Program-made: the position numbers and the translations under genes
The notes under the pieces: generated by a model
Seen by the model: the letters and a program-made list of their open reading frames with translations, nothing else
Told to the model about the DNA's origin: nothing
Databases searched by the model: none
In this document: in pieces, positions 1 to 55,533 of the stretch
Layout: each line of letters begins with the position of its first letter
How positions within the stretch are numbered: the first letter of the stretch is position 1
IMG/VR virus record: IMGVR_UViG_3300014499_000008
Span: 1 to 55,533 of that record
DNA length: 55,533 nt
Source of the DNA: a virus
Lineage: Duplodnaviria > Caudoviricetes
Strand: one strand, 5' to 3'

Positions 1-276
1 CCTTTGCGCGGTTATCTCGCAATCATGTTTTATCCGGGAGCGAATTATTACGTTGTGGAAGATGTTCACTTCGAGCACCTTCTCAAATGTGAGCTTGAAC
101 TTCGTGATCTGCGGCAGCAGATAGACGAGGGTTATCGTAAGGTCGAGGCAGCGCACGAAGAAGCCTGCCGTGAAATGGCTGCGCAGAAAGTAACTCTGGG
201 TCGAGTTCGAGCGCGCCAAACTGATAGAGTTGTAACGAACTAATTGCGCTGTAACATAGCGTATCGGTGGGCGTCT

Positions 277-285
277 TGCTATAAT
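277..285 (+). promoter_or_regulatory. Extended -10 promoter (TGCTATAAT), probably giving a leaderless mRNA
   Basis: Perfect TGnTATAAT ending 7 nt before the ATG at 293; no SD. Confidence 0.6.
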
Positions 286-292
286 GTGACGT

Positions 293-862
293 ATGAATGT
301 TGCTGAGATGGATGAAGCTCCGCCGCTGAACGCGTATAAGTTCGCCACGCTTCGCTCACTGCGCGCCTGCCTGCGATCGTTTTCGTCGCTTAGTTCGCTT
401 ACTAATAGCGGCGACTTTGAATCGGCCACGATCTTGTTTGATCTGGCCGGGGCTATCAATGATCCGTTACAGCGCACGATGGTGTTGACGCCTCGACAGA
501 AGCAGGCTATCACGCTTCATCTCATTCAAGACAAACATGTCTCGGATGTATCACGGGAGATGGGCGTTACCGAGCGCGTCGTGTACCTCTTGGTGAACAC
601 CGGGTTACGTCGCCTCTTGTCGTTTCTGCAGGTCGGTGTGCTGCCGCAGTTCAGCGGGTGGAAACAGTGGGAACAGTGGCAAATCGATTACGTTCGGCAT
701 AATGCTGGGAAGTCACGTAAGGAGATTGGTGAACGTGTTGGGCGGTCGGAAGATGCTGTTCGGGTTCTCATCTGTCGCTTGCGTAAAGGAGGCGAGCGAC
801 TTGAAACTGGAAGCCGACGCAATCTTGGCTGCAGACCGGCGCTTGAACGGCAATCGGCTTGA
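293..862 (+). CDS. Sigma70 region-4-like / double HTH transcriptional regulator
   Basis: LTPRQKQAITLH...VSDVSREMGVTERVV matches region-4 HTH; second HTH SRKEIGERVGRSEDAV; directly upstream of terminase. Confidence 0.65.
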   Translation: MNVAEMDEAPPLNAYKFATLRSLRACLRSFSSLSSLTNSGDFESATILFDLAGAINDPLQRTMVLTPRQKQAITLHLIQDKHVSDVSREMGVTERVVYLLVNTGLRRLLSFLQVGVLPQFSGWKQWEQWQIDYVRHNAGKSRKEIGERVGRSEDAVRVLICRLRKGGERLETGSRRNLGCRPALERQSA

Positions 863-961
863 TCATCCGTTTCTCAATGAAGATCAGTTACGGACACGGC
901 ACATCAGAGAGTATTCGTGGGAACCGCGCGTACTCGATGAAACCCTAAGCGGGAAACGTTT

Positions 962-1549
962 ATGAGAGAACCGATGGATGCGGCACAGATCAGCATCTAT
1001 GAAATGTTCGTGGAGTTGGGTGACAAGCGTAACATTCCGAAGCTGTATGCGCTTTGTAACGAACAGAACTTGGGCGTAACGAGGCGTCAGCTTGAACGTT
1101 GGTGCCTCATCTACCGTTGGCGAGAGCAAGCGAAGAAGAGCACGGCGACGATCGCACGCAAGACCGAAGAGGTGTTGCTTGAAGATAGCATCAGCCGCGC
1201 GCGTAAGCTTATCTCAGGATTGCGATCGATTCAAGATCGATTCATTGTTCGTGTTGCCATTGATCCGCTTGATCCGAAATTGACTGATGAGCAGCGGCAG
1301 CGTGCGATTGATCCTGACTTCCGCGACTTTCAAGAAGCGGTCAAGCTTGAACGCTTGATCCTCGGCGATCCAACGGAGCGACGTGAGGATGTTACTACAT
1401 CTCGTCTTGTGGTCGAACTTGGAGAATCCGAATTGTTGGCTGCGGCGCGCTCGATCGCGGCGAAACGATACGGGCTGCCAACGGAAGAAGATATTAAAGC
1501 TATCAAAGACCGCGCGGAAGTGCCGATCGAGCAAGCTGTGGATGCGTGA
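962..1549 (+). CDS. Terminase small subunit (putative)
   Basis: Position; N-terminal HTH-like segment (LERW..YRW), helical middle, AVKLERLILGDPTER motif. Confidence 0.65.
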   Translation: MREPMDAAQISIYEMFVELGDKRNIPKLYALCNEQNLGVTRRQLERWCLIYRWREQAKKSTATIARKTEEVLLEDSISRARKLISGLRSIQDRFIVRVAIDPLDPKLTDEQRQRAIDPDFRDFQEAVKLERLILGDPTERREDVTTSRLVVELGESELLAAARSIAAKRYGLPTEEDIKAIKDRAEVPIEQAVDA

Positions 1550-1815
1550 ACGTTCATGTTGAGATTGCGTTCGTCTGCGGTGTCATTGTTGGCATTGTTT
1601 TAACGCTTGTCAAACTTGTTTACGGTGAGCAATTGCCGAGAGGTGCTCCGAATATTCCGGTTCCCGAATGGGTGCCGACTACTAACGAACCGCATTCTGT
1701 CGTTCCACCGCCGCCGACACGTCAAAGTACACAAGTCACGCTACATGAAGGTACAACGCCGCCGCCGTCAACACCGCCTGCTACACCACGTTACGACAGA
1801 TTGCAGGATAAGTGA
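1546..1815 (+). CDS. Small membrane protein with Pro/Thr-rich tail
   Basis: N-terminal hydrophobic helix; GTGA overlaps with both neighbours. Confidence 0.55.
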   Translation: MNVHVEIAFVCGVIVGIVLTLVKLVYGEQLPRGAPNIPVPEWVPTTNEPHSVVPPPPTRQSTQVTLHEGTTPPPSTPPATPRYDRLQDK

Positions 1816-3425
1816 ACGGTTTAGAACTGTCGGGACAACTCATTGACAAAACGCAATTCGGCTATGCGTTAGAATATGTCTATCTTGACGGCAAACCATT
1901 TGATTTCGAGGGACATAACTACCTCTTAGATATGTACGGCGATACTCACCCTTATCAGGTCGTTGAGAAAGCGGCGCAGATGGGGGCGAGTGTTATCGGC
2001 ATGATCAAGTCGTTCTTCGTTTGTGACAAGCTAGGTAAGAATGTCATCTATTTCTTCCCGACCGACGAGGACGTTCGCGAGTTCAGCAAATCGCGAGTTG
2101 CACCAATCATTCGCGACTCTCCTCATATACGCGCTATTGTGGATGATGTCGATTCAGTCTCACTGCGGCAAGTAGGGCGTGGCTTTCTGTACTTCCGTGG
2201 TATGCGATCGAAAATAAGGATGAAGTCGGTTCCGGCCGATATGCTAGTATTTGACGAACTCGATGAAGTCTCGATCGATCAGTTCGAGCTTGCCGATCAA
2301 CGCTTGAATCACTCGACGTTGAAATGGCGCTACATGCTATCAACGCCGACGTTCGATAACTACGGCATTGATTATGAGTTCCAAAAGTCTGACCGGCGCT
2401 ATTGGAATCTCATTTGCAAGAAGTGCAGCACGTACAACATTATGGAGAAGCAGTGGCCGGAATGCGTGCGGCGAGATGATGAGATTATCGCATACCTGAT
2501 CTGCCGGAAGTGCAAAGCGATCCTTGATTCACAGTTTGGGCAATGGGTAGCTGAAGCACCGAACGTGCAGCGCATTCGCGGTTATCACCTGTGTGGACTC
2601 TATTCCGTGTACGCCGATCTGCCGGGGTGGTTGGACAACTACAACTCGGGGCGCAAGCGTGAGGAGTTCATGCGCTCGAAGCTGGGCCTGCCGTGGGTAA
2701 GCGCTGATCAGCGGGTGACGGAAGATGTCGTTCTGCGATGCGTCGATGGGCATGAGATTGGCCCAGCTATTCCCCATAGTTACATGGGCGTAGACCAAAA
2801 AGGTGACGGCCTACACGTCGTCATTCGCGGGCGTGATAAGATCACGAAGCGTCCAAAGATCATCTTCATCGGGATTGTGAAGATGTTTCATGAGCTTGAT
2901 CCACTGATGCGGATTTACGATGTCGATCTGTGCGTCATCGACGGTACGCCGAACCAGCATAGTGCTCGTGAGTTCAGCTTACGTTTCCCTGGGCGCGTGC
3001 ATCTTTGTTATTACGTTGAGACGCAGAAGGGCACATATAAGTGGACTGAGCCTCGCGCGTTTGCAGATACCGATACACCAGGCGATTATCAAGTGCTTGT
3101 GAATCGCACCGAAGCACTCGATGATATGTTTGAGGAAATAACTCATCGCGAGATTTCACTGCCCAAGATCAATGATGATGTAACGAATGCATTCGTGCGG
3201 CAACTCTGCAATCTCGCACGCATCAATGAGATTGATGACGACGGCGGCGTAAAACAAGCAGTTTGGAAACGGCTAGGCGAGGATCACTTCGCTCACGCTA
3301 ACTCATACAGCGGTATTGCGCAGGCCAAGTTTGATAGTGGACCCGCGCAAGCAGTTGTGGTCAATTCACCGATGATGTCTGCGATACGTTACTCGCGCAA
3401 CTACGAACAAAACAGTAGGTACTGA
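1812..3425 (+). CDS. terL: Terminase large subunit, GpA family
   Basis: KAAQMGAS Walker A, VFDELD Walker B, STPT motif, two CxxC, nuclease MGVDQ, C-terminal DHFAHA. Confidence 0.92.
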   Translation: MNGLELSGQLIDKTQFGYALEYVYLDGKPFDFEGHNYLLDMYGDTHPYQVVEKAAQMGASVIGMIKSFFVCDKLGKNVIYFFPTDEDVREFSKSRVAPIIRDSPHIRAIVDDVDSVSLRQVGRGFLYFRGMRSKIRMKSVPADMLVFDELDEVSIDQFELADQRLNHSTLKWRYMLSTPTFDNYGIDYEFQKSDRRYWNLICKKCSTYNIMEKQWPECVRRDDEIIAYLICRKCKAILDSQFGQWVAEAPNVQRIRGYHLCGLYSVYADLPGWLDNYNSGRKREEFMRSKLGLPWVSADQRVTEDVVLRCVDGHEIGPAIPHSYMGVDQKGDGLHVVIRGRDKITKRPKIIFIGIVKMFHELDPLMRIYDVDLCVIDGTPNQHSAREFSLRFPGRVHLCYYVETQKGTYKWTEPRAFADTDTPGDYQVLVNRTEALDDMFEEITHREISLPKINDDVTNAFVRQLCNLARINEIDDDGGVKQAVWKRLGEDHFAHANSYSGIAQAKFDSGPAQAVVVNSPMMSAIRYSRNYEQNSRY

Positions 3426-3428
3426 GTT

Positions 3429-6164
3429 GTGAAAACCTTACCGGAACATATCGCTGACGTTATCGGATGGCTTGGACTTGCACCGCTGCCGTACAATGCC
3501 TCTGAAGTCCTTTCTGCGCCTGCAGTCGTTGTGCCGCCGGAGAAGGCATCGCTTCGCAATTCATCGTTCGTTCAAGAACCGAAACAATACGATGGCGATG
3601 CAGAGTTCATTGAAGCAGCGAAACCGCAGCTTACGCTCTTTGATCTGTCGAAGGATACTGACCATCTCGGCAATCGGTATGAGGTCAGTGCAACGCTGTA
3701 TGAGGCGGCGAGTGATGGGCAGTCGTATCGGTTGCGCCGTGTTGAAGGGCGTGAAGCTCTCCGTGAGGCGGTGTCACACGCTTCAGAACGATGGGAGCAA
3801 CTTGCCAACCCTACTCTCAACCCCCGGCACATGCGCGAAGCATCGACGCTCGATCGCAATCGCATCATCGAGGCAGCAGCAAATCAGGTGCGACATCGTT
3901 TAACTGAAAGCGCACTCGGCAGCGGTTTCGAGTACGGTGACGGCTATGGTTCGCAAGATCAGTCGTTTGCAATGCGTGATCGGTATGGTGACGGTCATGA
4001 TTCTAGCGCCGAGTATATTCCGCTGATGGGTGGGCCGTACTCGAAGCAGCTTTACCTATATCAGTATTTGGATATGCACCGCAAGGCGTTCGAGGCGTAC
4101 AATCACAATCCGCTTGCACATCAATTGATCGAGATGCAAACCGCGTTTGTGCTTGGTCGCGGTATCGATCACCAATCATCGAACAATGATGTTGATGCGG
4201 TGTGGCGCGAGTTCTGCGAACGGACGAACTTCTATCAAGACTTGGAGAACATCGCAAACGATTTGTGGTGGCAGGGCGAGTTGATGTTGGAGTTCTATGA
4301 TGATGATCCAAAGAAAGGCTTGACCGATTACCGCATGATCGACCCGTCAACTATCTGGGAGATAGTGACGGACGCGGAAGATATGCAGAAACTGTTCTAC
4401 TATCATCAACAGTACAGCACCCCAATGCAGCAATATGTTACCAACAACATTCAGACGACGAAATACATCATTCGACAGATTCCTGCCGGTGATGTACTGC
4501 ATGTGAAACTGAACGTGTCGAAGTATGAGAAGCGTGGGCGTACTGATCTGTTCAGCGTTCTTGGTTGGTTGAAGCGGCTCAAAGACTTGATGAACGCGCG
4601 GGTGATCAAGGGACAACTTGAAGCTGCGTTCGTGTTCGACATCGAGATAAACGCAGGTGATGCACAGGTCGCACAGGCAACGATGCAACTGCCTGATGCA
4701 TTCAAGCCGGGTAGCAATTGGGTTCACAACAAGAACGCGCAGATGAAGCCTGTTGCTAGCGGCATCCGTGCCAACGAATCGCAGCCTGACGTGAATGCGC
4801 TCTTGAACTTGATCGCGGTCGGTTTCGGTATTCCGAAAGAGTTCATCGGCGAGGCGGGTAAAGGTGCGCGTGCCGGTGCTCTTGTTGCTACCGAACCCGG
4901 TACGAAGCGTTTCGAGAAGCGTCAGCGGTTGGTCGAATACATCGCGCAGCAGATATGCGATCGTGTACTGAACAATGCGGCGAAGGCGGGGAAACTCGAT
5001 CTTGACGAAGTGCTCAAAGATGCGCGCAGTGTGCAGCGGCTTGGAAAGCTCGATCAGAACATGCCGACGCGCAGCGATGTGTCGGACGAGATGCAAAAGA
5101 AGAACGATGATTTCGCTGACGAGCAGAAGCAACAGCAGCAAGATCAAATCGATACGCAGACGGCGATGATGAAAACGCAGGGCAAGCAACAGCACGAGCT
5201 TGCACTGAATGATCAAAAGAACCAGCATCGTCAGGCGTTGGCATCGATGAAGTCCAACACCTCGAAGGTCGTCCACACAATCAACGAGCGGCGGTCAACG
5301 AGTGGCCCAGTTCAAGAATCAACACGGTTGCGGGTAGTCGAAGCCAAGTCAGATTCGGACACCAAGAACACAGCAAAGCTTTCAGAAGATCAAACGGCAC
5401 GCATCGCAGCGATCAAAGAGTCAGGCAAGCTATCCGCTGAGTTCATCGAGTTCATCTTCCCCTCGATCGCGCAAGAAGATCGCAGTGCGAAGCTCAAAGA
5501 CTTGGCATTGGCCGAGGCGATGCAATGGTTGCCCAAGTCCGTGTCGGCGACGATGGCGGCGAAGGAACTCAATATCACCACCTACAGCTTTGAGGAAAGC
5601 TGGGCGCAGATCGTTGAGGAGGCCGAGTACGGGTTCTCGATGGCTCATGTGTACGCGCAGGACAATCAGCACACCCCGGCGACCGCGCAGGCCCAAGACG
5701 TGCAAGAGGAGGAGCAGGCGAAGCAGCCGATCGCGCCTCAGAATCAGATGACCAACGTTCCCGTCCCCCCGGCGGTCGCTGGCGACAAGCTGATGCCCGC
5801 GCTACCTCCTGGCGGGGGCGGGAAGGGTCCTGGCAGCGTACCGCCTGGGCAGCAGCCGAACAGCGGGGCGACGAAGGTCAATAAGCACAGCGGCCCCAAC
5901 CCGAACGATACCGACCCTACGGCCAAACCACACGGCTACAGTGCAGCGGCGAACCATCCGATGACCGGCGCAGGCGCGGGCAAGATACGTCAAGCGGCGG
6001 GGCGTGAAGCGATAGTTCGTAAGAAAGCAATCTACGATCAGTTGCTACGTGAGGCTGTTGGCCCTGCTATGGAACTGCGGACCAAGATCGCACAAACGAT
6101 TCTCGCTGACACCAAGAGCGTTGAGGAACTCCTCGAACAGTTCAAAGAGTCTGCATCCGAGTGA
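3429..6164 (+). CDS. Portal protein with long N- and C-terminal extensions
   Basis: Follows TerL; YNHNPLAHQLIE...FVLGRGI, WQGELMLE, HVKLN...RGRTDL, GIPKEFIG portal motifs. Confidence 0.85.
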   Translation: MKTLPEHIADVIGWLGLAPLPYNASEVLSAPAVVVPPEKASLRNSSFVQEPKQYDGDAEFIEAAKPQLTLFDLSKDTDHLGNRYEVSATLYEAASDGQSYRLRRVEGREALREAVSHASERWEQLANPTLNPRHMREASTLDRNRIIEAAANQVRHRLTESALGSGFEYGDGYGSQDQSFAMRDRYGDGHDSSAEYIPLMGGPYSKQLYLYQYLDMHRKAFEAYNHNPLAHQLIEMQTAFVLGRGIDHQSSNNDVDAVWREFCERTNFYQDLENIANDLWWQGELMLEFYDDDPKKGLTDYRMIDPSTIWEIVTDAEDMQKLFYYHQQYSTPMQQYVTNNIQTTKYIIRQIPAGDVLHVKLNVSKYEKRGRTDLFSVLGWLKRLKDLMNARVIKGQLEAAFVFDIEINAGDAQVAQATMQLPDAFKPGSNWVHNKNAQMKPVASGIRANESQPDVNALLNLIAVGFGIPKEFIGEAGKGARAGALVATEPGTKRFEKRQRLVEYIAQQICDRVLNNAAKAGKLDLDEVLKDARSVQRLGKLDQNMPTRSDVSDEMQKKNDDFADEQKQQQQDQIDTQTAMMKTQGKQQHELALNDQKNQHRQALASMKSNTSKVVHTINERRSTSGPVQESTRLRVVEAKSDSDTKNTAKLSEDQTARIAAIKESGKLSAEFIEFIFPSIAQEDRSAKLKDLALAEAMQWLPKSVSATMAAKELNITTYSFEESWAQIVEEAEYGFSMAHVYAQDNQHTPATAQAQDVQEEEQAKQPIAPQNQMTNVPVPPAVAGDKLMPALPPGGGGKGPGSVPPGQQPNSGATKVNKHSGPNPNDTDPTAKPHGYSAAANHPMTGAGAGKIRQAAGREAIVRKKAIYDQLLREAVGPAMELRTKIAQTILADTKSVEELLEQFKESASE

Positions 6165-7681
6165 CCGATTCCATCAAGCATGCGCGTGCGGTAAAACGTC
6201 TTGCGCGTGCAGTAGAGTTACGCGAAGCGCAGACACAGACGATTACTGAGATATTGCAGGCGGTGCATCACGATCACATTATTGCCGTTGAGTCGATGAT
6301 CGTTCGTTATCGCGCCGATTTGTTATCCGCGTTGTGGCACAAACGTACAGAGATTATCGGTGCAGCGGAGAATCATCCTGCGCTCGCGGTCGTATTGAAC
6401 AGTCTCACCTTCAGTTTTCAACTGTTGGCGCGTGAATATGTTCCGCTTGCATGTAATCTTGGTGTTGAACGCGCACTGCATGATCTTCAAGTGCGTGGAT
6501 GGTTGCGTCATATCATCGGTAAGCCGGTAGCGAAAGTATCGGTCGTTGATTCGATCTTGATGGAGAATCTCGGCTATCTTCGCGATTCGCTGCTTCCAGC
6601 AATGCATCGCGAGTTGTTTGATGACGAATCAGCAGATGTAAAGCTTGATTCAATGAAAGCACGTATTGGATCATACGCGCATTATCTCTGGAAAGCCGCA
6701 GAACGCAGCTACGTTGTTACATTGCGAGAGTTCTTTATGAAAGTCAAAATGAATACAAAGCCAAAGCTGAAGCTTGCAGAAAGCACCGATGATCCGAGTA
6801 AGTTGAAGTTGACGGAAAGCCATGTGTCAACATTGAAGCTCGTTGAAGGCGGTTACGGCAGTGGCTTTTGGGGGCATCCTGGTCGTCCTGGGATGCGTGG
6901 TGGAAGTTCTAAAGGTCCTGGTCGCGCGCGTGCAATCTTCATCATGGGCGGCGGTGGAAGCGGAAAAGGCTCTACGACAAAGAGTTATGTGAAACGCTAC
7001 GGTATTCAAGAAAAAGATGTGATTGATTCGGACGCGATTAAGAAAGAGATTCCCACATTTGCAAATAAGGTTGATGAACACGGGCTTTATGGTCCGAGTG
7101 GACCGAAGTCATTAGCTGAGTTTGCGAAGTATACGCCAGATGTGCAAGCTCGCACCGAAGCATGGGTGAAAGCGAATACAGAGTTCAAGAGCGTAGCCGA
7201 TTTCGCAAAGGCAGTTGATATTAGCGGCGGCATGACACATGAATTGTCGTCGTATGTAGCAAAGTCGAGATTAGCGGACGCGTTGAACGACGGTAAACGA
7301 TCGTTCATTTATGATTCTGTCGGAAACAAGAATTATGTGCAGTCGTATAAGGATGCTGAAGGCGACACACATCCATCATGGTCCGATCAAGCGATGGCAA
7401 AGGGCCTAGCTGTCACAATCCATCATGTGTACGCGCCGCGCGAGGTCGCGCTCAAGCGGAACGACGGGCGTGATCGTACGGTACCGGAGAAGCAATTGCT
7501 AGGTACCCACGACAAGGCCGACCTGATCGCGCCGATCATCCGCGCGGGGGTGAAAGCGGCCCAGGCACAGGGTAAACCGATCACCTTCCGCCATACGAAT
7601 GCCTTCACGATCAAGAATCTCCGTGAAGCTCGTGCCCTTGGGTACACCCGCATAGGGCACAAGGGTACTCCTTCTCCGTGA
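6161..7681 (+). CDS. Minor head protein (MuF-like N-terminal part) fused to zeta-toxin-like P-loop kinase
   Basis: Follows portal; IFIMGGGGSGKGS, IDSDAIK, FIYDSV, VALKRNDGRDRTVP typical of Zeta/AAA_33. Confidence 0.7.
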   Translation: MTDSIKHARAVKRLARAVELREAQTQTITEILQAVHHDHIIAVESMIVRYRADLLSALWHKRTEIIGAAENHPALAVVLNSLTFSFQLLAREYVPLACNLGVERALHDLQVRGWLRHIIGKPVAKVSVVDSILMENLGYLRDSLLPAMHRELFDDESADVKLDSMKARIGSYAHYLWKAAERSYVVTLREFFMKVKMNTKPKLKLAESTDDPSKLKLTESHVSTLKLVEGGYGSGFWGHPGRPGMRGGSSKGPGRARAIFIMGGGGSGKGSTTKSYVKRYGIQEKDVIDSDAIKKEIPTFANKVDEHGLYGPSGPKSLAEFAKYTPDVQARTEAWVKANTEFKSVADFAKAVDISGGMTHELSSYVAKSRLADALNDGKRSFIYDSVGNKNYVQSYKDAEGDTHPSWSDQAMAKGLAVTIHHVYAPREVALKRNDGRDRTVPEKQLLGTHDKADLIAPIIRAGVKAAQAQGKPITFRHTNAFTIKNLREARALGYTRIGHKGTPSP

Positions 7682-7691
7682 CTTCGGGGTG

Positions 7692-7761
7692 TGCAACCAT
7701 GATGGTGTCGTTTGTGTCATAGGGAGCGGAGGGACTTCCTCCACGACTGAAAAGGCTACAA
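7692..7761 (+). promoter_or_regulatory. Early promoter/leader cassette copy E
   Basis: TGCAACC-a-TGATGGTGTCGTTT...GGAGCGGAGGG...AAAGGCTACA-ATG; four related copies at 36.2-41.05 kb. Confidence 0.75.
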
Positions 7762-8253
7762 ATGACTACCAAAACACTTCCCCGGTTCGCGCAGCTTGCG
7801 CAAGAGCTATTCGATGCGATCGAGCCCGCAACGCGTTCAAACACTGACGAGAAGTACCTACGTCTCAAAGACGGTTCGCCGGAGTGGATGAAGTCAGCCA
7901 TCCGTTATGCACACGACGATGCACAAATGCTGCCGGACGATCTTCGCTACGAATACATCAACGACGCGGCGGAGATGTTGGCCCAGTGTGAAGATGAAGA
8001 TGCGGTCAACGATCTTGAGTTCGAGGCAGACATCTGTCACCATGAATTGTTCGCATGGTTAGCTTCACACGGCACGCGTTATAGTTACGTTGATGAAGAG
8101 GTCGAAGAGAACGGTCACTCTAGCGACGGTCTGATCGGCGATCTGCAGGCGGGTCAAGTGCGTGAGAAACAGGAAGTGTTGCAGCAGTTGTTTCACGCAC
8201 TGCAAACGCAAGCGGAGAACGAACCCAATGCCAATGACGAAGGCGGAGAGTAA
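7762..8253 (+). CDS. Highly acidic Ocr-like DNA-mimic / anti-restriction candidate
   Basis: D/E-rich 163 aa; EADICHHELFAWLAS segment resembles the T7 Ocr helix pattern; own early promoter cassette. Confidence 0.5.
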   Translation: MTTKTLPRFAQLAQELFDAIEPATRSNTDEKYLRLKDGSPEWMKSAIRYAHDDAQMLPDDLRYEYINDAAEMLAQCEDEDAVNDLEFEADICHHELFAWLASHGTRYSYVDEEVEENGHSSDGLIGDLQAGQVREKQEVLQQLFHALQTQAENEPNANDEGGE

Positions 8254-8395
8254 GGCGAAGCAGCGCGAATACTGGGTGAAGGAACGAGGCTACTGCAAGG
8301 ACTGCATGCAGCGGCCCCATCTTCCCGAACGAACGCGTTGCAAGCAATGCACCGATGATGAAGTTATCCGACAAAGAAAGAGACGAGCGAAATGA
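8228..8395 (+). CDS. Small Zn-finger protein
   Basis: CKDC...RCKQC; basic; ATGA overlap with next ORF. Confidence 0.5.
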   Translation: MPMTKAESKAKQREYWVKERGYCKDCMQRPHLPERTRCKQCTDDEVIRQRKRRAK

Positions 8396-8577
8396 GCATA
8401 CCGGAGAAGTACGACAAGAAAGCAGCAGCGTGGAAACCAACGTTACCACCCGATGAGCCATCTGAGTGGGAGAAAGAGCTTGAAGCAGATGCTAAAGCTG
8501 GTTTGATCACTACGACCGAGATGGGACCGGACGGCAACATGCACGCGATAGACTTTGCCAACGGCGATTATGACTAA
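8392..8577 (+). CDS. Hypothetical protein
   Basis: Coupled to neighbouring ORFs by overlaps. Confidence 0.45.
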   Translation: MSIPEKYDKKAAAWKPTLPPDEPSEWEKELEADAKAGLITTTEMGPDGNMHAIDFANGDYD

Positions 8578-9178
8578 GCTGCGTCTCGTATCGAGCGCAA
8601 AGCTAAAGTTAGTCGAAGGTTCACCTGATCAACCGCGTGACGATCACGGACGTTGGACAAGCGAAGGTGGCAACGCAAAGGCGATTGCTGATGCCACTTT
8701 CCGCAGTGGCGCAGGTGGTTCGTTTTCAACACATGGTCAGAAGCGTCCGACAACTGGTTACATGGTGGCAGAGAAAGATCACGAACGCATTGTTGATGCA
8801 CACACGCGCGATGCAGTTCGTGATGCTGTGGCGAAGTATCGTGCTGATTACAAAGCACCGCTAACGCGCGATCAAGTGTTCTTGGGAACATGGCTTGAAC
8901 ACGGTAAGCTCTACCTCGATAATTCACATAACATCCAAGACCGCAAAGCTGCGTTTGCATTCTCTGATGCGCATAACCAGTTTGCGGTCTATAACTTAGG
9001 AATTATGAAAGCTGAAAACACACGACAAGACGGTAAGCGGCCTAGTGAATCGAGCGCGCCGCTGACGGAAGCTGAGCAACCGCCGCAAGCGCATAAGCTG
9101 TTCTTCTCTGACGATATGAGCGATGATGAGATAGCTGATGCGATATGGGCAACACGGGATAAAGGCGGCGATAAGTAG
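8570..9178 (+). CDS. Putative internal virion protein with cleavable leader (KLKLVE/G) and QPRDxxGRW motif
   Basis: ATG 8570; MTKLRLVSSAKLKLVE-GSPDQPRDDHGRWT; core GTW..GKLYLD.S...NQFAVYNL. Confidence 0.65.
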   Translation: MTKLRLVSSAKLKLVEGSPDQPRDDHGRWTSEGGNAKAIADATFRSGAGGSFSTHGQKRPTTGYMVAEKDHERIVDAHTRDAVRDAVAKYRADYKAPLTRDQVFLGTWLEHGKLYLDNSHNIQDRKAAFAFSDAHNQFAVYNLGIMKAENTRQDGKRPSESSAPLTEAEQPPQAHKLFFSDDMSDDEIADAIWATRDKGGDK

Positions 9179-9191
9179 TATACTGCGGTGA

Positions 9192-12100
9192 ATGAATGAC
9201 ACCGTAACCGCCTATTTCGTGGGACCGGACGATGCCTCCACATGCGACACAGGGGGGCCGGATGATGAAGGGTGCGATGGCGCTGTAAACGGTAATCCGT
9301 ACACGCTAGACACCGTTCCAGAACCCGGCTCTTTTGCTTGTACGTCACGTTGCAGGCACATGGTTCAAGTTCACGGCGATGCGCCTGACGGCGTTGAAAC
9401 GATGGATTACACCGGAGACATTGGCTTCGGTGCCGCTGGAGATGCAGCAAATGAAACCGGCGCAGAACGTCTTGATGCGGCGGGAGTAAAGCTCGATGAT
9501 TTGACACCTGACGAACTCGCAATCGTTGATATGTCAAATGGTGAGATTGCACAATATCTCAAAGATAACAATCTCGACATCAGCGACGTTGATTCAGTGC
9601 TAACGTCTGACGATCAAGACGCTGTGCGCGCCGAGATGAATGCGCTTGGTTACAGGCCAAGTTCTGGTGACGACTTTAGTGCAATGGTGTCGAATGGTGA
9701 TGTTGATTCGATTCGTGCATATATCGATGCAAACGGCGTTGATGAAGCGCATCAATTAGCTGCCGATGGGTTTTCAGACGCTAGCGATGCGTACAATCTC
9801 GCTGATGCATTGAATCAAGTTGAGAAGCTTGAGCAGTGGGAGGTCGAATACGACCCGGAAACACAAACGTGGACAGTCACGAACTCCGTACAGCGTTTGG
9901 CGCAAGTCGCCAAAGAACAAAAGCTGAGCACATTAAAACAGTTCTTGCGTGAAGTCGGCACTGCGTCGAGTGGTAATCACCATCACGCAGGACGACCGGG
10001 TGAGGTGGGTGGAAGCGGCCCATCGGATTCACCGCGCGTCATTGTCCCGTCGAGTGCAGGCGAAGGCAAAACAGATCACTATTGGATGGGCGTAAGTCAG
10101 CCTAGTGGTGCGCCCATTCGCGGAACACCGATTGCGTGGAATGATCCTCGTATACCGGACATCATTTATCATGTGACGCCGAATGCAGATGCGATTCAAG
10201 CGTCAGGTTTGTTACGCGCGGGTGGCGTTGGTGGACTCGGCGGTGATAAGAACGATCAGATTGTTTCGTTCACCATATCGAAACCTGTTGCTGAAAACTT
10301 GAAGTCAGCAATGCTAATTATGTCGAATGTCGCGCGTGAAGTTGGGCCGGAACCGCCAATGCGCACGCCTGAGCGCGAAGCGTGGGGAACCAAAACAGTT
10401 GAAGCGTTTGCAAAAGGTGCGAAGGCGGAAGGTTGGGACTATAAACTTGAACCGAACTACGAAGAAGCAAAGAGTGATTACGGACTAAGCGATTGGTCAA
10501 CTCAGTTCATGGGCCGTCGAGATAGCGCGCACATGGATAAAGAAACATATCAAACACCTGAGCGTTGGCGCAATCCGTTGTTCTTCGGTGTAACACAACA
10601 ATATTGGGCGAACGTCGATCCTAAGAGTCTCGGCATTATTTCAATTCCGAAAGCGAATCTGAACACTGGTGCATTGATTACTGACTTTGATCTTGGTCAG
10701 CGTAATCTTGAAGAAGTTCGTTCGTACGGTGATGTGCCGATCACGAACCACATGCGCGAAACACTGACTGCTATTCGTGAAGCTGCACAACGTCAATTGG
10801 TTGGTCAAGTCACAAGCGTGCGTGTTCGCGAAGTCGGAACAGCGTCGAGTGGCAATCACAATCATCCCGGTCGCCCTGGTCATGTTGGCGGTAGCGGTCC
10901 ATCAATGGAAAACGTCAGTCCCGAAGCGCCTGATCTTGCGCTCGAACACGCAAAGGGCGGATGGTCGGAAAACAGTCAAGCAAGGCCACATCTGCAGGTC
11001 GCAGCGAATCGGCAATGGGGGAATGAGGACACTGCAAACTTTACACCGATGATGCTTAGACGTTGGGGCGTATCGAAAGAGAACAAGTACACGCAAAGCG
11101 ACATTATGAATCTTGCAAATGCACAAGAACGTAATGCACAGATTGCGCGTGAACAATATAATATACCTAACAATACAGTGTTTCGCGGTAGTGGTCCCGC
11201 TGAGTATGCAGACATCCCAAGTGATAAACCGTTCACATTGCGTCCGCTTATGTCAACAACAACAAACGAAGATGTAGCGAATCGATTCGGACTTGGCGGA
11301 TATGAATCAGGCAATTACTTCAATGTCAATTATCCTGACACATATCGGCTAGAGATACGTGGACTGTCGCCGGAGGATGTGTTCAGCAACACTAAGGCGT
11401 TTCAGATCGATCGCGACGTAAAGGCGTATGGTAAGACGCATTACGAAGATGTCGAGTTCGAGCATGTATTGTACGGTAATCAACACGAATGGCAGGTTGT
11501 TGGTGAGACTACACAACCTTGGACATTCGACGGCATCGCGCGCACCGTTCACACGAAGATAATCGAACCAGTCGGCGGCGGGAAGCATTACGATGGCCCA
11601 GGTTCAAAAGTACCAGCTAAGCCTGAGTTGACATTCAGCACAGCAGATGACCCCGAAGATGAAAGTGGCTGGGGCAAGGTATTCACTGCGAAGCTTGGCG
11701 ACAAAGTTGTTGCAACTGCGCGTAAGGATATAAATAACAGTTATCTGTCCGATGTCTACGTGAACCGCGCGTATCAGCGACAAGGTATCGGAATGAAGCT
11801 GTATGACTACATTGAGAAAGATCGCGGAATCAAGCTGACTCAGCATCCGACCTATGACACACCCGCATTGAATGCGTTCTGGGCACATCGCAAAGCCAGT
11901 GCCTCCCGTGAAGTTATGCGCGAGGGAGGGCCGGGGAGTGGCGATAGAGGCCATCCTGGGCGTCCTGGGCAGGTAGGAGGGTCAGGGCAGAGCGCAGGTG
12001 TCAGCAAAGCCGCCGCAGCGGTCGCAGACAACCCAAAAACCGCATCCGGGGGCGGGAAAGAGATTCCGCCCAGTGATCCACCAATCGATACTACGAACAC

Positions 12101-12890
12101 TCGCTGGAAGTCGTATGTGAAGAAGATCGTTGATACGCCGGGAACACATGCCTACGATCTGAACAGCACCGGCAACGGCTATCAGCTTGAAGCACAGGGC
12201 ATGGATTACGCTGGTTCATCGTACGTTGATCCAAAGGTTCGTGAATACAACGCGAGATTGAAGTCAACAGTGCTCGATGAAGTTGCACATAATATCGATG
12301 ACATCAATGGTCAAGTTCACAATCTCGATCAATTGTTCTTCGCGAAAAGTATGAGTATCGGTAGTGATGATTTCAGTACAACGGTAGCTGTAACGTTGAA
12401 CAATTCACCGCAGGGCAATGTCGTCGGGTTCAATATGGATAAGATCGGCAGGCATCAACGTATCGGTGCTGATTACACAACTGCCGATCGCGCTGCCAAC
12501 ACAACCGAATATGCAAAGTTGATCACCGATCACGAGATGGGCCATGTATTCTACAATCAGTTAGGACGTAAAGATACATCACAATGGAAGTCAACATGGC
12601 AGAACGCGCAGATCAACGAGGAACATTTCACAGGATATTCAGAATCGAACGATCGTGAAGGTTTTGCCGAAGCGTACTGTGCTTATGTCAACGGATTCAA
12701 AGACAGATTACCGCGTGGATATATGGAGTTTTTCTTGGAACGCAATGTCGATCAACTCAAAGAAGCTGAACAGGCTGACAATGAACCGTTAGCAATTCTG
12801 TGCGGCTTTGGTGATGCGCCAACCGTTCACGTTTATGCCGATCGCATCGAAACGTTTCCAGTAAAGCAGGACAATGAAGATCACAATTGA
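9192..12890 (+). CDS. Polyvalent MuF-associated effector protein: MuF Cys motif, two ART-like domains, GNAT, zincin metallopeptidase
   Basis: DDASTC..C...PEPG..CTSRCRH; YHVT..IQASGL..VSFT..EEVR; VFRG..STTTNEDVA..EFE; VYVNRAYQRQGIG; HEMGH..EGFAEAY. Confidence 0.8.
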   Translation: MNDTVTAYFVGPDDASTCDTGGPDDEGCDGAVNGNPYTLDTVPEPGSFACTSRCRHMVQVHGDAPDGVETMDYTGDIGFGAAGDAANETGAERLDAAGVKLDDLTPDELAIVDMSNGEIAQYLKDNNLDISDVDSVLTSDDQDAVRAEMNALGYRPSSGDDFSAMVSNGDVDSIRAYIDANGVDEAHQLAADGFSDASDAYNLADALNQVEKLEQWEVEYDPETQTWTVTNSVQRLAQVAKEQKLSTLKQFLREVGTASSGNHHHAGRPGEVGGSGPSDSPRVIVPSSAGEGKTDHYWMGVSQPSGAPIRGTPIAWNDPRIPDIIYHVTPNADAIQASGLLRAGGVGGLGGDKNDQIVSFTISKPVAENLKSAMLIMSNVAREVGPEPPMRTPEREAWGTKTVEAFAKGAKAEGWDYKLEPNYEEAKSDYGLSDWSTQFMGRRDSAHMDKETYQTPERWRNPLFFGVTQQYWANVDPKSLGIISIPKANLNTGALITDFDLGQRNLEEVRSYGDVPITNHMRETLTAIREAAQRQLVGQVTSVRVREVGTASSGNHNHPGRPGHVGGSGPSMENVSPEAPDLALEHAKGGWSENSQARPHLQVAANRQWGNEDTANFTPMMLRRWGVSKENKYTQSDIMNLANAQERNAQIAREQYNIPNNTVFRGSGPAEYADIPSDKPFTLRPLMSTTTNEDVANRFGLGGYESGNYFNVNYPDTYRLEIRGLSPEDVFSNTKAFQIDRDVKAYGKTHYEDVEFEHVLYGNQHEWQVVGETTQPWTFDGIARTVHTKIIEPVGGGKHYDGPGSKVPAKPELTFSTADDPEDESGWGKVFTAKLGDKVVATARKDINNSYLSDVYVNRAYQRQGIGMKLYDYIEKDRGIKLTQHPTYDTPALNAFWAHRKASASREVMREGGPGSGDRGHPGRPGQVGGSGQSAGVSKAAAAVADNPKTASGGGKEIPPSDPPIDTTNTRWKSYVKKIVDTPGTHAYDLNSTGNGYQLEAQGMDYAGSSYVDPKVREYNARLKSTVLDEVAHNIDDINGQVHNLDQLFFAKSMSIGSDDFSTTVAVTLNNSPQGNVVGFNMDKIGRHQRIGADYTTADRAANTTEYAKLITDHEMGHVFYNQLGRKDTSQWKSTWQNAQINEEHFTGYSESNDREGFAEAYCAYVNGFKDRLPRGYMEFFLERNVDQLKEAEQADNEPLAILCGFGDAPTVHVYADRIETFPVKQDNEDHN

Positions 12891-13341
12891 TATGCATGGT
12901 ATGACCGTTCTGATCAACGGTATCACCAAAGTTGGCGGCGGTGCGCTTAAGTATGTCGATAGCGTGCTTGAGCGTTGCATCAAGAATGATCTGTGGCCGG
13001 AATGGATCAGACAAATATCATATTCCGATCATTCACTTGAACTGCTCGCCGCACTTGGTCATCCGTACTCGACACGCTACGGCAAAGATTCATTCGTTCA
13101 TCTTGATTCAGTTGTTCACATTCAAGACGGTGAACTGCTTGGCGGTTCTGAGATTCTACGAACGAAAACAGGTTGGGAGCTAGCAAACTCAACACCTCAG
13201 TATGTATATCTGCGTTACGGAACATCGGTAATGCGCATGCGTGATCCTGGAACTGCAGCACTGACAGCAGCATTACCAGCGATACGTCGTCGGTTTGCAA
13301 GCGAGATTAAAGGCGCAATCATTCAAATGATCGTGAGGTAA
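12874..13341 (+). CDS. Neck/tail-completion protein (HK97 gp10-like)
   Basis: G.L..S...Y..YLRYGT..MR.R pattern. Confidence 0.55.
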   Translation: MKITIDMHGMTVLINGITKVGGGALKYVDSVLERCIKNDLWPEWIRQISYSDHSLELLAALGHPYSTRYGKDSFVHLDSVVHIQDGELLGGSEILRTKTGWELANSTPQYVYLRYGTSVMRMRDPGTAALTAALPAIRRRFASEIKGAIIQMIVR

Positions 13342-13345
13342 CAGT

Positions 13346-13549
13346 ATGTCAAAAGATGAACCATTTCGTTCAGTATATTACGATTCTGCGAACGATCAAG
13401 AATCGGATGAGGTTGCAGAACGGCTCAAAGGTGTTCGAGAATCGTTGATCGAGGAGAGCGACACGATTGAACGCAAGCGTATGCGCGAAGTTAAAAAGCA
13501 AGCGGCTGATGAAGGCAATCCGTACCCGCATACGTTGCGTGAATCATGA
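13346..13549 (+). CDS. Small charged protein rich in x-x-E-S motifs (possible core protein)
   Basis: GAGG SD; VRES, IEES, LRES. Confidence 0.5.
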   Translation: MSKDEPFRSVYYDSANDQESDEVAERLKGVRESLIEESDTIERKRMREVKKQAADEGNPYPHTLRES

Positions 13550-13935
13550 GTCAAGTCATTGACGGTCAGCTAACGATTCACGAAGAGACGCTCTCGTTGC
13601 TTGAATGCGTGCAACAGGATTACGTTATCGCATTAAAGCCATTGGTCAAGTATCTGCAGCGCGTGGCAAAGGCGACAGCGCCAAGCGATGTTGAGTCAGC
13701 GCGTGTCGAACCGTTGGGGATGTCGCCTTGGGATTGGATATGCTCGAAGAACCGAAAACTCATGCACGCGGCGGGGCAGGAAGGGATGGCAAATACGATC
13801 ATGACGATGCTGCGCGGAGCAGAAGTCTGGGCGAAAGATCACGGTACAACGCTCGAATACGTCGATGTGGCACGATCGACGTGGACACCTGACGGTCGAT
13901 TGATCATCGAGTTCAAGCAAGGGACAGACGCATGA
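13546..13935 (+). CDS. Hypothetical protein
   Basis: ATGA overlaps at both ends. Confidence 0.6.
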   Translation: MSQVIDGQLTIHEETLSLLECVQQDYVIALKPLVKYLQRVAKATAPSDVESARVEPLGMSPWDWICSKNRKLMHAAGQEGMANTIMTMLRGAEVWAKDHGTTLEYVDVARSTWTPDGRLIIEFKQGTDA

Positions 13936-14123
13936 CCATCATCCTCGCATTCGTGATCTTGTTCTTCTTATTCGGCGGCGGTTACTATGGTTGGTACAGA
14001 GGTCGTCCTACGGTCGTTGGTGCCCCTGCAAGCTCATACGGATACGCACCGGGACTGGGCGGCATCCTGGTGACGATCGTGGTCTTGTACGTCATCCTGC
14101 ACATCTTGCTACGCATCGTCTAA
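13932..14123 (+). CDS. Small two-TM membrane protein
   Basis: Two hydrophobic helices separated by a Gly/Tyr-rich loop. Confidence 0.6.
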   Translation: MTIILAFVILFFLFGGGYYGWYRGRPTVVGAPASSYGYAPGLGGILVTIVVLYVILHILLRIV

Positions 14124-14150
14124 AAACCATCATCCGGGGCGGGGAAAGGC

Positions 14151-14427
14151 GAAGCCGTTGACGTGGAAGGCTACTAACACATCAACGGCTTCCAGTGACT
14201 TGCATCACCGACCGTGCGCCCGCCGTTGATGCATTGCTGCACCACCCGGCCCTCTTGAACGCTCCGGCACCTCAAAACCTAGCTCATGTTGTTGTGTCAC
14301 GTCAAGACTCACGAGCGTTACAAAACGTATCGGCGCACTTCATACATTGCACGGTTCTTCATAAGAGCGCACGAAACCGCTGCAGTGCTCGCCAGTCCCA
14401 AAAGCAAAAACCGGGGGCGGGAATGAG
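14151..14427 (-). ncRNA. Candidate antisense sRNA 1 ending in a 15-bp hairpin with loop UUAGUAGCCUUC
   Basis: Stem fully paired only on the minus strand (one U-G); minus-strand TGATATAAT at 14434-14442; boundaries inferred. Confidence 0.5.
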
Positions 14428-14433
14428 AGTGTC

Positions 14434-14442
14434 ATTATATCA
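14434..14442 (-). promoter_or_regulatory. Extended -10 promoter (TGATATAAT)
   Basis: Reverse complement of attatatca; AT-rich upstream. Confidence 0.5.
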
Positions 14443-15754
14443 ACATAACGAAAACGAAAAACAATGGAAACGAAATGATCTTCAGTGAATCAACAACAAC
14501 AACATTCTCTCTCTCTCTCCTCTGCTCTATCATTATGTATAGCACCTCACTGTCAGATACAACGCGGAGGGAAGAGCGATCGATACCTTCCCCCCTCTGA
14601 GGAAATATGTCAGAGCAGTAGTCAGTCTCCCACCAACCTACAAGCCATGGGACGGCCTGCTTACCTAGTAGTCAAGCGTGTGGTCTACCTAGCGCAGCGT
14701 GATTTCGTGATTCGGCGATCTGTATAATCCTACTACAGTTTTGGGCAGTATCTCGAACCCTATCGCTTGACTTCCTGTTCAGCAAGCAGATGGTCAACAA
14801 GCGCAAACCATTGCAGTATAATGGATTGCGCTTCATGGTTGCTCCGCTCTCAGCACTATTCTCTTCACCCGCTGCTGAAACGGAGTGCCAGGGGATGGTG
14901 ACCGGCGAATCGAGGGTTCGCACTACTCCTATTGCTGTTTCCGCCGATCGCATGCTGCTTGGTAGGTCAAGCGGGTGGCTGGGTTTTCCCTGGGGAGGAC
15001 CCGCTTAGCCCACCTCTCCCCTCTGCCCCGGAGGAAGTAGAGAACGCACTACTCCTTTCCTGCGTCTGTACACGTCTAGACACGAAATTGAACGCTAGGG
15101 GGCCTACGTTGACCCAGGACGCACGGCACCTCTCTAGATAGGCAGATGTATCTCCCAAGCTCACAAACGCGTTCCTAGAGCCTCCATCGCTAGCCGTCAT
15201 TGTTGGGTCACCTGACCGGCTTAACCCGTTCTTTACTCGCTTGCTAGCTTGCCTTGCGTTGACTCGGGCACCCAGATCATGCCTATCATACTGGTGTCGG
15301 TGGCTGTGAGCTTGCTTGTATTGATATGTAAGATAAGCCAAAGGAGTAGTGCAAGTGTTTCAGCTATGGCACTCGTACTACAGTTCTTGTGCAAACGACA
15401 TGTTCTCGACGTGTAACATACGAATCGGTTTGTGAAAGGAAGTGAATCAGCATGAGCGTTACGCGATGATTTCAGATTGATTGAATGTTGTGTTTGAAGA
15501 TTGAATGTTGTTTTGCGTAATTAGTGTGCCTGCTGCCGATGATACCGCTGCAGCGGAGTGAGGGAAACGATGGGATAAAAAGAGTTCGCTTGTAGCGACT
15601 ACGCAGGTCCCTGACAAATCTTCATCTGATCGCGTTTCTCCTGACGGGCGATCCGATGGTGGCGCTGAAGCCTCGATAGTACCGCCGACACGGGAACTCG
15701 GGGCTTTGTCGTGGAAGGAGGCGATCAGCCGTCTTTGAGCAGGCGGTGATCGAT

Positions 15755-15776
15755 CGTCGTTAGTAGCCTTTCGGCG
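15755..15776 (+). ncRNA. Candidate antisense sRNA 2 hairpin with loop UUAGUAGCCUUU (5' end unknown)
   Basis: CGUCG/CGGCG stem with U-G pair, loop matches the 14151-14192 loop at 11/12 nt, terminator immediately downstream. Confidence 0.45.
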
Positions 15777-15786
15777 TGGGAGGCAG

Positions 15787-15825
15787 AGGGCCGCATTCAC
15801 TCCTGTGAGCGCGGTCCTTTGTTTT
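15787..15825 (+). terminator. Intrinsic terminator
   Basis: AGGGCCGC...GCGGTCCT stem followed by TTGTTTT. Confidence 0.6.
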
Positions 15826-16317
15826 GCTCGTGTATGATGGTGTCGCGGCATTACAAGTTAGTGAGCATGCAGATCGAGCGAACTGTGCAGAACGGTCTGC
15901 TGCGTCCTATGCGTCTAGGGTGGCCCAGTTCGCCCGGTAACTGCGGTACTTTCGTACTGTTCACGTCTTGACACGGCTAATTCGGTGCGTATCATTGAAT
16001 GATTCCCCCGCCGTGCATTGACTGTGCGCCCGCAACCCTCTTGAGAGTCTCGGTCATTGTCATGGCAAAACATAAGGCTACGAAGATATGGTATCGCGCC
16101 CGAAGGTTCGCGATCTTACTTCCTATCGCGCGCACGTAAAGTGTCACGCGTATGACACCGCGCGCTGTTGTCCATATCTTGCGCACCGGGACAAACCGGG
16201 CGTGCTTGTCTATACCTGCATGTACGTTCAATTGAGTCATGTTTATTCTCAACTTAGCGGTTCATGCGCTGATCCGTTTGATGAGGTCAGCCAAACCGCA
16301 TTCCCGAGAGAGATGAA

Positions 16318-16749
16318 ATGCAATCAACCAAAGCCCCGGTCAAAGAAGTTAGCAAACATAGCGTGACACCTATCTCCCCCGAGCTTGATGATCTTGACGT
16401 TGATGAGGATGAACTCGATGACGACGACGATGACGAGCTTGAAGAAGATGACGACGAGGACCCTGACCCCGCCGCCAATGTCGATTCTGCCGTCAGTGTC
16501 GCGGAAGCTGGGCGGCGCGGGGGTTTGATCAATAGTCAGCGGAAGCGTGCGCTCGATCCTAACTACTTCCGCACGATCGGCAAGCGTGGTGGGCAGGCCA
16601 CGGCCAAGAACCATGACACGGAGCACTATCGGTTGATCGGCACGCGCGGCGGCAAGAGCAATGCCCAAGCTCATGATCACGATCATTTCGTTGAGCTTGG
16701 CACGCTGGGCGGTGCGAAGGTTCGTGCAGCATTGCAGCGCGGGGAGTGA
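16318..16749 (+). CDS. KGG-repeat (GsiB/YciG-like) stress protein with acidic N-terminus
   Basis: EAGRRGG, IGKRGG, IGTRGG, LGTLGG repeats; poly-D/E tract. Confidence 0.75.
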   Translation: MQSTKAPVKEVSKHSVTPISPELDDLDVDEDELDDDDDDELEEDDDEDPDPAANVDSAVSVAEAGRRGGLINSQRKRALDPNYFRTIGKRGGQATAKNHDTEHYRLIGTRGGKSNAQAHDHDHFVELGTLGGAKVRAALQRGE

Positions 16750-17121
16750 TGGGCAGACGATCGACGGCGGCGCATTTGAGTGAAGCGGCGCAGAAAGAGT
16801 ACATCGCGCGTATCGCTGCTGTTCGCGCAGTGCATGGCCCTAAGACTGTCGGCACGAGAGCCTTTTCTGACGGTACATACAAGTGCGGCTTGTGTGATGC
16901 CGTGGTCGAGAAGGTTGGCGACAAGTGGATTCATCGGTAGATGATGACGCACAGTGTGATAACTGTAAGCGTAGCGTCGAAGAACACGTAATCGTTATCA
17001 CGCCCGATATGCTTTCGATTGCGCTGCGCGGCGGTATTGATGCGCTCGGTACGATCGGCAAGCTGCACATGATTTGTCCAACGTCACTCTTTGAATTTAA
17101 TACAACGAGAGTAGGTGAGAG

Positions 17122-17355
17122 ATGAGCTTACATTCGTCAACGTTTAGTTATCTTCTACCTAATGACGATCAGAAGGTGAAGATGGAACGCCTTCGAGAAG
17201 CGGTGAAGGTTTATGCAAAAGTAATCGAAGCCGACATTCAAGATGGTCCCGATAAAACATACATATTCCGCAGGCTGCGTGAAATAGCTATGTGGGTGAA
17301 CGTTGCGATCACGCGATGTGCCGACGGTACTCCGCGTACTGATCGTGAGCCTTAG
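17122..17355 (+). CDS. Acb2/Tad1-like helical-hairpin nucleotide-sponge candidate
   Basis: TFSY..P.DDQ..M..LRE..K.YA..I...DGPDKT...LRE..MW.N.AI.R pattern. Confidence 0.55.
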   Translation: MSLHSSTFSYLLPNDDQKVKMERLREAVKVYAKVIEADIQDGPDKTYIFRRLREIAMWVNVAITRCADGTPRTDREP

Positions 17356-17705
17356 CGGAAATACGATGAGAACATATTCAAAGGTTAGGGCCTAAGATAT
17401 GAAGCTGAGTGACGCGGCGATGATCGCGCTCGCGGGTGCCTGGGCCATATACGAGATGACCATGTATTATCGTGAATTTCCCCCCGGATGGATGAGGAAA
17501 CACAAATGGCGGAAGCCTTGATTGCAGATCAAGCCAATGATCTTGCACAGTTCGTTGACATTGACGATGTAGCGAAATCGTTTTGTGAACAGCTTCATCA
17601 AAACGGCACTGCGTGTGGAATCTGCTTAGTGTATGCGTATATGTTACTTTATGATTTAAAACGTTTGGGATTGCGAGTCTGTTAAACCTGGAAAGGTAAA
17701 TTGAG

Positions 17706-18125
17706 ATGTCAACCATAGACACACAAAACAAGATCACGTACCATCCGGCAATACACGAATTGATCACATCAAATACAGAGATCACTCAAGGACCCGAGTG
17801 CGATATTGACGTTGTGTTCTTCAAGGTAAACTGCGTTGAGATCAATCGTGAGATGTTCGAGAAGTCGGTGTTAGCGTGGCATGGAACCTACGGCACCCCG
17901 ACGTTGAATCTTTTTGACGGTAAGGTTTACAACTACATCGAGATCGGCACATGGCTCGGTGATCAGCAGGTTGCGCTGCGCATGATGGCGCTTGGTGCGT
18001 ATCTTGAAGTTTGGCGCTTGATCACCCCCGATAGTGTGTTCTCGGCGTATCTACTTGATCCGAATGTGTTGATTTCACTGGCGAAGGTCGGCTTGATTAC
18101 CATCGTTGTCGAACCTCCAACATGA
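17706..18125 (+). CDS. Hypothetical protein
   Basis: GGAAAGG SD, 139 aa, in operon. Confidence 0.6.
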   Translation: MSTIDTQNKITYHPAIHELITSNTEITQGPECDIDVVFFKVNCVEINREMFEKSVLAWHGTYGTPTLNLFDGKVYNYIEIGTWLGDQQVALRMMALGAYLEVWRLITPDSVFSAYLLDPNVLISLAKVGLITIVVEPPT

Positions 18126-18526
18126 ACTACGACGATGAACTTATCGAAATCCTTGATAAGCGGTACAGTGATGAACGTAAATACGGCGTAGTCATTTCGT
18201 CCGACGCTGTTCGTGTTTGCTTGTACGTCGCCATTCTTGCAACGCTCGCGATCTGTCAGTCGATAAATCGAGTCGCGCGGGAGTTGCATGACATTGAAGA
18301 ACTGTACGTTGACCCGCGCTAAGCTAACGGCGATACGACAGTGCTACGTCAGCCCGGCGACTGGTTATGATTCGTTGCGCGACGTGTGCGATACGCTTGA
18401 ACGCGTGTATGTGCTGCTGGCGAACTCGATGACGCCCGGTAAGCCTGGGTACGGTGAGGGGATCAATAGTTCGAAGCTCGCCGCCGCGCTCGAAGGCGTT
18501 GACTATGTTCGCCCGGTAGGGCAAGT

Positions 18527-18727
18527 ATGATGATGGCTGAATTGACGTTCGATACTGCGCCTGATGTGATGACGGTGCCGGAAGCGGCGGTGCTCTTGCG
18601 CGTCTCAGCCGATTCGTTGTATCGAGCGATCGGGCGAGGTGAGTTCCCCGGCGCGAAGATCGGTAGCCGGTACCTCGTGGGCAAGGCGGCGATCTTGGCT
18701 TGGTTGGCGGAGAAGTCTCAGCACTAG
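18527..18727 (+). CDS. xis: Excisionase / HTH_17 DNA-binding protein
   Basis: MTVPEAAVLLRVS...YRAI..GEFPGAKIGSRYLV; adjacent to integrase. Confidence 0.8.
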   Translation: MMMAELTFDTAPDVMTVPEAAVLLRVSADSLYRAIGRGEFPGAKIGSRYLVGKAAILAWLAEKSQH

Positions 18728-18805
18728 GCAGGAGGTCCTGTTGGTGTCGCTGGTGAACGAGGCAAGCGTGGGTTCCCTCTAGCTCACCATCAGCAAAGGC
18801 TACAC

Positions 18806-20089
18806 ATGGCGAAGATTCAAGACATGACGGGCATCACGCTCGTCACCCGTAAGGATGGAAGTCAGGCGTGGGAGATTCGACTCAGCACGCGAGAGAACGG
18901 GAAGCAGAAAGCGTACTGCGCGACCGTTGACACCTCGGAAGGGGCGGCGCGCAAGAAGCGTGACGAGCTTCGCGTGCAGATCGCGCTCAATCAGAAGAAT
19001 CGAAAGAAGAACGGGGCGAACGTATCGGTTGGTGATATACCATTCGCCGTCGCGTTCGATCGATTCATCGCGGAAAAGACGCTCGTGTACGATCAGAAGA
19101 AAACCGCCCAAGGCTATACCGAACTGGGCGTGCGGCTGAAGAAGGCGTTTGGCCCAGTCCCGTTCGGCAAACTCGATCGCGCGATGGTCCGTAAACAGAT
19201 CAAGGTGTGGAAGAAGTCCGGTAAGCTCAAACCGATTCGCGGTCAAGCAGCGATCGATCTGAAAGAAGGCCTATCGGATTACCATATCAACAAACATCTT
19301 TCGCTGTTAGGCACCGTTTACAACTACTTCATCGAGGAAGTAGAAGCAGGCGACATCATGAGTCCGGTGTCGAAGAACATGATGTTCAAGATACCGAAGC
19401 CCAAGCAAGACGAGACAACGACGTATAGCTGGGCGCAGGTGAATCAATTGTTCGCCGCCGCCGATGCGTATCCGGCGCGTTCGAGTTTCAACAAACTGCG
19501 GTTGAAAGCCGTCACGCACTTGATGATCTTTCTCGGCTTGCGGCGTGGTGAGGTGTTCGGTTTATCATTTGACAGTATCGACTTCGAGAAGAAGAAGCTG
19601 CACATCTGGCAGGTTGTAGAGATTGATGCCTCTGAGAAACGTACTCCGGTATTGAAGCCGTGCCCCAAGACGGAAGATTCAGATCGTTGGTTAGCAATCG
19701 ATGATTACACGCTGGCAATCTTGAAAGCGTTGCGCTCGGAATATAATAAGCTGAAGCTCGCATCGAAAGGATTGTTCGATGCAAACAATCATCGACTGGT
19801 GTTTGGCGATGTAAAAGGCAACCCATATTCCGGCAGCAATTTCAACTGCGTGTATACGCGTCTCGTGAAGCGGGCAAAGCTGCCGTACGTTTCACCGCAT
19901 CAACTGCGACATACGTTCGGCACGCTACAGCGCGCGGCAGGTATCGACATGGAGACGATCGCAAAGCGCATGGGGCACAAGTCGCGGATGGTGACGGACA
20001 TTTATGCGGAGTGGAACGTCGAGATGGATCGGCGCTGCCAAAACATCTTGATCGCAGCATACGAAGGTTCGCTCAAGGTCGCTTCGTAA
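18806..20089 (+). CDS. int: Tyrosine integrase
   Basis: GLRRGE (R), PKT (K), HQLRH, MGH, TDIY; N-terminal arm-binding-like domain. Confidence 0.93.
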   Translation: MAKIQDMTGITLVTRKDGSQAWEIRLSTRENGKQKAYCATVDTSEGAARKKRDELRVQIALNQKNRKKNGANVSVGDIPFAVAFDRFIAEKTLVYDQKKTAQGYTELGVRLKKAFGPVPFGKLDRAMVRKQIKVWKKSGKLKPIRGQAAIDLKEGLSDYHINKHLSLLGTVYNYFIEEVEAGDIMSPVSKNMMFKIPKPKQDETTTYSWAQVNQLFAAADAYPARSSFNKLRLKAVTHLMIFLGLRRGEVFGLSFDSIDFEKKKLHIWQVVEIDASEKRTPVLKPCPKTEDSDRWLAIDDYTLAILKALRSEYNKLKLASKGLFDANNHRLVFGDVKGNPYSGSNFNCVYTRLVKRAKLPYVSPHQLRHTFGTLQRAAGIDMETIAKRMGHKSRMVTDIYAEWNVEMDRRCQNILIAAYEGSLKVAS

Positions 20090-20114
20090 GCTAACTGAAC
20101 CAAGTTACAACAAG

Positions 20115-20169
20115 AGCGAGGGAATGGTTTCGTACCAGTATTGGAGAACGAAGCCGCCCTCGCTTTTTT
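20115..20169 (+). terminator. Intrinsic terminator after integrase
   Basis: AGCGAGGG...CCCTCGCT followed by T run. Confidence 0.55.
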
Positions 20170-20190
20170 CAAGTTAGGAAAGGCTACATT

Positions 20191-20520
20191 ATGGCTGCAA
20201 GCGCCAACATGGTGCTATTCAATCAAATCATGCGCGACGTTTTGCGAGAGCGTGAGCGACAAGAGGACTTGCGCGCGTCAGGGAAGTTCGTCGCAACGTG
20301 TGCGACAACCGGCGCTGATCAAATGACCGAGTTCGAGTGTTTTACTGTTCTCGGCGAGGAGGTCGGCGAAGTCGCGAAGGTGCTGCTCGATGCTTCGATC
20401 ACCGACATCAATAGATTAGATGAATCAACGGTTCTGTTTCTGCGTGATGAGTTGATTCAAGTCGCCGCTGTTTCTGTTGCATGGGTTGAACGTCTTGATG
20501 TCACGGAGGGAGAACCGTGA
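20191..20520 (+). CDS. MazG-like nucleotide pyrophosphohydrolase
   Basis: LGEEVGEVAK...LRDELIQVAAV; AAAGGCTAC leader. Confidence 0.75.
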   Translation: MAASANMVLFNQIMRDVLRERERQEDLRASGKFVATCATTGADQMTEFECFTVLGEEVGEVAKVLLDASITDINRLDESTVLFLRDELIQVAAVSVAWVERLDVTEGEP

Positions 20521-20888
20521 TCGAGTATTTCGATATGGATGGCAACGCTATATCATTTGATGCGTTTCTTGAATTATACGATCGAGCTAATGATAAGCGT
20601 CGTGTTGCGCTTGATGAAACACCGGAGTTTTACATAAGCACGGTGCTGCTTGGTCTTAATCACGAATGGCGAACTGGTTACCCGCCGTTGATCTTCGAGA
20701 CGATGATCTTTACTCGCGGTGCCGATGGTGGGTTCGGTGGCGGTGAATTTCAGATGCGCTACAGTACCAAGGAAGAAGCTCTTCTCGGACATGCTGCGGC
20801 TGTGCGGTATGCAAAGTCTCAAGGTGCTATTGTGACGGAGTTTCGCAATATCATTTCTTGTGCCTTGACTGAGAGGTTGCTGAAATGA
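20517..20888 (+). CDS. Phage hypothetical protein
   Basis: GGAG SD; ISTV.LG..H...PLIFETMIF pattern. Confidence 0.65.
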   Translation: MIEYFDMDGNAISFDAFLELYDRANDKRRVALDETPEFYISTVLLGLNHEWRTGYPPLIFETMIFTRGADGGFGGGEFQMRYSTKEEALLGHAAAVRYAKSQGAIVTEFRNIISCALTERLLK

Positions 20889-21328
20889 TGAACGATTATG
20901 AGTTCCAACAGTTGCTCGATCGTGCCATGCCAAACAAGCTGTATGTGCGGCGTATCGATGATCATACAGTAGCATCAACGCCCCGCAACCAGGAGCACGG
21001 TGTTTGCGACTTCTGCGGGGTCAACGCTGACCATCCGAAGCTGTATGATGCCGAGGATGTTGAGATTGCTTTATTCAACGTTGATGGTAAATCTGAGGTA
21101 ACACAAAGTGTCGGTGCATGGGGCGCGTGCATTCGCTGCGCCATCATGATCGATGCAGAGAGGCGGGAAGCGTTGATCGATCGAGCGATCACGATTGCAA
21201 CAAAGCGCAGATATGAGGCGTTTCCTGACTTGGATAAGCTTTCTCTCTCCACGCAACGTGACATGCACCGCATGGGGAATTTGATGCTGGCAGCTTCACA
21301 CGATGCGTTCTGGCGGGCGAAGAAATGA
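20885..21328 (+). CDS. Zn-ribbon hypothetical protein
   Basis: CDFC...WGAC..C; GAGG SD; ATGA overlap. Confidence 0.65.
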   Translation: MMNDYEFQQLLDRAMPNKLYVRRIDDHTVASTPRNQEHGVCDFCGVNADHPKLYDAEDVEIALFNVDGKSEVTQSVGAWGACIRCAIMIDAERREALIDRAITIATKRRYEAFPDLDKLSLSTQRDMHRMGNLMLAASHDAFWRAKK

Positions 21329-23381
21329 GCACCTATCTTAAGCCGCTTGTGCCTTGGAACGCCCACCCTCATTTCCATCGTCGCCGTACCATCATGGTTC
21401 GCGGTACTCTAAGGAACTGCGATTGGCCGCAATGCCGCCAAAGTTATGAGCAATACATAGCGGAGATGTCCAAACCGTTCTTGCTGTCGAACCCGGCGTC
21501 TGAGGTGAAGAAATGAACGGACCAAACCCGGTGAATAACATGACTCGCCTGTGTCAAATGTGTGGTCGGGCCGTGCCGTTCATTCCTGACGGTGTGTTTC
21601 GCGATCACGATTGCCCTGCAATGCCTGATACCCGAGTGGAGTATTCGTTCACGGTCGTTGATGGTGTTGAAAAAGTCAACGAGGTGAAGAAATGCCAGTA
21701 GGGCCGGGGAAATATGACGCACTCTGCACCGATGCGAGGGTTGCAGCGGACGCGCGAGCTTGCATTTTAATCATTATTGGCGGTAAGCTAGGCAGCGGGT
21801 TTTCGGTTCAGACTACAGATAGTTCGCTCGCAGAACCGACAGCGCTTGTGTCGTTCTTACGTGTGGTTGCCAATGATATTGAAGGTATCAAGGCGGGTGT
21901 AATATGAATGCATGGTTTGGGCACGGGATGCGTGATACGGCCATTGCTGACGGATGGCCGGAGATACCCGTACCGGACGGTGAACTCTGTTACTACTGCG
22001 GCACCATGATCATTGAATGGGATAGCGGTGAGCGGATACCTTTGATCGGTTCTCTCGGCACGGTGAAGATGCTCTACCGACATCAAGAATGCGTGATCTA
22101 TTCCGTGCAAGGGTCGCGCTGGTGCCGTGCCGAGGGCGTGGAGATGAAGTCCCCACAACACGAACGCTATCACGCACTGCAGCGGGCAGCGTACGGCATC
22201 ATGCGCCCGCGCGCGATCGAGCGACGGGTGTTGCTAGAGTTCGGTGAGTTCATCAGCGAGGACGAACTCATAAACAACTGGCGGGCGGTTCATGACGGAC
22301 GTTGAAAAGCTGCTGACGATATACGTCGTGTACGATCGGCCAAAGGACTTCCCAACAAAGATCGTCGTTCGGGCGCGGTATGCGACGCGGGATGGAGCGA
22401 TTCGGCCCAGTAAGACAGCACGCGTCTTTGATTCGATCGAACAAGCACAGTCCTGGTGCTCACGGAAAGGGCTGTATCGTATTGAACGCTTCCCTGATGA
22501 TGAACCGCAGATTGTCGAAGCATGGATATAACGAACATACCTGATGACGCGTTCTATCCGCCGGGAGGATCAATCTGCGGTCGATCACTCGGCATCGCGG
22601 CATGCATCTGTGGCGAATGCAGGTATCGTGTGATGAGCACGGAGCAGGTGGTGAAACACGAACCCGATTGCAGCGGAACGCATATCGTATTCGCTGACGG
22701 CAAGCGTATGTGTTTGGATGATGTCAATAATAGTATGGCAGCGGTTGATGTGTTCAAGGCACGCATACGCGCTATTCATAAGCCGTATCGCATATTCGGT
22801 GAATGCGACCACGATCATGAACTCGGCGATGAAGGTGTTGTAGATGCGGAGTACATCGGATTAACTTGCAACTACTTGTATGATGTGTGCTCTGAATGCT
22901 GCGTTGAAGGTGATGGACAAACGGAAGCGTGTGCAACGGAGCACGAACACGGTAAGGACATGCCGATCTGTCGCACGATCGCGGCGTTATCAGACCGCAG
23001 TAATATCTACATCGCTAACTCTAGCAGTAGCTCCGTAACGAAGTATGATTAAACGAGATGTTTAGAGTTAATCTTTTCAGAATCGAGGTTTGCGTGCAAT
23101 GCGGTACACGTTTCGTGCGGTTACGTCCGTTGCGCCTGTGGTGGTGTTTGTGTTCCAAAACGTGTGGTTACGCGCATCGGCGCATTCCTGGGCACAGCTT
23201 CTACATGCAGCATGCTGATACGGAGCGTGAGCGCCATCGGGCGGCGATAAAGACGGTCGATGCCGATCTTGCGTGGATGACACCTGCTGAACGCCTTGCT
23301 ATGCGGACGCGTGTCGTATCAGTTGATGATCAGCCGTGGAGTCGGCGCGAAGGCGGCGCGGGAAGTCGGAAGCGTCGATAA
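21325..23381 (+). other. Run of small coupled hypothetical ORFs (21325, 21513, 21692, 21904, 22292, 22522, 23058), several Cys/His-rich
   Basis: Overlapping or adjacent start/stop codons on + strand. Confidence 0.55.
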
Positions 23382-23392
23382 ACTCTCGAATA

Positions 23393-24667
23393 TCACAAAC
23401 CGAAGATGCGGGTGATGAAGGGTCGTTTCTTCGGCGGCGGTGATGCGATTTGCGCGGCAAGCTCTTGCACAGCATTTATCAAGGTGAAGAGGATTTCACT
23501 GGCATCGATGGTGAGGATGTCTGTTTCTTCACCGTCAATCTTGCCGCGTTCGCTGCTTACCGCGCGTGGGATGATAGACTTCAATTCCTGGGCTGACAGG
23601 CCGACGTAGCGCTTTCCAGTCGCTTCAATTCCCCCCAAGCCGTTGTATTCAAAGGCGATTGGGCGCAGGGCAAGGATGTGTGCTAAGCCATCGGTGTGTG
23701 GCTCGATCTTGTGTTTCAGCCGTACGTCGGACGGGTTCGACCAAAAGAGACTCCCTGGCTGTGTGCCTTGCCCGAGAATCTTCAATGCCCCGCTGTCGCT
23801 TACGGTCATCGGACTCGTTGTGTTTGCAGCGTTGCGAAGGACATATCCACTTGCATTCGCCGGAACAATGGTGAACGTCGGGCCGGAGAATGTTCCAGCG
23901 GCGAACTGCAAATTTCCCGTGCTCGTGAAGAGTGCAATTGGTGTTGCACCGCAGTAGAACACGCCTTGCCCGCCGCTTGGAAACGTGAGCGTGCTGTTCG
24001 CTCCACTAAGCCCAATGTTCCATCCCGAACAGGTTAGTGGTCCGTTGATCGAGGCCGATGTCGGCCCGTAGGTTGATGATCCGGTAGTATATCCTGCGGC
24101 CGTGATCGAACCGGAGTCGTTGAATGTGATAATCGATTGCGTATTGGCGGCGTTGCGAAACGCTATCCCATTTGCATTCGGTGGGACATACGTCGCCACA
24201 TTCGCGCTCTGTGCAAATGAGCCGAAGTCCGATAGAATACCGCCGACAGTGACATCACCCGATGATGTGTTGAATATTGGAAGTGCATTGCCGACGATTA
24301 AGCCGGTTGTCGGTTCAGTCCATGACGCACCGAATGCAAGCGTCGATGTGTTCTGCTTGGTTTCTGCACCGCTCGTTGTTGATACATAGACGTTCCAACC
24401 GATTGCGTTGGGTGAACCTGCCGGGCGGGCTGGTGATCCGACCACGAGCAGACGTGATGCAGCAACGGCGAGCGATGTTTCCGGTGAAGCGAGCGTCTCA
24501 CCGCCGCCCGAAGCGACGATCGTGATTCGCACATAGGCGGTGAATGCGCCGAGGGCACCCCCGGCGATCGACGTAGGCGTAACGCTCGCGGGGGTGGAGA
24601 GTGGCGGTAAGTTGAGCGGGCCATTGAACGTTGCCGATGGCCCAGTCAACGCAGTCAGACAATTCAC
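23393..24667 (-). CDS. Tail fibre/spike with C-terminal intramolecular chaperone (peptidase S74)
   Basis: SDVRLKHKI...LRPIAFEY...GLSAQE...NAVQEL. Confidence 0.85.
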   Translation of the reverse strand: MNCLTALTGPSATFNGPLNLPPLSTPASVTPTSIAGGALGAFTAYVRITIVASGGGETLASPETSLAVAASRLLVVGSPARPAGSPNAIGWNVYVSTTSGAETKQNTSTLAFGASWTEPTTGLIVGNALPIFNTSSGDVTVGGILSDFGSFAQSANVATYVPPNANGIAFRNAANTQSIITFNDSGSITAAGYTTGSSTYGPTSASINGPLTCSGWNIGLSGANSTLTFPSGGQGVFYCGATPIALFTSTGNLQFAAGTFSGPTFTIVPANASGYVLRNAANTTSPMTVSDSGALKILGQGTQPGSLFWSNPSDVRLKHKIEPHTDGLAHILALRPIAFEYNGLGGIEATGKRYVGLSAQELKSIIPRAVSSERGKIDGEETDILTIDASEILFTLINAVQELAAQIASPPPKKRPFITRIFGL

Positions 24668-24673
24668 TCGCGC

Positions 24674-25771
24674 TTAGCCGATAACGGTTACGCGGTACTG
24701 ATTCACGGTCGGTGCAACGCCGAACACAAGCGTGATGGTGGTAGCACTCGCTGCCTGCCAATCGGTGATGTATGCGTTACCCGACTGATCGCGAATGATG
24801 GCGAGCACATCGGTTGTGCCCAAGTTATGCGTGAGCGTATAGGAAAGCGATGAACCGTCGCCGACCGATGCCGAGTATTTCCGCGCCGCGATCGTCGTAT
24901 CGAGTGCAAAGCCCGTCGCGCTGACAACGAGGCCACCGGAAGGTGTGACAACACCCGCAAAGGTATTGCCGGTTAGCGATACGCCGTTCTGTCCAACATA
25001 GGTGTTCGCGGCGGTAAGCTGGGTGATCGTGACGGCAGTCGTACCGGGAACGATCGTGCCGGAGGTCGGCGTTGCAAGCCGCCATGTCGAACTCGCATAA
25101 ACGGTACCTTGTTCAACAAACCACGTCGCGCCGAGGTCGAGTTCGCCATTCGCGTCATTCGTTGAACGAGTCCATGCACCGGCTGATACGATATACACGC
25201 CGTTCTGCGAGGTCGTTGTTTGGTTGGGAAGGAGAACCCGGTTGCCTGCGGCTTGAATCACGCCGTCAATGGTGAGCAGGCCCGAGAGCGTTGGAACGTT
25301 CGTTGCTGAAACAGCATTGACAGCTTGTTTCGATACGATACCGGCGGCTGAAGCTTGCGCTGCGGCTTGCACATAAGCCATGTTCGCAGCATCGGTGCCG
25401 GTCGTTGGTGTGGCAACGTTCGTCAGTCTGAATCCAGCGAGGGTAACCGGCGCAACGGGCGGGGCGAAGGTGTTCAGCGCATAGCCGGTGACCGTCGATT
25501 GCAAATCGCTGATCGTGGCGGAAGGCTGTGTGCCGGTATGATTCGCGCGTGCGAGGGGGTTGGTGAGCAGTGCAGCGTTCGGGATTGTGCCGACGAACTT
25601 GCTGGCATCGGTCGATACCCAAGCCGAACCGTTATAGATGAACGACGCGTTGACGGACGTATCGTAGTAAATCTGACCGGCTTTAGGCGAACTCGGGGCG
25701 GAGGCGAGATTACCGACAACGGCATTGCGAAGCTCGAACTGATTGGCATTGAGGAAATTGAGAAGATTCAA
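24674..25771 (-). CDS. Tail fibre/adhesin protein, paralogue of 27319-28416
   Basis: LSGLLTIDG...NRVLL..QT..QNGVY; THNLGT C-terminal domain; same length (365 aa) as paralogue. Confidence 0.8.
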   Translation of the reverse strand: MNLLNFLNANQFELRNAVVGNLASAPSSPKAGQIYYDTSVNASFIYNGSAWVSTDASKFVGTIPNAALLTNPLARANHTGTQPSATISDLQSTVTGYALNTFAPPVAPVTLAGFRLTNVATPTTGTDAANMAYVQAAAQASAAGIVSKQAVNAVSATNVPTLSGLLTIDGVIQAAGNRVLLPNQTTTSQNGVYIVSAGAWTRSTNDANGELDLGATWFVEQGTVYASSTWRLATPTSGTIVPGTTAVTITQLTAANTYVGQNGVSLTGNTFAGVVTPSGGLVVSATGFALDTTIAARKYSASVGDGSSLSYTLTHNLGTTDVLAIIRDQSGNAYITDWQAASATTITLVFGVAPTVNQYRVTVIG

Positions 25772-25804
25772 GGTGCTCGTTGCTTTCTTTAATACAGAGG
25801 TGGG

Positions 25805-26260
25805 TTAGACGAGGTACGCGGTGCCGCTTAACGGCTCGCCAAACGAGATGGTCAAATTGTTCAAATCGGTGTATGTTACGTCGCCTTCGGAGGCTTCGCC
25901 GTCGTCGTCAATGATGGTCACGCTTGGATACACGCCGAAGTTATGATTGATCTGCCACAGCGCGGAGGGAATGGTTTGCGCGAAATTCATCGACAAACCG
26001 GGGGGTCCGTGAGGCCCGATTGGCCCAGTGGCACCACGTTCAAGAACAACACTCACGATTGCCATATTGACCACCGTCGATGGGACAGCAACAGTGGTAT
26101 AGATCGGTGCCAGTGCTGCAACGATGTTTACACTTGTGGTAAGTGCTGCAGCGACGGCAGGCGCATTGATCTTCAGAGCGATCTTCGTCACTGACGGAGC
26201 AACAAGCACCGGCATTGTCGGGTCTTTATCAAGGACAAGTGCCGCGAGGAAGTCAGTCAT
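25805..26260 (-). CDS. Minor tail protein, paralogue of 26830-27294
   Basis: Short collagen-like GxxG; W.I.HNFG..PSVT..D...DLN.LTI.F..P.SG.AYL. Confidence 0.7.
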   Translation of the reverse strand: MTDFLAALVLDKDPTMPVLVAPSVTKIALKINAPAVAAALTTSVNIVAALAPIYTTVAVPSTVVNMAIVSVVLERGATGPIGPHGPPGLSMNFAQTIPSALWQINHNFGVYPSVTIIDDDGEASEGDVTYTDLNNLTISFGEPLSGTAYLV

Positions 26261-26654
26261 TCGTTATCCCGCCGATAACGGTCAATGTGCCTTGGACGAG
26301 ACGTGTGATGTCTCCCGATGGGTATTCGAGAATCAGATCGTAGTAATACTTCGCAACGGGCGGAACGACGGTTGGACTCGGCGTGACGACAAAGCTCGAT
26401 GTTTGCAAAGCGGTGAGTGATATGGTTACGGTCGATGGATCAGTCTTGTGATCACTCGAATCGTGAACGAGTAAGCCATTTCCATTCGAGTCTAAGTTCA
26501 GTAACGGAGGACGACCGTAAACTAAAAGAATGGACATCTTCGCTATTGCGCCGGAGATGTTCGACGGTAAGTTTGTCGAAGCATCGGTCAAAGAGATAGC
26601 ACCGATGAAGCTGGCATACTGTTCGACGGTTAGGTTTAGTGTCGCAGCACTCAT
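26253..26654 (-). CDS. Minor tail / BppU-N-like beta protein
   Basis: V.ISLTA.QT...YYYDL....GDITRLVQGTLTV pattern. Confidence 0.6.
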   Translation of the reverse strand: MSAATLNLTVEQYASFIGAISLTDASTNLPSNISGAIAKMSILLVYGRPPLLNLDSNGNGLLVHDSSDHKTDPSTVTISLTALQTSSFVVTPSPTVVPPVAKYYYDLILEYPSGDITRLVQGTLTVIGGITND

Positions 26655-26829
26655 TCGGCGACATCGCTTTGCTTAATAAGAGACTGCATTCCGTCTACCT
26701 TCTTTGTCGTTATGGTAACACGGTGAGCAGACATCATGAGAAGTGCGTGTAAAGCCTGCGTTAAGTCCGCATTGAGGCTGTTTTCATGTTACGATGGAGG
26801 TCACGATCTAAAGGAAGTGAGGGCGCAGT

Positions 26830-27294
26830 ATGGCATCGAATGGCGGCTTCATTGCGTATTCGACAACGAATGGTGAAGTAAGAGTTGCCGTCTATACAAC
26901 GTTCGCACTTGCGCAAGCAGATGCAGTGTTTATCAACGCAGCGATCGCAGCGCAACGGCCCGTCGTTATCGACAATGCGTTACTGAACCCGAATCGCGGA
27001 CCATTCATTGCACAGTACGGACTCGTTGTACTATCGAATGCTGAAGCAGCGACGACTGCCGCAGTTGTATCAGGCGGGTCAGGTGGGTCAGGTGGTGCGA
27101 GTAAGAATCTTGTGTTCAATCAATCAATGCCTGCGTCAATATGGTCAGTGACTCATAACTTCGGTTACAATCCGAGTGTTACTGTTACTGACGAATCAGG
27201 TACCGTCATCGTGGCGGATGTGTCATATCTCGATCTGAATACACTGACTATCACGTTTGCAGTGCCGACGAGCGGCAGCGCATATCTCATTTAG
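26830..27294 (+). CDS. Minor tail protein, paralogue of 25805-26260
   Basis: FNQSMPASIWSVTHNFGYNPSVT...DLNTLTITFAVPTSGSAYL. Confidence 0.7.
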   Translation: MASNGGFIAYSTTNGEVRVAVYTTFALAQADAVFINAAIAAQRPVVIDNALLNPNRGPFIAQYGLVVLSNAEAATTAAVVSGGSGGSGGASKNLVFNQSMPASIWSVTHNFGYNPSVTVTDESGTVIVADVSYLDLNTLTITFAVPTSGSAYLI

Positions 27295-27318
27295 GTCACT
27301 TGAAGTAAGGAATTTTAC

Positions 27319-28416
27319 ATGCCAAAGTTTGCTGACGCGATTGACTTCCAAAGCATTCCCGTTCTGAACGCCGTCTCACAGAATCTCGGTTCTGCACCGG
27401 CATCTCCGGTGGCCGGACGGCGCTATTTCGATACCACGTCGCTGAGTGAGTTCGTGTGGAACGGCACAGCGTGGGCGGGGTTAGATGCGACCAAGCTGAC
27501 GGCCTCGATACCGAATGCAGCGTTGACGACGAATCCGCTCGCGCGGGCGAATCATACCGGAACGCAGCCTGCATCAACGATCAGCAACTTCGCAGCCGCC
27601 GCCAATGCGTTGACGCTCGATTCATTCACTCCCCCCGCTGCAAACGTTTCGCTCAACAGTTTCAAGATTATCAATCTCGCAACGCCGACACTCGCAACAG
27701 ACGCAACGACCAAAGCCTATGTCGATTCAGGCATTCAATCGGCGGCGGCGGGGATTGTCTCAAAGCAAGCCGTGCGTCTTGTCTCACCAGTCAACATTCC
27801 GACTCTTTCGGGATTGCTCACCATCGATAGCGTCGTGACCGTCGCCGGTGATCGCGTTCTGCTTCCCGCGCAGACAGCATTATCGCAGAACGGCGTATAC
27901 ATCGTATCGGCGGGGGCATGGACGCGTTCGACAAACGACGCGTCATACGAACTCGACTTGGGGGCGACATGGTTCGTTGAGCAAGGAACAATATACAACA
28001 CAACGACATGGCGGCTCGCCACACCAACAAACGGGGCGATAGTAGCGGGGGCAACGGCGGTTACGGTGGCCCAGTTGACCGCAGCACAGACCTATACCGC
28101 TTCGCTCGGTGTCGCTCTTACCGGGAGCAACCTAACAGCAGCGTATGGGGCGGGTCTGACGCTCTTAGGCAACAATCTCATTGTCGATACCACCGTCGTG
28201 AACCGCAAGTACGCAGCGACGATCGGTGATGGAACCACAACGACGTTCGCCATCACGCACAATCTTGGGACGCTTGATGTCACGGTAACATTGCGATTGA
28301 TCGCAACGGGCGAGGAGATTGTGGTCGATAATGTTGCCACGGGTGTGAATACGTTGTCGATAGCGTTCATCACCGCACCGGCAACGAATACCTATCGTGT
28401 GATCGTTACGGGTTGA
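27319..28416 (+). CDS. Tail fibre/adhesin protein, paralogue of 24674-25771
   Basis: Shared blocks NPLARANHTGTQP, AAAGIVSKQAV, ELDLGATWFVEQGT. Confidence 0.8.
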   Translation: MPKFADAIDFQSIPVLNAVSQNLGSAPASPVAGRRYFDTTSLSEFVWNGTAWAGLDATKLTASIPNAALTTNPLARANHTGTQPASTISNFAAAANALTLDSFTPPAANVSLNSFKIINLATPTLATDATTKAYVDSGIQSAAAGIVSKQAVRLVSPVNIPTLSGLLTIDSVVTVAGDRVLLPAQTALSQNGVYIVSAGAWTRSTNDASYELDLGATWFVEQGTIYNTTTWRLATPTNGAIVAGATAVTVAQLTAAQTYTASLGVALTGSNLTAAYGAGLTLLGNNLIVDTTVVNRKYAATIGDGTTTTFAITHNLGTLDVTVTLRLIATGEEIVVDNVATGVNTLSIAFITAPATNTYRVIVTG

Positions 28417-28420
28417 TTGG

Positions 28421-29698
28421 ATGAAGTTCGCTGATGCGTTGTCGCTTAATACCGCTGCGATCAGCGTTGGGGCGACAACGCCTGTTGTTCCGATCGGCGC
28501 GTTGATCTATTCGACAACGGCATCATCGGTCTTGTGGTTCAACGGAACGTCGTGGGTTGCACTTACTTCCGGTTCGTCATCAGGAGCAGTCCCTATGTAT
28601 AACGCCGCCGGTACGGTGCAAACACCTCATGATGTCATTGGACAAGCAACACTAACACTGGTGAATGGCAGCGGTTCTGCACCAATTGCGCTGAGTGGCT
28701 TGGCAGCATTCACGAGCGCGGCGAGTTATGGGCTTGCATCACAACCGACTATTGTTGGTGGAACGTCTCCACTTGCCCCGATTAGTGCGATCACCACTGG
28801 ACTCAGCAGTCCACAGTGCGTAGCCGTTGATAGCACCGGCAATATCTACGTTGCGAACGCTGGCAATAGCACCGTAACGAAATACGCATCAACCGGCGGA
28901 GCAGCGATTCTCACCATCACGAGTGGACTCAGCAGCCCATACGGCGTAGCCGTTGATAGCACCGGCAATATCTACGTTGCGAACGCTGGCAATAGCACCG
29001 TAACGAAATACGCATCAACCGGCGGAGCAGCGATTCTCACCATCAGTAGTGGAATCAGCAGTCCACGCGGCATAGCCGTTGATAGCACCGGCAATATCTA
29101 CGTTGCGAACGCTGGCAATAGCACCGTAACGAAATACGCATCAACCGGCGGAGCAGCAATTCTCACCATCACGAGTGGGCTTAGCGCTCCATACGGCGTA
29201 GCCGTTGATAGCACCGGCAATATCTACGTTGCGAACACTGGCAATAGCACCGTAACGAAATACGCATCAACCGGCGGAGCAGCAATTCTCACCATCAGTA
29301 GTGGAATCAGCAATCCATACGGCGTAGCCGTTGATAGCACCGGCAATATCTACGTTGCGAACGCTGGCGGTAACAACGTACTGAAGTACGCATCAACCGG
29401 CGGAGCAGCGATTCTCACCATCAGTAGTGGAATCAGCAGTCCACGCGGCATAGCCGTTGATAGCAGCGGCAATATCTACGTTGCGAACAGTAGTTACGTG
29501 AGTGTTCTAACAAGCTCTGGAAGCGTTGTTTCATCAATTGGTCTTATGAATGCGCCTGCTTTAGCGACTGATGTGCTTCCGTTCTTTTCGTTAGCACCGA
29601 TTAGTGGTTCGAGTGCTGCCTTACTCTGTGCGGTTGAAGGCGCGGCAGCAAATGTCGATGGTACAATCGTCGTCACGTACAAGCTGAACGGGTATTAG
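28421..29698 (+). CDS. NHL-repeat beta-propeller protein (putative receptor-binding protein)
   Basis: Six P.GVAVDSTGNIYVAN repeats of 42 aa. Confidence 0.85.
   Translation: MKFADALSLNTAAISVGATTPVVPIGALIYSTTASSVLWFNGTSWVALTSGSSSGAVPMYNAAGTVQTPHDVIGQATLTLVNGSGSAPIALSGLAAFTSAASYGLASQPTIVGGTSPLAPISAITTGLSSPQCVAVDSTGNIYVANAGNSTVTKYASTGGAAILTITSGLSSPYGVAVDSTGNIYVANAGNSTVTKYASTGGAAILTISSGISSPRGIAVDSTGNIYVANAGNSTVTKYASTGGAAILTITSGLSAPYGVAVDSTGNIYVANTGNSTVTKYASTGGAAILTISSGISNPYGVAVDSTGNIYVANAGGNNVLKYASTGGAAILTISSGISSPRGIAVDSSGNIYVANSSYVSVLTSSGSVVSSIGLMNAPALATDVLPFFSLAPISGSSAALLCAVEGAAANVDGTIVVTYKLNGY
28790..29490 (+). repeat. 126-bp tandem repeats (NHL blades)
   Basis: TAGCCGTTGATAGCA at 28821, 28947 and onward with 126-bp period. 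Confidence 0.9.
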
Positions 29699-29704
29699 CC
29701 CGGA

Positions 29705-30991
29705 ATGAAGTTCGGGGGAGTGGTCGTTCCTGGTAAGGCTGCAATCAGCATCGGGGCGACAACTCCAAACGCCCCCAAGGGTTCACTCATGTACTCGACT
29801 TCAACATCGAGTATCTTGCAATTCAATGGCACTTTATGGCAATACCTCACAACAGGCAGGTCACTGCCGATATGGATGCTTCCCATGTATAACGCCGCTG
29901 GCACACTGCAAACGAATCCCCATGAGGTCATCGGACAAGCAACGATAACGCTGGTGAATCTTGCTGGTTCTGTTCCCATTACCTTGAGTGGTTCTGCTGC
30001 ATTTACCAGTGCAGCGAGCTATGGATTTGCTTCACAACCGACGATTGTTGGTGGAACGTCTCCACTTGCCCCGATGAGTGCGATCACCACTGGACTCAGC
30101 AATCCATACGGCGTAGCCGTTGATAGCAGTGGCAATATCTACGTTGCGAACGCTGGCAATAGCACCGTAACGAAATACGCATCAACCGGCGGAGCAGCGA
30201 TTCTCACCATCAGTAGTGGACTCAGCAATCCATACGGCGTAGCCGTTGATAGCACCGGCAATATCTACGTTGCGAACACTGGCGGTAACAACGTACTGAA
30301 GTACGCATCAACCGGCGGAGCAGCGATTCTCACCATAAGTGGACTCAGCAGTCCATCCGGCGTAGCCGTTGATAGCACCGGCAATATCTACGTTGCGAAC
30401 TATGGCGGTAACAACGTACTGAAGTACGCATCAACCGGCGGAGCAGCAATTCTCACGATCACCACTGGAATCAGCAGCCCATACGGCGTAGCCGTTGATA
30501 GCACTGGCAATATCTACGTTACGAACACTGGCAATAGCACCGTAACGAAATACGCATCAACCGGCGGAGCAGCGATTCTCACCATCACTAGTGGAATCAG
30601 CACTCCACGCGGCGTAGCCGTTGATAGCACTGGCAATATCTACGTTACGAACACTGGCAATAGCACCGTAACGAAATACGCATCAACCGGCGGAGCACCG
30701 ACTCTAACCATCACGAGTGGGCTTAGCAGTCCATACGGCGTAGCCGTTGATAGCAGTGGCAATATCTACGTTACGAACACTGGCAATAGCAGCATCAAAG
30801 TGTTTACGAGTATTGGCGGGACGTTAAACACTCTTGTTGGTGCAGCAGTAGCGGCTACAGCAGTTGTACCCGTCTTTTCGCTCTACCCGATTAGTGGGTC
30901 AAGTTGTACCTTACAGTGTGTGGTCGAAGGCGCAACAGCAGCAAATGTCGATGGGACAATCATCGTTACCTATGACTTACGGGGGTATTAA
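29705..30991 (+). CDS. Second NHL-repeat beta-propeller protein (tandem paralogue)
   Basis: Same architecture and near-identical repeat units as 28421-29698. Confidence 0.85.
   Translation: MKFGGVVVPGKAAISIGATTPNAPKGSLMYSTSTSSILQFNGTLWQYLTTGRSLPIWMLPMYNAAGTLQTNPHEVIGQATITLVNLAGSVPITLSGSAAFTSAASYGFASQPTIVGGTSPLAPMSAITTGLSNPYGVAVDSSGNIYVANAGNSTVTKYASTGGAAILTISSGLSNPYGVAVDSTGNIYVANTGGNNVLKYASTGGAAILTISGLSSPSGVAVDSTGNIYVANYGGNNVLKYASTGGAAILTITTGISSPYGVAVDSTGNIYVTNTGNSTVTKYASTGGAAILTITSGISTPRGVAVDSTGNIYVTNTGNSTVTKYASTGGAPTLTITSGLSSPYGVAVDSSGNIYVTNTGNSSIKVFTSIGGTLNTLVGAAVAATAVVPVFSLYPISGSSCTLQCVVEGATAANVDGTIIVTYDLRGY
30083..30800 (+). repeat. 126-bp tandem repeats (one unit 123 bp)
   Basis: Six NHL units shared at DNA level with the upstream gene. 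Confidence 0.9.
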
Positions 30992-30993
30992 AC

Positions 30994-31203
30994 GTGGATA
31001 CAAAGATCACCGAGAAGCGCACCCGTTTACAAGCGAATCGCGCTGCGCTCATCCAACAGCATACGGCTTTGACCGAACAACTCACGCAGACGACGGCGGG
31101 CATCCATCAGATCGACGGCGCGCTGGCGATCTTGGGGGAGCTTGAAACGGAATCAGCGGTAACTCATCCCAACGGTGTGACGGCGGCGGCGATCGAGCAA
31201 TAA
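30994..31203 (+). CDS. Small coiled-coil protein (possible fibre chaperone)
   Basis: Heptad pattern ending IDGALAILGEL; last gene of fibre operon. Confidence 0.55.
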   Translation: MDTKITEKRTRLQANRAALIQQHTALTEQLTQTTAGIHQIDGALAILGELETESAVTHPNGVTAAAIEQ

Positions 31204-31230
31204 GCCCGCTTTGCAGGCAAGCGATGAATG

Positions 31231-31262
31231 AGGCCCTTTGGTGAATGAACCGAGGGCTTTTT
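31231..31262 (+). terminator. Intrinsic terminator
   Basis: GCCCTTTGGT...ACCGAGGGC followed by TTTTT. Confidence 0.65.
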
Positions 31263-31382
31263 CAATTGCCCGGAAGCGGCCCTGCGGAGGCTCAGGAACG
31301 CGCTGAGCTTGCCGTCCGATGTGATCGTGCCTCCGGCTCAGCCGATGCCCGTTGAGGCCGATCGTTGGGTGGTTTTCTCCGA

Positions 31383-31644
31383 GTGCGGAGAATGGTGCTG
31401 AGAATGGCCGGTTTTCGGGGTCGTTTTGTAGTCCGAGGAGTAGTACGTCGGACATGAAAAAACCCTTACACTGTAAGGGTTTGATCGATTTATGGAGGCA
31501 GTCGGGCTTGAACCGACGACCCTCTGCATGCCATTCGGGTACTCAAGGCAGCAGCAAGATGGAATAAGGCTTTTTTGACGCAGGAGACGCCTCTAAACCG
31601 CTACAGACGCACCAGTGTGCGGAGAATGTGCTGAGAATGGCCGG
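31383..31644. other. attP: core 31493-31533 (3' half of tRNA-Ala-GGC, minus strand) flanked by direct arm-type repeats
   Basis: Minus strand TGGCATGCAGAGGGTCGTCGGTTCAAGCCCGACTGCCTCCA (anticodon GGC, T arm, U70, A73); GTGCGGAGAATG(G)TGCTGAGAATGGCCGG at 31383 and 31617. Confidence 0.85.
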
Positions 31645-31709
31645 GGTCTTTTGGGAGGCATCGGGGTCTTTTTACAGGAGCTTTACCAATGGCAGGCTAA
31701 CTTGCCAGT

Positions 31710-32300
31710 ATGGGCAAGCAACTACATCGGCTGATCGACCGTGAACCTGACAACAAGTACGGCACTTGTCCGACGTGCGGGCGTGTCAAGTTGATCTTGA
31801 AGAACGGAACATATCGCTGCTCGAATGCAGTGTTGGGTTCGTCAGGGAAGTCATGGCATCAAAAGAAAGCTCAGCCGGTTGTCATTGAAGAACCGCTGCC
31901 GGTGATTGAAACACCGTCAGTCATTTCGACAACGCCGTATCCTCACCGGATGCTCGATCGCAATCCTGTCGCTATGACTGGCACTTGCGCTGTTTGCGGA
32001 CCCGTTACGCTCGTTAAGCGAAAGGAACGACTTGCTTGCAGTATCGCCGAAGCACGCTGGGCAGTTGATGCGAAGAACCGTAAGGTGTCACGACCATTGC
32101 GTTTCGCGAACCCTACGCTCGATGCAACGAAGGAGTTCTTCACCGTGCGCGAAGCTGCTGTTATTCTTGGCGTTTCTTATACCGCTTTATCTTCCCGCAT
32201 CATTCGTGGGATGCTGCCTGTCGTGTATCATCCAATGACCGGCGAACGCGTCATTACCAATGCGGTTCTGCTAGCCTACATGCGATCTTTGGTTCTGTGA
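31710..32300 (+). CDS. Zn-finger repeat plus C-terminal HTH protein
   Basis: Two HR...GTC..CG.V.L...C repeats; FTVREAAVILGVS. Confidence 0.65.
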   Translation: MGKQLHRLIDREPDNKYGTCPTCGRVKLILKNGTYRCSNAVLGSSGKSWHQKKAQPVVIEEPLPVIETPSVISTTPYPHRMLDRNPVAMTGTCAVCGPVTLVKRKERLACSIAEARWAVDAKNRKVSRPLRFANPTLDATKEFFTVREAAVILGVSYTALSSRIIRGMLPVVYHPMTGERVITNAVLLAYMRSLVL

Positions 32301-32351
32301 ACCGAAACTGCCTCACCGCCCTGATCAGGCGGCGAAGCAGTAGGCAGTCTG

Positions 32352-32857
32352 TCAGTTCGTTTGAAACCCTGGCAAGTCATCACTCCATATCCCTCGAACG
32401 GGGAGCTTACCATGGTTGTCGATCTCCCAACAGCGTTCGCAGACAGGGACGTTCGCTGGTGCTGCTATACCATCGATAACGACCATCGATCGCGTGAAGA
32501 TCACTCCCGCCGGGTCCGTCTCTTTTGTGATCGGATTACGGCAGACGTGACACTTCATTTGCGTCTCTCCGCGAAGAACGGTTCGAGGAGTGTCGTGTTC
32601 AATAAGACATAACGACTTGGATATGCTTTCTGAAGCGCAGCATCAAATTCAAAGAATTCGATGGGAAGAAACGTGAGCACTCCGTTGAGTGCTCCGTTTG
32701 TAAACATCGTAACATGCATATGCGTATCGACACTATCGATTCTGATCGTCACAAGACTTGGTATCTTGGGCAGGTTTCTTTGCCACGCCTCTATATCGCC
32801 GTACCAAAAGCAACCCGGCTTACACTTGTCACCGTGGCTTGGGCAAGGTTCTTTCAT
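32352..32857 (-). other. Two small hypothetical ORFs (32555-32857, 32352-32558)
   Basis: ATGA-coupled downstream of the ParB-like gene; Cys motifs. Confidence 0.5.
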
Positions 32858-33714
32858 TTCGCCACACCTCGCGCCTTCAATGACTTCTCGTGATAGATGT
32901 TGTAGATGACACGCGACATCGCCATAACTTCGGTTATGCCTTGTGCGTTGCTCACACTCATTACTGCTGAGTTAAGGTCGTAAGGTGCGAGGTTTGATAG
33001 CTTGTCAGCAAGTGACTTAACGCTATACGCATTCTCCTTCATAAAGTGAATAAGGCCGCGAATGATACGCATGTCAAGTGACGCAGCACGGCCATCCCAT
33101 GCGGTCCTCAACACCAACAGGATGTGATCGACCATCTTCTCACCGCCCGCATCATACGCTTTTTCAAGTGAGCTAATCGGGCGCAGGACATTATTCTTTT
33201 TGTAGTCACTGCCGAAGCCTTCGTACTTATCCATCTCGAACTTATGCTTCGAGAGCAGATCGGCAATGGTTACAGCGGCTTGATCACCAAACGCGATGCG
33301 TGCCATGAACTGCTGTGTAGGAGTGATGCGACGACGAAACTTCTGCAATTCATAGAACGCCTTCGCCTCCTCTGCAGCATTCTTCGTCGGGTAGACCATG
33401 CATGGGACTTCAATGAAGCCTAACTGTTCACCAGCTTCGCGTCGATGCAGTCCGTCAATGACATAGTAAACGCCTTTTCGTAAGCCAATGATGAGTGGTT
33501 GAAAGAGGATAGCGCGGTAGTTGAATACGATGTCTCGTACGCGCCACGGAGAAGTCGGGCGTTGATAGGTGCCGTCAGAATGCAGATCAGCGATCTTCAG
33601 CATCATGTACTGACCAAAGTTCGGTGACTGCTTCGACACTGAGCCGTTTGACCGTTCAATCGTCTCTACTGCGCTCTGTAGATGAATACGCGGCGGGCGG
33701 GTCATGATTGGCAC
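32854..33714 (-). CDS. ParB/Srx-like N-terminal domain protein
   Basis: YQR...YYVIDGLHRREA...VPC...EEA..F. Confidence 0.7.
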   Translation of the reverse strand: MPIMTRPPRIHLQSAVETIERSNGSVSKQSPNFGQYMMLKIADLHSDGTYQRPTSPWRVRDIVFNYRAILFQPLIIGLRKGVYYVIDGLHRREAGEQLGFIEVPCMVYPTKNAAEEAKAFYELQKFRRRITPTQQFMARIAFGDQAAVTIADLLSKHKFEMDKYEGFGSDYKKNNVLRPISSLEKAYDAGGEKMVDHILLVLRTAWDGRAASLDMRIIRGLIHFMKENAYSVKSLADKLSNLAPYDLNSAVMSVSNAQGITEVMAMSRVIYNIYHEKSLKARGVAK

Positions 33715-34274
33715 AGCTTCCGCACAACGCTGACGTAGAACTCTGCGAATGCATCAGGCGGCATACGCAAGAGAACTGAATCGAGATGACGTAACACGAT
33801 TTCGCTGGGAGGATCAATATGCTGCAGCACCGGCTTCACTGCTCGCGCTATTGCAGGAAGTCTTGACTCTTCTTTCTTCGCGCGATGTGAAGTCGAAGCG
33901 AGAATGTACTCGCCTCTTTTGCTTTGCCTGACGATGCGCTGTGATTCTAAGGTGCGTATGTGGTAGCCGACATTTCCACTCGTGGCTTCGGGAAAGAACT
34001 CTTCATGAGCAGCCCGTATGGTGAATGCACGATCAGGGTTGTCAGTGAACATCTTCGCGAGATTGTCATGCAGGCCGGGAAACAGTTGTCGCTTCGCTTT
34101 AGGAACAATCCGCTGAAGAACACGCTTTTGCGCACGCGGTTTCTTCGCTACTGACTTCTTCACAGACTTCTTCGCTGACCGCTTCTTAGTAGACGGCTTT
34201 GCTACCGGCTTCTTCGCTGCCCGTTTCTTCGGTGCCGGTTCTTTAGCTGGCACTTCGACTTCTGTTTCGGTCAA
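33702..34274 (-). CDS. Histone H1-like Lys/Ala-rich N-terminus plus winged HTH
   Basis: KKPVAK/KKSVAK repeats; VGYHIRTL....VRQSKRGEYIL; AAAGGCTAC leader before TTG. Confidence 0.65.
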   Translation of the reverse strand: MTETEVEVPAKEPAPKKRAAKKPVAKPSTKKRSAKKSVKKSVAKKPRAQKRVLQRIVPKAKRQLFPGLHDNLAKMFTDNPDRAFTIRAAHEEFFPEATSGNVGYHIRTLESQRIVRQSKRGEYILASTSHRAKKEESRLPAIARAVKPVLQHIDPPSEIVLRHLDSVLLRMPPDAFAEFYVSVVRKLCQS

Positions 34275-34837
34275 GATCGTAGCCTTTCGTTAGAGAGTGA
34301 AAGCTCTCTATTTCAGACTACTAACTCGAACGTCCCTTCTCATAAGCGATTACCGTTGCCGCGACTTCAGCCGGAACGCACCCGGCGCAGGCGTACCCTC
34401 CGGCGGCGAGGGCGTACATGGTCGCTTCTACCGCCCTACAGCGTCGGCATGAATACCGGCCTAAGATGGCACGGAGGACGGCGACGAGGCGGGTCCTGGG
34501 GCTTTGGAGGCCCTCTGGCGGCTCTGATTCTGTGCGATCGTCCACGCTTGCTCACCGACTCTCTGCAGGAAGGTCGCCATCAGGCTGTAGGAGACGAGGC
34601 CCCAGGCCCCCCAGAGTGTCCACGCGAGGATGGCGAAGGCGATCGTCAGGAGCGGAAAGCCAATACGCGGGGGCGGGGCAAGGTTCGGTATGATCACCGG
34701 AGGGTCGGCGAAGTCAATTCCAAGCACCCTCGATGATTCGTCAATGGAGCCGATCGATATGCGGCGAACGCCTTCACTATTGGCGATTGAAAGATATGCA
34801 TGTTTCATTTGCATGAGGATACCATAGGAAGGCTACG

Positions 34838-35476
34838 ATGTTCAGCAGACTTGAAGCAAGAGATATACTTGCCCACATAGACAAAGACGGCGTTGACCCT
34901 GATGTGCTCGCTAAGTTAGTTGCTCTATCCGGTTCAAAACAAACATTGGGGGCAGCGACGACGAGTGGGTGGTTAGCGCCGTCAACGCATCTCGATCAAC
35001 GCGAGGCGGGGGATGGAAGTATTCCACCATTCATCCCCGTCGTCTATTCAAAAGAGCAACTCGCGCGAATCAAAGTGCCGGAGGGTGATGGTTTCCGCCC
35101 AGCTACACAGGCTGACGTGGACGCAATCAATCAGATCAAGAAAGAGGCACATGCCCGTGAATGGGATATGCGTCACTCATACAAGGCGAACTTGAATCAA
35201 CATGATGTCGTCAACGCCGTGTTCGATGCACCCGATCGCGATCGTGGCTTCAGTCCGGTGTTTGAAGAAGTCCTCGTCGGTAAGCGCAATCTCGCCGGTG
35301 ATGAGTGCGTGAGCATCAACGCCGATGGGATGTGCGTCTTTCGCTGCACCAAAGCTGGGCACGGGTACACGCAGTCTCGTTCGCTACGATCGTGCAGCGC
35401 ATGCTTCCTCACCGGCACGAGTCACGAACAGAATGTTGATCCTGGTGAACTCGCGGGGAGTGATAGCCGATGGTAG
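34838..35476 (+). CDS. Hypothetical protein
   Basis: GGAAGGCTAC leader; C-terminal Cys motif. Confidence 0.6.
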   Translation: MFSRLEARDILAHIDKDGVDPDVLAKLVALSGSKQTLGAATTSGWLAPSTHLDQREAGDGSIPPFIPVVYSKEQLARIKVPEGDGFRPATQADVDAINQIKKEAHAREWDMRHSYKANLNQHDVVNAVFDAPDRDRGFSPVFEEVLVGKRNLAGDECVSINADGMCVFRCTKAGHGYTQSRSLRSCSACFLTGTSHEQNVDPGELAGSDSRW

Positions 35477-35950
35477 TGTGCAAACACCGATGGGCCGTGG
35501 ATGACTACTGCAAAGACTGCGATCTGAGCGCGGAAGCGTACGTGTTCGCGAGAGACTTTGTAAAACGCTTTACCGAGTGGATGAACGGTCGATGAAGGTC
35601 GCTGTTGTGTTCGTACGCATTCTTGGGTCGGGGATACGGCACATCGCATGTGACCCCGGTACTCTCTGCGGGATTAAACCCGGCACTACATTTCCTGGGC
35701 CGTTGTCGTTCACACGCTATTGCGCTTCTAATCTTTTCGATGCTTGCTCATCGAGGCGTAGGCCACGAGAACCGAGCAGCTTCAAAGTCCACAGCTTCCT
35801 CTAGCCGGAAGTGTAGCGATGTAATATCTTCAATCCAACGTGAGTTAAGGCATCCGGTCGGTTCCGCCGCGCGCAGTGCGTTTTCGAGTCGCTTCGCTGC
35901 GCGTGCAGCCTTTTCCAACCGCGCAACCTTCTGTGCCTGCGTCAACTTGA

Positions 35951-36214
35951 TCATGCGTGCGGTAAGCCTCGCTCCGTGCGTACTGCGACGAGACGTTCGC
36001 GCAATGCGGTGAGGCAGTCAGCGCAAAGTCTGTCGCGAATATCGAGGTCGTCTTGTGATACCGATCGTGACCACTCCGCGTAGTGCCGGTGACGTTTACC
36101 GCACGCGGTCAGCTTATCGTCATTGGTTCCCAAGCACGTTGTCAGATGCCACTCTGACGCCCGTTTGCGCGACCAATTCGCCCAAGTCGTCCAAGGTACG
36201 TTTTGCGTTGTCAT
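35951..36214 (-). CDS. Small Zn-binding hypothetical protein (start corrected to 36214)
   Basis: AAAGGCTACAA-ATG; WH...TACG...LCADC. Confidence 0.6.
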   Translation of the reverse strand: MTTQNVPWTTWANWSRKRASEWHLTTCLGTNDDKLTACGKRHRHYAEWSRSVSQDDLDIRDRLCADCLTALRERLVAVRTERGLPHA

Positions 36215-36283
36215 TTGTAGCCTTTCGAGGACCGTTCCGGCCCTTCGCTCCTCACAACCCTGATGGTGTCGCAATGGTTGCAA
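36215..36283 (-). promoter_or_regulatory. Early promoter/leader cassette copy C (core inverted)
   Basis: TGCAACC-a-TTGCGACACCATCA-g-GGTTGTGAGGAGCGAAGGG...GAAAGGCTAC. Confidence 0.75.
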
Positions 36284-36333
36284 GCGGAAGGACCCCATTT
36301 CTGAGGTCCTTTGCCGATCGTCGCCCGCCTGTA

Positions 36334-37275
36334 CTACGCTGCTACTGCAACCGCTGCCGCTTCGTCCTCGGCCTCTTCCGGTTCTTCAGCGGCCCGCCGT
36401 CCCGCCGCCGTGGCGAGGAAGTCAGCCGCCTTCGCCGCCGCCGCTGCAGCGGTCAGGATAGCCTTGCTGTCCGACTTCAGCACTTTGATCCAATGGGCGA
36501 GATACTCGGGGTGGCGGAGGTGTCCCTCGATACCGAGTTCCGCGACGACGAACGCGGCGGTGAGTTCGGCGACGAGTTCCTCGAACGCGTACGCGTCATC
36601 ACCGAACCGCTTGCCGAAGGTTCTTGCAAGCCGGTGTGCCGCGCCGGTCCAATGACCGTGCTCGTGGAAGCTCGTTCCGTAGTACGCTGCGGGTGACTCG
36701 AACTGCTCGAACTTCGGCAGCGTGATCGAGTCGGCGCTGGGCGTGTAAAACGCTGAGTCGCCGCCGTGGTGAACTTTGCTGCCGATCGCGGCGATGAACG
36801 CTTCCGCATCGGCGAGTCGTTCGCCCTGCGTCGGCAATTCGACAACCGGCCGGGCGGGGAGTTTAAGGTTGTCGCACTGCGCGACGTTGAACACCGTGTA
36901 CGACTTCAGCAGCGGGAACGATGACTTGCCCGACTTCGCCTTCGCATCGTCGCGGGTGAGGATGGTGAAGAAGAAGATCGAGGTCCCCTTCTCGCCCTTG
37001 CGCACCGAACCACCAAGATCGATAGCCTGTTTGAACGATAACCATTCGCCGGTCGGATAGCCCGCGCTTGCGGCGGTGATCCAAAGATTCAGAACGTTCG
37101 CGCCCCGGTACGCCTTCTTCGTCACAACGTTGAGGGGGAGGTCAGAGAGTCCGTTGGTCGCCCAGGGACGAACCCAGGGAGCAGTTCCCGCTTCAAGCTG
37201 TTCGATGATCTTCATCGTAACGACGTGGAACTTGTCGGCGGCTGACGGCCCCTTCGCCTTCGGTTTGAAACCCAT
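36334..37275 (-). CDS. ardC: ArdC-like antirestriction protein (ssDNA-binding + zincin domain)
   Basis: PWVRPW, YRGANVL.L, WLSFKQA...VRKGEKG, YTVFNVAQC, HEHGHWTG, YAFEELVAE. Confidence 0.9.
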   Translation of the reverse strand: MGFKPKAKGPSAADKFHVVTMKIIEQLEAGTAPWVRPWATNGLSDLPLNVVTKKAYRGANVLNLWITAASAGYPTGEWLSFKQAIDLGGSVRKGEKGTSIFFFTILTRDDAKAKSGKSSFPLLKSYTVFNVAQCDNLKLPARPVVELPTQGERLADAEAFIAAIGSKVHHGGDSAFYTPSADSITLPKFEQFESPAAYYGTSFHEHGHWTGAAHRLARTFGKRFGDDAYAFEELVAELTAAFVVAELGIEGHLRHPEYLAHWIKVLKSDSKAILTAAAAAAKAADFLATAAGRRAAEEPEEAEDEAAAVAVAA

Positions 37276-37346
37276 GATGTGTAGCCTTTCGAGGGGCAGA
37301 GCACCCCTTCGCTCCTTACAACCCTGGCGACACCATCATGGTTGCA
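37276..37346 (-). promoter_or_regulatory. Early promoter/leader cassette copy A
   Basis: TGCAACC-a-TGATGGTGTCGCCA-g-GGTTGTAAGGAGCGAAGGGG...GAAAGGCTAC. Confidence 0.75.
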
Positions 37347-37358
37347 CGCCGGGACAAG

Positions 37359-37387
37359 AAAAAGCCCCGGTCGCTGCCGGGGCCTTT
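37359..37387 (-). terminator. Intrinsic terminator
   Basis: GCCCCGG/CCGGGGC stem with A5 on + strand (T5 on minus). Confidence 0.7.
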
Positions 37388-37393
37388 CGATGA

Positions 37394-39575
37394 TCAGATG
37401 TGCTCACTTTCCAGTGATAGCAGTTCATCGAGAACACGTTTCGGCAGTGCGGCTTTCACTGCTAGGGCAAGGGCACGCATTTGCGCGCCCTCGGCTGACT
37501 TACCTTCACCTTTTACGACGTGACGCTGACCGCCGTACTCAGCGGTAACGTCGGCAACCCAAAGAATGCGTTCGTCAGTCGCATCTTTGACGTTGACGCC
37601 GATCACGGCAATATCCATTGCGATCGATTGCGCGATGGCGACGAGAGTGATTGCTTTCATTATTTGCGATCTTCCACGAAGTTGAAATACGTGCGCGGGT
37701 AGTGGGTGAACTCCATACTGCCCTTCATGCCGTCGCTTCTGCGGCGAACCACGACGAACGGTGCCATGAAGCCGAGAACCTCGAACTCAGCGCGCAGGGC
37801 GTCGGTGTCCCAAGTCTTGTCGGCGAACAAAACATCAACAGCGGGGGCGTTAGAAGCGATCATCGCGCGGCGGATTGATTCGGTATCGTCTTGCATGTTG
37901 TAGCCTTTTCTTGCTGGAAGTGAGTTATTTGTTGAGCGATCGTGCTGCCATCGGGGATTGATACGTGCAGCCTTTGCACCGCATATACATTGCAATGCCC
38001 TTGCCGCCGATCAAGAGCGGGTTGCTGACTTCGACTTCCCACTGCACGAAGATATGACCGTCGCACTCCGGGCATACATCACTTTTAGAGGTAAACTCGC
38101 CGAGCTTGCGTGGTTCGCCTGTCACCGTTGCGCCCGTGCCGTCGTCGGGTCGCATGATTACCATCTGGCTCACAATGTTTCTCCCTTGTAAACGCCGACA
38201 AGTTGATACCGCCAATTGATGTTCGCGCCGATGTCAGGTAACCGTTGCGGAGGCACATCAACTTCAAGCATCGCGGCGGGGGAGCCAAAGGAAACGAACT
38301 GGCGGTGGCCCAGGAGTTGACTGCCGAAGTCCTGGTTCTCATAGACCGCGATACCGTCCCCGCGCGCCAACCATTTGTTGACGACGGCGTAATGTTCGGG
38401 GTCGAGTTGCAACTCGTCTTTGCTGAGCATCTTCGTCTTTTTCATTAGCTGCCCGCCATGTACGTTAGATTGATCGATGGCGCATCACGAAACTTGTCGA
38501 GTCCTTCGTCAGTGATGTACGCGACACCGAACTCGCTAAAGTGATCCGCGCACGTTGCGCCAACGATCTGCCCCTTCTCATCCATGATCGTCCATTGCGT
38601 CTCAGCGAAGCATTCCTTGTTCGCGCACATCCAAACGCCGACACTCACTGCGACGGTGAAGTTATTCCTGCGTGCCATTATGCTGATGCCTTCCCACGTT
38701 CTTGCGCTCGCGCCGCGCGAATCATGTTCGACAGCATCACCTTCGCGCCGTTGATCATCGCATTCGCCTGACTGTTCTGTTCGATGCCTCCGGCATGCTG
38801 CGCATCGCTGAGCAGCAACATGATGCACATCGGATATTCAACGATGTTGGTCGGCGGGATGGGACGCCCGCAACTGTTGCTGTAGTCCTTCGCGAAGAAG
38901 TCCCAGTTGTCGGACGTGTTCGGATTGTTTGTCATTATTGTGTAGCCTTTTTACTAACAGGGTTCGGGTAGCGAAGTGAGTCGCGAAGTGCGGCGAGTTT
39001 ACGCTCCTGCTCGTCGCAACGAAGGTTTCGTCGGCAGGCACCGGGAGTTTGAACTGGCAGTGCGCGGTCGCCCTTGCAGTAGTCACAACGTTCGATGAAG
39101 TTGCCGAACCATCTACCGGATGCAGCGAGTTCGAGGACAAACTGATCACCGCTGACGCCCATCACGTCAGCGGGTTCAAACCCGCCCTTCGCGCGCCAAG
39201 CACGGTACGCTAAGAGCAGTTCTTGGGCGGTGTCGAGTTCGTATGCGAGCAACGCCGTGCGCGCATCGAGGAGGCATTGAACCGGGTCCATTAGCTGCGC
39301 TCCTCGGTCATCCGGTCAACGAACTCTTGCGTCCCGAACGAACCCGGTTCGAGGTCAGACTGTGCAGGAACCGTATTCCCCCAGTAGTCTTTGTGCCGTT
39401 CCGTTCCAACGGTGCAGTAACCGTTCTTGATGAGGTCCATCGCTTCGCGACCGGCGCTGCCTTGGAAGTGCCAGATCGTACCGTCGTTGATCATGGCTTG
39501 GATACCGGCAATGTGCTCCTCGAAGGTCTGCTCCTCCGGTTCGACCATCGTGGTGTATGTATCGGTGTTATCCAT
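37394..39575 (-). other. Leftward early operon of small hypothetical ORFs (starts 39575, 39291, 38935, 38445, 37896, 37660 and others)
   Basis: TAATG coupling; AAAGGCTAC leaders before 39575, 38935 and 37896. Confidence 0.6.
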
Positions 39576-39648
39576 TGTGTGTAGCCTTTCTGAGTGAGAG
39601 GCTTGGCCCCTCACTCCTCACAACCCTGATGGTGTCGTTTCGGTTGCA
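39576..39648 (-). promoter_or_regulatory. Early promoter/leader cassette copy D (core inverted)
   Basis: TGCAACC-g-AAACGACACCATCA-g-GGTTGTGAGGAGTGAGGGG...GAAAGGCTAC. Confidence 0.75.
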
Positions 39649-39652
39649 GCCG

Positions 39653-40906
39653 CTAGACCGCAACCTTCACTTTCTTCACTTTGACTTTCGTGCCTTTCGG
39701 AACGATTGTCACCCGGTTCAGAACCGTTTGCTTCCGACCATTGTACTCGCTGTGCTTTTTCACGGTCGCGAGGACCGTTATCGTGCTGCTGAGCTTGAAC
39801 TCTTCCGTCTTGTCGCCGGAGGCGAACCACGTCAGTGATTGGCCCTCGGCATCGAGGAAGTTGACGATCGTGGTCATGCCGTAATCACCTTCACGCGCCA
39901 CACAACCGATCACTTCAACATCTTCGATCACTTGGCGCACGCCGACCGTGCCAACGTGCGCGGTAACGACTGCCTTCCGGCTCTCGGTCGCTTTCCGTTC
40001 CGCAACCTTGCCGAGATACCGATTGTAGGACGCTACCGCGCTGATCGCGATGCCGTACTGCTTCGGCTCAACTAAGCCTTGCGAGAGAACGAGCTTGACG
40101 TTGTGCGTGTAATCGTTGCTCGCTGCGTCAGCATTCCAGTGCTGCAACGTTGCGAATGCGAGGAGATTATCATCATCGTTCGGAGAATCGATGTGCCACT
40201 CTTCACGTTGCTTCGCTGTGTGCGCCTCGAAGAAGTTGTTGATACGATCGGCGGTCGCGAGCGCACGCCCACTCCAATCATTCTTTGCTTCCGTCCGTGA
40301 CATCCAACCGAACTGCCGTATCGTCGCCGCACTCCACGAGAGGAGTGAGAAGATCGATGTCCGCGCGACGTATCCGCCGCCGCCACCGAAACCATCGCTG
40401 TCGCCATCGCTGCCGAAGTCATCGAGTTCCAAAAGGAACGTGAGGGCGGCGGCAATGGAGTGAGGGTCAGCACCACCAAGGAAGTCGGCGATGCACTGTC
40501 GGCCCAGTTGTTTCCATTCACCCTGTTCGTTGTAAACGAGGAAGGTCGCCGTCCGTCGCCGATCGAGGCCGCAGTGATCGCAGGTCGGCTTCGAGGTCCG
40601 GTACGCTTCTGGCGCTTCCGGCGTCCCCGGCACCTTGCGAATCGAGTTCCCGCCGTCGAGTTGATCGAGGGTCGCGGCGAACGTCCAACCGGCGAACTTC
40701 GGCGTTACGCCGTTGACTTCGACCGTGTACCACTGAACGAACATCTCACGACCGAAGTCGTCAACGCCCGCTGCACGGTTCTCCGTGTCCAACACCGTGT
40801 AGGTGATGGTTGGAAGGTTCAGCTTCGCGGCGCGCTTGTTGAGCTTGCCGATCTTCTCTTCGAGTTCCCAGAACCTCGGCACTGGGATGGTGTATGTTGC
40901 TTGCAT
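39653..40906 (-). CDS. Phage protein with Zn-ribbon and C-terminal OB-fold-like domain
   Basis: CDHC...RR...GRQC; HVGTVG...ATVKKHSEYNGRKQTVLNR; AAAGGCTAC leader. Confidence 0.7.
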   Translation of the reverse strand: MQATYTIPVPRFWELEEKIGKLNKRAAKLNLPTITYTVLDTENRAAGVDDFGREMFVQWYTVEVNGVTPKFAGWTFAATLDQLDGGNSIRKVPGTPEAPEAYRTSKPTCDHCGLDRRRTATFLVYNEQGEWKQLGRQCIADFLGGADPHSIAAALTFLLELDDFGSDGDSDGFGGGGGYVARTSIFSLLSWSAATIRQFGWMSRTEAKNDWSGRALATADRINNFFEAHTAKQREEWHIDSPNDDDNLLAFATLQHWNADAASNDYTHNVKLVLSQGLVEPKQYGIAISAVASYNRYLGKVAERKATESRKAVVTAHVGTVGVRQVIEDVEVIGCVAREGDYGMTTIVNFLDAEGQSLTWFASGDKTEEFKLSSTITVLATVKKHSEYNGRKQTVLNRVTIVPKGTKVKVKKVKVAV

Positions 40907-41004
40907 GTTTGTAGCCTTTCGAGTTTTTGAATCGTTCGATCAAACTCGAACGCTTTCAATCTGTTTTGTGAGTCATCTTTCAGTTTTCAAGGTTCCGGGA
41001 GCGT

Positions 41005-41052
41005 TACGGCCCCTACGCACCTCATAACCCTGGCGACACCATCATGGTTGCA
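41005..41052 (-). promoter_or_regulatory. Early promoter cassette copy B
   Basis: TGCAACC-a-TGATGGTGTCGCCA-g-GGTTATGAGGTGCGTAGGGG; divergent from the head operon. Confidence 0.7.
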
Positions 41053-41125
41053 GTTCCGTAAAAGAATGGTAAACCTGTGACGACCCCTATCGGCATCTCC
41101 CCGTAGGAGGGCGGAAAGGGGTGAA

Positions 41126-42709
41126 ATGCCCTCTCAGGCCGTGACTACGACGGTCAATGAAGCTAACGCCGCCTCTGGCGCTGGGCAGCTTTTCCGCCCC
41201 TCCGCGCCCCCTGCAGGCCCCAAGCTCGCGCGCCTCGCGCTGAAGCTCATCTCGTCAAGCAGCAGAAGCAAAGCCGAGAAGCACGCTATAAAGGAAGCAG
41301 CACGGCGGTTGATCGAGGGCACACCGAATACCGAACGGCTGACGTTCTACCCGTCCCCGACCGTCTCTGACGATGGCGCGCTTGCGTACAATCCGCAGAC
41401 GCGTACGGCGGAAGTCATTATCATTGAAGTCGGGCGCGGGAATAGTCGCGATAAACACTACTACGGTGCAGACACCATTCGGCAAGCTGCAGCGGATAAA
41501 GTGTTCGATGGTTCGCAAGCGTATGCTGATCATCCATCGCTGCAGGAAGATATTGATCGGCCCGAACGCAGCATCCGCGATCTCGTCGGATACTATTTCA
41601 ATACGCACGTTACCGAAGTGAAACGGAAAGATGGAACGCGTGTACCGGCGCTCGCTGCTTCGTTAAAGATTCAAGATGGCGCTGACTGGGCAATCGGCTT
41701 GATTCGGGAAGCCATTGACTACAACAAACGGTACCCCGATAAGACTTACGTTGGCATTTCCATTAACGCCGATGGTGATGTGTCGCCTGCTGTTGTCGAT
41801 AATGAGCAGGTCAATTACGTTCGTCGCATCACTGAAGCGTTCAGTGCAGACTTTGTGACCAAACCCGCACGCGGCGGTAAGTTCCTCGCACTCGTGGAGA
41901 GTTCAAGCGGCTCACATAAACAATCAAAAGGAGAACCAGTGGATAAGAAGATTCTTGAGTCCGCTGCTCGTTTACAGGCGCAAATGGCAAGCGGCGAAAT
42001 TGATCGAGAGGAAACCGACGCGCTGCTAACAGCACTGTTGAAAGAAGCAGCGGTACCGGCAAGTCTCGGTGAAGCCGAGAAGAAGTTTGTCGAATCCTTG
42101 AACGAAGCTGATAAAGCAGAGTTTCAGAAGCTCGATGAAGCTGGCAAACCGCCGTGGCTTGTCGAGCGAATGGCGAAAGCAAAAGAGTCGCACGGTGTTG
42201 ACACCAGCGATGACGATGCGGATCAAGATGCTTCCGGTGACGATACCGATGAAGATACCGATGATGAAAACAACTCTAGCAGCGATGTTGCTGCCAAGAA
42301 TGCAAAGGAATCGATGCGCGAAAGCGACCCGAAGATATTCTCGCCGCTGATCTATGCTGCGGCGCTCAAAGAAGCATCGGCGAAAGTAACCGGCGATCTT
42401 GCCACATTGCGGAAGCAAGTTGCTGAACTCACTGCCGGTAACGCCGTGCGCGACAGCATATCGCTAGCCGAACGGTTGCTGAAAGAGTCAACGCTTCCAG
42501 CTTCCGCCGCGACACGTTTGCTCGAATCGCTCGTTGGCAGGCCGGAAGCGCAGATGCGGCGCGTGATCGAGAACGAGGTCGCGTATGTGCGTGATCTTGG
42601 CGTGAGCGTAAAACCAACAGCGGGGGCGGGTGAAAAGACTCTCGCATTGCGTGAAAGCGAGTCGAAGGAGAACGAGTCGTTCCTCTTCGCCGGAATGGGC
42701 GGTCGGTAA
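41126..42709 (+). CDS. Prohead protease-scaffold fusion
   Basis: YADHP, VGISINA, SADFVTKPARGG protease motifs; helical acidic C-terminus with many xxE(A/S) sites. Confidence 0.85.
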   Translation: MPSQAVTTTVNEANAASGAGQLFRPSAPPAGPKLARLALKLISSSSRSKAEKHAIKEAARRLIEGTPNTERLTFYPSPTVSDDGALAYNPQTRTAEVIIIEVGRGNSRDKHYYGADTIRQAAADKVFDGSQAYADHPSLQEDIDRPERSIRDLVGYYFNTHVTEVKRKDGTRVPALAASLKIQDGADWAIGLIREAIDYNKRYPDKTYVGISINADGDVSPAVVDNEQVNYVRRITEAFSADFVTKPARGGKFLALVESSSGSHKQSKGEPVDKKILESAARLQAQMASGEIDREETDALLTALLKEAAVPASLGEAEKKFVESLNEADKAEFQKLDEAGKPPWLVERMAKAKESHGVDTSDDDADQDASGDDTDEDTDDENNSSSDVAAKNAKESMRESDPKIFSPLIYAAALKEASAKVTGDLATLRKQVAELTAGNAVRDSISLAERLLKESTLPASAATRLLESLVGRPEAQMRRVIENEVAYVRDLGVSVKPTAGAGEKTLALRESESKENESFLFAGMGGR

Positions 42710-43261
42710 ATGGCAATTCCATTACAATTTCAAACGCTGAACAACTTCGCATTCACACTCCAAGATGGGAAGCTCATCGTCCTTCCCGACTTATCCGGTG
42801 CCGTGCCGACATTTCAAGGTCAACTCGTGGTATGGGATGCGACATTAAACGGCGGTAACGGTGGTGTGCGACCCGCTGCTGCGCAAGCCGATCTAGCGAA
42901 CTTCGTTGGTGTTGCGGAACAAAACTCGCAACTCAACTCACTCGGCGACATCCTGCCAACCGTATGTGTCGGTTTCCAAGGCGTGTATTACTTCAATACC
43001 ACTGCTGCGGAAGTCTATAAGTTCGGCACGAAAGTGTTCTACAACGAAACGGTTCCGCAAATCGTTCCTACGTTGCCTGCGCAAGTTCAACCCGCTCAGG
43101 TCACAAGCAGTACGAATGCCGGTGCCCGTACCGTTGCGGTCGGATTTGTGATTCTGCCGAACGAGAAACTACTCGCCGGTATTTCATCAATCACGGGGGC
43201 GGCAGGGCTTCAAGTGCCTGTTGCTGTCGTTGCTAACTGGCCCACAGCCGGACTCGCGTAA
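42710..43261 (+). CDS. Head decoration / cement protein
   Basis: Between scaffold and capsid; FVGVA...GVYYF...GTKVFY pattern. Confidence 0.65.
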   Translation: MAIPLQFQTLNNFAFTLQDGKLIVLPDLSGAVPTFQGQLVVWDATLNGGNGGVRPAAAQADLANFVGVAEQNSQLNSLGDILPTVCVGFQGVYYFNTTAAEVYKFGTKVFYNETVPQIVPTLPAQVQPAQVTSSTNAGARTVAVGFVILPNEKLLAGISSITGAAGLQVPVAVVANWPTAGLA

Positions 43262-43278
43262 AGGAGCGCGTATACACA

Positions 43279-44400
43279 ATGCCACGTTTAACATTGTTGC
43301 AGCGCCAACACGCGAATCTCGAAGCGCAGCAGAACCGTCTCGCCGAAAGCATTCGCCGCACGGCGAAGATCGAACCAAAGAATCTCGTCACGCTTATGGA
43401 ATCCGACGATTTCTCGTTGAAGCGTCTGCGCGAGAACTGCGTGCGCAATGAGTCACGTTTGCGCGAAGCAAACTCGGAGACCGCATTCGGGCAATTGCTG
43501 CGTTACGGCGTGCAGCACTTCATGTTCGACGCGTATGCGAGCGTGACCGATTTCGTGTATACCGATCTTGTCAGCACGCGCGCGTCATCGAATCGACAGG
43601 AATGGTATGCGCCGCTGTACGGCGTGGAGATTCCGCGCGATGTTCCCTTGGGCGGTAAGTTCGAGGACTCGAAGATCAGCGGTATCGATCGCGAGCTTGT
43701 GAACAAGAAGGTCGGGCGCATGTTCAGCGTCGAGCGCGAGTTGATCGATGATGATCAAACCGGGCAGATCGAGCAGCGTGCGAACGGCCTGGGTGAACGC
43801 CTCCGGTATAAGGAAGAAGCGGATACCCTCGGGGTCGATGTATTCACACTGACTCCACAAGGGCGGGGGATAACGGGTCAAGCCGGGGTGTCGTACACCG
43901 TCGCCAAAGGCAATCGACCGGCGGTATTCAGTGCGCTAACGCAACCGGCGCTGGAAGCGGCCGACATCGCGCTGCACAACATCCTTGACCCGATCGGCAA
44001 CCGGGTGTTGGTGAAGCCGTCGCTGCTACTGGTTAGCCCAGCAGACAAATTCAACTCAGCGAAGCTGCTTAACAGCGCACTTCAGCCTTCAATCCCCGGT
44101 GCGGCGGGACAGACCTACAGCACGGCATCGTCGGGATTGACCGGCTATACCGGCACGGTGAACCCGCTGCAAGGACTCTACACGCTGCGCGTCTCGCGGT
44201 TCCTTCCGGCGAATTACTGGTACTTGATGGAACCGAAAACGAGCATCGTGTGGCAAGATCGTGACCCGCTCGAACTCACGATGGAAGCGCGCGATGCAGG
44301 CGCTTCGTTCGAGCGTGACGAGTACCGTTGGCGCGTTCGTCGGCGTTACGCGACCGACGTTCTCGAATATATCTATCTTTACTGCGGCAACGGCCAGTAA
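43279..44400 (+). CDS. Major capsid protein
   Basis: KVGRMFSVERELIDDD, PSLLLVSP, WYLM; N-terminal propeptide ending LREA. Confidence 0.88.
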   Translation: MPRLTLLQRQHANLEAQQNRLAESIRRTAKIEPKNLVTLMESDDFSLKRLRENCVRNESRLREANSETAFGQLLRYGVQHFMFDAYASVTDFVYTDLVSTRASSNRQEWYAPLYGVEIPRDVPLGGKFEDSKISGIDRELVNKKVGRMFSVERELIDDDQTGQIEQRANGLGERLRYKEEADTLGVDVFTLTPQGRGITGQAGVSYTVAKGNRPAVFSALTQPALEAADIALHNILDPIGNRVLVKPSLLLVSPADKFNSAKLLNSALQPSIPGAAGQTYSTASSGLTGYTGTVNPLQGLYTLRVSRFLPANYWYLMEPKTSIVWQDRDPLELTMEARDAGASFERDEYRWRVRRRYATDVLEYIYLYCGNGQ

Positions 44401-44412
44401 GGCATTACCATT

Positions 44413-44829
44413 ATGGCGAAAGTCGAAAGTGGAGTTCGTGGCGGAGTCGATCTTCTCGATAAGCACGATCGAGTTATTCCTGATCGTGAACTCGCAGAAC
44501 TTATCGAACCGCTCAATGAGCGAATCGATGATAGCCTAACGGTGGCACTGCAGGCGGTGTTAAGACGTAATCCCGGCGGTTACGTCTCGAATCGTCAGTA
44601 TTCGATTACCATTCCTGGTATGCGTGAAAGTGAGATTGTGTTCGATCGATTCTATTACGCAATCGGGCTGCTAGTAGATATGATAGCGTCACCGATGAAT
44701 GATCCTGATCGATTGGCGAACACCGCTCACATTCGTGAACACGCACAGTATGCAGCATCGATCGGCATGAAGTACCTGCCAATTGTTGGCGCTGCAACAC
44801 TGGGTGACATCGAGAGCGCTCTACACTAG
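44413..44829 (+). CDS. Hypothetical protein
   Basis: ORF in head operon. Confidence 0.55.
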   Translation: MAKVESGVRGGVDLLDKHDRVIPDRELAELIEPLNERIDDSLTVALQAVLRRNPGGYVSNRQYSITIPGMRESEIVFDRFYYAIGLLVDMIASPMNDPDRLANTAHIREHAQYAASIGMKYLPIVGAATLGDIESALH

Positions 44830-44831
44830 CT

Positions 44832-45491
44832 GTGTCCACCACTCTCGCCGCGCTGATTACTTCGTGTCGGACCCTCGCTGCCGATGGTCCGCTTGATAAC
44901 TTCATGCGCGCTGAGAATCTCAACGATGCAGAGTTCGGCTTCCCTATCGATGGATTAAATCGATCGTTTGTCGTGAAGAACTTCCCGATCGTACCGGGCG
45001 GCGTGCAGAAGGTCGTTGTCGATAACGCAACGACAACGGCGTTCGTCGTGATTGAAGCGATCGGTGAAGTAGACGTTGCTGTTGCACCACTCACCAGCAT
45101 CTTCGTGTCGTATTACTTCTATCTGTTTTCCGACTTCGTTTGGACGGAGTTTGTAACGTCGGCCCTGCAGATATGCAACTTCTCTTCCGCCGTTCCTATA
45201 ACCGACGTGCCGCAGATCGGCGAAGCGTTTCTTCCGGCAGTGAAGCTGTACGCCGGGGCGTTCTTCGCGCGGCGCGTAGCAGCGCAGACCGGGCTTTGGT
45301 ACAACCAGCGGTTGCAAGAGCGTGTTGAAGATCGCGACAATATATCGAGCAAATGGCTGAGAGTCGCGGAGTCAAATGAGAAGCAGGCATTGGAGATGCT
45401 TAATGCGGCCTATCGCGGTTCTGCGAGTGATCAAGGCCCATCATTCCGCGTCGGCGGTTTCCAACCGCAACCGTATACGCCGAGACGATAG
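44832..45491 (+). CDS. Head-tail adaptor (putative)
   Basis: Position after capsid, size. Confidence 0.55.
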   Translation: MSTTLAALITSCRTLAADGPLDNFMRAENLNDAEFGFPIDGLNRSFVVKNFPIVPGGVQKVVVDNATTTAFVVIEAIGEVDVAVAPLTSIFVSYYFYLFSDFVWTEFVTSALQICNFSSAVPITDVPQIGEAFLPAVKLYAGAFFARRVAAQTGLWYNQRLQERVEDRDNISSKWLRVAESNEKQALEMLNAAYRGSASDQGPSFRVGGFQPQPYTPRR

Positions 45492-45904
45492 TGGGAATTG
45501 TCGCCGGTTCACTGCGCAACGGAGGCTTCACGTCGAAGCCGATCATGGATTTAGCCTATGAATGTCAGATATACCGGAATGCAAGCTCATACACGGGCCT
45601 TGGTTCGCTCAAGGTTGCGTACGTTGTGCTGCCGGGAATAACGCCGTGCGATGTCATTCCCATTACCGATGACATTCATGTGCTAGAGGTCGGCGGGCAA
45701 GACATTCACACGCACAACATACATCTTCCGGCGGGAACAAATATCCTCATTCGAGATGCAATAAAGATCGTCGGGTCGAGGACGGGATTCGGCCCAGTCG
45801 GATTATCATTCTACGTCGATGATGTGTTGCTACCCAGTGAGTCTATATCGTTCATCCGCTTGCGCGTGACCCAGGGCAAAGAACCCGTTGCAGGCGCGGT
45901 ATGA
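45491..45904 (+). CDS. Head closure protein (putative)
   Basis: Position, beta-rich 137 aa. Confidence 0.55.
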   Translation: MGIVAGSLRNGGFTSKPIMDLAYECQIYRNASSYTGLGSLKVAYVVLPGITPCDVIPITDDIHVLEVGGQDIHTHNIHLPAGTNILIRDAIKIVGSRTGFGPVGLSFYVDDVLLPSESISFIRLRVTQGKEPVAGAV

Positions 45905-46377
45905 GCTATCCGCTCGAAGTGTTCCTTACGCAGTCGTTGCAGAGTAACGCAGACTTAGTTGCACTGCTAGGTCAGCGTGCTGACGGTAAGCCATCCGTGT
46001 ACCCGTATCATCACCGCGACGTTACGAACCCGATGTATCCGCTGGTCACGATCGCACGCTTCGGGTCGAAGATCAACGGCGAGATGTTCTCCGATACGAT
46101 GTACGCGACGATGATGGATGCACCGCGTATTGCGATCTGTGCCTGGGCGAAGAACGACATCGATGAGGCAGTAGCCGTGATTACCATTATCCGCAATTGG
46201 ATTCGTGCCCCGACTTTCGCCCCCGGCAATCAGTATTTCGCGGGGTTCAAGTTCACCGAGCGAAGCTATCGTGATGATCTGTTTGACACGACGATAAGCG
46301 CTTACCACGTTCACACTGAGTACGATGGATGGGTACAAGAAAGATTCGGAAACCCACAACCGATACCCGCCGCATAA
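45901..46377 (+). CDS. Tail terminator (putative)
   Basis: L..LLG....VYP...YPLVTI...I..W pattern; position. Confidence 0.65.
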   Translation: MSYPLEVFLTQSLQSNADLVALLGQRADGKPSVYPYHHRDVTNPMYPLVTIARFGSKINGEMFSDTMYATMMDAPRIAICAWAKNDIDEAVAVITIIRNWIRAPTFAPGNQYFAGFKFTERSYRDDLFDTTISAYHVHTEYDGWVQERFGNPQPIPAA

Positions 46378-46397
46378 AGCTTCGCGCTGATCAGAAT

Positions 46398-46739
46398 ATG
46401 CTCAACGGGAAATGGGATGTAATGTTGCATTACTGCGAACCGAAAACTGTTATCGAGATACGCATTCGAGATACAATGAACGGTAAGCATACTGATCAGT
46501 ATGTTGAAGCAGACCATAGGGGCATTGCAGTCGTTGACATCCCGCAGTTCGGCAAACATCTTGACATAACGTTAAGAGAACTGAACACAAACGCTCTTGA
46601 GCTTCAACGGCTGCACGTCATAGCGACGAAGAAACAGAATAGAATTACAATGTCAACACACGACGAGGACGAACTCATCAACAAAGCCGCTGAAGGCGCG
46701 CAAACTCAACAATCTAACGCAGTCGCGTTAGGAGGGTAA
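46398..46739 (+). CDS. Hypothetical protein (start likely 46398)
   Basis: In-frame ATG after previous stop. Confidence 0.5.
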   Translation: MLNGKWDVMLHYCEPKTVIEIRIRDTMNGKHTDQYVEADHRGIAVVDIPQFGKHLDITLRELNTNALELQRLHVIATKKQNRITMSTHDEDELINKAAEGAQTQQSNAVALGG

Positions 46740-46743
46740 AGCT

Positions 46744-47535
46744 ATCTTTAATTTCTCCGCAGGTCGCGCAAGGCTTCGTAATCCGGGTGTCAACGGACAA
46801 ACGCTCGAACTCGGCGTCGTACAATCTGCTGACGTTGAACTCAAAGTCGATCTGAAAGAACTTCGCGGCGCGTATCGCTATCCGATCGCTGTCGCAGACG
46901 GTAAGGGCACAGCAAGCGGCAAGGTGTCGTTTGCGCAACTCTGGCCCGAGACGCTCGCACAGATCACCGGCGGTCAACTGTCACCGAATGGTGGTGGGCC
47001 GCAGGCACAGGTTGGCGAGTCGCTGACCATCGCAGCGAATATCGCAACGCTGTTAAACGCTGCAACGCTCGTGACGAACTCTGAGATTGTCACGGTGATT
47101 GATGCGACTGGAAGCCCGACCTTTTACGCTCGTGGTACGACACCTGCATCATCGTCATTGGCTGGTGTCACGAACGGTGTCTATTCCATCGCGGCTGGTG
47201 TGCTAACCTTCGCGGCTGCTGATACCGGCTTGAACATTCAAGTCACGTATCTCTATACCCCGGCCGTTAGCACCAACAACGCACAGATCACGCTTTCGCA
47301 AGTTGGCATGAACTCAGCACCGACGTTCGAGTTGACATTGATCGGTACGGGCGCGAAGAACATTTACAACAACTCAAAACAACAGTTCATCGTACAGTTG
47401 AACTCTTGCCTCGCGCCGTCGCTGAAGCTTGATTTCAAACTCGATGACTTTACGATGGCTGATCTTGATTACCAAGCATTCACCGATGTGAATGGAACAC
47501 TCGGCAGAATCTTTATGATCAACGCTAGCGGCTAA
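46744..47535 (+). CDS. Major tail tube protein; frame extends 60 codons upstream of the called GTG, probable ATC start
   Basis: AGGAGG at 46730-46735, ATC at 46744, FNFSAG...LGVVQ...KELRGAYRYPIAVA.GK; C-terminal LDFKLDDF. Confidence 0.75.
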   Translation: MFNFSAGRARLRNPGVNGQTLELGVVQSADVELKVDLKELRGAYRYPIAVADGKGTASGKVSFAQLWPETLAQITGGQLSPNGGGPQAQVGESLTIAANIATLLNAATLVTNSEIVTVIDATGSPTFYARGTTPASSSLAGVTNGVYSIAAGVLTFAAADTGLNIQVTYLYTPAVSTNNAQITLSQVGMNSAPTFELTLIGTGAKNIYNNSKQQFIVQLNSCLAPSLKLDFKLDDFTMADLDYQAFTDVNGTLGRIFMINASG

Positions 47536-47552
47536 TACCGAAGCGGTGAAAT

Positions 47553-47594
47553 ACGAAAGAGTCAGCGTTTTGTACTCGCTGACTCTTTCGTTTT
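47553..47594. terminator. Bidirectional terminator
   Basis: 15-bp perfect stem ACGAAAGAGTCAGCG/CGCTGACTCTTTCGT between convergent genes. Confidence 0.8.
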
Positions 47595-47708
47595 GTGCGT
47601 GCTACCGATTGGGTTTGCTGCGGCTTCCCTATCCCACTATCTTACATTACGAACATCTTCTAATCCGCAGGCGTCCGTCACGACTCGAACGTGAATCTCA
47701 CAAAGCGT

Positions 47709-48071
47709 TTACTTTGCGGTCGGTGTGAAGCTCGTGATCCATGCGGAGATGCGTGTCGAGACGAGGCCAAGAACTCCAAGAGCTTCGTTCGTTCCAGCGG
47801 CATCGAGATTCGCAACTGCTCCCGCCGACAATGCGCCGACGACAGCTTGGATCACGCCTCGTGAGTTCGCCGGTACGGCGTCATAGAAGGCCGATAGAGC
47901 AGCGCTTGTCACGTCAGCAACGATGCCGGGCGTAGCACCCGATATGTGACCGATCACCGAATGCGCGAACACGAGGGCGTCGGATGCGATGACCTGTCCA
48001 AGCGATTCAGCGTCGGTAACAACCTTCTTGAGTGCGGGATCGGCGCTAAGGGTTGTCGTGAACGTTGTCAT
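47709..48071 (-). CDS. Ala-rich amphipathic hypothetical protein
   Basis: ATGA-coupled to 48068-48358. Confidence 0.55.
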   Translation of the reverse strand: MTTFTTTLSADPALKKVVTDAESLGQVIASDALVFAHSVIGHISGATPGIVADVTSAALSAFYDAVPANSRGVIQAVVGALSAGAVANLDAAGTNEALGVLGLVSTRISAWITSFTPTAK

Positions 48072-48358
48072 ACGCCCACGCTGTCAGTCGGGCGTACGAT
48101 CGGCGCGTGACCCAGCAGATGATGATAGGTCAGCAGTGAGATGTAGTTCTCGGGCGTGCGCCGATCTTTCGTCGCGAGGTCCGTAAGCTTAGCGATCTCT
48201 TCTGCGTCCGTCATGCGGAATTGAATCACAAGGCCGTCCGGTTTCGCGCGGGCTTTACGCGCCTTCTTGGGTTCCGCTGCCGCGACGGTAACAGTTTTCC
48301 CGGCGGGTTCTGTTGCAACCGCTGTACCACTATTCGAGCGTGTCGCTGTTGAGTTCAT
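48068..48358 (-). CDS. Ribbon-helix-helix-like DNA-binding protein
   Basis: VIQFRMTD.EE.AKL..LA.KDRRT.ENYI..L; GGAAGGCTA leader. Confidence 0.6.
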   Translation of the reverse strand: MNSTATRSNSGTAVATEPAGKTVTVAAAEPKKARKARAKPDGLVIQFRMTDAEEIAKLTDLATKDRRTPENYISLLTYHHLLGHAPIVRPTDSVGV

Positions 48359-48528
48359 TTCGTTAGCCTTCCAGTTCGAGGTAAGTACGTCGAAGAAGTA
48401 CGACGATCGTGTTCGTTTCGCAAAGTGAATTCGAAACTCTTGCTGTAATTGTGTCGAGTTCTATCAGAGTTTTCGCTACAACGATCGCGGAACATGATCC
48501 GAATACGACCGTGAATGAAGGGACGGCA

Positions 48529-49080
48529 ATGAACGGAACACTCGATCAACAGCGGGCAGCAATGGGAGTCGGTGCTGGCTCACCAAGTAAGAAACCCACC
48601 GAGCGCGTCTGGAAGATGTTCACCGACGAGGAGCGTGTCAAGGCGATCAAAGCCGAGCGCGTGACTATTACCATTGGCAGCGGTGCGGAGGCGCGTGAGG
48701 TCGTGATCAGACCGCTGAACCCGCGCACGCTGGTGACATCGTACGCTCTGATCCAAGCCATCCTCGTGCCCTTGATCAAAACGTTTGAGCCGGGGCCGGA
48801 TGGAAGTCGTCGTGATGTGAGCATGCAGTCGATCTTGACATCACTGGGCGACAACATTGACAAGCTTCCCGAACTCATTTACGTCATCTTGAAGCGGGGC
48901 AACGAGATTAGCAAAGAGTGGATCGATGACAATCTCGACATCTTGCTCGATCTGCAGCTTATCATTCCCTTGTTCCTCGAACAGAACGGACTCGGGAAGC
49001 TGATGGGAAACGACCAACCTCCGGTCGGCCCGACGCTTACACCGGAGGCAAGCGGCGAATCCCAGCAGACGGCGGCGTAA
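48529..49080 (+). CDS. Tail assembly chaperone G (start likely 48529)
   Basis: Between tail tube and tape measure; slippery GGGAAAC near 3' end. Confidence 0.7.
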   Translation: MNGTLDQQRAAMGVGAGSPSKKPTERVWKMFTDEERVKAIKAERVTITIGSGAEAREVVIRPLNPRTLVTSYALIQAILVPLIKTFEPGPDGSRRDVSMQSILTSLGDNIDKLPELIYVILKRGNEISKEWIDDNLDILLDLQLIIPLFLEQNGLGKLMGNDQPPVGPTLTPEASGESQQTAA

Positions 49081-49454
49081 CAAGCGGAGTCTATTTCCTC
49101 TGCCGCTGGTATGGTTGGACCGAGACGCACGTCTGGGACGAAATGACGTTCATGCAATTCCTCATCGCGATCGAGGAAATGCAAACGCAACAGCGGGCGG
49201 AGAATGGAGTCACAGAAATTGTCATTGGCATAATCGGTGAACCGGCGTTTGAAGAGAAGGATGAACAAACCGATCTAACGGCGCTGGGGACGGCGTTCCT
49301 CGATGCTGGCCCAGTGACGAACACCAGTATCGATGATCTGCCCGATGATGTACGCAGTATTCTCCTGGCAGAGCAGCATCGCAAAGTCTCCGGTGTGATA
49401 TTACCAAGCAGCTTCTACTCACGAGATAAGGTTCAAAAGAACGATGGCAAGTGA
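49005..49454 (+). CDS. Tail assembly chaperone T part, reached by -1 frameshift at G GGA AAC (49005-49011)
   Basis: -1 frame open from 49005 into the 49143 ORF, with CRWYGWT..VWDEM motif. Confidence 0.75.
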   Translation, partial: GKRPTSGRPDAYTGGKRRIPADGGVTSGVYFLCRWYGWTETHVWDEMTFMQFLIAIEEMQTQQRAENGVTEIVIGIIGEPAFEEKDEQTDLTALGTAFLDAGPVTNTSIDDLPDDVRSILLAEQHRKVSGVILPSSFYSRDKVQKNDGK

Positions 49455-52400
49455 CGCCGAGATTAGCGTAATCGCAAAGCTCGAAGCAAACATCTCGGAT
49501 TTCATGACCAAGATGGATGATGCTGTTGTCAAGATGCAAGAAACGATGAAGAAAGCATCTGAGGCAGCAAATGAGGGCGGTGAAAAGGTAACCGAGGGGC
49601 TGAACAAAGTTGCCAAAGAGTCGCGCAAAGCTGGTGAGGAAAGCGGCAAGAACTTCGGCGAAGGCTTAAAGTTGATGCTCGCAGCGGTTGCGACGACGTT
49701 TCTCGATCAGCTTCATGAAGCGTTTGGTGAAGCAAGTGAGATGGCAGAACGGCTAAAGAACGCTGCCGCACAGACTGGTGATTCGCCTGAAGGAGTGCAG
49801 AAGCTTGGGTATGCGTTTGCTACAACAGGATTAAGCATTAGCGAAGCTACCAATTCAATCGTCATGTTTCAGCGGCGCATTGCTGACGCCGCTTCATCCG
49901 GTACCGGCAAGTCTATCTTTTCGCGTGTTGGTCTTGATCCTGCTCAAATGGCAAAGAATACCGGCGCAGAGAACATCGCACTGATTGCAGAAAAGATGCG
50001 TAATCTGAGTAATGCCACAGAGCGTTCGCAGCTTTCAATGGCAGCATTTGGTCTAACCGGCGAGCGAATGATTCCCATTCTTATGAAGGGCGGTGACGGT
50101 CTAAAGGAACTCGAAGGCGAAGCTAATGCTGCTGGCGCAGTGCTCAGTGGCCCCGCCGTGGAAGCGCTTGATTCATTGCGCGAGAAATTGAATCAGCTTG
50201 GAGCAACGAAGCAAGTTTTCAATGCTTCATTTATTGCACCATTTGCTGATGCGTTCGAGCGTGTCGCAGACAGTATTCAACGTGTGTATGCGGCATTTGT
50301 TCATTTAGCTGACGATACGAAGCTTGCAGTTATCTTCGGTACGGTTACGGCAGTGGTTGGCTTAGCTGCAGAGGGGTTTGAAGCATTTCGTCCGATCTTG
50401 GGAAGTCTTGTCAGTAAAGAAGTTCTTGATAGCCTTTTGAATTTCTCTGGCTTCATAACACGGATTGTCACGGTTGTTGGTATTCTGGGTGTTGCTTGGG
50501 CGACGAACTTTGGCGGTATGCGCGTGTTCGTTGGGCAGGTGATTATCGCAATTGAGGACTTCTTTCAACATGCTATGAGTGCGTTTAATGCGATAGCGCA
50601 GAGCGCGCAGTCGATTGTCGGCCCGTCGTTCGAGCGGTTATCGTCGGCAATCAAAGATGTGCTGATTGCAATCGGCGACATGCTAGAAGTCATCAGTTCC
50701 AACAATGATGCATGGTCACTTCTGGAAGATGCGGCGAATGTCGTTCTTAAAGTTCTGTCCGTATTGATCGATATAGCGACTCGCATTATCAATGTGTTCA
50801 AGAACGGTGTCGGTCCTGCGTTGACCGGCGTAGCGGTAATTCTGTCAGCAGTGTTCTTGCCTGCAGTTCTTGCTGCTGCGACTGCGGTGTTAGAGTTCGT
50901 AGCGTACGAAGTCATTATGCGTGTTGCGCTATTCGGTCAAGCAATTCTTGATCTTATTCCGAAGATTCAAGCCATGTGGTTTGCGTGGATTGCAGGTGAG
51001 GATATAGCTTTTCCACCGCTGTTAATCTTTCAAGTCATACTAGTTGCAGTTGGTGCCGCAATCCTGGCAATAGGTGCGAATTGGAACACGATCGGGCCGA
51101 TCGTCTATATGTGGTTATCGCATATCGAAGATTGGGTCGTGAAAGTGAACCTCGTACTTGCTGATTGGTTAGAGTGGTTGGCGAAGCTTCTCAAGGTTGT
51201 CCCCTTTATGGGTGGCATGGCTGACGCTATTCAGAAGATTGCGGATAACACCCGCGATGCTGCTGGCGCTGCGGAGGATGCGGCGGTCAAGTATTTCGAT
51301 CTTGCAAACGCTATGAAAACAGGTGCGGGTCAAGCTGATCTTGGTAATGCGAGCTTCGGTACGTGGAAAGATAAAGAGCCTGAGCCTGGTAAAGACCATA
51401 TCGCTACAGGTAAGAAAGAGAAAGAAAAAGACACAAACTCAGAGGCGTTGAGGGCGCTCGAAGAAGCTCTTTTCAAGTATCAAGAAGCGATTCGACAGAC
51501 ACAAAACTCACTCTCTGAGTTGAAGCTCAAGCAAGAAGCACTGGGTAAGATCGGTACACCAGCAGAGTTGAATGAGTGGAGTTACCTAGAAGAACGAATC
51601 ATTGGTAAGCAACACCTGCTTGCGCAACAACAGCGCGATGAAGCGCAACAAGATTTACGGAATGCTGCAGCCGCTAAAAGACTGATTCATCCTGGCGCAA
51701 AAGCTGGTACGCCGCAAGCGCGCGACAATGATGCGGATATAGCCGCAGTGTATAAATATCGAACCGCTGCGATGAATGCGTTTCTCGCATCTGACACCAG
51801 TCAGCAAAAAGCAAAGACTGATGAAATTGAGATGTACGCGAAGCAGGTCGCGTTCTATAAAACACAGTCGGGTGATAAGGATTTATCATTCAAGGTTCGT
51901 GAAGCTGCGCTTGTTAAATCGATCGCGCTGGAAACGCTAAATATCAAGATGACTGATGCCGATCGCGTGCGGCAGCATCGTGAGTTTCTCGCGATACGAG
52001 AAGAAGAGCTAAAACAAGCTCTTGACCTACAGAAAGCCAAAGATGATGTGAGTGTTGCGAACATTGAAGCTGTAAAGTCAGTGCGTGATGCGACACCGTT
52101 GGATAAAGAAAATCCGAACGCCGCTCACTATCGTGCGATAGTTGATGCTCAAGGTGCCGTTGATGCAGCGCAGGCAAGGTTTAATGATGCGCATGCGGCA
52201 GTAACCGCTGCTGATACAATCCGAATGAATGCCGAGAATGCGCAGCGAAACGCGCCTGCTGATCAGCGGCCAAACTACGATGCACTTGTTGCTGAGGCTA
52301 CGGTCAAGGACAGCGCAGCAATTGTTGCGGGGACGCAGGCTACTGCTGCGCTGACGGTTGCACAGTTAGCTTTGAAGCAGGCGACATTAGCTTTGACTCC

Positions 52401-54204
52401 GGCGCAGCAGGCTTGGCATGACGGATTGCAGTCGATCATTGCACAAATTGCTGGCCCCTTTATGGCTGCAATCAAGAACATACAGAACGGTATGAATCCC
52501 CTTGCGGCACTGTTCTTAGCATTGTTTCAAAAGAGTGCAAGCTTCAATGACATTATGATTATCATGGGGAAGGTTGTTGATCAGGTTGCACGGATATTCG
52601 ATGCAATGCGCCCGATCATCGATTTCTTGTTGGGTATCCTCGTCGGCTTAGTGAACGTATTCCTTTCGATGTATAACATCATCGTGAAGGTGCTCGATGT
52701 TCTCGGCTTGCAGATCAAAACCATTAAGCTTGTCACTGACAATCTTCTCGGCATGAATCAAGCAGTGCCGTTGTTGCAAGTAACGCACGATATTCCGACC
52801 ATGAATCAACTCAACACCGGGAAGATTGGTGATCTTGTCGCGAAGCAAGATGCGACGAACAGTTTGCTCGCCGGGTTCAATCAGCAGTTTGCGAATCTCG
52901 GGCAGATGGCAGGTACACTGCTTGGCATTTATGCGCTCGTCAAGATCATCACAACGTATATGGCACTGAAGGAAGCGGGCGGTATCGGCGGTGCGATCGG
53001 TAATGCATTTCCATTCCTGGCGAAGTTCTTCGGCGGCGGCGGTTCACTATCCACGCCGGGCGGCTCATCATCTATCCCAGGGATGGGCAGATCAGATACG
53101 ACCGATATTCCTGCGAGTACGCCTGCAGCCGCAGTGACAAGCGTAGCGACACCATCAAGTATAGGTGTGAATCTTCCGGCAGCAGGCTCAGGCGGTTCAT
53201 CCTCTGTCGCGGGCATGGGCACATTCGACACAACCGATATGGCTCTCACGCAGTCCCCGGCTGATTTCCAAGCCGGTATGACGACCGCCGTTCAGAACGT
53301 GTCGGCCTTACAGACGACGGCGGCGAACACGGGCGGCATCAACGCGATGAGCACCGGCATGAAGGATAGCCTTGCCGGTATGGCAGGCAACATCGTCGGT
53401 GGCTTGGTCAATAAGGCTATGGGCGGCAACGCGACCGATGCAGCCGCCTTGGGGGGCCTCGGCGGGGCCGTTGGCGCGATCTTCGGCGGGCCGCTGGGCA
53501 GCGCCATCGGCTCATTCGCGGGCGAGGTGATCGGCGGCATGTTCGGCCCTCACTACAACGACAACAAGAACCCTGACATCACCAACGCGACGATCAACGG
53601 TGAACCATACGGTCAGGCGATTGCGAACCTCACCGGCAGTCAGAACATGGTCGCGAACAATCAGACGTACGCCGCACAGTCCGGTGATAGCTTCCTGCAG
53701 CAGATTTCATCGTACATCGCGGCGGGCGGTAAGGGTCTGAGTGCAAATCTCCTCAAAGAGTTCACTGGCGCAACCGGCATCGTCAACGGTAAGAACGGTA
53801 TCCTCGATCTTGCCAACGGCGTGAACCTGCAGTGGCAGCAGCTTGTCAACGATGCGAACACCGCAATGGCTCAGATCGCGAACGGCGGCAATAAGCTCGT
53901 GACCGCTACCGCAACACTATTCTCAAACGCAACGCATGTTGACATCACTTCGCTCTACGGAAATGGAACGAGCGTCACGGCGGCGGGCGGCGTGGCAGCA
54001 AATCAAAACGTCACGGCGGGGAATCAATCGTTGGGCAACTCTCAATTACAACCAGCTTCGTTTGTGGTGAACATCGCAGCAGTGCATGGGACGGATGCAG
54101 GAGCGATCACCAAGGCGTTTCAGCCGGTGTTCGCTGAGTACGCGCGGCAGTCACAGATCATCGCGCGCACACAGGCGAGCGCAGTCGGGCGGGGTGGGCT
54201 ATGA
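49444..54204 (+). CDS. Tape measure protein
   Basis: 1586 aa, Ala-rich helical, hydrophobic segments, Gly-rich C-terminus, follows chaperones. Confidence 0.92.
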   Translation: MASDAEISVIAKLEANISDFMTKMDDAVVKMQETMKKASEAANEGGEKVTEGLNKVAKESRKAGEESGKNFGEGLKLMLAAVATTFLDQLHEAFGEASEMAERLKNAAAQTGDSPEGVQKLGYAFATTGLSISEATNSIVMFQRRIADAASSGTGKSIFSRVGLDPAQMAKNTGAENIALIAEKMRNLSNATERSQLSMAAFGLTGERMIPILMKGGDGLKELEGEANAAGAVLSGPAVEALDSLREKLNQLGATKQVFNASFIAPFADAFERVADSIQRVYAAFVHLADDTKLAVIFGTVTAVVGLAAEGFEAFRPILGSLVSKEVLDSLLNFSGFITRIVTVVGILGVAWATNFGGMRVFVGQVIIAIEDFFQHAMSAFNAIAQSAQSIVGPSFERLSSAIKDVLIAIGDMLEVISSNNDAWSLLEDAANVVLKVLSVLIDIATRIINVFKNGVGPALTGVAVILSAVFLPAVLAAATAVLEFVAYEVIMRVALFGQAILDLIPKIQAMWFAWIAGEDIAFPPLLIFQVILVAVGAAILAIGANWNTIGPIVYMWLSHIEDWVVKVNLVLADWLEWLAKLLKVVPFMGGMADAIQKIADNTRDAAGAAEDAAVKYFDLANAMKTGAGQADLGNASFGTWKDKEPEPGKDHIATGKKEKEKDTNSEALRALEEALFKYQEAIRQTQNSLSELKLKQEALGKIGTPAELNEWSYLEERIIGKQHLLAQQQRDEAQQDLRNAAAAKRLIHPGAKAGTPQARDNDADIAAVYKYRTAAMNAFLASDTSQQKAKTDEIEMYAKQVAFYKTQSGDKDLSFKVREAALVKSIALETLNIKMTDADRVRQHREFLAIREEELKQALDLQKAKDDVSVANIEAVKSVRDATPLDKENPNAAHYRAIVDAQGAVDAAQARFNDAHAAVTAADTIRMNAENAQRNAPADQRPNYDALVAEATVKDSAAIVAGTQATAALTVAQLALKQATLALTPAQQAWHDGLQSIIAQIAGPFMAAIKNIQNGMNPLAALFLALFQKSASFNDIMIIMGKVVDQVARIFDAMRPIIDFLLGILVGLVNVFLSMYNIIVKVLDVLGLQIKTIKLVTDNLLGMNQAVPLLQVTHDIPTMNQLNTGKIGDLVAKQDATNSLLAGFNQQFANLGQMAGTLLGIYALVKIITTYMALKEAGGIGGAIGNAFPFLAKFFGGGGSLSTPGGSSSIPGMGRSDTTDIPASTPAAAVTSVATPSSIGVNLPAAGSGGSSSVAGMGTFDTTDMALTQSPADFQAGMTTAVQNVSALQTTAANTGGINAMSTGMKDSLAGMAGNIVGGLVNKAMGGNATDAAALGGLGGAVGAIFGGPLGSAIGSFAGEVIGGMFGPHYNDNKNPDITNATINGEPYGQAIANLTGSQNMVANNQTYAAQSGDSFLQQISSYIAAGGKGLSANLLKEFTGATGIVNGKNGILDLANGVNLQWQQLVNDANTAMAQIANGGNKLVTATATLFSNATHVDITSLYGNGTSVTAAGGVAANQNVTAGNQSLGNSQLQPASFVVNIAAVHGTDAGAITKAFQPVFAEYARQSQIIARTQASAVGRGGL

Positions 54205-55145
54205 CTACGGTTTACACCCCGCAATTATCATTCGGTAGCGGGGCGCAAAGGTATCTCTTCCCCGTCACGTTCCAAGAGATAAGCCGCACAGTGACACTCG
54301 CGTTCGACAAGAAAAAGATACCGTTCAACTACGGGGAGGATGTTGATCGCAACACAGGGGCGAGTGCAAGAGATATAGTCATCAGCGGCCCAGTGGGTTC
54401 ATTGATCCAAGGCAGTGTCTCACAGCAGACCAACGCCGGTATACAGCTTGCTTCGGCGGCTGATCTTGAAGCTGAGCGTAGACTCCTGGGCGGCTTGCAG
54501 CTTCTTGGGCGACAAGCATTGTACGTTGGCCCGAATCAGTACATCTTCGCCTATCTCGAATCGTTCGAGCACAAGTTTTGGCAAGATGCGTACGGTATGC
54601 GTTACGCGGATTGGACGTTGAAGTTCTACGCTGATGATCCTCGCTATTATTCCGTTTCACCGACTCTTGTCGGTTCATCTACACCCATCACCGTCAGTAC
54701 AATTCAAAGTGTTTCAGCTACGACGACAGGAAATGTGCGAGCATATCCAACGTGTACGTTCACTGCGAGCGGTGGTACTTTAAGTCAGCCATATATCGGA
54801 ATACAGCGATCAGCAGCGAACGGAAGCGGTTTGATTCAAGTTCGTTTTTCGTTGTTGAATGGGGTGAATGCAATGGTAGCCGGTTCAACGCTCGTGATCG
54901 AGTGTGATCCACGCCCCAACAAACGCTCAGTGTGCGCAGTATACACGGCACCTGGTAAACAGCCGGTGAATGCATTGATGTATCTGAATGTCGCAAACGC
55001 TGACTTCACCAACAGCTATGATCTGTCTGAGTTCTTTCCGTTTATTGAGCCTCCGCAAGTCGAAACCGGATTGACATTGTTTTATGGAGCAATAACGACT
55101 GGAAGCTATACGTTCACCGCACAATGGAATGATCGATGGCTGTGA
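54201..55145 (+). CDS. Distal tail protein (Dit-like)
   Basis: Follows TMP; FYADDPRYYS, GNVRAYP, terminal W..RWL. Confidence 0.75.
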   Translation: MTTVYTPQLSFGSGAQRYLFPVTFQEISRTVTLAFDKKKIPFNYGEDVDRNTGASARDIVISGPVGSLIQGSVSQQTNAGIQLASAADLEAERRLLGGLQLLGRQALYVGPNQYIFAYLESFEHKFWQDAYGMRYADWTLKFYADDPRYYSVSPTLVGSSTPITVSTIQSVSATTTGNVRAYPTCTFTASGGTLSQPYIGIQRSAANGSGLIQVRFSLLNGVNAMVAGSTLVIECDPRPNKRSVCAVYTAPGKQPVNALMYLNVANADFTNSYDLSEFFPFIEPPQVETGLTLFYGAITTGSYTFTAQWNDRWL

Positions 55146-55258
55146 GGTCAAATCCACAACTTCCAGTGCCTCCGGTATTAAGTTGCCTCAACCTTCTGCG
55201 ATGATTAGGTTTTGATTTGTCAAAGCCGATAAAATAGTAGGAATATAAGGAGTGCAAT

Positions 55259-55533
55259 TTGTCGATACAAATAGTTCAAATGATGCCGTGGATTAACGAT
55301 GGCTCTTCTGGTTCTAATTCGTTGAATATAACGCTCAATCAAAAGCCAAAAGTTGGTAATACTCTCGTTTGTATTGACTTGGCGTTTGAAGGTACGGATG
55401 TTGGCAACATACACTTCTACAATGGCATTACTGGCTGGACTATGCTTGGGCAAGATAGTGGAATAGATACTTGGGCAAATGGACGCTATGGTTTTACGCC
55501 GTCGATAGCAATGCGTTATGTATACGACGTAGA
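55259..55533 (+). CDS. Partial tail protein running off the window end (absent from ORF track)
   Basis: AAGGAG SD, TTG at 55259, open to end: MSIQIVQ...KPKVGNTLVCI...GWT. Confidence 0.6.
   Translation, partial: MSIQIVQMMPWINDGSSGSNSLNITLNQKPKVGNTLVCIDLAFEGTDVGNIHFYNGITGWTMLGQDSGIDTWANGRYGFTPSIAMRYVYDV

Follow-up and report, generated by a model that had tools for sequence, protein, structure and literature searches.

The phage genome analysed here, a 55,533-nt stretch of DNA referred to below as the window, contains a start-associated leader, (G/C)GA(A)AGGCTAC, in which a purine-rich AAGG at Shine-Dalgarno (SD) distance is followed by a fixed CUAC, and the phage lineage uses this leader for 12 stand-alone genes, i.e., genes that lie behind an intergenic gap. 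Two further copies of the same repeat family are intergenic and carry no gene. The nearest parallel described is the start-associated sequence (SAS/ESAS) system found in Cluster K mycobacteriophages, which is of the same kind but has a different sequence and belongs to an unrelated phage. That the leader defines a regulon is highly probable. That the two intergenic copies are the RNA partners of this regulon, acting by an antisense mechanism, is a tentative proposal read from the sequence, and we give the whole explanation, leader regulon and antisense partners together, a probability of about 0.35. The phage occurs in peat or permafrost metagenomes, with parts of it present in DNA runs X2–X16, and its TerL is at most ~30% identical to that of any cultured phage.

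The leader motif has the form GAAAGGCTAC, and its exact 8-mer, AAGGCTAC, occurs 14 times in the window versus 0.76 expected, a count that 0 of 100 shuffles reach. Twelve of the 14 copies lie 1–6 nt 5′ of a co-oriented ORF start (11 ATG, 1 TTG), much as in the original prediction of a ribosome-binding motif common to about 12 genes, and the variant leader that it had placed before 48358 is also there, as GGAAGGCTAA. At random positions, a start is found 1–6 nt downstream in 4.8% of cases if any start is counted and in 1.8% if only ATG is; set against this ATG-only baseline, the 11 of 14 copies that precede ATG give P ~2e-17. The AAGG of the motif stands at a distance of 5–10 nt to the start, and all 14 copies have an unchanged CTAC; the fixed spacing to start codons, together with the SD-like core, points to translation. 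Of the 29 genes preceded by a gap of 50 nt or more, 12 carry AAGGCTAC, compared with 0 of 37 tightly packed genes. Eleven of the 12 motif genes, including those for the integrase, ArdC and the PHROG 2319 protein, are located outside the terminase-to-lysis block, and the single motif gene within the late block is 7762. The 12 leader copies are as follows.

7752..7759, plus strand: leader motif 2 nt before ATG 7762 (163 aa), with GACACCATCA upstream at 7700-7709; extended element
16074..16081, plus strand: leader motif 6 nt before ATG 16088 (92 aa; ORF coding score slightly negative)
18796..18803, plus strand: leader motif 2 nt before ATG 18806 (tyrosine integrase, 427 aa)
20180..20187, plus strand: leader motif 3 nt before ATG 20191 (109 aa)
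34279..34286, minus strand: leader motif 4 nt before TTG 34274 (190 aa)
34829..34836, plus strand: leader motif in its GGAAGGCTAC form, 1 nt before ATG 34838 (212 aa)
36217..36224, minus strand: leader motif 2 nt before ATG 36214 (87 aa); extended element GCAACC-15 nt-GGGTTG plus GGAGCGAAGGG
37281..37288, minus strand: leader motif 5 nt before ATG 37275 (ArdC-like, 313 aa); extended element
37900..37907, minus strand: leader motif 3 nt before ATG 37896 (78 aa)
38942..38949, minus strand: leader motif 6 nt before ATG 38935 (85 aa)
39581..39588, minus strand: leader motif 5 nt before ATG 39575 (94 aa); extended element
40911..40918, minus strand: leader motif 4 nt before ATG 40906 (417 aa, PHROG 2319)

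As in ESAS, a subset of the leaders is preceded by an extended upstream element, the promoter in which is only putative. The leaders at 7752, 36224, 37288, and 39588 have up to ~60 nt in common, among them the GACACCATCA box and a block of the GGAGCGAAGGG type, and the full GCAACC-15 nt-GGGTTG element is found at the leaders 36224, 37288, and 39588, with an extra copy near 41035. Six of the seven exact copies of GACACCATCA lie in intergenic regulatory regions. These cassettes have been duplicated and shuffled inside the genome and stand in both orientations.

According to the 2011 report on Cluster K (PMC3203893), SAS is present there in 11–19 copies, a few nucleotides before mostly ATG starts, and the Adephagia authors put putative promoters in the ~50-bp upstream ESAS element with its inverted repeat (PMC11373665). 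The peat-phage leader is like SAS in being a short, asymmetric motif with an SD-like core and apparent conservation past that core, in preceding mostly non-structural genes and in its strong preference for ATG; it is like ESAS in that a subset of copies has an upstream inverted-repeat element, and like the K1 phages in the presence of a gene-less copy, of which K1 phages have one, in reverse orientation, and the peat phage two. The sequences differ, being GAAAGGCTAC here and GGGATAGGAGCCC in Cluster K, and as the former does not fall within two mismatches of GGGATAGGAGCCC the peat-phage motif is an analogue rather than a member of the Cluster K SAS sequence family. Also unlike Cluster K, the two gene-less copies are inverted around a 2-kb non-coding gap, and the hairpin element upstream of leaders is found in either orientation. 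Given this precedent, the original statement that no described phage regulon is built this way went too far as regards the motif; it stands for the antisense partner, none having been found for a start-associated motif in the literature searched, at the level of titles and summaries.

A more distant parallel is offered by T4, in which RegB, an endoribonuclease acting with S1, targets GGAG in the SD and RegA is a repressor. The likeness lies in an early phage gene set being co-controlled via a shared translation-initiation sequence, and post-transcriptional control of early mRNAs is the subject of PMC1702504 and PMC3014915; in contrast to the RNA partners proposed here, the effector in T4 is a protein, and the peat-phage motif is longer and more uniform than its T4 counterpart.

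The two gene-less, or orphan, copies lie in inverted orientation and bracket most of a 2-kb gap, which holds the following features.

14124..16087, no strand assigned: non-coding gap of ~2 kb separating the late operon from the rightward genes that follow
14151..14192, minus strand (tentative, from the G·U pattern): hairpin 1, with a 15-bp stem and a 12-nt loop
14167..14174, plus strand: orphan motif copy 1, AAGGCTAC, in the loop of hairpin 1 and part of the 12-mer AAGGCTACTAAC
14434..14442, minus strand: perfect extended -10, TGATATAAT, directed at hairpin 1
15755..15776, plus strand: hairpin 2, 5 bp with one U·G; marginal
15763..15770, minus strand: orphan motif copy 2, CCGAAAGGCTACTAAC on the minus strand
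15783..15828, plus strand: intrinsic terminator, a GC-rich stem-loop followed by UUUGUUUUG
15835..15844, minus strand: GACACCATCA box of a gene-less cassette, 1 of the 7 exact copies

Neither sense copy had been seen to lead into a start codon, and indeed no ATG, GTG, or TTG lies within 15 nt of either orphan. Both contain the 12-mer AAGGCTACTAAC, which is in no target gene leader; the four bases that they add past the 8-mer would agree by chance with a probability of ~1/256. The gap itself scores as non-coding: the codon score is negative in 10 of its 11 ORFs and positive in 9 of 11 control genes, Pfam gave no match for five gap ORFs, and the alternative genetic codes TGA=W and TAG=Q bring out no convincing long ORF. 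Searches of the gap found no tRNA or tmRNA, and no Rfam family at the gathering score or at E up to 1. It is rich in short repeats, and k-mer enrichment within it was uninformative. One RNA library (X12) has unstranded contigs at 13529-13772 and 14494-14681, outside both hairpins, that may be DNA carry-over; stretches that these contigs do not cover count neither for nor against transcription.

Might such paired copies act as DNA rather than RNA? The stoperators of phage L5 consist of an asymmetric 13-bp motif with many intergenic copies, co-oriented with transcription, and are repressor-bound DNA. It is very improbable that the peat-phage motif is a stoperator-like operator, or that the orphans bound an invertible or mobile segment of 1.6 kb, despite the motif's own asymmetry and co-orientation with transcription, the perfect 12-bp inverted repeat that the orphans form at 14167-14178 and 15759-15770, 1580 nt apart, and the tyrosine integrase encoded at 18806. 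Stoperators of Cluster A (L5) are contrasted with SAS in PMC3203893. An operator would be expected at variable positions, whereas 12 of the 14 copies are held, with their SD-like core, at a fixed distance of 1–6 nt from start codons. Moreover, the substitutions in the hairpin are of the RNA type, contigs of four runs contain no joints or inversions of the gap segment, and part of the gap interior is common to the window and a 14-kb relative fragment (G001) that has 0 motif copies, lacks hairpin 1 and yielded no start-associated motif of its own. With only two motif copies in the gap, on opposite strands, and no array of sites, a CsrB/RsmZ-type decoy RNA for CsrA, which had been put forward as the alternative, is rejected.

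Hairpin 1 has arms of 15 nt each (14151-14165 and 14178-14192) that are 93% complementary, and its loop reads GAAGGCUACUAA on the plus strand and UUAGUAGCCUUC on the minus strand. It folds at −25.2 kcal/mol on plus and −27.3 kcal/mol on minus (z −5.4 and −6.4), and 0 of 200 shuffles fold as well on either strand. Its sole mismatch is C·A on plus and G·U on minus; the stem seen earlier, with its minus-strand G·U pair, is confirmed, although the strand preference that had been attached to it comes to just ~2 kcal/mol. There is no U-tract next to the hairpin on either strand, and it begins 28 nt past the point where the last late gene stops, co-oriented with that gene. Of 191 distinct contexts of the motif, only 3 place it in a loop with a closing stem of 8 bp or more, namely, the window, the distant relative L253, and one chance case. 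The perfect TGnTATAAT that was said to point toward hairpin 1 is found on the minus strand as TGATATAAT. The window contains only two perfect matches to TGNTATAAT, the second lying 7 nt before the ATG at 293, while shuffles contain 0.70 on average and 14 of 100 reach two. Between the extended -10 and hairpin 1, the minus strand has only short ORFs of 29–35 aa, none credible, and the minus-strand fold of 14135-14428 has a z of −2.35.

A homologue of hairpin 1 is present in L253 at 2712-2752, ~120 nt past the last rightward gene. There, the loop keeps GGAAGGCTAC and the outer stem is shared, the inner stem is different, and the flanks are unalignable. Its sole mismatch is again C·A on plus and G·U on minus, at another stem position, which fits an RNA folded from the minus strand and displaying the antisense in both phages, an argument that draws on two sequences; RNAalifold on the conserved island, with the same two sequences only, proves little. 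A likeness between 16S helix 45 and the stem in L253, noticed by eye only, was dropped. The leader motif is kept before starts in the relatives G002/L127 and in L253, and leader and hairpin 1 occur together in the window and L253, with both missing from G001. The exposed loop of hairpin 1 is kept in the one relative available for comparison; the right-hand copy is covered by none.

Beyond these relatives, the motif is at background level in five Armatimonadia-type genomes, where the closest relatives of TerL are found, and in a scan of 401 genomes from the same phylum; two apparent outliers of the phylum scan (G398 and G212) were discarded as motif carriers, their matches being coding A-K-G-Y. 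In more distant TerL relatives (G003–G005), different 8-mers are enriched, none of them tied to starts, and at 65 loci of ArdC relatives there was no motif enrichment. Among cultured phages, 13900-16400 has no DNA match, and viral contigs yielded no relatives of either the 506-aa or the 143-aa protein. Scans for relatives with a 14-mer and a 16-mer returned chance matches only; a gapped hairpin pattern gave 0 matches, and a looser one gave three, dismissed as chance, having neither hairpin nor homology.

The right-hand copy is of a different make. Hairpin 2, proposed as a second loop-displaying structure, does not rise above chance: alone, it folds at −8.3 kcal/mol (z −0.72), which 42 of 200 shuffles equal, and it is not in the 96-nt minimum free energy (MFE) structure and enters the 131-nt MFE but not the centroid of that fold. 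The intrinsic terminator predicted behind it is, by contrast, well supported, with stem-loop 15783-15822 and UUUGUUUUG giving −27.9 kcal/mol and a z of −6.07 (0 of 200 shuffles), even though a simple terminator scan does not have this stem-loop among its listed sites. The reverse complement of this terminator is the leader-type hairpin of a minus-strand cassette; read on minus, the order is GACACCATCA, then the hairpin, then CCGAAAGGCTAC, a leader-like cassette without a gene whose layout is the full one seen at 7752, 36224, 37288, and 39588. What sets it apart is a minus-strand A-run that turns the cassette hairpin into a proper plus-strand terminator and that is absent from all four of the other extended cassettes. 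A promoter scan of the gap found no plus-strand promoter near the right-hand copy, the sole promoter-like site on that strand being at 14794-14822, ~1 kb upstream.

Could the orphans be doing their work in the sense orientation instead? Hairpin 1 could lie at the 3′ end of the rightward late operon as its terminator or stabiliser, its leader-sequence loop serving as a binding or decoy site for the reader of the leader, be it the 30S subunit or an RNA-binding protein of phage or host, and the right-hand copy could be a gene-less cassette driving, or standing at the head of, a leftward non-coding RNA. The position of hairpin 1 and its L253 homologue downstream of rightward genes, its stability on the plus strand, and the full minus-strand layout of the right-hand cassette all speak for such a scheme. 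We nevertheless regard it as doubtful, as on plus both the window and L253 hairpins have the C·A mismatch and no U-tract follows, each hairpin offers one site where known decoy RNAs have many repeats, and the A-run has a counterpart in none of the other extended cassettes. It is distinctly unlikely that the orphans are functionless remnants of duplicated and decayed moron-type promoter-leader modules, with hairpin 1 an ordinary convergent terminator that contains the motif by accident. The shuffled cassettes, the right-hand cassette without its gene, and the non-coding, repeat-rich gap would suit such decay, but the L253 loop motif is intact in spite of a different inner stem and unalignable flanks, the orphans share four extra bases, and the motif is otherwise almost never in a hairpin loop.

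The antisense reading, which we tentatively prefer, would run as follows. A leftward non-coding transcript of ~240–280 nt would arise from the extended -10 (14434-14442), with hairpin 1 as its 3′ hairpin showing UUAGUAGCCUUC in the 12-nt loop; the right-hand copy, read on plus, would place an anti-leader stretch 11 nt before the intrinsic terminator. Each RNA would cover the SD by pairing with the leaders over 8–11 nt, and this pairing may lower translation of all leader-bearing genes together. The complementarity of the loops to the leaders that had been proposed, only 8–11 nt long, says no more than that the loops contain the motif; the UUA that both share 5′ of the anti-motif pairs with 0 of the 12 leaders, because A or G follows CTAC in every one. 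When hairpins were scanned against leaders for pairing, a check suggested at the outset, duplex energies placed the 12 motif genes within the top 17 of 66, with poor separation, one non-motif gene reaching −22.9 kcal/mol. In Staphylococcus, RNAIII and the Rsa RNAs have C/U-rich hairpin loops that base-pair with the SD regions of several mRNAs. The peat phage resembles them in showing an anti-SD sequence in a hairpin loop; RNAIII and the Rsa RNAs, however, belong to the host and have demonstrated expression and targets, whereas the peat phage is known from sequence alone and the target would be a standardised leader of 8–11 nt.

Anaya, a phage of Cluster K, likewise has its only reverse SAS in a conserved hairpin loop. 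Across nine Cluster K phages, this Anaya-type hairpin is 92.3% paired, versus 31–54% when slid, and its G·U pairs are on the transcribed strand. In three of three Unicornvirus phages, the anti-SAS loop is swapped for another C/U-rich loop, the SAS of Bryler being unchanged, and in Yuna it is deleted. It is unlikely, though conceivable, that start-associated-sequence regulons in general come with their own antisense partner, a phage hairpin RNA whose anti-leader loop sets the translation of all leader genes; in the peat phage the partner would be hairpin 1, perhaps also the terminator-proximal plus-strand anti-leader, and in the K1 mycobacteriophages it would be the conserved hairpin with the single reverse SAS.

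The appearance of the same design, in another sequence and in an unrelated, uncultivated phage, argues for a solution of general use and against a peculiarity of a single cluster. Should the antisense idea prove wrong, the genome would still show, in clean form, moron-style expression cassettes whose ribosome-binding region is standardised. In papers from 2024–2025 on Adephagia (PMC11373665) and Yasnaya_Polyana (PMC12699233), the function of SAS/ESAS is called unknown or ill-defined, and gene-less reverse copies in conserved hairpin loops of both systems supply a concrete RNA-partner hypothesis for the leader. If that hypothesis is true, SAS function, open since 2011, would become directly testable in Adephagia, Anaya, and ZoeJ.

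First, the leader is solid as a regulon-type signal. The 8-mer AAGGCTAC occurs 14 times in the window against 0.76 expected (maximum 3 in 100 shuffles), and 12 of these copies lie 1–6 nt before the start (11 ATG, 1 TTG) of a co-oriented ORF of 78–427 aa, bearing out the ribosome-binding motif originally claimed for about 12 genes; given an ATG baseline of 1.8% at random positions, 11 of 14 corresponds to P of about 2e-17. Its AAGG stands 5–10 nt from the start, at Shine–Dalgarno (SD) distance, and its invariant CTAC falls outside any usual SD. Of 66 ORFs in a crude list, 29 have an upstream gap of at least 50 nt, and these include all 12 carriers; the 37 tightly packed genes include none, so that the motif marks free-standing initiation regions. 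It is kept before starts in close relatives (G002/L127, TerL 87%) and also in L253, a metagenome contig. Most one-mismatch hits come from ACGGCTAC, repeated with a period of 126 nt on the opposite strand of both members of an adjacent gene pair at 28421–30991 (425 and 428 aa, the first an NHL/beta-propeller repeat protein).

The window, an entire IMG/VR virus record, is linear (55,533 bases, completeness estimate 76%), and peat and permafrost metagenome runs contain near-identical DNA. No cultured phage is closely related to it: TerL identity to phage records reaches about 30% at most, and the portal protein has one weak match. The best TerL matches in prokaryote genomes are 37–43% identical, six of the eight loci being Armatimonadia/Armatimonadetes MAGs, which is only a hint of the host. 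The layout is as follows.

Ending at 14123, + strand: rightward block (terminase through a small membrane protein)
From 16088, + strand: next rightward genes
Start at 18806: integrase
33.7–40.9 kb, mostly leftward: accessory region with ArdC-like and PHROG 2319 proteins

One perfect extended -10, TGCTATAAT (within 277–293), lies immediately before the first rightward gene; as its 3′ end is 7 nt upstream of ATG 293, a leaderless mRNA is possible, from which this gene may be translated. In a 1232-aa late protein (9192–12890), residues from about 826 to 884 make up a GNAT acetyltransferase domain, and a 77-aa ORF (17122–17355) matches the Acb2/Tad1 hairpin domain below threshold (23.5 bits, cut-off 27), a possible anti-CBASS/Thoeris sponge.

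Second, four leaders (7752, 36224, 37288, and 39588) have up to about 60 nt of additional common sequence, comprising a GACACCATCA box, a second hairpin immediately 5′ of (T/C)CGAAAGGCTAC and a block of GGAGCGAAGGG type, which is exact at 36224 and 37288 and varies at 39588 and 7752. Six of the seven exact GACACCATCA copies in the window lie in intergenic regulatory regions. Around the box, a small hairpin element, GCAACC-15 nt-GGGTTG, is complete in three of the four leaders (36224, 37288, and 39588) and, with respect to the gene that follows, takes either orientation. An operator, part of a promoter and a small repeat element are possible identities.

36255–36281, intergenic: complete element
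37319–37345, intergenic: complete element
39621–39647, intergenic: complete element
About 41028–41051, intergenic: further copy of the element
7693–7710, intergenic, upstream of 7752: element without the GGGTTG arm

With a terminator-like hairpin and T-run 5′ of some of them (e.g., upstream of 37288 and 20180), the cassettes look like moron-type expression cassettes. Those bearing leaders seem to move between modules: in a relative with TerL 87% identical to that of the window, the structural block holds a gene copy (L128 8147–8403) that is 77% identical to 38189–38445, a gene of the leftward accessory region, and lies about 480–750 nt downstream of an L128 leader motif.

Third, what are the two copies that serve no gene? 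As originally stated, neither precedes a start codon, none lying within 15 nt. Both contain the 12-mer AAGGCTACTAAC, in perfect inverted repetition at a distance of 1580 nt, and, because the base after CTAC is A or G in all 12 leaders, they resemble each other more than either resembles a leader. That this pair consists of sites acting on the DNA itself is a long shot. The single most likely reading, at a probability of roughly one in three, is an antisense-sRNA mechanism, in which two divergent sRNAs would carry the anti-motif, one of them in a hairpin loop, and occlude the shared SD. The orphan copies bound most of a 2-kb stretch with no Rfam family and no tRNA, whose ORFs have no Pfam match and score negatively for codon usage in 10 of 11 cases (control genes, positive in 9 of 11). 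Within it, 14687–15120 forms a patchy conserved non-coding island (L214 13242–13725; shared with relative G001) with no Rfam match; its hairpin at 14799–14833 (GCGCAAACCATTGCAG..GGATTGCG) is conserved in the stem and variable in the loop, and in the window the loop includes TATAAT, part of a promoter-like site. At 14745–14785, contigs from three DNA runs show a 40-nt cluster of five substitutions plus a 1-nt deletion and are otherwise almost identical to the window where aligned, which suggests a variable patch or recombinant allele. In a (CT)n run at 14494–14520, an RNA-library contig is short by 2 nt at 14506.

Hairpin 1 (14151–14192) has 15 pairs including one mismatch and a 12-nt loop, and folds far beyond shuffles on both strands (-27.3 kcal/mol on the minus, -25.2 on the plus). 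Roles for the orphan copies on the sense strand are a rival reading and a tentative possibility. L253, located via an adjoining 129-aa late protein (53% identity), has a homologous hairpin in the equivalent position at the end of the rightward block, with an identical outer stem, a shorter and different inner stem, unalignable flanks and a loop likewise beginning with GGAAGGCTAC. In both, the sole stem mismatch is G.U on the minus strand and C.A on the plus, at differing stem positions, so that the stem pairs fully only on the minus strand, as had been proposed, and the fold is about 2 kcal/mol more stable on that strand. Relative to one another, both differences are of a type that preserves pairing only in minus-strand RNA, which, for two sequences, is suggestive rather than strong. 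The 8-mer has 191 distinct contexts (window and all collected loci, ten duplicate loci left out), of which three place it in a hairpin loop: the window, L253 and one 8-bp chance case. G001, a 14-kb fragment with TerL 84% that extends beyond the same late genes, yielded no motif copy and no hairpin of this type. The other of the window's two perfect extended -10 elements is indeed directed at hairpin 1, from 240 nt away, with only ORFs of 29–35 aa between; neither side of the hairpin has a U-tract.

At the right-hand copy (15763–15770, minus), the 5-bp hairpin (-8.3 kcal/mol) is at chance level (z -0.72, 42 of 200 shuffles equally good). The original observation is partly confirmed: its leader motif, its first hairpin and its terminator hold, and its second hairpin (15755–15776) is not borne out. 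The terminator is a strong plus-strand stem-loop (-27.9 kcal/mol, z -6.07) followed by UUUGUUUUG, so that a plus transcript would stop 11 nt past the anti-motif; the nearest promoter-like site found on that strand is 14794–14822. On the minus strand, this region is organised like a leader cassette, GACACCATCA (15835–15844), then hairpin, then CCGAAAGGCTAC, with the gene absent, and that the orphan copies are relics of cassette shuffling is a doubtful alternative; the A-run that forms the plus-strand U-tract is absent in all four other extended cassettes. As for expression, one metatranscriptome run gave small contigs at 13529–13772 and 14494–14681, both outside the two hairpins; being unstranded, and from a kind of library that can include DNA, they neither support nor refute transcription of the hairpins.

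Finally, the closest known system is the start-associated sequence (SAS) of Cluster K mycobacteriophages. The SAS is described as 13 bp long, asymmetric, present in 11–19 copies 3–7 bp upstream of the mostly ATG starts of non-structural genes, conserved past the SD and in about half of cases accompanied by an extended element upstream (ESAS), its reader being left open as RNA or protein (PMC3203893). Later papers locate putative SigA-type promoters within the ESAS, call the role of the SAS unknown or ill-defined (PMC11373665) and also call for experimental verification (PMC12699233). The window leader agrees with it almost point for point; the sequences are unrelated, so it is an analogue rather than a member. 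Literature listings turned up no sRNA of a phage directed at a common leader. With up to two mismatches allowed, the right arm of phage Anaya contains 16 SAS in forward orientation and a single one in reverse, the latter within the 385-nt gp96–gp97 gap, a region conserved in 178 Cluster K records. On the plus strand, that of nearly all genes of the arm, a 6-bp hairpin enclosed by a 10-bp outer stem has this copy as its loop, CCUCCUAUCC (L279 34835–34925, record about 59835–59925; alignment A7); its fold z-score is not significant in this GC-rich DNA. Across nine sequences (Anaya and eight chosen for spread among 40 matches listed), pairing in the two-helix structure amounts to 92.3%, compared with 31–54% when it is slid, with both-sided changes at three pairs and several G.U pairs on the plus strand. 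The loop is anti-SAS in all five K1-like rows, another C/U-rich sequence in all three Unicornvirus rows and deleted in Yuna; thus the hairpin is conserved but an exact anti-SAS loop is not universal. Bryler, a Unicornvirus row, retains the same SAS in 11 exact copies and has, at that hairpin, no reverse copy within three mismatches. The pattern at once encourages and limits the antisense reading; the portions available of the three papers (PMC3203893, PMC12699233, PMC11373665) do not mention the hairpin. The recurrence of a start-associated leader design in an unrelated phage suggests a concrete test for the old SAS question.
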